Source: Eledone cirrhosa (taxonomy: Eukaryota). Taken from it: a DNA stretch of 64,000 nucleotides. The DNA is taken from assembly GCA_964016885.1 (NCBI GenBank), contig OZ024761.1:30752001-30816000 (forward strand). Reading direction: 5' to 3'. The notes under the pieces were generated by a model, which did not search any database, had not been told where the DNA came from, and saw only the letters and a program-made list of their open reading frames with translations. Below are positions 1-64,000 of the stretch, piece after piece (position 1 is the stretch's first letter; every line of letters begins with the position of its first letter). Both the position numbers and the translations under genes were made by a program.

Positions 1-179
1 AAGCAGTTGTTTTCAAACCCAGAGAAGGTTGGGCTCTGCCATGTTTATATGCCCAAGATATGCTATATATCGCTATGGCGTCCCTAAGACTCAAACAATA
101 GTTAAGACCCCCTTAATTGAATTTATACTGAATAAAGAACTGATAAATGACCATGTATTTCATTGTTTCTTTTCGTCAG

Positions 180-553
180 GTGTTGATGGGAGGTGGACGA
201 CATAAATTTCTGCCGATGAATTTTGTTGATCCAGAATATTCAAATAATATCACTAAAGGACGTCTGGACAAACGGAATTTAGTTGAGGTAAGTACCTATC
301 TGGGTATATATATATATGGTGGGTATATATATTGTGGTCAGGCTGATAGACGTTGTTAGAATTCAAGGTGTCTTTGGAACAATGGTTACAGTGAGATTAG
401 GCAGTGTAGCCAGTAGTTTTTGTAGTAGGTGACCACCACGTAAGGTTTCTTCGAAGAAGAATCCACCCTCCTTACAGAGTCATTTATATGTATGTGTTTG
501 TGTATAGAACAATGATCTCTGACTTCTGTCTTGTTTTCATTGTTCTATATACA

Positions 554-610
<57 letters not shown>

Positions 611-2479
611 TCACACATATATATATACATAACAGTTATCAGTGAAATATGTATAACAGCGATATGTATAACATATTTCCTGCTAAATCATTACAGGATG
701 TTAACAGCTAATATTTCAAGTTTTCATGGTGAACTGTCCACTAGTAAAGATACTATATATATTTCAAATAATAAACCTCTTTTTAAATATCTTCTGCTAA
801 ATCATTACAGGATGTTAAGAGGTAATACTGCAATATCGTATCTTTTGTTTTCAGGACTGGAAGGCAGACAAAAAGGCTAAAAAACTTAAACATAAATATG
901 TCTGGAATAAGGGACAGTTTGATGCAATTAATCCCTCAGAGACAGATTATGTGCTTGGTAAGATCTTTTATTGTTATTACTGTTGTTGTTATTGCTATTG
1001 TTGTAGTAGTAGACATGTGGCTTAGTGGTGGTTAGAGCAGGAGTCTTAAACACAAGATAAATCTATCATTTTTGTCGATGCAGGTCTATTTGAACCAAGT
1101 CACATGCAGTATGATCTAGAACGAGATACGACTGACAAAGGTGAACCTTCACTTGCTGAAATGGTTGAGAAAGCCATTAAAATACTAAAAAAAGACAAGG
1201 ACGGTTTTTTCTTATTTGTTGAAGGTTGGTATATTTATTTGAAACCTCTGTGTATTTGAACAAATTCTACCCTTTCTTTAGTTCTGCCATATCTGATGCG
1301 TGTAACAGATCTGTCAACTCTCCCCATCTGACGGGGAGGGTTGACAGATGTGTATTTAAATTGAAATTTGCAGAACGAATGTTGCTCCCTGCTTTTCTCA
1401 CAAAACAAACATCCCGACATTATTGTTATCATATTTCTATCATTTACCATACAATTCTTAATGTGGATGCTTTCAAACAAAACGTTATTTTCTATCTTAA
1501 TAATTTATTTTATTTTTTTATTTCATTGCAGGTGGGAAAATTGACTCAGCTCATCATGACATTTTGGCAAAGAAGGCTTTGTATGAAGCTCTTGGTCTTG
1601 ACAAAGCTGTAGCAACAGCTTTAAAAATGGTGGATCTAGATGAAACCCTTGTTATAACCACAGCAGATCATTCTATCTCCTTTGCAACTTTAGGTTATGG
1701 CACACGATCTAACCCTATTCTAGGTCAGTTTCACTTAATTTACTTACCATTTCATTACTGTATTTCTAATCTATTACATTGCCTTTGTGTTTCAATTAAT
1801 TTTGAAAATAATCAAAAAATTGGAGGAATTTAATAAAATAACTAATTTCTTCGTTAGTAAGCTGATATTTTGAACATTCTTTCAGTTCTGCTCATACCCC
1901 TCCCCTCAAGTCTGGAGACTCATCAAGCTGACTATGAAGGAATGATGCTAGAGCATCCTCATATGTTTTTTTTATGTCATTCTGCTATTGTTAAACTTAT
2001 TTTGAAAACATGAAAATAAAATCTTTACAATTTATAGATGAAAGTCGTGATTTAACTAAACTGTGTACAAACATTTCTACTGGAGAGAAGTTATAATACT
2101 GTCATGCCTGTGATAGGTCATTCTCTTTAAATGTTCACTTAACTAAAATGAATTTCTGAAACATTTCAGTAGTCTGGGATATACTGCTTAGACTGGGGTG
2201 TATGGTCTGTTCAGCTCCTGTCCTTTTCCTTACTTTCGCTAATTAGATTTTTTTCTATTCTTTTTTCTCTTTAATATCCAAATGTTGATGAATCGTAAAT
2301 TCCTTTCTTTTATTTCTAAATAAACTATATTTCCTTAGGCTTAGTTGACAGAACAGCATGGGGAGGATCGTCTGATGACAAACCATATGCCAGCTTAGTT
2401 TATTCATCTGGTCCTAATTATCCATGTAAAGACCGCCAAGATTTGACTAATGTTGCAATAGGTGAGTAGTTTGTCACTT

Positions 2480-2520
<41 letters not shown>

Positions 2521-3090
2521 TGTCATCAACATCCTCAACATCGTCATCATCATCATCAACATCATCATCATCAACATCATCATCATCATCATTATCATCT
2601 GCAGTCACTTCTCACCATCATCATCGTCAACATCATCAGCCTTCTGGAATCAATAAAATAAAGTACCAGTCATGTACTATGGTTGATTTAACCAACGTCC
2701 TCTTCCCCAATAAATTGCTGGCCTTGTTCCTAAACCAGAGAGCCTTGTTACCTCGTTGTGTTTTCTATATTCATTTCATATATGGCTTTGTTGTTTCTTC
2801 CAGATGGTAATGACTATAAGCCTCAAGTTGGAGTACCAATGAAATACAGTAGCCACACTGGAGAAGATGTTGCTATTTATGCCACAGGGCAATGGGCTCA
2901 CCTCTTTGAAGGCGTACTCGAGCAGAGCAACATTCATCATTTCATTGCCTATTCTGCTTGCATTGGCAAGGGTAAATATATGACGAATGCAGACCATTGC
3001 ACAAATGCTGCCAGTCCTGTGCTTTCTGGTCAGCTAATGTTATGGCTGACTCTTACTTCTCTGTTCTATTTGTTTACCAACTTTGAGTAG
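180..3090 (+). CDS. Alkaline phosphatase copy A, last six exons (180-287, 855-957, 1084-1224, 1532-1723, 2339-2461, 2804-3090); 5' exons lie before the window
   Basis: All introns are GT-AG and the exons join in frame: [10 protein letters not shown]..., [10 protein letters not shown]...[16 protein letters not shown]...VITTADHS..., [14 protein letters not shown]. Hydrophobic C-terminus resembles a GPI signal. Confidence 0.95.
2482..2638. repeat. (CAT)n microsatellite in ALP-A intron; counterpart (GAT)n at 32180-32302 in copy B
   Basis: Direct inspection. Confidence 0.9.
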
Positions 3091-3218
3091 TTTCAATGCA
3101 TTATAAATGTCACTGAAAAGTCAAAATGTTTAATCCATGCAATGTAATTTGTGATAATATGCATTTGAATGAGTACGATGGGGGAATGGTTGTAGTGTTC
3201 ATGATTGTTGGGTAGCAA

Positions 3219-3360
3219 TGGCCTGTTATAAGGTATCCTTGTTTAACATATAGCTGTAGCCTGTTATAATGTATCCATGTTCAATATGTAGCTGTGGCCT
3301 GTTGTAATGTATCCATGTTCAACATGTAGCTGTGGCCTGTTGTAATGTATCCATGTTTCA
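3219..3360. repeat. 36-bp tandem repeat (~4 units) downstream of the ALP-A stop; ~7-8 units in copy B at 30605-30880
   Basis: Unit tgtagctgtggcctgttgtaatgtatccatgttcaa(c)a. Confidence 0.85.
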
Positions 3361-3572
3361 GATGTAACATTCTCTCCTTCAAGTCATTCGTAATGTAAAC
3401 CCTAAGATTTTTAATGTTTATTTAAAACAGTAAAATTAATGTGTAATGCGATGAATTTAATTTGGAATAAATAAAATATTTTTTGTGTAATTAAATCATT
3501 AATTGTTTCTGTTAATTTATTTGTCTATAAAATCTAATCTTTAATTAGTATGTTAATTTGTGTTTAATTTGG

Positions 3573-3725
3573 TCTTCTTCTTCTTCTTCTTCTTCTTCTT
3601 CTTTTCCCACATATTCCTGAGAGGTTCATAGAGGGCAGAGTCCTCAAACACTTCCTCCAGCGGGTCCTGTCAGATTTAACTTGATCCCGAAGCATGACCA
3701 GCCAAGCTCATGGATGTTATCTAAT
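3573..3725 (-). mobile_element. 3' fragment of a second RTE-like LINE family with (GAA)n tail; other copies at 24355-24760(-), 47600-47936(+), 53180-53505(+), 61715-61960(-)
   Basis: Shared sequence gtcctcaaacac...gggtcctgtcag...gctcatggatgttatcc. Longer copies translate to decayed L..YGHVVRM...RP.GRP..RWLDNI. Confidence 0.75.
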
Positions 3726-4325
3726 ACATAGTTACATGCCTACATGCATAGTTACATACATTTCTATTTCTTTACAACCTTGCCTCAGATAAGTTGGCCA
3801 GTCAAAAGAAAACTTAAAATTAAAGAAAGATACATACATGTATACATACATAAATATCTACATCTAATCATTATTTCTAGCCTTTATAAAATTTTCTTTC
3901 AATTGTGCTTTAATGTAGACATTTTAATATTGATGACTGCAAAATTTTAATAAAAATTATGCAGTAATAACAGAGTTACGAGGACACAAATCAGTAGAGC
4001 TCCATATTTCAAATAGTACAAATAAATTTCAATGGTTAAAGGGAAATAATCATGAATTCTTACTGGTGACTATGACTTACTTCCCTTAGGAATTGTTTAC
4101 GTAAAATGTTGACCCTGCTCGGAAATTTTATATGGTCCGTTCCTTTACTAGAAAGAGCAGCCAATTAACATCCATTGATATATGGGAAAGTGCTAGAAAA
4201 AGTAGCCAAAACTCCTTCAAATCATAGACCCAGAAACCTTGTAAAAATCTAGAAATAGCAGTCAAATCTCGTACATGATAAAAATAAATGCACTTTCGAT
4301 ATACTTCTCAGTAAATATATACATA

Positions 4326-4374
<49 letters not shown>

Positions 4375-4698
4375 GAAAATATAGAAATTAATGTGAGCAA
4401 GAAGCCAACAGTATTTCATAATATATAAGTGAGGTATAACGTCAAGATGGAAAATAATTAACGTAAGTTATGGGAAAATAATTCAAACTCAATTTTTTAA
4501 AAATCAAGACCGAGATTTTATCCACAGATTTTGTGAAATCCAGGGAAAAAACCAATAGAGTCTTAACTCAGAATAAAATAAAGTTTAAATACTCATCCTT
4601 CAATTTGGAAAAACTACAAATGTTCTATATAGTCTTAAAAAGACTATTTCACGAAACTTTTCAGTGGGATTAGGGGATTAGTCACGGTTGGAATCGTT

Positions 4699-4758
<60 letters not shown>

Positions 4759-4798
4759 TCAAAATATTAACAAAAATAGAACTTCTTGTGATCAAGTA

Positions 4799-4865
4799 TA
4801 TTTTATTATACATATTTCAGAGGTACTGAGCTAATTTCAACAGTACGTCCTCATCAGATAAAATA
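4799..4865 (-). ncRNA. Type-I hammerhead ribozyme motif (family A)
   Basis: Minus strand: TATTTTAT-CTGATGA-GGACGTACTG[12 nt]CAGTACCTCT-GAAA-TATGTA-TA|ATAAAATA. Perfect 8-bp helix I, 10-bp helix II with one C-C mismatch, short near-palindromic helix III. Confidence 0.8.
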
Positions 4866-7149
4866 AGATGATGCATGACATACCCTGACATAGTAGATGG
4901 TTAAGATCCAGTCATGGTAGTGATTAAGATATTAAAAAAACTCAATATTTATATACCTTAAGATTGAGACGTGAAAAAAATTACATATAATACATATAAT
5001 ACAGAGGGTGCGTGTGAGAAAGCTTAACAATACATAACAGCAATTTACATAACTGTTAGAGATTCAAATAATTTAAATTATTGAAGAAAGAGGAAAGAAA
5101 AAAGAAAGACATAGAGAATTTATTGAAGTAAGAGGAAAGAAAAAAGAAAGACAGACAGAGAGAAAAGAAAGACAGAGATGAGGGGATAATATAGCTAGTA
5201 GGAGTATAGAGCGCAAAAGAGAATTGATCAAGGAAAGAGAGACAAAGAGGAATAATTTTTATAGTGTAAAACATAGGGAGGGATGAATTATATATATCTA
5301 TACAGAACTATACATTTGGGCATAGCTTTGCGAAAGAGTAAACTCGAATCTTTGAATTATTGAATTATCTAGAAGTATTCATCAATCTAAATCTTAAATA
5401 TAACTGGGTGTAATTATATGAAGGTTAATTTCCAGTCCTTAGTTAATTATTTATATATACTATCCAAACGTATCCGGTTGACCGTTAACTTTCAAATCAT
5501 TTAAGTTAGTACCGAGTAATGAATTAATCAAAGTGTATAATATTTCAGGCTATAAAAGTTTATAAATATCTGTATTAATATTAAAGTATACTATCATATT
5601 TAATTTATAAAATCATATTTTATGAAATCATACTTAAACTATTTGCAAACATGAGAAAGAAAACATAATATTTTCATCCTCACGAAGGTAATTCTTATTA
5701 AATTTTATTATATTATATTTAATTATTTATATTATATTGAAAATAATTCACATTATATAATTTATAAAATAATTACAGTTATAATTTTAAAAATTAAGAT
5801 TAACAATTAGGATGCGTTAAAGCATCTAAAAGCCTTATAATTAAACTTTAAAAAATTTATTATTAAATTAGATATATGCATTTGTCTAAATATAAACAAA
5901 GATTATATTGTCTAAAGATTAAGATGACACCTATCAGTTACATATAACATAATACAATACAATAAATAAGTTACTGATAATATTGTTAAAAATTAAGGTT
6001 TTAGATCAATTATTATAATAGGATCATGTAATACATATATACTATAAATATACAAGTCAAACTTCATGAATCATAAGGATAAGAACCAGATTCAAATTAA
6101 AAAAGTGAATTGTTTGCGATCTTAAAAATGCCCAATATCCAAGCTATATAGTTTAAAAATACAAGAAAAATTTTATTTTTTATTTATATAGTAGTATAAT
6201 GTGTCTGCAAACACGAGAAAGAGAAAACCTAAGGATTTCATTGACCCGAAGGTAACCCGAATTTAATTAAATTAAATTAAATAGTAATCGTTATATAATT
6301 TAGAAAATTTAGAAAATATTGAGAAAATATTTAACGATTATAACACTAGAAAGTCATTAAAGTATCTAAAGTACTTATAAATGTAACTAGAAGCATGTTA
6401 TATATCTGATCACTGTATGCTTGTAAGCATAAGATAAAGCCTTATTTAATAGGTTAGGTGTAATAGAAGAATAATAGCTTGCTATGTCCATTTGGATGAA
6501 TTTGTGATTTTTCTTATTATCTATATTTTTAAACCAGTTAATCACTTCATTAGTGTCCTTCCATCAGCTCAATTTAGACTTCAATTTCAGAGTAGGTAGA
6601 ATTCTATCAATAATATTCTTACTGATTACTCCAATATCCGATTTACGTACACATAAATATATATGTGTGTATATATTGATATAGATATTGATATACATAT
6701 ACCTATACATATATACATATATACATACGCACATACATACATACATACATACATACATACATACATACATACATACATACATACATACATACATACATAC
6801 ATACATCATATATATGTGTGTGTGTATGCATGCATGAGTACATAAATATGTATATAAGTCTATGTGTGTATATGTGTGAGCCTGTGGCTGTGTATGTGTA
6901 TGTGTGTGCGTGCGTGATAGACCGTGTCGTCTGTTTTCAAGCAATATTCATAACGTAAATAAATAAATGTGAGTCCCAAAGTTTATTGTCAAATATAAAC
7001 AAACATACATACACACATGCACATGTGCACATATGTATATGTATGTATATTGCCCTCAATGACATGTCCAAGTGCCGTTTCACATTGTCATGTTTCAATT
7101 TTCACATGGATTCTATGGCTGGATGTACATCCCAGTCTCCCAACACCAG

Positions 7150-7600
7150 CCACTTTACAGAGTGTACTGGGTGCAGTTTATTGTGTCTCCAGCTCTAGAG
7201 AGGTTGTCCTGTCCTTGACACAACTGAAGGGTCCTCTCTCAACCTTTTGTTTGGAATGGTTGAATGGTCTTTTCAGAGTGTACTGGGCACAGTTTATTGT
7301 GGCTACAGCTCTAGGGAGGTTGTCATGTCTTTGACATAACTGAAGGGTCCTCTCTCAACCTTTTGTTTAAAAATGGTTTCTATTGTTGAATGTTCTTTAC
7401 AGAGTGTACTGGGTGCAGTTTATTGTGGCTGCGGCTCTAGGGAGCTTGTCCTGTCCTTGACACAACTGAAGGATCCTTTCCCCAACCTTTTGCTTGGAAT
7501 GGTTTCTGTGGTTGAATGTTCTTTACAGAGTGTACTGGGTGTAGTAAATTGTGACTGCAGCTCTAGGGAGATTGTTGTGTTCTCTTCATGACTGAAGGGT
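7150..7600. repeat. Degenerate ~120-bp tandem repeat (acagagtgtactggg...tgacacaactgaagggtcc); related arrays at 31750-32040 and 38270-38850
   Basis: Recurrent unit motifs. Confidence 0.7.
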
Positions 7601-7809
7601 CCGCACTCTCCATGCTATGCTACGTTGTTTGTGTTCCTTTCAAGGTAAACGTTGACTGAGGGAGTAGGAGGTGTGTTGTGTGTGTGTGTGGGGGGGGGGT
7701 CAACATTCATCACTTTGCTGGTCTAGCCCTCGCTACGCTCGACATGGCCATACCAGCGCATGCGTCTCGTGTGAAGCACATCTTTGAGGTCGTCAATCAC
7801 CAATCTGTC

Positions 7810-7841
<32 letters not shown>

Positions 7842-8287
7842 ATAATGTAAATATGTTAGGCGAGAGGAAAAGCAGCCAGGTGTAAAAAGCCCAGCCAAAA
7901 TACAGTAACGTTTGAGCAAGGTAAAGCACAGCCAACTGTCTGAACTTGCCACATAATGTGGACAACCTGTCTAACCCATACATGTGTGGAAAAATAAATG
8001 TGAAATGGTGATGATGATGGTGATGATATATATATCAGTCCACACTGTAAAGTAGTCATGTAGGAGACACGGTAAAAAGGCTCCCAATCCACATTGTAAA
8101 TATGGTTGGTGTTAGGGAGGGCATCCAGCCGTAGAAGGCCTGCCAGAAACAGTTCCGTACAAGCGAGACACAGTCACCCGAACAATCTTGCCTCAAGTGG
8201 GACAAACCCTTCCAACCCATGCTAGCGTAGAAGATGGACGTTAAACGATGATGATATATATGTATATATATATATATATACATACAT

Positions 8288-8322
<35 letters not shown>

Positions 8323-8323
<1 letters not shown>

Positions 8324-9105
8324 CATCATCATCATCGTTTAACGTCCGTGTTCCATGCTTGCATGGGTTTGGACGGGAGTTTTCCCACTTGAGGCAAGAG
8401 TGGTTGTCTTGCTCGCATAGGACTGTCTGGCGGGTTTTCTACAGTTGGATGCCCTTCCTAACACCAACCACATTTACAGTGTGGGGCTGGGAGGTTTTTA
8501 CCGTGTTGCCTACACGGCCACATTACAGCGTGGACTGTCTGGCAGGTTTTCTACAGCTGGATGCCCTTCCTAACACCAACCACATTTACAGTGTGGGGCT
8601 GGGAGGTTTTTACCGTGTTGCCTACACGGCCACATTACAGCGTGGACTGTCTGGCAGGTTTTCTACAGCTGGATGCCCTTCCTAACACCAACCACATTTA
8701 CAGTGTGGGACTGGGACGTTTTTACCGTGTTGCCTACACGGTCACATTACAGCGTGGACTGTGTGTGTGTTTTTTTTTTCATGACACCTACACGATCTCA
8801 TTTGTTTCGGCCTGGATTTTGTGGCACCAACATAACTTTACATTGAAAGGTGTGGTGTGGATGGGGTGGGGGTGGTGGGACGGGGGTGTATTTTGTTAGA
8901 GATGCCTACTGACTGTAGTAGGTTTTACTTTGTATTTAGGTAACGCGGGTCTTCTCTGTTACTGAGTACCGCCAAAGGTCTCGGTCCAGTGACATTGTCT
9001 TGGAGAGGTGTAAGTGTGTGAGGTCGGAATTTATCAGCTCGTCCCAGGTTTTTCTGGGTCTACCTACTCCGTGGCTACCATCTATCTTTATTGCCCTGCA
9101 CTTTG

Positions 9106-9106
<1 letters not shown>
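8323..9106 (-). mobile_element. RTE LINE 3' end (ORF C-terminus plus 3' UTR with a triplicated ~112-bp unit and (GAT)n tail)
   Basis: Translates KCRAIKIDGSHGVGRPRKTWDELINSDL...; matches 11940-12510. Confidence 0.9.
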
Positions 9107-9156
<50 letters not shown>

Positions 9157-9626
9157 TATGTGTGTATATATGTAAGTATGTATATGTGTGTGTATGTATG
9201 TAAGTATGTATATATATGTATAATTTTCACTTATATCGAAATTACATTTAATTTCATCATGTTTATTAAAACAATGATTTGAAAGAGATTTGACTATTTT
9301 TTCTAGCACTTTCCCATATATCAATGGGTGTTAATTGGCTGCTCTTTCTAGCAACGGACCTGATCTTTAGAAATTCCCAAACAGGGTCACAATGTTAACA
9401 TAAACAATTTCTAAAGGAAGAAAGTAATAGTCACCAGTAAAAATTTATGATTATTTCCCTTTGACCACTCAAATTTATTTGTACTATTTACTATATGGAG
9501 CTGTATTGACTTTAAGGCTTCATAACTGTATTATTAATGCATATTTTTCATTGAAATTTTGCTGACATACTAATTAGGAACTCTAGCTTAAACCATAATA
9601 TATATATATATATATATATATATGTG

Positions 9627-9980
9627 TAGTAAAATAAAACAAGGATGAGTGGTTACTCCTTCATTACATTTATTTGTTGGTGACGCGCAATTCGCCACTG
9701 ATCAGCTCAAGGTTAGATCTGTATCGATCTAGCCCAACTCTGTAATCCATTACCATTATAAGGGGTCTGAGGAGCCGTGGATTACAGAGTCAGGCTAGAT
9801 CGATACATATCGAACCTTGAGCTGATCAGTGGCGAAACGCGTGACACTAACCAATAAACGTAATCAAGGAGTAACCACTCGTCCTTGTTTTATTTTACTA
9901 TAATACACTCTGTCCTAAAGTGAACCTAAACATCGAGTGCTCACCCGGGTGAACCTACAGTAACTCCAAGTTACACTCCC
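9627..9980 (+). mobile_element. Foldback element with hammerhead motif (family B) between (TA)n tracts
   Basis: Imperfect inverted arms 9627-9749 and 9778-9900. GGT-CTGAGGA(9767)-GCC...GGC-GAAA(9834)CGCG...; arm consensus GAAACGCGCGTC|ACC followed by AATAAA. Confidence 0.7.
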
Positions 9981-10112
9981 TGGATATATATATATATATA
10001 TCAAATGACGCAATGGAGTAAAGGACTCGCGTTAGTCCCTGTAATATAATGAGCTCAAGGAAATTTTTCTGGGCTCTTCCAAATATATAGGAGAGAATGT
10101 ATATATTCTTTC

Positions 10113-10146
<34 letters not shown>

Positions 10147-10149
10147 CAT

Positions 10150-10488
10150 CATTCATCATTTCATTTTACGTCCACGTTTCCCTGCTTGCAAGGGTGGGAC
10201 GGGAACTGATTCTGGCTTGATTTCTACAGCTGGATGCCCTTCCTAACACCAACCTCATTTACAGTGAGTGCTGGGTGCTTTTTTGTCGTGGCACCTCCAC
10301 GACCACTTTGCAGTGGAATGATAGGGACCCCAGTCCCTATCATCTCATTTCTACAGCTGAGTAAACTGGAGCAATGTGAAATAAAGTTCCTTGCTCAAGG
10401 AAACAACACATCACCCGGTCTGAGAATTGAACTCACAACCTTTCGATTGCAAGGCCAATGCTCTAACCACTAAGACATGTGTCTCCAC
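10150..10488 (-). mobile_element. Composite SINE (tRNA-like head, central domain, RTE-derived 3' tail); near-identical copies at 22735-23066(-) and 55058-55370(+)
   Basis: A-box tggcttagtggttagag, B-box gagttcaattc, central gtttccttgagcaagacacttt, tail ggttggtgttaggaagggcatccag...ggacgtaaaatgatgat. Confidence 0.8.
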
Positions 10489-10495
10489 TAACCCA

Positions 10496-10537
<42 letters not shown>

Positions 10538-10975
10538 TTGTTAATTAAAATGTTTATTGTATCTTAACTAGTTGACAGATTGTTGTGAAACTAAAGTAAT
10601 GACTTTCATTTTTAATGTGATTCAGTCATAGTGTTGTTTTGTACTTTTCAAGAATGTCTTACAAATGTAGTTTCATGTGGTGTGGGATCTTAAGATTTAA
10701 AACCTAAGAATTTTCGGGGGGGGGGGGGGGGGTTATAAAGAAGAATTCTGTGAGGTGGGATTTTCAACAGCTAGTTATGTCATCTTCTCAGTGGCATGTT
10801 GTCTTAATTCATTCTCCCTATTGTTTAACCTCATGCAATATCACAATGTCATTTAATATTCTCTGAGAAGTGATATTCTTATTTAATTCAATATTTTAAA
10901 ATTTATTCTATTAGTATTGTCTAGTTTTTGAAAGCAATCCAAAAGCATTAGATAATAATAATTATTATTATTGTT

Positions 10976-12510
10976 ACAACCATGTATAAAGAAACAAACA
11001 ATCAGCAAGGTTAGAATTAACAACGAATATAGTGAAGAGTTTAGCGTAAACGTTGGTGTTCATCAGGGCTCCGTTCTTAGCCCCCTACTATTTATTATTG
11101 CCCTTCAGGCTATAACAGTGGAGTTCAAGACCGGCTGCCCATGGGAACTCCTATACGCAGATGATCTAACGTTCATAGCTGAATCAATGGCCGAACTAGA
11201 GAAGAAATTCCAAACATGGAAGCATGGCCTAGAATCAAAAGGCCTTAAAATTAACCTGTCTAAGACTAAAGTTCTAGTTTGTAGGAAGGAAAATAGGGCA
11301 CCGGTCCCATCCGGGAAATGGCCATGCTCAGTGTGTAGTAAAGGAGTAGGTAGAAACTCCATTTTATGTCCCAAATGCAAAGTATGGGTGCATAAAAGAT
11401 GTAGTGGGATCACAGGTAAGCTAACTAAGAACATAGATTTTATATGTGGCCAGTGCTCTGGTGCAATAAGTAGCAGCAAGTGCCCACAGAATACTAGCTC
11501 ATTCCATTGCACAGATGGTTCTATAGAAATAGTGGACAGCTTCCGTTACCTGGGTGACAGAATCAGCAGTGGGGGAGGGTGCTCTGAAAGTACAGTAGCT
11601 AGAGTCAGAACTGGATGGAAAAAGTTCAGAGAGCTTATACCACTATTAGCCGCTAAAGGGTTCTCCCTAAAAATGAAAGGCAGGCTGTATGATGCCTGCA
11701 TACGAACAGCAATGTTACATGGCAGTGAGTTCTGGGCATTGTGTGCAGAGGATATACGCAGACTGGAGAGGAACGAAGCTTGCATGCTCCGCTGGATGTG
11801 TAATAGTAATATACGTGAACGGCAAAGCATAAACGAAGTAAGGGAAAAATTAGAAATAAGAGGGATCAGATGTTGTTTACTCGAGAGAAGACTACGTTGG
11901 TATGGTCACGTGATGCGCATGAAAGACGACAGCTGTATAAAAAAGTGCAGGGCAATAAAAATAGGCGGTAGCCACGGAGTAGGCAGACCCAGAAAAACCT
12001 GGGACGACTTGATAAATTCCGACCTCACACACTTACACCTCTCCAAGACAATGTCACTGGACCGAGATCTTTGGCGCTACACAGTAATAGAGAAGACCCG
12101 CCTTACCTAAGTACAAAGTGAAACCTACTACAGTCAGTAGGCACCTCTAACAAAATACTCCCCCCCCCCATCCCACCACCCCCACCCCATCCACACCACC
12201 CCTTTCAATGTAAAGTTATGTTAGTGCCACAAAATCCAGGCCGAAACAAATGAGATCGTGTAGGTGTCACGAAAAAAAAAAACACACACACAGTCCACAC
12301 TGTAATGTGACCGTGTAGGCAACACGGTAAAAACGTCCCAGTCCCACACTGTAAATGTGGTTGGTGTTAGGAAGGGCATCCAGCCGTAGAGAACCCGCCA
12401 GACAGTCCTATGCGAGCAAGACAACCACTCTTGCCTCAAGTGGGAAAACTCCCGTCCAAACCCATGCAAGCGTGGAATATGGACGTTAAACGATGATGAT
12501 GATGATGATG

Positions 12511-12511
<1 letters not shown>
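10976..12511 (+). mobile_element. 5'-truncated RTE-clade LINE (RT C-terminal half; ORF to 12110)
   Basis: GVHQGSVLSPLLF, LYADD, FRYLG, RLRWYGHVMRM, GRPRKTW; 3' UTR ends in (GAT)n then (TA)n. Confidence 0.95.
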
Positions 12512-12548
<37 letters not shown>

Positions 12549-12821
12549 ATATATATATATAGCATGGGTTATATATATATATATATATATATATTGTTAT
12601 ACTTGGGGAGGGTCATATTTGTGTAATATTGCCAGAATATATATATATAAATATATATAAATATAAAAATATAAATAAATATAAATATAAATATAAATAT
12701 AAAAATAGTAATAATAATAAATGTGAAGACTAATATCCGAAGAGGGCTCGATAAGGATAATATATATATCAAATATATAAAAACCGTTAAGGGTGAAAGC
12801 AGCGCGATTCTTTGCTTAAAC

Positions 12822-12860
<39 letters not shown>

Positions 12861-12914
12861 GTTATTCCGGGTTGAATCGGAGGTAACCACAGTAAGTAAG
12901 GTACTCAATACATT

Positions 12915-13066
12915 GCAGAGTATAAAAGTTTTAATATAGATGAGTTTCTACAGGACTAGAACTGTTTCATTCTTTAGAAATCATCAGGAATTCCTGATGA
13001 TTTCTAAAGAATGAAACAGTTCTAGTCCTGTAGAATCTCATCTCTATTAAAACTTTTATACTCTGC
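12915..13066. mobile_element. 152-bp near-perfect palindrome with back-to-back hammerhead motifs (family C; + copy 12990-13036, - copy 12945-12991)
   Basis: Centre GAA|TTC at 12990/12991. ATTC-CTGATGA-tTTCtaaaGAAt-GAAA-CAG[ttctagtc]CTG-TA|GAAT. Flanked by (TA)n; related tail at 26803-26898. Confidence 0.75.
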
Positions 13067-13592
13067 TATATATATATATATATATAGCTATGCAGATGAT
13101 CTGGTATTATATAGCTGAATTCATTAAAAAACTGGAGAATAAGTTCTGGCTATGGAAACAGAATTTGGAATCAAAAGTCTGAGAGTAAACTTTGCCTAAA
13201 CTAACATTAGATGTGCAAAGTAAATGTGAGAGATGATGATGATGATAATGATGATGATGATGATGTCTATATTGATGGTGCTGATGAAGATGAAGATGAT
13301 GATGTCGATGATGATGATGATGATGATGATCTGCAGTGTTTCAATAGTGTTGAATAAATGTTATGCAAAACAGTCTTTGACAGAGAGTTAAGTAGATGTC
13401 AACAGATGCGAAGAGGTGACACCATTAAGTAAATACATCAATTGCTAATGGTAATCAACGTGTCTTTTCCGGTAATAACTAGGTAAAAATAAATAGAAAT
13501 GACATTAAACTTTAATTTATGATGAGGTTATGTTTTAACTCACCTGTATAATATAGCAGCTACATATGTGTGTATATATATATATATATATA

Positions 13593-16160
13593 TCATCATC
13601 ATCATCATCATCATCATCACCGTTTTACGTCCGTTCTTCCACGCTAGCATGGGTTAGACGGGTTGTCCTGTTGTGGGCAGTGTCTGGTCGGCTGACCATG
13701 CCTTGCTCATACAGGAACTGATCTGGCTTGATTTCTACAGCTGGATGCCCTTCCTAACACCAACCTCATTTACAGTGAGTGCTGGGTGCTTTTTCGTGGC
13801 GCCTACACGTCCACTTTACAGTGTGGGCTGGGTGCTTTTTTGCCGTGGCACCTCCACGACCACCTTGCGGTGGGGGGGGGGGGGGGGGGCATATTGTTTA
13901 TATGCTTCAGCATGTACCCATGGGAGGTCGGGTACCCTGTATTACTGCGTGACGCCAGAAGTCACGGTCGTGTGTCATTGACTTTGAGAGGTGTAGTTGG
14001 GTAAGGTCGGCTTTTATCACCTCATCCCAAGTCATCTTGGGTCTCCCCACTCCGCGGTTTCCATCAACTTCTAGTGCTCTGCACCTTTTTATGCAGCTGT
14101 CATCCTTCATACGCATCACATGTCCATACCAGCGTAACCGCCTCTCCTGCACGCAGCATTTGATTCCTCTTATGCTCAGTCTCTCTCTCAATTCATTTAT
14201 GCTTTGTCGTTCACGTATATTACTGTTACACATCCATCGGAGCATGCAGGCTTCGTTTCTCTCTAATCTACGTAGGTCTTCCACCTTCAGCGCCCAGGTC
14301 TCACTACCATGCAACATCGCTGTTCGGATACACGCATCATACAGTCTGCCTTTCATTCTGAGGGAGAAGCCTTTTGCAGCTAGCAGTGGTAGTAGTTCCC
14401 TAAACTTCTTCCATCCCGTTCTTACCCTAGTTATTGTACTTTCTGAGCACCCACCTCCGTTGCTAATTCGGTCACCTAGGTAGCAGAAGCTGTCTACTGT
14501 TTCTACAGGGCCCTCCCAGAGATTGGTGGTACTTGTTTCCTGTGGCTGTTTGCTTGCTGTTTCAGCACAGCTGCTGCATGTGAATCCTACATTCTTAATT
14601 AAGCTTCCTGAGATCCCGCTACATCTCTTGTGTACCCATTGTTTGCATTTGGGGCAAAGAATGGAGTTCCTACCTACACCTTTCCTACATACTGAGCAAG
14701 GCCATTTCCCTGAGGGGATCTGGGTTCTGTTTTCTCGTCTACTTATAAGGACCTTAGTCTTTGTCATGTTGACTTTGAGGCCCTTTCTCTCTAGTCCCTG
14801 CTTCCAGGTTTGGAATTTATTCTCTAGTTCTACCATAGATTCAGCTATGAGTGCGAGGTCATCAGCATACAGGAGTTCCCATGGGCATCCGGTCTTAAAC
14901 TCCTCCGTTATTGCCTGCAGGACTATGATGAACAGGAGAGGGCTAAGAACAGAGCCCTGGTGGACCCCAACCTGTACGCTAAATTCCTCGCTATACTCAT
15001 TGCCAATCCTAACTTTGCTGACTGCTCCCCTATACATGGCTTGTACCGCTTTCACAAGCCATTCATCTACTCCTAGTTTTCTAAGAGCCCACCAGATTAC
15101 TGCACGTGGAACTCTGTCAAAGGCTTTCTCAAGGTCGACAAATGCCAAGTAGAGTGGCTTACTTTTAGCTAGGTACTTTTCCTGTAATTGCCTCACAAGG
15201 AAGAGCGCATCAGTGGTGCCTTTCCCTGGTACAAACCCAAATTGCATCTCGTCTATATTCACCCGGTCCCTAATCAGCTGTGCTATAACTCTTTCTGTTA
15301 CTTTCATGACCTGGTCCATCAACTTTATACCTCTATAGTTTCCTCTATCTAGTGCATCGCCTTTACCTTTGTAGCAGTTGACAATGATGCTACTGCACCA
15401 ATCTTTTGGTATGGCCCCCTCTAGTATTACCTGGTTAACGATACGTGTGGTTATAGTGTGACCTACAGACCCAGATGCCTTCAGCATCTCGGCAGCTATA
15501 CCCGATGGACCGGTTGCCTTCCCTATCTTCATATCTCTGATTGCCTTACTTACTATGCTGCCGCTGACTTGTACTGCTGGTCCCTCTATAGGGTCTACGT
15601 GGGGTAGGGTCTCTTCTTCCCATGCATTCTCCTCATTTAGTAATCTATCATAATGACTCTTCCATGCATCTTTCTTCTCAGCACTTGTGAGGGCAAGCTC
15701 ACCTTTATCATTCCGGATACACTTCTCTCCAATGACATCACAACTATCTCTGACACACTGCCTCGCAATCTTGAATACCTCCTGTTTCTGGTCCTCACGT
15801 TGTAAAACATGCTTGAATTTTCTATCCTCTGCTTCCCTCCTAGCTAAGTATACTTGTCGCCTAGCTTCCCTCTTGGTCTCTATGTAATGTACCCTGCTCC
15901 CCCCGTTCTTCCATTCTTTCCATGCCTGTCTCTTGGCCTTGACTGCTTCATCTACCTTATTGTTCCACCACCAAGTCACTCTCCTCCTGCTTGAGGTCTT
16001 ACTCCAGCCACAAACCTCATCCGTCGCCTCTAGTAAGTTATTTTTTAGGAACTCCCAGTTCTCTTCTACGTTAAATGTCTCTATCTGTTCTTCTTTACTG
16101 TCGTAGGCGTTGAGTAAAATATCTTTAAATCTGTTACTGGTTCAGGGGACTTTCAGCTTA
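13593..16160 (-). mobile_element. RTE-clade LINE, 5'-truncated, with uninterrupted 690-aa RT ORF (13907-15979)
   Basis: KGKGDALDRGNYRGIKL, QFGFVPGKGTTDA, AFVDLEKAFDRV, GVHQGSVLSP, LYADD, FCYLG, RLRWYGHV; (GAT)n tail. Confidence 0.96.
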
Positions 16161-16177
16161 TATATATAAATATATAT

Positions 16178-16447
16178 ATCATCATCATCATCATCATCAC
16201 AGTTTTACATCCATTCTTCCATGCTAGCATGGGTTAGATGGGTTGTCCTGTTGTGGGCAATGTCAGGTCAGGTCACCATGTCTTGCTCATACAGTAACTG
16301 ATTTTGGCTTGATTTCTAAAGCTGGATGCCCTTCCTAATACCAACCTCATTTACAGTAAATACTGGGTGCTTTTTACATTGGCGCCTACACGACCACTTT
16401 ACAGTGTGGACTGGGTGCTGTTTTGTCATGACACCTACATGACCACA
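16178..16447 (-). mobile_element. Stand-alone RTE 3'-tail copy; similar pieces at 7860-8010, 8035-8253, 20580-20680, 22550-22730, 49750-49850, 59380-59545, 62430-62645
   Basis: Shared ggatgcccttcctaa.acc and catgctagcatgggttaga motifs next to (CAT)n. Confidence 0.75.
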
Positions 16448-16886
16448 TATATATATATATATATGTATGTATGTGTGTGTTTATGCAAATATGTGTATGT
16501 GTGTATGTATGTCAGGTCACTCTTCAGCGCTACTAGTAACATGTAACCCAGTACAACATGTGCATGGTCGGGTCGTTGGCGACTAAACCGGCAGCCCCAC
16601 TAAACTTGCTTGGGCTTTGTGAAGAGGGTGAATTTGGACACCCTACAGGATAAAAAACAAGACCCGTTAAAGACCAGAGGAACTCCGGAGAATCAACAGC
16701 CATTCAATAATGTTTTTTTCTTTTGTGGAGCGAGAGACTCCTAGTCTTCATTAAGACATCTCTCTAGGAGAAGGTCACTCTGATATAAAACCTGCGACTG
16801 ATTAACTAAATGGAAGGGCCAGTTTTATCCAGCAGTGAACATGAATGAATATATATAAAAACCACAAACCCTCCATCTCAATTCTA

Positions 16887-16922
16887 CTTTTGAAAAGCAC
16901 AAGAACTGCGAAACCCGTAAAG
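16887..16922 (+). ncRNA. Degenerate minimal hammerhead motif
   Basis: CTT-TTGAAAA-GCA[caagaac]TGC-GAAA-CCCG-TA|AAG, then AATAAA; core has two transitions from CTGAAGA. Confidence 0.45.
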
Positions 16923-17069
16923 GAACCAAATAAATATTCTTAAAAAGACTCCAGTTGCATTTTCGATTTCATCTTTTTTTCTTTATACTTTCACTCGTGT
17001 AGGACACCTCGTTTTTTTTCATTTTGTAAAAAAACCTCACTTTCTAATATATATATATATATATATATA

Positions 17070-17432
17070 GGGAGTGTAATGTGCAGTTACTGTAGGTTCA
17101 CCCAGGTGAACACTTGATGCAGAGTTTCCCCGTCTGTAACGAGGTGTAGAACTAAACAGAGTGTAAATATAATAATAAAAGGACGATTTGTTAAGCCTTC
17201 ATTACGTTTATCGAGTAGTGACAGGCATTTTGCTATGGATCAGCTCATGGTTTGATCTGTATTGATCTGGCCCGACTTCTGTCATTACCACAGCAGAGGT
17301 CCGACGAGCTTTTGATTCCAGAGTTGGGCTAGATTGATACAGTTCGAACCTTGAGCTGGTCAATAATGAAACGTGCATCACTACTCAATAAACGTAATGA
17401 AGACATAACAAATTGTCATTTTATTATTACTA
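17070..17432. mobile_element. Second family-B foldback/hammerhead element (core CCGACGA at 17301, GAAA at 17368)
   Basis: Homologous to 9627-9980, inverted arms, flanked by (TA)n. Confidence 0.65.
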
Positions 17433-17512
17433 TTATATATATATGTGGTGCCCCAGCATGGCCTCAGCTTGATGGCTGGAACAGGTAAAAGAGTAAAAGA
17501 GTATATATATAT

Positions 17513-18085
17513 GAGATACCTAAGATTGAGCAAAATATTTGAGACACCTAAGATTGGCTGAAAAATTTGGGAGAACTAAGATTGAGCAAAAAATCTGGGA
17601 CACCTAGAATTGAGTGAAAAACTTTGGACACCTGATATTGAACGAAACATTTGGGACACCTAAGATAGAGCAAAATATTTGGGACACCTAAGATAGAGCA
17701 AAAAAAGTAGGACATCTAAGATTGAGTGAAAAATTTGTGACACCTAGAATTGAATGAAAAATTTGGGACACCTAAGTTTGAGCTAAAAATTTGGGACACC
17801 TAGAATTGAGTGAAAAATTTTGGGACACCTAAGTTTGAGCGAAAAATTTGGGACACTTCAGATTGAGTGGAAAATTTGGGACACCTAGAATTGAGTGAGA
17901 AATTTTGGGACACCTGAGATTGAACGAAAAATTTGGGAAACCTAAGATTGGCTGAAAAATTTGGGGGAACTAAGTTTGAGCAAAAAATTTGGGACACCTA
18001 AGATTGGCTGAAAAATTTGGGGGAACTAAGTTTGAGCAAAAAATTTGGGACACCTAAGATTGAACAAAAAAAATTGTGACACCTG
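17513..18085. repeat. ~30-bp minisatellite (aaaaatttgggacacctaagattgagc)
   Basis: About 19 degenerate units by inspection. Confidence 0.9.
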
Positions 18086-18285
18086 AGAAAACACTAGAAA
18101 ACCAATGAATATCAGATGATGGATAAGTAGGTTTCTCAAAAAACCCACTCACCTCCCTCCCTCTTGTCTGTCTTTAGGCAAATTTTCACTAATTAATGAA
18201 AGTTTTACATTCTTTTTATACTTCTTTAACTAATATATTATTCTGTGTCAGCTTGGCATGGCAGAGAAGTTGTGTGAGTGTGTGT

Positions 18286-18323
<38 letters not shown>

Positions 18324-18328
18324 ATGTG

Positions 18329-18379
<51 letters not shown>

Positions 18380-18431
18380 ATATATACACATACATATATA
18401 TATATGTATACATATACATATATATATATAT

Positions 18432-18479
<48 letters not shown>

Positions 18480-18520
18480 GTATGTGTATATATATATATA
18501 TGTATATGTATATGTATATG

Positions 18521-18558
<38 letters not shown>

Positions 18559-18795
18559 TAGATATAGATATATATCTATATATAGATAGATAGATATATA
18601 GATATATAGATATATAGATATATGTATATATATATATATATATATATTCACAATATATATAGTTAAAAAAGAACTAAAACTACTGACATCGGTGACAGAG
18701 TTTCAAGGAAGACAGAACACATCCATAACAACACAATACATTGGTAGCCACACAACACATTGATCGTCACACAACGCAGAAAGAAACAAACAGAT

Positions 18796-19529
18796 ATGTG
18801 GAAGTTTGTCACGGTATTTGGGGTTTCGTTGGTGTTAACAGTCAAAGGATTTGAGTTACACACTGCACTTGATCCAAAGAGAATTCAGAATGCCGAGGCA
18901 GGTTGGTATATAATGGTTTAGCGTGTTTGTCGTTGTATTTATTAACCCTTTTAATACTAAACCACCTGAAACCGCCCTTGGTTCAACCATACATAGCTGT
19001 TACTCTAACCCTTTAGCATTTAAGCTGGCCATGTCCGGCCAGAATTCTCACTTTTTTTCTGTTCAAACTAGATGTAACCAGCCACTCATACTGATGTTCA
19101 GGTATTGTTATCAAAATAAATAATATCAAAATCTCATAGATTCGATATTATGTGAGATAATCACGATATAAAGCCTTTACTGTGAAAAGATAATAGTAAA
19201 TATAGAATAATGTAAATGCTAAAGGGTTAAGGTGTTTGTATTTATCTAGAAAACTTCCATCATAATTTTATGTAAGAACTTTTCTTTGGTTAAGTTTTTT
19301 TAATATAAGATAAGATATCACTCGGAAAGTTATTCATATCTCTCCATTCTTGAATGTTTTCAAAATGAATGGTTTCAAAAGCATAGTCTGTGCCTTTCAT
19401 TAGGAATATGATAAAATGTTCTCTTTCCTCCGAACTCTGCATTTCTCGAAGAATGACTTATACCCAACGCGTCAAAACCCTTATTTGAATCTCTGTGTTT
19501 GTCTTGTCTATGATTAAACTATATGTATG

Positions 19530-19567
<38 letters not shown>

Positions 19568-19970
19568 GATAAATCTACCAAGAGTTTACGGTAGTGTCCA
19601 ATCCGTATGAAGAACTCAATGTAATCCGGATATCATGGAAAGAAGAGATGCAATGAAAAATCGCTTTCGGTGAAAGATAAACGGAATACAGAGTCAAGAT
19701 AAAATATTAAAAAAATAATGAATAAAACAATGAAACAGTTCCTTATATTAAACAAAAAAAGTTCATTATTTCTGAAGACGGCATATATATGTGTTTGGTA
19801 TGTATATTTAATTTTGATAGTTTGTATAATTTTGTATAATTTTGTACATAGATCTGTTGAATATGCATGCCAATTCTAACACATATATATCCTAGAAACG
19901 ATCGTTAAATAATGAACTTTTTTTGTTTAATATAAGGAACTGTTTCATTGTTTTATTCATTATTTTTTTA

Positions 19971-20007
<37 letters not shown>

Positions 20008-20455
20008 GATATATTACCATATTTATTTCATTATACATATTTCAAGGACACCAAGTTAAATTATGGTGTGCTTTCATCAAATAAAATATAATATAGATCA
20101 GTTTTATAAATAAATATTGACATACCCTTAAAGAATGCGACCATTTCTTTTGGAAGCTCCTGGATAGCTATCCGGATAGCTATCCGGGAGCCTCCAACAG
20201 AAATGGTCGCATTCTTTAAGGGTATGTCAATATTTATTTATAAAACTGATCTATATTATATTTTATTTGATGAAAGCACACCATAATTTAACTTGGTGTC
20301 CTTGAAATATGTATAATGAAATAAATATGGTTTTATAAATATAGTTTCCATTTGTTAATATATCGTATTTTTACTCCAATAATTTGTTGAGTGCTTTATA
20401 TCAGTTATAAAAATATTTGCTTGTTGTATCCCAACAATTTAAATAGAACTTCTAC

Positions 20456-20528
<73 letters not shown>

Positions 20529-23500
20529 TATATACACACATAAGTATACACACATATATCTATACACACAAATGTAAATCATCGTCATCAACGTTTAACG
20601 TCCATTTTCCAAACTAGCATGGATTAGACAAGTTGTCCTGTTGTGAGACAAGTCAGATCAGACGACATTGTCTTGCTCATACATGTATATATATAATGGT
20701 TTCTGATTCAGGGAGATTCAGTGTGGCACAGAATGTGACAAGGCTAGCTCTTCAAATTGCTGGCACAACCCATTTTTTTTTTTTTTTTTTTGCCAGCTGA
20801 ATGGACTGGATCAACGTGAAATATAGTGCCTTGATCAAGGACACAACACACTGCTGGGAATCGAACTCATCAACTTACGATTGTGAGCCAAATAGCCTTA
20901 CCATAACGCCATGCACCTTCACACATACTACATATACTCAAATAACAAATTATATCCTGCCATCTTACAACAATATACATTTGTGTTTCTTTCTCTACAG
21001 TGTGTATCTAGGTATCTAGTACTCCAGGCTAGCTCTATAATGTGTATCTAGGTATCTAGTACTCCAGGCTAGCTCTATAATGTGTACCTGGTTATCTAGT
21101 ACCCCAGGCTAGCTCTACAATGTGTATCTAGGTATTTAGTACTCCAGGCTAGCTCTACAATGTGTATCTAGGTATCTAGTACTCCAGGCTAGCTCTACAA
21201 TGTGTATCTAGGTATCTAGTACTCCAGGCTAGCTCTACAATGTGTATCTAGGTATCTAGTACTCCAGGCTAGCTTTACAATGTGTACCTGGGTATTTAGT
21301 ACTCCAGGCTAGCTCTACAATGTGTACCTGGGTATCTAGTACTCCAGGCTAGCTCTACAATGTGTATCTAGGTATCTAGTACTCCAGGCTAGCTCTACAA
21401 TGTGTACCTGGGTATTTAGTACTCCAGGCTAGCTCTACAATGTGTACCTGGGTATCTAGTACTCCAGGCTAGCTCTACAATGTGTATCTAGGTATCTAGT
21501 ACTCCAGGCTAGCTCTACAATGTGTACCTGGGTATCTAGTACTCCAGGCTAGCTCTACAATGTGTACCTGGGTATCTAGTACTCCAGGCTAGCTCTACAA
21601 TGTGTATCTAGGTATCTAGTACTCCAGGCTAGCTCTACAATGTGTATCTAGGTATCTAGTACTCCAGGCTAGCTCTACAATGTGTACCTGGGTATCTAGT
21701 ACTCCAGGCTAGCTCTACAATGTGTACCTGGGTATCTAGTACTCCAGGCTAGCTCTACAATGTGTACTTGGGTATTTAGTACTCCAGGCTAGCTCTACAA
21801 TGTGTACCTGGGTATTTAGCACCCTAGGCTAGCTCTACAATGTGTACTTGGTTATTTAGCACCCTAGGCTAGCTCTACAATGTGTACTTGGTTATTTAGC
21901 ACCCTAAGCTAGCTCTACAATGTGTACTTGGTTATTTAGCACCCTAGGCTAGCTCTACAATGTGTACTTGGTTATTTAGCACCCTAAGCTAGCTCTACAA
22001 TGTGTACTTGGTTATTTAGCACCCTAGGCTAGCTCTACAATGTGTACCTGGGTATTTAGTCCCCTAGGCTAATTCTACAGTGTGCTCTGAGTATGTAGTA
22101 CCCTAGGCTATACATTTGCGTTTCTTTTCTTGTTTTTGTTCTTTTTGCAGACATCACCAATGAATGCCTTGAATACAGTAAAGATTTTGACTGCAAGTTC
22201 TACAGTTGTTTAGAGGAGAGGTTCCCTTGTGATTCAGCAAATACAGAACCTCTGCATAACGGTTATTGTGAACAAGCCTTCATCATGGCAAACCAATTGA
22301 ATGATATGGTTAGTGACATTTCTCAATTATCTAAACAAATGTGTATACACATACACATTATTATACACTTCTTCTTCTTCTTCATCTTCTTCTTCTTCAT
22401 TATCATTGTTTATATATATATATACATATATATATATCATCAACATCATCATCATCATCATCATTATCATTGTTTATATGTATATATATCATCAACATCA
22501 TCATCATCATTATCATTGTTTATATGTATATATATCATCAACATCAGCATCATCATCATCATCTAACATCTATCTTCCATGCTAGCACTGGTTAGACAGG
22601 TTTGTCCCATTTGAGACAAGTTCTGTTGGGTGATCAATGTCTCGCTTGCATAGGTCTGTTTGTGGCTGGTTTTCTATGGCTAGATGCCCTTCCTAACACC
22701 AACTACATTTCCAGTGTGTGGTGGGTGCTTTATTATCATCATTTTATGTCCGCTTTTTCCCTGCTTGCAAGGGTGGGACGGGAACTGATTCTGGCTTGAT
22801 TTCTACAGCTGGATGCCCTTCCTAACACCAACCTCATTTACAGTGAGTGCTGGGTGCTTTTTTGGCGTGGCACCTCCACGACCACTTTGCAGTGGAATGA
22901 TAGGGACCCCAGTCCCTATCATCTCATTTCTACAGCTGAGTAAACTGGAGCAATGTGAAATAAAGTGTCTTGCTCAAGGAAACAACACATCACCCGGTCT
23001 GAGAATTGAACTCACAACCTTTCGATTGCAAGGCCAGTGCTCTAACCACTAAGCCATGTGCCTCCAAGTATTTGGAGTAGATATACGATATTAATAAATG
23101 GAAACTATATTTATAAAACCATATTTATTTCATTATACATATTTCAGGGATACCAAATTAAATTATGGTATGCCTTCATCAGACAAAATACAATATATAA
23201 CAGTTTTACAAATAAGCTTTGACGTACCCTTTTAAAATGCAACCATTATTTTTGGAAGCCATCTGGATAGTGAGTTGTTTATATTATTTTAATAAGTCAT
23301 AGTGTTACTCTCCGTCTTTTTCTAATTGTCCTTAACACTATGACTTATTAAAATAATATAAACAACTCACTATCCAGATGGCTTCCAAAAATAATGGTTG
23401 CATTTTAAAAGGGTACGTCAAAGCTTATTTGTAAAACTGTTATATATTGTATTTTGTCTGATGAAGGCATACCATAATTTAATTTGGTATCCCTGAAATA

Positions 23501-26500
23501 TGTATAATGAAATAAATATGGTTTTATAAATATAGTTTCCATTTATTAATATATATTTTCTCTCTTGCACTCTACAACTTCATTCCTCTTACAGACTATC
23601 CATGCTTTTGCTGTTCATGTATATTAACACATCATACAACATACTTGTTTCATTTCTCTCCACAAAATAGTTATTGTTTTTGTGTGTGATGTATGGTGTG
23701 TGTGTGATGTATAGTGTGTGTGTGTGTGATGTATGGTGTGAGTGTGTGTGTGTGATGTATGGTGTGTGTGTGATGTATGGTGTGGGTGTGTGTGATGTAT
23801 GGTGTGGGTGTGTGGGTGATGTATGGTGTGTGTGTGATGTATGGTGTGGGTGTGTGTATCTGTGTGATGTATGGTGTAGGTGTCTGTGTGTGTGTGTGAT
23901 GTATGGTGTGTGTGTGATGTATGGTGTGTGTGTGATGTATGGTGTGGGTGTGTGTGTCTGTGTGATGTATGGTGTGTGTGTGTGTGAGTGTGTGATGTAT
24001 GGTATGGGTGTGTGTGTGATGTATGGTGTGAGTGTGTGTGTGTGTGATGCATGGTGTGTGTGTGATGTATGGTGTGTGTGTGTGATGTATGGTGTGTGTG
24101 TGTGATGTATGGTGTGTGTGTGTGTGATGTATGGTGTTTGTGTGATGTATGGTGTGAGTGTGTGTGTGTGATGTATGGTGTGTGTGTGATGTATGGTGTG
24201 TGTGTGTGTGATGTATGATGTGTGTGTGTGTGTTTGCATCATGTCTCATATACAGTTCTCATTCCTGACATTCCTTCATTATTCAATGAATTCTACATGC
24301 ACTTTTGGCTACACTTTCTGATGAGTTGTAGCACACCTGAGCACTGTCCACAATCTTCTTCTTCTTCTTCTTCTTCTTCTTCTTCTTCTTCTTCTTCTTC
24401 TTCTTCTTCTTCTTCTTCTTCTTCTTCTTCTTCTTCACCACTCACTTCTTGCTGAGAGGGTCATAGGGGGCGGAGTCCTCAAACACACCTCCCAGTGGGT
24501 CCTGTCAGAAGCAACCATTTCCAAATTTCCAACTGATCTGGCTGGATCCCCAAGTGTGACCAGCCAAGCTCATGGATGTTGTCCAACTATCTTGCTCGGG
24601 GTCTACCCCTGGGTCTCCTGTCAGTTGGTTTTGCCCATAAAATCTGTCCAGCGATTCTTCCAGTGACATTCTAACCACATGCCCATAGTATCAGAGCTGT
24701 GATCTCTCAATTCACAGAAGTAGGGCTCTACCTGGAGTGACTCTCTGATCTCCAAGTTATAACATTTACTATTTAACCCTTTAGCATTCACATTACTCAA
24801 TATATATTATTATATTTTTGTGGTAAAGGCTTTATTTTACATAATTATCGCACATGATATGGAATCCATGAGAGTTTGATATTATTTATTTTGAGAACAA
24901 TACCTTAACATCAGTATGAGTGGCCAGTTATGGCTGGTTTGAACAGAAAGAGGTGAAAGAATTCTGGCTGGATATGGCCGTTTTAAATGCTAAAGGATTA
25001 AAACGAAATTAGATACTGTCATAAAATCATAACTATTGGCAGTATCGGACGTCATGCTTTGGCGCATAGAGTTACGGCCCTTTCCATTCTGAGTTCAAAT
25101 CCCGCCGAGGTCAACTTTGCCTTTCATCCTTACAGGGTCGATAAAATAAATTACCAGTAATGTACTGGGTAATTGCTGCCCTTGTGCCTAAAGTAGAAAC
25201 AATTATATTTTTGCGGTAAAGGCTTTATTTTACATAATTATCTCACATAATATTGAATCTACGAGATTTTGATGTTATTTATTTTGAAAACAATGCCTTA
25301 ACATCAGTATGAGTGGCCAGTTACGGCAGGTTTGAATAGAAAGAGGTGAGAGAATTCTGGCTGAATATGGCCGGTTTAAATGCTAAAGGGTTAAATACAA
25401 TCTCTCTTTATTTTTACAGGGTCAGATCTGGATTAAAGAAATCATAAAGTGTTTCATTACTGGATTAGCTGCCATCTATAAATTAAATTCAGTGGATTGT
25501 AATTCAATCGATCCATATATCTTGTATTTACAACAGAACTGTTTCTTAGATAATGATTTCTGCGAAGTCGGATGGATTAACCGTTTTGAATTGTGGCATT
25601 TATTTAAACAACCACAGATAAAACCCCTAGGAGCTCATTACAAAGTGTAAGTAACCTGTATCAATGGTTGGTGGTGGTGGTGGTGGTGGTGGTGGTGGTT
25701 GGATGGTAGTGTTGGTGGTGGTGGTTGGTAGTGTTGGTGGTGGTGGTGGTGGTGGTGGCTGGTTGGTAGTGATGGTGTTGATGGTGGTGGTGTTGGTGGT
25801 GGTTGGTTGGTAGTGATGGTGGAGGTGGTGGTGGTGGTTGGTAGTGATGGTGTTGATGGTGGTGGTGTTGGTGGTGGTTGGTTGGTAGTGATGGTAGAGG
25901 TGGTGGTGTTGGTTGGTTGGTAGTGTTGGTGGTGGTGGTGGTGGTGGTGTTGGTGGTGGTTGGTTGGTAGTGATGGTGGAGGTGGTGGTTGGTAGTGATG
26001 ATGGAGGTGGTGGTTGGTTGGTAGTGTTGGTGGTGGTGGTGGTGATGGCAGTGGTGGTGGTGGTGATTGCTTGGTAGTGATGGTGGCGGTGGTGGTTGGT
26101 TGGTAGTGATGGTGGTGGTGGTGGTTGGTTGGTGGTGGTTGTGGTGGTGGTGGTGGTGGTGGTTGTTGGTTGGTAGTGATGGTGGTGGTGGTGGTAGTGG
26201 TGGTGGTTTTTGGTTGGTAATGGTAAATGGTGTTGCTGATAATGGTTGGTGGTGGGGGTGTTGGTGGTTGTTATTGTTGTTGGTGGTGGTGGTGGTGGTG
26301 GTGATGATGGTGGTGGTGGTGATGGTGTTGCTGATGGCGGTTGTTGTTGTAGTTGTTGTTGTTGATGGTGGTAATGGTGTTGGTGGTGGTGGAGGGGATG
26401 ATGCTTGTGTTTAGTTTAATAAGATACCAACATTTTTTTTTTTTTTGTTACAGATTATGGAATGCTATAGGTTCGATATCCACAAAATGTACAGCGTTGA

Positions 26501-26553
26501 ATGCCCCAGAAATTACAAAGTGGATCAATGACCAGGCAAATAAAACTGAATAG
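18796..26553 (+). CDS. Secreted Cys-rich protein, stanniocalcin-like, 196 aa. Exons: 18796-18901, 22151-22308, 25420-25646, 26454-26553
   Basis: Four GT-AG exons join in frame (591 nt). Signal peptide [18 protein letters not shown]. Mature region [23 protein letters not shown]...GYCEQAF...[12 protein letters not shown]...VDCNSI...[13 protein letters not shown]...KC has 10 Cys. The family call comes from recalled Cys spacing and was not searched. Confidence 0.8.
19009..19226. mobile_element. piggyBac-type MITE (~220 bp); other copies at 24777-24997, 48441-48660, 60255-60454; partial copies at 25205-25390, 27960-28093, 60600-60776
   Basis: TIR CCCTTTAGCATT...AATGCTAAAGGG with TTAA on both sides (cleanest at 48437-48664). 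Confidence 0.85.
19699..19979 (+). mobile_element. Foldback element enclosing a hammerhead motif (family D, 19761-19917)
   Basis: 73-bp perfect inverted arms enclose CTGAAGA(19772)-cGGcATATATATGTGTT...AACACATATATATCCta-GAAA(19895)-CGATCG-TT|AAATAATGAAC. Confidence 0.75.
20016..20455. mobile_element. Family-A foldback element: 158-bp arms (20016-20331) plus tail; hammerhead motif in each arm (+ copy 20259-20323)
   Basis: Centre ggatagctatcc|ggatagctatcc; TTGATGA-AAGCACACCA..TGGTGTCCTT-GAAATATGTATA|ATGAAATA; flanked by (TA)n. Confidence 0.8.
20995..22110. repeat. 40-bp minisatellite, ~28 units, in intron 1 of the Cys-rich gene
   Basis: Unit tgtgtatctaggtatctagtactccaggctagctctacaa. Confidence 0.95.
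23088..23552. mobile_element. Family-A foldback element: 220-bp perfect arms, 25-bp spacer; hammerhead motifs at 23450-23514(+) and 23126-23190(-)
   Basis: TATTTTGT-CTGATGA-AGGCATACCA[10]TGGTATCCCT-GAAA-TATGTA-TA|ATGAAATA. Confidence 0.85.
23681..24232. repeat. Compound repeat [GATGTATG(GT)n]m
   Basis: Direct inspection. Confidence 0.9.
25038..25205 (+). mobile_element. tRNA-derived SINE family with a conserved central domain. Copies at 27710-27955, 28632-28805, 45920-46102, 46670-46860(-), 47950-48142(-), 48840-49015(-), 51860-52182, 52480-52700, 54243-54855 (three in tandem)
   Basis: tggcagtatcggtagag (A box), gagttcaaatcc (B box), and gcctttcatccttacggggtcgataaaataaagtaccag, which resembles the Deu/Nin domain (recalled, not searched). 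Confidence 0.8.
25665..26400. repeat. Degenerate (GGT)n low-complexity tract filling intron 3 of the Cys-rich gene
   Basis: Direct inspection. Confidence 0.95.
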
Positions 26554-26753
26554 ATGAAATATATAGGCTGGTATAATACATATATGGGAAGATATACTAC
26601 ATATACATATACACACATATACACACATATACACACATATACACACATATACACACATACACTCACACACACTCATATATATTCTTTGGTTAAACTTTAA
26701 TCTGTACATATAATAAATATATATATATATATATATAAATATATATATATATG

Positions 26754-26804
<51 letters not shown>

Positions 26805-27011
26805 GTAGGTCCTGGGTTGAGTTGGGGATAACCACAGTAAGTAAGGTACTCAATACATGGCAGAGTAAAATTTTTTTATTTTATAGAAGGAGCTTCTATA
26901 TATATATATGTGTATGTATGTATATATATATACATATATATATATATATAAATATATATATATAGTATATATATTGTAATACTATACACACACACGCACA
27001 CACATACACAT

Positions 27012-27095
<84 letters not shown>

Positions 27096-27103
27096 ACACA
27101 CAG

Positions 27104-27175
<72 letters not shown>

Positions 27176-29596
27176 AAATGTGTGAGATCCTTGGTACAGT
27201 TAGGTATATTTGAAAAAAAGAAAAAGCATGACTTCACTCGTAGTGCTAAAAAATTTTGATTTAATTTTATAATATTATTGGTAGATCCAGTAAGTTCTTT
27301 GTTAACTTCGGTGGGAAGAATTTTAGAAATTTTAGAAATTCCTGATTAACTTGGGTTGGAGAACTTTCTCACATTCGTCTGCCTGTGGTGATTGTCAAAC
27401 TGAGATCAGGTTGTGTTGAAATGTGTGATAAGAGAGATTTGGATGTGTCTGGGGTGTGTGGTGTGGTGTTAATGAGTGTTGATGATGATGAAGGTCCGGA
27501 GGAATTAAAGCATACATACATACACACACACAGACATATATATATACACTCAGAAAATGGTGAAGTTGCAAGATAAGGGTGTTTGAGAAGATGGTTGTCA
27601 AATCAGTTATATATATATATATATACTTACTGCAATAAAATAAAACCCAAACTTTGATAATGTCTCAGGTGTTTGATTTCTCCTCATTATTATTTCTTTA
27701 AGGTGTTTTGGCAGTATCGGTAGAGGGCTGGTTGCCATGCTTTGAAACAGAGTTACGGCCCTTTACGGTCTGAGTTCAAATCTTGCCGAGGTTGACTTTG
27801 CCTTTCATCCTTATGAAGTCAGACTGAGCATCAGACAACATGTTTTGCAACATAGAGTTATGGCCCTTTGCGGTCTGAGTTCAAATCCTGCCGAGGTTGA
27901 CTTTGCCTTTCATCTTTACGGGGGTCAAACTGAGCATCAGACAACATGCTTTGCAGCGAATCTAAGAGATTTTGATGTTATTTATTTTAAAAACAATACC
28001 TTAACATAAGTATGAGTGGCCGGTTACAGCCAGTTTGAACAGAAAGAGGTGAGAAAATCCTGGCTGGATACGGCCAGTTTCAATGCTAAAGGATTAAAAT
28101 GAAATTAGTACTGTTATAAAATCTTAACTATATATCTATAATATTATAAAGCTGAGCATCATGTGTATTATGTATGTATGTATTCTACACACCTCCCTAT
28201 AGTTTCTTAGCTTTACTCTCTGCGTCGCTCTTCCCTCTCTTTCTTGACATTTGTACATTATTCTATGTACTATACATGCACCTTCGATGAGTTGTAGTGC
28301 ACCTGAGCACTGTACAGAATAATTTCATTATTAAGAATTTGAAGTTTGAAAGCAACAACAATGCAGGTTTGGACGGAGAAAAATTAAATTGTCAGAAACA
28401 GGGCTTGTTTTTTACTCTAATTTATTCACATGTCCTGATATTTCGAGATTAATATTTCTTCTTCCGAGGAAAATAAAGGAACTATTCCAGTGTCTAATAT
28501 GGCTTGCTATACCATGCTGGCCAGAAGTGGTTTTATCATTTATTTACTCTTTTACCTTTTACCTGTTCCAGCCACCCGGCTGAGGCCATGCTGGAGCATA
28601 TTTTTTTATTTTTTTTATTACTATTACTATTTAGCAGTATCGGTAGAGGGTCGGATACCATGCTTGACGTATAGAGTTACGGCCCTTGCCATTCTGAGTT
28701 CAAATCAGGTTAACTTTGCCTTTCATCCTTACGGGGTCGATAAAATAAAGTACCAGTAATGCTCTGGGTAATTGCTGGCCTTGTGCCAAAAGTAGAAACA
28801 ATTATTATTGTTAAACATAAATTAACATACTAATTAAAGATTAGATTTTATAGACAAATAAATTAACAGAAACAATTAATGATTTAATTAGACAAAAATG
28901 TTTTTATTTATTCCAAATTATATTCATCGTATTACACATTAATTTTAATGTTTTAAATAAACATTAAAAATCTTAAGTTTAATTTTATCTTTAAAGAAAC
29001 TTATATAATTAATGAAAACACTTTCAGACATACTCAAGATCACACATATACACATAAACACATTTACACACATATACACACATATACACTTACATACACA
29101 TATACACATACATAGACTTATACACATACATATACACATACACATATACACACATTTTACCATATTTCTAGATTAATACAGAAATTAGAACTCCAGTGAA
29201 GCTCAGTACAAGCAGTTATTACTACTATAGCTGCTGGGACACCAGTTGTCTTCATTTCCTTGCTTTATTTATAATGCTAGCTTCCTGGTGGTAAGGCTGT
29301 TGGACATACAATCATAATGCTAGGGGTTTGATTCCTTGACTTGGTTATGTGTTGTGTTCTTGAGCAAAACTCTTCATTTCACCTAGCTCCAGTATACTCA
29401 GCTGAAAATAAGTACCAGCAATAGCTGGTGGTTTAACTTTGCAATGGACAGGCATCATGTGCTCTCAGTTGCTTCATGCCACCGAAAATAGGATAGGCAT
29501 TAGCCAGATGAGCCTCCAGGTTTGATATAGACTTTAGAATTTTTAGTAGAGTCTGTAATTTCTAAATTAACATGGGGAACTTTTTTCAAGCTAAGA

Positions 29597-30588
29597 GCCA
29601 CATAAAATATGGCTCATCACAGGCCACATAAAATATGGCTCATCACGGGCCACATAAAATATGGCTCATCACAGGCCACATAAAATATGGCTCATCACAG
29701 GCCACATAAAATATGGCTCATCACAGGCCACATAAAATATGGCTCATCACAGGCCACATAAAATATGGCTCATCACAGGCCACATAAAATATGGCTCATC
29801 ACAGGCCACATAAAATATGGCTCATCACAAGCCACATAAAATATGGCTCATCACAGGCCACATAAAATATGGCTCATCACAAGCCACATAAAATATGGCT
29901 CATCACAAGCCACATAAAATATGGCTCATCACAAGCCACATAAAATATGGCTCATCACAGGCCACATAAAATATGGCTCATCACAAGCCACATAAAATAT
30001 GGCTCATCACAAGCCACATAAAATATGGCTCATCACAAGCCACATAAAATATGGCTCATCACAGGCCACATAAAATATGGCTCATCACAGGCCACATAAA
30101 ATATGGCTCATCACAAGCCACATAAAATATGGCTCATCACAAGCCACATAAAATATGGCTCATCACAGGCCACATAAAATATGGCTCATCACAGGCCACA
30201 TAAAATATGGCTCATCACAAGCCACATAAAATATGGCTCATCACAAGCCACATAAAATATGGCTCATCACAGGCCACATAAAATATGGCTCATCACAGGC
30301 CACATAAAATATGGCTCATCACGGGCCACATAAAATATGGCTCATCACAGGCCACATAAAATATGGCTCATCACAGGCCACATAAAATATGGCTCATCAC
30401 AGGCCACATAAAATATGGCTCATCACGGGCCACATAAAATATGGCTCATCACAGGCCACATAAAATATGGCTCATCACAGGCCACATAAAATATGGCTCA
30501 TCACAGGCCACATAAAATATGGCTCATCACAGGCCACATAAAATATGGCTCATCACAGGCCACATAAAATATGGCTCATCACAGGCCA
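29597..30588. repeat. 26-bp minisatellite, ~38 nearly identical units, downstream of the ALP-B stop
   Basis: Unit gccacataaaatatggctcatcac(ag/aa/gg). Confidence 0.97.
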
Positions 30589-31008
30589 GAGCTTCATTTA
30601 AGCATCACAGGCCTCAGCTACATGTTGATCAAGGCTACATTACAACAGGCCACAGCCACATGTTGAACAAGGATACATTACAACAGGCCACTGCTACATG
30701 TTGAACAAGGATACATTACAACAGGCCACAGCCACATGTTAAACAAGGATACATTACAACAGGCCACAGCTACATGTTGAACATGGATACATTACAACAG
30801 GCCACAGCTACATATTGAACATGGATACATTATAACAGGCCACAGCTACATCTTAAACAAGGATACATTACAACACGCCATTGCTACCCAACAATCATGA
30901 ACACTACAACCATTCCCTCATCGTACTCATTCAAATACATATTATCACAAATTACATTGCATGGATTAAACATTTTGACTTTTCAGTGACATTTATAATG
31001 CATTGAAA

Positions 31009-50306
<19,298 letters not shown>

Positions 50307-50487
50307 GGTTACTTTTCCTTTGGAATATTTGTGCAGGAGAAATTATTCAGTGTGTGACCAAACCCAGTAGAAAAAAAAAGACAGCCAATGGAGAAAAAAT
50401 ATACACGTTTGGTTTGTGGGGTGCCTCTACAGCAAGTGGATTTAAGTGTGTAATGGAGCATATAAATGTAGATGTGTTGAAGTAAAT

Positions 50488-50525
<38 letters not shown>

Positions 50526-50749
50526 GTGGGAACTGGTACTGGTGGGTGTAGGTTGGTAATAAGAATTACCAAGATAGTTGTAGTGTACTTTATGTGAGAA
50601 CTTTCATTTCTCATTCATTTTCTCTGTGTAGAATGACTGGGAGGGAGAAATAGCTGTCTGCTGTCTGCCCGTCCCTCTGTCTATCTATCTGTCTATTAAT
50701 ATAGAAAGATATCTATCTGTCTATCTATCTATCTGTCTGTCTATCTATC

Positions 50750-50796
<47 letters not shown>

Positions 50797-51107
50797 CTAT
50801 CTATCTATCCATTGTTTGTTGAAAATATATTTTTTACTGCATGTAAAATCCCCGGCATATGTCTTTTTATTTTCCCCTTTTCTTGTGCACCCTTGTGGCA
50901 AATAAAGAAATCTATCTATTTATTTATCTATCTATCTGTATATATATCTATCTCACTGCTCTCTCTCTTTAATATATATGTGTGTATGTGCTTGTATATA
51001 TATATATGTATGTATAATGTATTATATATGTATGTATGTGTGTGTGTGTGTGTATGATGTTCCTTTCCTTCCCTGTCACACAATTGTTTTCTTCTTTCTC
51101 TCTCTCT

Positions 51108-51141
<34 letters not shown>

Positions 51142-51187
51142 TGCAGACACACGCGCACACACACATATATATATACACACGCATATA

Positions 51188-51625
<438 letters not shown>

Positions 51626-54167
51626 ATGTTTTTGTTTTCCTTCCAATACCCACCATCACCACCACCACCACCATACTCACTTCTGCAACTTGATTCCTAT
51701 GTCTTTGTAAGTGTAGTTTATATGTGTTTGTATATGTCAGGGACATTCTCTATCTTTGTTTCATTTTACATGTACTGTGGACACAAAAGGAACCTTGCTT
51801 GCATGGCTGTCTTTTTTTTTTCAACTCAAATCAGTTATTTTATTTCATTATTTTATGATCTGAGTTCAAATCCCGCCGAGGTTAACTTTGCCTTTCATCC
51901 TTACGGGGGTCGATAAAATAAAGTACCAGTAATGTACTGAGTAATTGCTGGCCTTGTGTCAAAATTAGAAACAATTATTTTATATCTAAGGGCGGTGAAT
52001 TGGCAGTATCGGTAGAGGGTCGGACGCCATGCTTTGATGCATAGAGTTACGGCCCTTGCCCTTCTGAGTTCAAATCCCGTCGAGGTTAACTTTGCCTTTC
52101 ATCCTTACGGGGTCGATAAAATAAAGTACCAGTAATGCACTGGGTAATTGCTGGCCTTGTGCCAAAAAGAAGAAATAATTATTTTATATCTTGGGTTATC
52201 CCTCTATTGAAAGTGAAGCGTCCATTTTGCTTTTTCTAACGGCTAAAATATATGCAGAGCTTTCCACACCTGCATGCTCATAGATTTCTCCACAAACTGG
52301 CGCAGTTATGCCACCAGCCCATTATTGAATTAATAGTTGATCACCTGCGATGCCTCTGGCGTTCACGACAGCAAGGTCATCTAATCAAACTGAGGAATGT
52401 CGCATGAACTGTTGCTTTCTGTGAGATAAACATGATTTTTATTGAGGCTTACTCCTCTAGATCTGACCTATATCAAAGGGAGGTTAATTAGCAGAATTGT
52501 TAGAGCATTAGACAAAAATATCTTGCAGTGTTTCTACCAGCTCTTTGTTCTGAGTTCAAATCTTTCCAAGGTCAACTTTGACTTTCATCCTTCCAGGGTC
52601 AATAAAATAAAGTACCAGTTATGTACCAGGGTCAGATTTAATCGACTTCTCCCTTCCCTTCAAATTACTGGCCTTGGGCTAAAATTAGAAGCAATTATTT
52701 TATATCTCAGTATGTTAACATTTAGTGATGAACTTAAGACAAATGATGGCAGATTTTTATTCCTGGAATGAAGGCTGCAAACTGCAGAAAGAATGCTTTC
52801 TGGTATTGGTACTGGATCTCTGCATTCTGAGTTTAAAACACACCGAGGTTAACTTTACCTGTTAACATTTTGAGGTTGATAAAAAATAGGTACCAGTCCA
52901 TAGGTCAGTTCTTCCTTTATGACACTTTTCCCACCAAACATATCAGAGAGTTTTACTTGTTGCCAGCCTGTGTGGTCAAAACTGATGTTGAAGGTGGGTT
53001 GAGTTCAGTACATAAACAAATCAAGTTTGCCGAGATGTCCTGTGTAACAGGGATTGTTAAGATTCGGGTTGTGCCAACCCCTACCTATGGTCATGGGTAA
53101 TGACTGAAAGAATACAATCGCGAATACAAACAGCCAAAATGAGTTTCCTCCAAAGGGTCTTTGGAGTAATGGTACTCAATAGAGTGCATAGTTTAGAGAT
53201 CAGAAAATCACTCAAGGTAGAGTTGCTACTTCTCCAAATTGAGAGATTACAGCTCTGATACTATGGGCATGTGGTTAGAATGTCTCAGGAAGAATTGTTG
53301 AACAGATTTTACGGGCAAAACCAACCAGCAGGAGATCCAGAGTTAAACCCCCCTGAGCAAGATGGTTGAATAACATCCATGGTCTTGCTTGGGGATCCAG
53401 CCAGATCAATTGGAGATGGTCGCTTCTGACAGGACTTCCTCGAAAGAGTATTTAAAAACTCTGCTCCCATGACTCTCCTAGGAACAAGAGGGCAAAGAAG
53501 AAGAGGTTTTGACACAGCAACAGTCTGTACTTCTAGAATGCCCAGATGTTTTATCAATTTTTAGTATTGTTGTCTCCATGTGTAGGTGGTCTCTGTGTGA
53601 ATCCAAGAAAAAATTCACAGGAAAAAATATCAAGGAGAAAAGTTGCATTTTATTCAAACAATAAAAAATGTTATTTATTTTTTTAAAAGTGAAAACCTGT
53701 ATCTAAAAGGTTATGTGAAAAATAAAAACACTAAGAATATTCAAATTTCTTTTTAAACATTTTTTTTTATTATTCCTTTTGGTGATGTTTAAGAAAGGCA
53801 ATTTTCTCTACAGAATATAGAATGTGTAGACATTTCTGGTTTGATAACTAGACGTGCATTTAGCCAACCAGAGTCGACTGGACTCTAAACTGTGGCAGAG
53901 GAATCTAACCTAGAAGATGGAGAATTCTTATAAAAAAAAAAAAAGCTTGAGTTAAATTGTTCATTGAGCTTGGGGCAAATGTTTGCACCAATTTTCTGCT
54001 ATTGGCATCCCCCTCCCACAAAAAAAAAAAGATATTGTTGCTGGTCCTATTCACATCTTCACCACTAAAAGCAAATCATCTGTCTGGGTAGTCTAATGGA
54101 TGTAAATGCTACTACCTAATTATAATAACTACTGTAATACTACTGACTATTAATATTAACTGCTGTA

Positions 54168-54213
54168 ATTATGCATAGTAGATAGCATTATGATGCTATC
54201 TACTATGCATAAT
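54168..54213. repeat. Perfect 21-bp-arm hairpin
   Basis: attatgcatagtagatagcat-tatg-atgctatctactatgcataat. Confidence 0.85.
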
Positions 54214-55367
54214 AATACTAACAGCTATAATAGTATTGCATTTGGATTGGCAGTATCGGTAGAGGGTCGGACGCCATGCTTTGACGCATAGAGTTACGGC
54301 CCTTTCCATTCTGGTTCAAATCCCGCTGAGGTTAACTTTGCCTTTCATCCTTACGGGGTCAATAAAATAAAGTACCAGTAATGCACTGAGTAATTGCTGG
54401 CCTTGTGCCAAAAGTAGAAACAATTCTTATACCAACAGTTAAAGGCAGTGGATTGGCAGAATGTGTAGAGCGTCAGACGCCATGCTTTGCAGCATAGAGT
54501 TACAGTCTGAGTTCAAATCCTGCCGAGGTTAAATTTGCCTTTCATCCTAAACCTTATTGGGTCGATAAAATAAAGTACCAGTAATGCACTGGGGTAATTG
54601 TTGGCCTTATGCCAAAAGTAGAAACAATTATTTTCCTAACAGTTATAATATTACTGCATTATAATGGCGGTGAATTGGCAATATTGGTAGAGAGTCAGAC
54701 GCCATGCTTTGCAACATAGAGTTACTGCCCTTTACAATCCGAATTCAAATCCTGCCGAGGTTAACTTTGTCTTTCATCCTTACGGGGTTGATAAAATAAA
54801 TAAGTAGTAATGCACTGGGATAATTTCTGGCCTTGTGCCAAATGTAGAAACAGTTATAATGCTTGAATTTGAAAATTAGGTAGTGACATGTGCTTACATA
54901 GAATTAGTCTGTTAGTTGGGATTTTAAAAACCTTCTGAATGGAAAAAAGGATGAGTATTGACGTACATGGGACTTGAAACCCACATCTTTGGTCTGGCAG
55001 ACCAAAGATGAGGGTTTCAACTCCTTAGCATTATATATATATATATATATATATATCTTGCAATCGAAAGGTTGTGAGTTCAATTCTCAGACCGGGTGAT
55101 ATGTTGTTTCCTTGAGCAAGACACTTTATTTCACATTGCTCCAGTTTACTCAGCTGTAGAAATGAGATGATAGGGACTGGAGTCCCTGTCATTCCACTGC
55201 AAAGTGGTCGTGAAGGTGCCACGGGAAAAAAGCACCCACCACTCACTGTAAATGAGGTTGGTGTTAGGAAGGGCATCCAGCTGTAGAAATCAAGCCAGAA
55301 TCAATGTCCGTCCCACCCTTGCAAGCAGGGAAAAGTGGACGTAAAATGATGATGATGATGATGATGA

Positions 55368-55429
<62 letters not shown>

Positions 55430-55708
55430 AATGAATAATAAAACAGGTAGACATCATAAAAAGGTAATTTATTCCGAGTGCTTACAAATGTTTCTTTGGT
55501 AGTTACACAACCTAGTCATGCTATGTGCAAATTGGTAGTAATTTATTTGCAGATACTCAATTTTCAAATGCTGGTCATCCTACCATTTCTTTCATAACTC
55601 GTTGAGTAACCCCTCCCCGTACGTCGACTCTATCTAGTGTAGTAATTAACCATTACTGCATTCAGGATAATCCTAAAAATTTCTTGCATATCCTAATATA
55701 TATATATA

Positions 55709-58379
55709 TATTGTGTACTTCGCAAGAAGGGAAGCAGAGGAAAGAAAGTTCAAGCATGTTCTACAACGCGAGGACCAAAAGCGCGAGGTGTTCAAGATTG
55801 CTAGGCAATGTGTCAAGGAAAACTGTGATATTGTCGGGGAGAAGTGTGTACTTAATGATGATGGTGTACTTGCCATCACTGACGCTGATAAGAAGGTAGC
55901 TTGGAAGTGTTACTATGAAAGGCTACTAAATGAGGAGAATAAATGGGAGAAAGACAGTCTTCCCCACATCGACACAATAGAGGGACCAGCAGTGTTAGTC
56001 GAAGGTAGTATAATAAGTAAGGCAATCAAAGATATGAAGACGGGTAAGGCGGCTGGGCCTTCGGAAATAGTTGCTGAAATGATGAAAGCTTCTGGAACGG
56101 TGGGACACACCATGGTTACCCGGATAGAAAAACCAAGTCATACAGAATGGGGTTGTTCCGAAGGACTGGCGTAGCAGCATCCTCATTAACTGCTACAAGG
56201 GTAAAGGAGATGCCCTAGATAGGAGTAACTATAGAGGCATTAAATTAATCGACCAGGTCATGAAGGTCACAGAAAAAGTAATAGCGCAACTAATCAGAGA
56301 GAGAATTGATCTAGATGAAATGCAGTTCGGGTTTGTGTCAGGCAAAAGTACCACAGACGCTCTTTTCATTGTATGACAACTACAGGAAAAGTACCTAGCT
56401 AAAAGTAAACCCCTATACTTAGCTTTTGTCGACTTGGAGAAAGCCTTCGACAGAGTCCCCCGTTCCATTATCTGGTGGGCTCTTAGAAAACTAGATGTTG
56501 ATGAATGGCTTGTGAGAGCTATACAAGCCATGTATAAAGAAACAGTGAGCAAGGTTAGAATTAACAACGAATATAGTGAAGAGTTTAGCGTAAAAGTTGG
56601 TGTTCATCAGGGCTCCGTTCTTAGTCCCCTTCTATTTATTATCGCCCTTCAGGCTATAACAGTGGAGTTCAAGACCAGCTGCCCATGGGAACTCCTATAC
56701 GCAAATGATCTAATGCTCATAGCTGAATCAATGGCCGAACTAGAGAAGAAATTCCAAACATGGAAGCACGGCCTAGAATCAAAAGGCCTTAAAATTAACC
56801 TGTCTAAGACTAAAGTTCTAGTTTGTAGGAAGGAAAATAGGGCGCCGGTCCCAATCCGGGAAATGGCCATGCTTAGTGTGTAGGAAAGGAGTAAGTAGAA
56901 ACTCCATTTTATGTCCCAAATGCAAAGTATGGGTGCATAAAAGATGTAGTGGTAAGCTAACTAAGAACATAGATTTTATATGTGGCCAGTGCTCTGGTGC
57001 CATAAGTAGCAGCAAGTGCCCACAGAATACTAGCTCATTCCATTGCACAGATGGTTCTATAGAAATAGTGGACAGCTTCCGTTACCTGGGTGACAAAATC
57101 AGCAGTGGGGGAGGGTGCTCTGAAAGTACAGTAGCTAGAGTCAGAACGGAATGGAAAAAGTTCAGAGAGCTTATACCACTATTAGCCGCTAAAGGGTTCT
57201 CCCTAAAAATGAAAGGCAGGCTGTATGATGCCTGCATACGAACAGCAATGTTGCATGGCAGTGGGACCTGGGCATTGTGTGCAGAGGATATACGCAGACT
57301 GGAGAGGAACGAAGCTTGCATGCTCTGCTGGATGTGTAATAGTAATATACGTGAACGGCAAAGCATAAGCGAGCTAAGGGAAAAATTAGAAATAAGAGGG
57401 ATCAGATGTTGTTTACTCGAGAGAAGACTATGTTGGTATGGTCACGTGATGCGCATGAAAGACGACAGCTGTATAAAAAAGTGCAGGGCAATAAAAATAG
57501 ACGGTAGCCACGGAGTAGGCAGACCCAGAAAAACCTGGGACGACTTGATAAATTCCGACCTCACACACTTACACCTCTCCAAGACAATGTCACTGGACCG
57601 AGATCTTTGGCGGCACTCAGTAATAGAGAAGACCCGCCTTACCTAAGTACAAAGTGAAACCTACTACAGTCAGTAGGCACCTCTAACAAAATACACCCCC
57701 CGTCCCACTACCCCCACCTCACCCACACCACCCCTTTCAATGTAAAGTTATGTTGGTACCACAACATCCAGCCCAAAACAAATGAGGTCGTGTAGGTGTC
57801 ACGACAAAAAAACACACAGTCCACGCTGTAATGTGGCCGTGTAGGTAACACGGTAAAAACCTCCCAGTTCCACACTGTAAATGTGGTTGGTGTTAGGAAG
57901 GGCATCCAGCCGTAGAAACCCGCCATACAGTCCTATGCGAGCAAGACAACCAATCTTGCCTCAAGTGGGAAAACACCCGTCCAAACCCATGCAAGCGTGG
58001 AATATGGACGTTAAACGATGATGACGATGATGATGATATATATATATATATATGTCCACTACCCCCACCCCATCCACACCACCCCTCTCGATGTAAAGTT
58101 ATGTTGGTACCACAACATCCAGTCCTAAATAAATGAGGTTGTGTAGGTGTCACGACAAAAAACACACAGTCCACGCTGTAATGTGGGCGTGTAGGTAACA
58201 CGGTAAAAATCTCCCAGTTCACACTGTAAACGTGGTTGGTGTTAGGAAGGGCATCCAACCGTAGAAAACCCGCCAGACAGTCCTATACGAGCAAGACAAC
58301 CAATCTTGCCTCAAGTGGGAAAATTCCCATCCAAACCCATGCAAGCGTGGAAGATGGACGTTAAACGATGATGATGATG
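55709..58379 (+). mobile_element. RTE-clade LINE, 5'-truncated and frameshifted (YANDL in place of YADD), with tandemly duplicated 3' UTR
   Basis: ORF pieces 55713-56174, 56434-56883 and 56876-57646 are near-identical to the 10976 copy; two (GAT)n tails. Confidence 0.95.
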
Positions 58380-58743
58380 TATGTATATAACATTAAACTT
58401 ATGCCAAAATCTCAATTTAGGTGAGTATAAGTTAGATCGACTAAAATAAGTTAGTCTAACTCATATAATCGTCTCCCTACCATGGTTTCTAGGATAAAGA
58501 AACAATATTAATTATTTCAAATCATTGGAACAACCAATATTGGAAGGACTTATTCTGTCATTAGGGGAGAAATTCTTTGGAACAAGAGGAGATATTAATC
58601 ATAAAGTATACAGACCATTTCGTAGCTGCACCCTCAGCTCCTTCCTTCTAAGCAAGATACTAATAAGACTTTGTTTTTTTTTGCATCTCCATCTTTGTCT
58701 TGTCATTTCTTAAACTACACACATATATGTATATATATATATA

Positions 58744-58789
<46 letters not shown>

Positions 58790-58866
58790 AAAGGAAATAA
58801 CAACACAATCGCTACAGTATGTGGAAGGGATATATTAGGTCAACGCTTGATAGAGCAGGAAGAGAG

Positions 58867-58902
58867 TCTTAACATTTCGGATGCTAGTCCTTCATCAGAA
58901 GA
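58867..58902 (-). ncRNA. Minimal type-I hammerhead motif (family E)
   Basis: TCTT-CTGATGA-A-GGA[ctagca]TCC-GAAA-TG-TT|AAGA; compact Penelope-type layout near a (TA)n/(GT)n tract. Confidence 0.7.
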
Positions 58903-59060
58903 AAGAATGAGAAATAAGATAGATTGAGGGGTTGGAATTAGAAAAACGTCTTTAGATAAAAATAACAGGTCCATTCATGTTGACATCTCTTGCAAAACTG
59001 TTGGTGCTGGCGTTTTGTGTATGATTTATTTTTTAGAAAAGTGGATGATGGAGATGTATG

Positions 59061-59091
<31 letters not shown>

Positions 59092-60831
59092 GTATGTATG
59101 TATGTATGTATGTATGTATGTATGTATGTATGTATGTATGTATGTATGTATGTAGGGTTATTGTAATTTGCTAAGTTTGTTTGGAAAACATTGTCTGGAA
59201 TATCAGTTCTTTGCAATTACATTTCATTAATATTCCTTACTTAATAACTACATTTCAAAACTATGACATGGTCTAACAAGTATGCGCCTAAGTGGTTATG
59301 CAACCTGTTAAAAATAGCAAACAAATCTCTCTCCACCCTCCCTGAAATCATATTGCTACTTTTTTTAACATAAGAAATATATCATCATCATCATCATCAT
59401 TCTTCCATGCTAGCATGGGTCAGACTGGTTGTCCTGTTGTGGGCAATGCCAGGTCAGGTGACCATGTCTTTCTCATACAGAACTGATTTTGGCTTGATTT
59501 CCACAGCTGGATGTCCTTTCCTAGTGCCAACCTCATTTACAGCCTCATTTATCTTAGTTTTAGATATGATATGCAACCTACTCCTCCTTCCATCCACCAC
59601 CACCACCACCACCACTTCCACCACTACTAAAAAGTAAATCAAATTGATCACAACAGGAACTCCTTTGATCAGAGAGGCCTGTTAGATCAGGACAAACCTT
59701 GTGCTAAAAAACAACCAAGTGTCTACAAAGATCCGTTTGAAGCAAATGTCAAATGTTTGCCAACTAAGAAAATTTTTCTTTTCTGTTTTCAAATGATAAG
59801 AAAGTATATGTTTCCTGATTGACGATAGTTTTTTATTTCCTGCATCTTTTGTTGTTGCTGTTGTTTTCTTCTGACTTATAAACAACTACTTTAACACAAT
59901 CACTCATTATTACATTGTTTTGACAAGGTATGAAATACTGTTTTTATCTCTGTCATCTTTATCATTATATATTATATTATTAAGCTTGAAATATTATAAT
60001 GTTGAGTGTTAGAGTAGTGCATTAATAGAATTGGTTGAGCACTGGATAAAATTCCATTATGGCATTTTTTCTGGCTCTTTACATTCTATGTTCAAATACT
60101 ACAAAGTTAATTTTGTCTTTCATCTTTCTGGGGTTGATTTGAACAACTTTACCTACCCCACAAAAAAAAAAAAAAATTTGTGCTAGCCCTTTGCCTTAAC
60201 CTTTTAATTTCCAATCTGGCCCAAACCAGCTCTAGTTAAAATCACCCATTTTAACTCTTTAGTATTTACATTACTCTATATTTACTATTGTATTTTCATG
60301 GTAAAGGCTTTACCTTACCTAATTATCTCACATAATATCGAATCTATGAGATTTTGATATTATTTATTTTGTTCCAACCTGCCATAGCTGGCCACTCATA
60401 AAGTCGGTATGAGTGGCCAGTTATGGCAGGTTGGTTAGTTTAAATGCTAAAGGGTTAAAGGTTTCTAATTTAAATTAAAATCTTCCAACATAATTTTATA
60501 TAAGAACTTTACATTAAGTTATTATCCTACTAATGAAATAATTAATAATTTTAGTAAATCCCTAAAAATTCTTCATTAATTAGTTACAATAGTAATAGTT
60601 CAAACCAGCCATAACTGGCCTCTCATACCCACATTAAGGTATTGTTTTCAAAATAAATAACATCAAAATCTTGTAAATTCATTATTATGTGAGATGATTA
60701 TGTGGTATAAAGCTGTGAAAATACAAAAGCTGTGAAAATACAATAGTAAATATAGAGTAATGTAAAAGCTAAAGGGTTAATCGACTTTCCTCTCCCCCAT
60801 AATTGCTGCCCTTGTGCCTAAACAAGAAACG

Positions 60832-60866
<35 letters not shown>

Positions 60867-63800
60867 CATTATTTAGTAACTCTATTTGTGTTGCATGCTT
60901 TGATCCCACAACTGAGCAATGTGCTTTGGGTATGTGCAATAGTTTAGCTTTGTTTTTGTATTTTCTATTGCATATGTAATATGTGTGCAGTTCCTAATAG
61001 AACAAAATGTATGTTGTACATATTTATGTCAGTCCTAGGGTTTGGGTTAGAAATTTGTCTCTATTTTTTAATTTTTAATCATACTCAAGGCACTTATTAA
61101 GTAGCAAACTTAGCAAAGTTGTTACGGGGAGAAGCACCGGCCAGACGAGTCTCAGAAATTGGAATAGACTTTTAAAATATGAAATCTAAGCTATTATACA
61201 ACGTTATGTTATTCTAAAGTCTATCTTAAGCCAGAAGGCTCATTTGGCCAGTGCTTATCCCGGTTTCATGGTGTGAAGCGACTGAGAGTACAAGACTCCC
61301 CCCCTGGACAGGACGCCAGTCCATCGCAGGGTTAAAGCCCCAGCTATTGCTAGTACTCATTTTATACTGGAGCAACGTGAAATGAAGTATTTTGCTCAAG
61401 AACACAAAACGCAACCCAGGAATCGAGCCCCTGACATTATGACCGTAAGTCCAACACCCTTACTATTAGGCCACGTGCCTCCACATTGTTATGTTATTCC
61501 ATGATATTATCTGCTGCTTTCAGAGCCCAGAAAACCAATGAAGTTGGACAACAGTCAGCCCTATTTAATGGCAGACATCCACTATGTTTTGGAACCCCAT
61601 CAAAAGCACCACATGCATCATTATAAACACAATGATCACCATCAAAAGAATGGTGTTAACTCAAACTTTGATGGATTACATCACTCACAAAAACACTGGT
61701 AAATACAAATAAACTTCTTCTTTTTCGCCCAATTATTTCTGAGAGGCTCATGGGGGCAAAGTCCTCAAACACTCCTTCCAGCGGGTCCTGTCAGAAGCAA
61801 CCATCTCCAACTGATCCACCTGGATCCCCAAGCGAGACAAGCCGAGCTCATGGATGTTATCCAACCATCTTGCTCAGGGTCTAACCCTTGGTTCTCTTGC
61901 CGATTGGTTTTGCCCATAAAATTTGTCCAGCGATGTTTCCCTCAGACATTCTAACCAATTATATATCACTGAAAGACTTAATAGATAGATAGTAACAAAT
62001 AGTTAGATATTAAAATAATATTTGTTCTTCATTAAGGCTTATTGAGAGTTAATTATTGGGTAATTTTCATAACTCCGATTTGTCTAATGATTTTTGTCGT
62101 TCCTGTAAATATTTTAGGTGTGAAATGGGATGGTTTTAACGATGACTGTTCCAGTAAGTCAATCAAGCAAACAGCTTCCTTGTGAAAATAACATGCAAGT
62201 CGCTGAACATTCTAACAAAACATGTAGCCTTAACATAACGGAAGATTCAGCATTATTCAATGTCTGACAAGGCTGGCCCTTTAAATTACAAGGTACAATC
62301 CATCTGATGAGCTTCTAAAGAGTTTCCATCTAGCCAATTTCTCTTAAAAAGTTTGGGTGTCTGTCTGTTGGCTTTGTACTTTTGTCATTCTATCTCCAGT
62401 GGAGAGTCATAGAATTTTATAGAAAGTGGTGGTGTAGGTGTCACGACAAAAAGCATCCAGCACACACTGTAAATGTGGTTGGCAATAGGAAGGGCATCCA
62501 GCTGTAGAAATCTAGCCAGAAACAGTTCTGTATGAGTAGGATATGGTCACCCGACCCAAATTACCTCAAATGGGACAACCCGTCTAACCCATGTTAGCGT
62601 GGAAAGTGGACATTATATGATGATGATGATGATGATGATGATGATAGAGAGAAAGTGACGTCCAAATGAGTATTGTCTGGGTCATGGCCGACAGGATGGA
62701 AAATACATTGCCCAAGAGGATGCTGAGGGAGATGCACTGGAACAGCCACACCACCTGGCGGGGTTCACCCCTGCGGGCAGCCAAATCCATTCCGATAGCA
62801 GTGAGTATGGATGTGGTTCAGGGGCCAAGAACACCAGAAGTCTCCACTGCTACAGGCTCTACCACAAACCTATCTGAGAGCAGCCGATACTTGGACAGTT
62901 AGCCTTCTTTGGCTTGGCGGGCAGCAAAGCCTGGGCTGGTAGCTGAATACACCAGGTTGCCACTTGAGTAGGTGTCACAGCATGTGGCATCTCAAATGAG
63001 AGACCTACCACAGCAAAATGGAAAGATTGTGATGCCGTCTGGCCTTTTGCCATCCCCCCAGTCCATGGTTTGACCTGAGAATATGGTAAAGGATACTTAG
63101 CCAAGATGAAACACAGAGGGATCAAACTATTGGTCAAATGATTGTGAAGTGGTCTCCTTAACCAATCAGCCATACTGTGTCCACATCACATCTATAAAAT
63201 GTCTATAAAATACACAAACCTGTGAAGCAAACTTCTTAACCATGTAGTAATACTAGAATTCATATTTTATATGACAAGGTTTTAAGGAAACTACTTACAC
63301 TCTCTTGAAATGCAATCTAAGTTTCATATTTACTCTCTTATTTAAATTAACATCTGTTTCACTTTGTTGTAGGTCCAGTTCAATATGGAACATTTTTGTA
63401 CTGTTTCTGATATGTGTGTGTGTCTTGCTGGTGTTGATTTTACTACTAACAAGTTCAGGTGGGTGTTTAAATACATTGATGCAACTATCCCACCACCACC
63501 ACCACTACCTCAATCCTGTGTCAGTATCAGAAATCATTACATTTGGCATAAAAATTAACCCTATTTTTGTTAACATATTTCTATTGAAACATACTTTTTA
63601 TTTTAAATAACAACTCATCTCTGACATGAATCCTCTCTTCGTAATGGATTTTTAAACCTGTAAATATTTGGGATAATTAAATTTGCTAAGGTAAAATTCT
63701 ATCGTTATCTTGACACCTTTAATTTTCAATGCATTGTATGGCTTTTAAACTTATTTAAATTCATATTTCCTATTCAATGTTGTCCATGGGACAGGCAATG

Positions 63801-64000
63801 GCCAATACAGATTGACACCAGTAACATTGCAACTCATTTCTAAAGCTGAGTGAACTGGAGTAACGCGAAATAAAGTGTCTTACTCAAGGACACAATGCAT
63901 TATCCAGTCCAATCCATTCACAACCTTACGATTACAAGCCTAATGCGCTAACCACAAAGTGATGCGCCTTCAAAGGACCCTTATTCTATACATATCTGTA

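What the first reader, a model, noticed from the sequence alone, without database searches (positions are those of the whole stretch)
4799..4865. Covariation in family-A hammerhead stems, including a conserved C-C mismatch
Helix II is GGACGTACTG/CAGTACCTCT here, AGGCATACCA/TGGTATCCCT at 23465, AAGCACACCA/TGGTGTCCTT at 20274 and AGGCATACCA/TGGTATCCTT at 41717. The sequences differ but all form a 10-position stem with a C-C mismatch at position 4. Helix I alternates between Watson-Crick and G-U pairs (TATTTTAT/ATAAAATA vs TATTTTGT/ATGAAATA). This is direct evidence for selection on RNA structure. The fixed C-C could be a tertiary-contact site (inference).
Basis: partly seen in the sequence, partly recalled or inferred. 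Interest (0 to 1): 0.75.

Follow-up and report, generated by a model that had tools for sequence, protein, structure and literature searches.

The report
Retrotransposon hammerheads keep one unpaired cytosine
These are hammerhead-type RNA motifs, predicted to cut themselves, at the ends of a known kind of jumping gene with about 100,000 copies in this animal genome; their stems change in matched pairs between lineages while one cytosine stays unpaired, likely as a docking point, and cutting has not been tested.

Summary
The four stems are as described. They are type I hammerheads about 45-60 nt from the 3' end of Hydra-like Penelope retroelements (7 copies in the window, about 100,000 of this group in the genome). 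Four copies alone prove little. Across 24 lineages, helix II pairs 2, 3 and 6 covary beyond a tree-aware null (E 0.0006-0.009); helix I does not reach significance. 'Fixed C-C' needs correcting. C·C holds in 92-93% of two large groups, but a group of about 24,000 copies is mostly C·U and a 2,797-copy lineage is mostly C·A. What never changes is an unpaired 5' cytosine (10.4): 0 changes against a mean of 3.8 in neighbouring columns, and no amplified lineage was seen with a C-G pair. Sister lineages here and 25 published Hydra hammerheads are paired at this position (24) or have loop there (1). No RNA partner covaries, so a tertiary contact is unproven; contact with the element's own protein is my first guess. 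Covariation in Penelope hammerheads is published; I did not find this cytosine in print. The scan noted this family before in this genome (e1-8670794).

The parts
4799..4865 (-). Type I hammerhead, lineage B; intact core, predicted AUA site
4858..4865 (-). Helix I, 5' strand (pairs with 4799-4806)
4851..4857 (-). Core C3-A9 (CUGAUGA)
4841..4850 (-). Helix II 5' arm; invariant unpaired C10.4 at 4847
4819..4828 (-). Helix II 3' arm; position 11.4 at 4822 (C here; U or A in other lineages)
4807..4818 (-). G12-A14, 8-nt self-complementary helix III (4808-4815) and A17 (4807); predicted cut between 4807 and 4806
4757..6660 (-). 5'-truncated, internally deleted Penelope-like copy ending in (TA)n: about 1.6 kb of 3' untranslated region and a reverse transcriptase fragment at 6414-6656
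20010..20337 (.). Head-to-head inverted insertion with hammerheads at 20024-20088 (-) and 20259-20323 (+); both carry C3U; C10.4 at 20277, 11.4 at 20300
23088..23552 (.). Head-to-head inverted insertion with intact hammerheads at 23126-23190 (-) and 23450-23514 (+); C10.4 at 23468, 11.4 at 23491; 96-97% identical to the 3' end of the ORF-bearing element in L086
41438..41930 (.). Head-to-head inverted insertion with hammerheads at about 41486-41546 (-, 3-nt insertion in helix I) and 41702-41766 (+, helix III lesion, followed by a short tandem duplication and a tail); C10.4 at 41720, 11.4 at 41743

Best explanation
The motif is a type I hammerhead sequence near the 3' end of Hydra-like Penelope retroelements, whose helix II changes in matched pairs between lineages while cytosine 10.4 stays unpaired, likely as a base-specific docking point that the RNA would need to reach its cutting fold, most likely contacted by the element's own reverse transcriptase-endonuclease protein. 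Shown: the sequence, its link to the ORF in sense, the covariation, the invariant 5' C and the variable unpaired 3' base (C, U, A). Inferred: selection acted on RNA of active master elements; the short palindromic helix III would make cutting depend on a dimer; reverse transcription starts 43-66 nt past the site on RNA that is uncut (or rejoined) there, so every truncated insertion carries the whole motif. Guessed: the partner of C10.4 is the protein, which would make cutting conditional on ribonucleoprotein assembly.
For: Covariation, 24 lineages each seen at 2 or more loci, pattern-only extraction, tree-aware null: pair 2 E=0.009, pair 3 E=0.003, pair 6 E=0.0006 (similar). Tool count on 22 lineage copies: 95% of cells paired, 63 cells changed on both sides, 5-15 when slid. 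G·U outnumbers A·C 36 to 4 among proposed pairs (hand count), which points to RNA of this strand. Pair 4 is paired in 4 of 305 copies against 281-294 of 305 for pairs 2, 3, 5, 6. C10.4: 0 changes on the tree against a mean of 3.8 for the other 10 helix II columns (Poisson about 0.02 by hand), although it lies in CpG in 10 of 24 lineages and C-to-T is its commonest lesion in single copies (2,258 U·Y copies, first 100 spread over many lineages). All mismatches but G·G cost about the same in the energy model, so a mere weak spot would accept U or A at 10.4. The 3' base is free to be C, U or A. C-G copies: 82 against 24,537 C·C, scattered over lineages. The C persists across elements whose RT is 47-93% identical apart from one near-identical pair. 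Helix I, loop 2 and flanks share no base in reach. A Penelope-type hammerhead that cleaves only with its own protein is reported (PMC11167929, parts 1-2 of 4 read).
Against: No binding or cleavage data. In the anole element, 5' truncation to +20, which removes much of stem II, still allowed insertion in vitro (PMC11167929; a different clade). Invariance hides covariation, so a contact to the helix I backbone would look the same. Sister lineages with 17,674 pattern hits (control 927) are paired at position 4 and spread well, so the feature is not needed by all such elements. Invariance rests on 24 lineages and a rough DNA tree. The lack of a C-G lineage is weak alone: only two changes at 11.4 were seen and C-to-G is the rare class (82 of 690). 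Helix I covariation is not significant (best E 0.24) and pair 5 is borderline (E 0.04-0.16).
Confidence: 0.4

Rival explanations
1. Tertiary RNA contact: the free C10.4 docks on the backbone or minor groove of helix I, standing in for the loop 1-loop 2 contact of canonical hammerheads.
For: Position 4 is where canonical 4-bp helix II ends and loop 2 begins (PMC4209133 parts 1-2). Contacts between internal or terminal loops of stems I and II are established (PMC3088659 passages). A backbone contact needs no covarying partner.
Against: No non-proposed pair is significant (best E 0.45). Helix I length (4-8 bp) and sequence differ between lineages; the A at 1.6 that looked shared is U or G in other lineages. 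The helix I of the 4799 copy has no G for a Watson-Crick partner.
Confidence: 0.3
2. Brake: the mismatch only weakens helix II so that the 3' hammerhead stays uncut in the RNA used as template.
For: Insertions carry both sides of the cut site. The mismatch costs 6-7 kcal/mol against C-G. The 3' base varies among C, U and A. AUA was the slowest of four triplets tested in a viroid hammerhead (PMC1636495 abstract). An earlier scan note suggested this.
Against: It does not explain why 10.4 is always C when U·C and A·C are equally weak and C-to-T is the commonest lesion. The weak helix III (self-duplex -2.2 kcal/mol for AUAUGUAU) would already limit monomer cutting.
Confidence: 0.15
3. Frozen accident: pair 4 is free of constraint and C10.4 has not changed by chance in a clade with one ancestor.
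For: The lineages may be one clade (EN tree split 100/99 against only two outgroup rows). C is also common at 10.4, paired with G, in 15 of 25 published Hydra rows (count by eye). Lineage numbers are modest.
Against: 0 changes against a mean of 3.8, in a CpG context in 10 of 24 lineages. Neighbouring pairs are 92-96% paired, yet this 6-7 kcal/mol gap was not seen closed in any lineage.
Confidence: 0.1
4. Mutational or DNA-level origin: template switching in hairpins creates matched changes without selection on RNA.
For: The elements often form inverted insertions. Quasi-palindrome correction is a known process (recalled, no call).
Against: Such correction would erase the mismatch, but C-G copies are 0.3%. 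G·U far exceeds A·C on the hammerhead strand. The core is kept.
Confidence: 0.05

Closest known systems
Hammerheads of Hydra-clade Penelope-like elements (Craig et al. 2021, PMC8557442; passages, section 11, supplement parts 1-2 and search passages read)
   Same: Type I hammerhead in sense near the 3' end; small palindromic helix III; often U·U or G·U at 10.1; (TA)n targets; inverted 5'-truncated copies; ORF with YRDD, CxCX5C linker, C-terminal GIY-YIG, CxxC and CxH.
   Different: None of the 25 distinct Hydra rows of File S2 has a mismatch at pair 4 (by eye). Helix II is 8-16 bp here. Helix III is an 8-nt AU...AU palindrome. The untranslated stretch between ORF and hammerhead is about 1-1.9 kb, so elements exceed the 'generally under 3 kb' of that paper (L086). 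Hydra-1_Obim has a different hammerhead.
Minimal and atypical hammerheads of metazoan Penelope-like elements (Cervera and De la Pena 2014, PMC4209133; parts 1-2 of 4 read)
   Same: [quoted passage not shown]
   Different: No extra base between 9 and 10.1 and no fixed G10.1-C11.1 here; an invariant unpaired C at 10.4 is not mentioned in the text read (figures and supplements not seen). Copy number about ten times the 9,000 given for Xenopus.
Protein-assisted hammerhead of Poseidon from Anolis carolinensis (Frangieh et al. 2024, PMC11167929; parts 1-2 of 4 read)
   Same: Reverse transcription starts inside the RNA downstream of the hammerhead at two sites; uncut RNA is the template; two 3' ends are also seen here.
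   Different: Different clade; no fixed mismatch reported in the parts read; the two 3' ends lie about 85-90 nt apart here against 30-40.
Non-LTR retrozymes (Cervera and De la Pena 2020, PMC7229834; passages read)
   Same: Type I hammerheads in very high copy number (126,247 in axolotl).
   Different: Those are 150-450 bp tandem repeats, mostly with loop-loop contacts; these are dispersed, truncated or inverted ends of ORF-bearing elements.

Membership tests
Type I hammerhead ribozyme | Core CUGANGA, GAA, A15.1-U16.1, H17 | tested here: met
   Intact at 4799, 23126, 23450, 41486 and 41702; C3U at 20024 and 20259. 290 of 312 structured copies have a perfect core (most loci were fetched by exact-core patterns).
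Type I hammerhead ribozyme | Three helices, helix I open | tested here: met
   helix III is only 2-3 bp in the monomer
Type I hammerhead ribozyme | Self-cleavage after H17 | not testable with these tools
   no RNA holder listed; contigs cannot show ends
Rfam hammerhead families | Match to a curated covariance model | tested here: not met
   no hammerhead family among 119 matches at E up to 1 over the window
Canonical (extended) type I hammerhead | 6-bp helix I and 4-bp helix II with conserved interacting loops | tested here: not met
   helix II 8-16 bp, loop 2 variable, no covarying tertiary pair
Penelope-like element, Hydra clade | Single ORF, RT then C-terminal GIY-YIG, hammerhead downstream in sense | tested here: met
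   L086, L088, L091, L235, L465 and others. Pfam gave no hit for L086, L091 or the two L088 plus-strand frames; motifs read by eye; Atlas leads to RVT_1/GIY-YIG clusters at 0.92-0.94.
Penelope-like element, Hydra clade | CxCX5C linker; CxxC and CxH in the endonuclease; no CCHH cysteines | tested here: met
   read by eye in L086, L088, L091 against section 11
Penelope-like element, Hydra clade | RWK and DKT motifs | tested here: inconclusive
   RWR and DKT are in the related ORF L087:6720-7676, which is not tied to a hammerhead; the linked ORFs read were truncated before them
Penelope-like element, Hydra clade | Insertion into (TA)n | tested here: met
   (TA)5 within 150 nt of the cut site in 129 of 186 A/B, 39 of 45 E, 16 of 31 D, 12 of 24 F copies
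Penelope-like element, Hydra clade | Placement inside the clade in an RT tree with published members | not tested
   published proteins were compared by eye only
Non-LTR retrozyme | Non-coding head-to-tail repeats of 150-450 bp | tested here: not met
   window copies are single or head-to-head; lineages are tied to ORFs

The most novel reading that the evidence does not exclude
The invariant unpaired C10.4 is the handle through which a Penelope-like protein switches on its own hammerhead: a protein-dependent ribozyme whose control site is mapped by natural variation over about 100,000 copies, with C·C, C·U, C·A and fully paired sister lineages as ready-made controls.
Probability: 0.3. Interest if true: 0.7.

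Novelty: new variant of a known kind. Interest (0 to 1): 0.42.

Why it matters
What hammerheads do for Penelope-like elements is stated as unclear in the papers read (PMC8557442, PMC4209133), and they cut poorly alone. A single base that stays unpaired and unchanged over lineages with half-diverged proteins points to one position to mutate, and natural variants supply the controls. The setting itself (hammerheads in these elements, with covarying stems) is known, so the gain is one testable detail plus a very high copy density.

Tried and rejected
Rfam: no hammerhead match. Single-strand folding gives helix II in all four copies but significant z only for one (-2.7; others -0.6 to -1.4); not used. 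First structure scans required pairing, so statistics were redone on pattern-only copies. Target-type copies in loci L106-L165, fetched for being variant at position 4, were dropped before counts. Helix III covariation (E 0.006) is discounted because the patterns partly fixed its form. A shared A at helix I position 1.6 as partner: rejected, U or G in other lineages. An apparent U·C lineage proved to be CpG decay of a lineage with C (93 of first 100). The ORF upstream of the F hammerhead in L441 was left out of the tree as probably another element. No RNA holder listed; four contig sets laid show no ends, and the 2 contigs each from organisms B and C are too few to use. Other animal genomes could not be searched, so the range outside this genome is unknown. 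Lunse et al. 2017 on small Penelope hammerheads is not held and may describe such variants. Literature searches listed no paper on this cytosine or mismatch; most hits were seen as listings only, figures were not visible, the Craig supplement was cut, and bioRxiv supplements are closed. The 2026 retrozyme preprint was read in part 1 of 5 only and PMC6765202 and PMC6155905 as passages; none changed the reading.

Full report
Observation. The four stems are present as written. The 4799-4865 motif reads on the minus strand: helix I, CUGAUGA, a 10-position helix II with C at 4847 facing C at 4822, GAA, an 8-nt self-complementary helix III and an AUA triplet with a predicted cut between 4807 and 4806. 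The window has 7 copies; six are the twin arms of three head-to-head insertions. Two of the four cited copies are damaged (C3U at 20259, helix III at 41702). Rfam finds no hammerhead. On the four copies, 6 of 9 helix II pairs change on both sides, but four of these come from one diverged copy, so the set alone is weak evidence.

What it belongs to. In longer loci the hammerhead lies in sense about 1-1.9 kb downstream of an ORF and 43-66 nt upstream of (TA)n. The window's 23088-23552 insertion is 96-97% identical to the 3' end of the ORF-bearing element in L086, and 4757-6660 is a truncated, deleted copy with an RT fragment. The protein has YRDD, a CxCX5C linker, a C-terminal GIY-YIG, CxxC and CxH, which fits the Hydra clade of Penelope-like elements (PMC8557442 section 11) and resembles its published members by eye. 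Pfam missed these frames, and no tree with published members was made. The host was not determined.

Copy number. Exact patterns gave 26,275 (control 0), 48,207 (control 127) and 30,337 (control 39) hits for three disjoint sets of 8-nt helix III, about 105,000 in all. A sister set with 9-nt helix III adds 17,674 (control 927). The total of about 120,000 is close to the 126,247 reported for axolotl (PMC7229834 passage).

Covariation. I extracted copies by pattern only, with no pairing filter, from the window and 370 own-genome loci, dropping copies fetched for being variant at position 4. Of 305 copies, pairs 2, 3, 5 and 6 are paired in 289, 294, 281 and 294, and pair 4 in 4. Copies fell into 83 clusters; the 24 seen at two or more loci were tested with a G-test against a null that moves substitutions along the tree (my script, modelled on R-scape, not R-scape itself). 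Pair 2 E=0.009, pair 3 E=0.003, pair 6 E=0.0006, pair 5 E=0.16, best helix I pair E=0.24. An earlier run with 22, 42 and 69 representatives agreed, as did the pair-count tool on 22 natural copies. G·U exceeds A·C 36 to 4 (hand count), so the constraint is on RNA of the hammerhead strand. Such covariation in Penelope hammerheads is already reported (PMC4209133).

Position 4. C·C is in 24,537 of 26,275 and 44,199 of 48,207. C-G is in 82, scattered over lineages; 1,048 lack the 5' C, and the first 100 listed are mostly C-to-T. But C·C is not fixed. Of 24,123 hits with another helix III, about 9 in 10 of the first 100 are a lineage with C·U (by eye; 45 of 45 stored copies). A short-loop lineage of 2,797 copies has A at 11.4 in 65, C in 34, U in 1 and G in 0 of the first 100, with the 5' C in 93 (by eye); this lineage was not in the tree test. 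The constant is an unpaired 5' C: 0 changes against a mean of 3.8 for the other ten helix II columns. It holds across elements with RT identities down to 47%. Sister lineages with 9-nt helix III have A-U at pair 4 in 18 of 18 and 11 of 11 stored copies and fall on the other side of a 100/99 branch in an EN tree with only two such rows. None of 25 published Hydra hammerheads has the mismatch; 15 have C there, paired with G (by eye).

Mechanism. Because insertions carry both sides of the cut site, the template was uncut or rejoined there (inferred), as in the anole element, whose hammerhead cleaved only with its protein (PMC11167929). The palindromic helix III would favour dimers (PMC4209133; self-duplex -2 to -10 kcal/mol). 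Head-to-head genomic twins would pair with each other and are unlikely to cut (inferred). All mismatches but G·G are about equally weak in the energy model, so a simple brake explains the free 3' base but not the fixed C. A fixed, unpaired base facing a variable one suggests a base-specific contact. No RNA partner is visible: no non-proposed pair is significant and helix I shares no unpaired base. I put the element's protein first (0.4), a helix I backbone contact second (0.3), then brake (0.15), chance (0.1) and DNA-level mutation (0.05). Against the protein reading, stem II was largely dispensable for insertion in the anole element, and sister lineages do without the feature.

Novelty and score. 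The system is known. The unpaired C10.4 was not found in nine literature searches, with the limits that Lunse et al. 2017 was not held and figures were not visible. The scan had noted the same family in this genome, with a brake reading. No expression or cleavage evidence was obtained, and no relatives were found in metagenomes. Verdict: a real, lineage-specific variant of a known kind; interest 0.42.

Noticed in passing
G000, genome-wide: About 120,000 exact-core type I hammerhead motifs, roughly one per 25 kb, similar in number to the axolotl count in a genome recalled to be about ten times larger.
   Followed up: partly
window 41838-41930 and 20337-20450; Insertions end at two distances from the cut site, about 43-66 nt and 123-140 nt, a tail of about 85-90 nt, longer than the 30-40 bp described for these elements; likely two reverse transcription start sites.
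   Followed up: partly
window 4875-4886 (-), 23408-23418, 20218-20228, 41663-41672: A GGGTAYGTCA motif lies 20-50 nt upstream of the hammerhead in both A and B lineages although the rest of the flank differs; possibly a promoter or protein site.
   Followed up: no
one search list, for example G000:C1:13273305-13273360: One sister lineage with 9-nt helix III has C·C at pair 2 rather than pair 4; another has U·U near pair 7.
   Followed up: no
L253, L383 and relatives: Some lineages widen the gap: A·A at pair 3 (3 of 4 copies) or A·C at pair 5 (5 of 6 copies) beside C·C.
   Followed up: no
PMC8557442 File S2 and L019, L022: Long-helix Hydra hammerheads from coral, sea anemone and acorn worm, and a local lineage, share G·U at pair 3; a recurring irregularity in the inner helix II.
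   Followed up: no
L020:669, L105:5344, L122:888, L171:1823: At least four unrelated minimal hammerhead families with short helix II and 4-6-nt palindromic helix III occur in the same loci.
   Followed up: no
window 10962-12110 (+), 13907-16141 (-), 56377-57646 (+): Reverse transcriptase frames followed by a PHD-like finger, two of them inverted to each other; another retroelement family.
   Followed up: no
window 44385-45047 (-): DUF7047 plus RVT_3-like frame, probably a further retroelement fragment.
   Followed up: no
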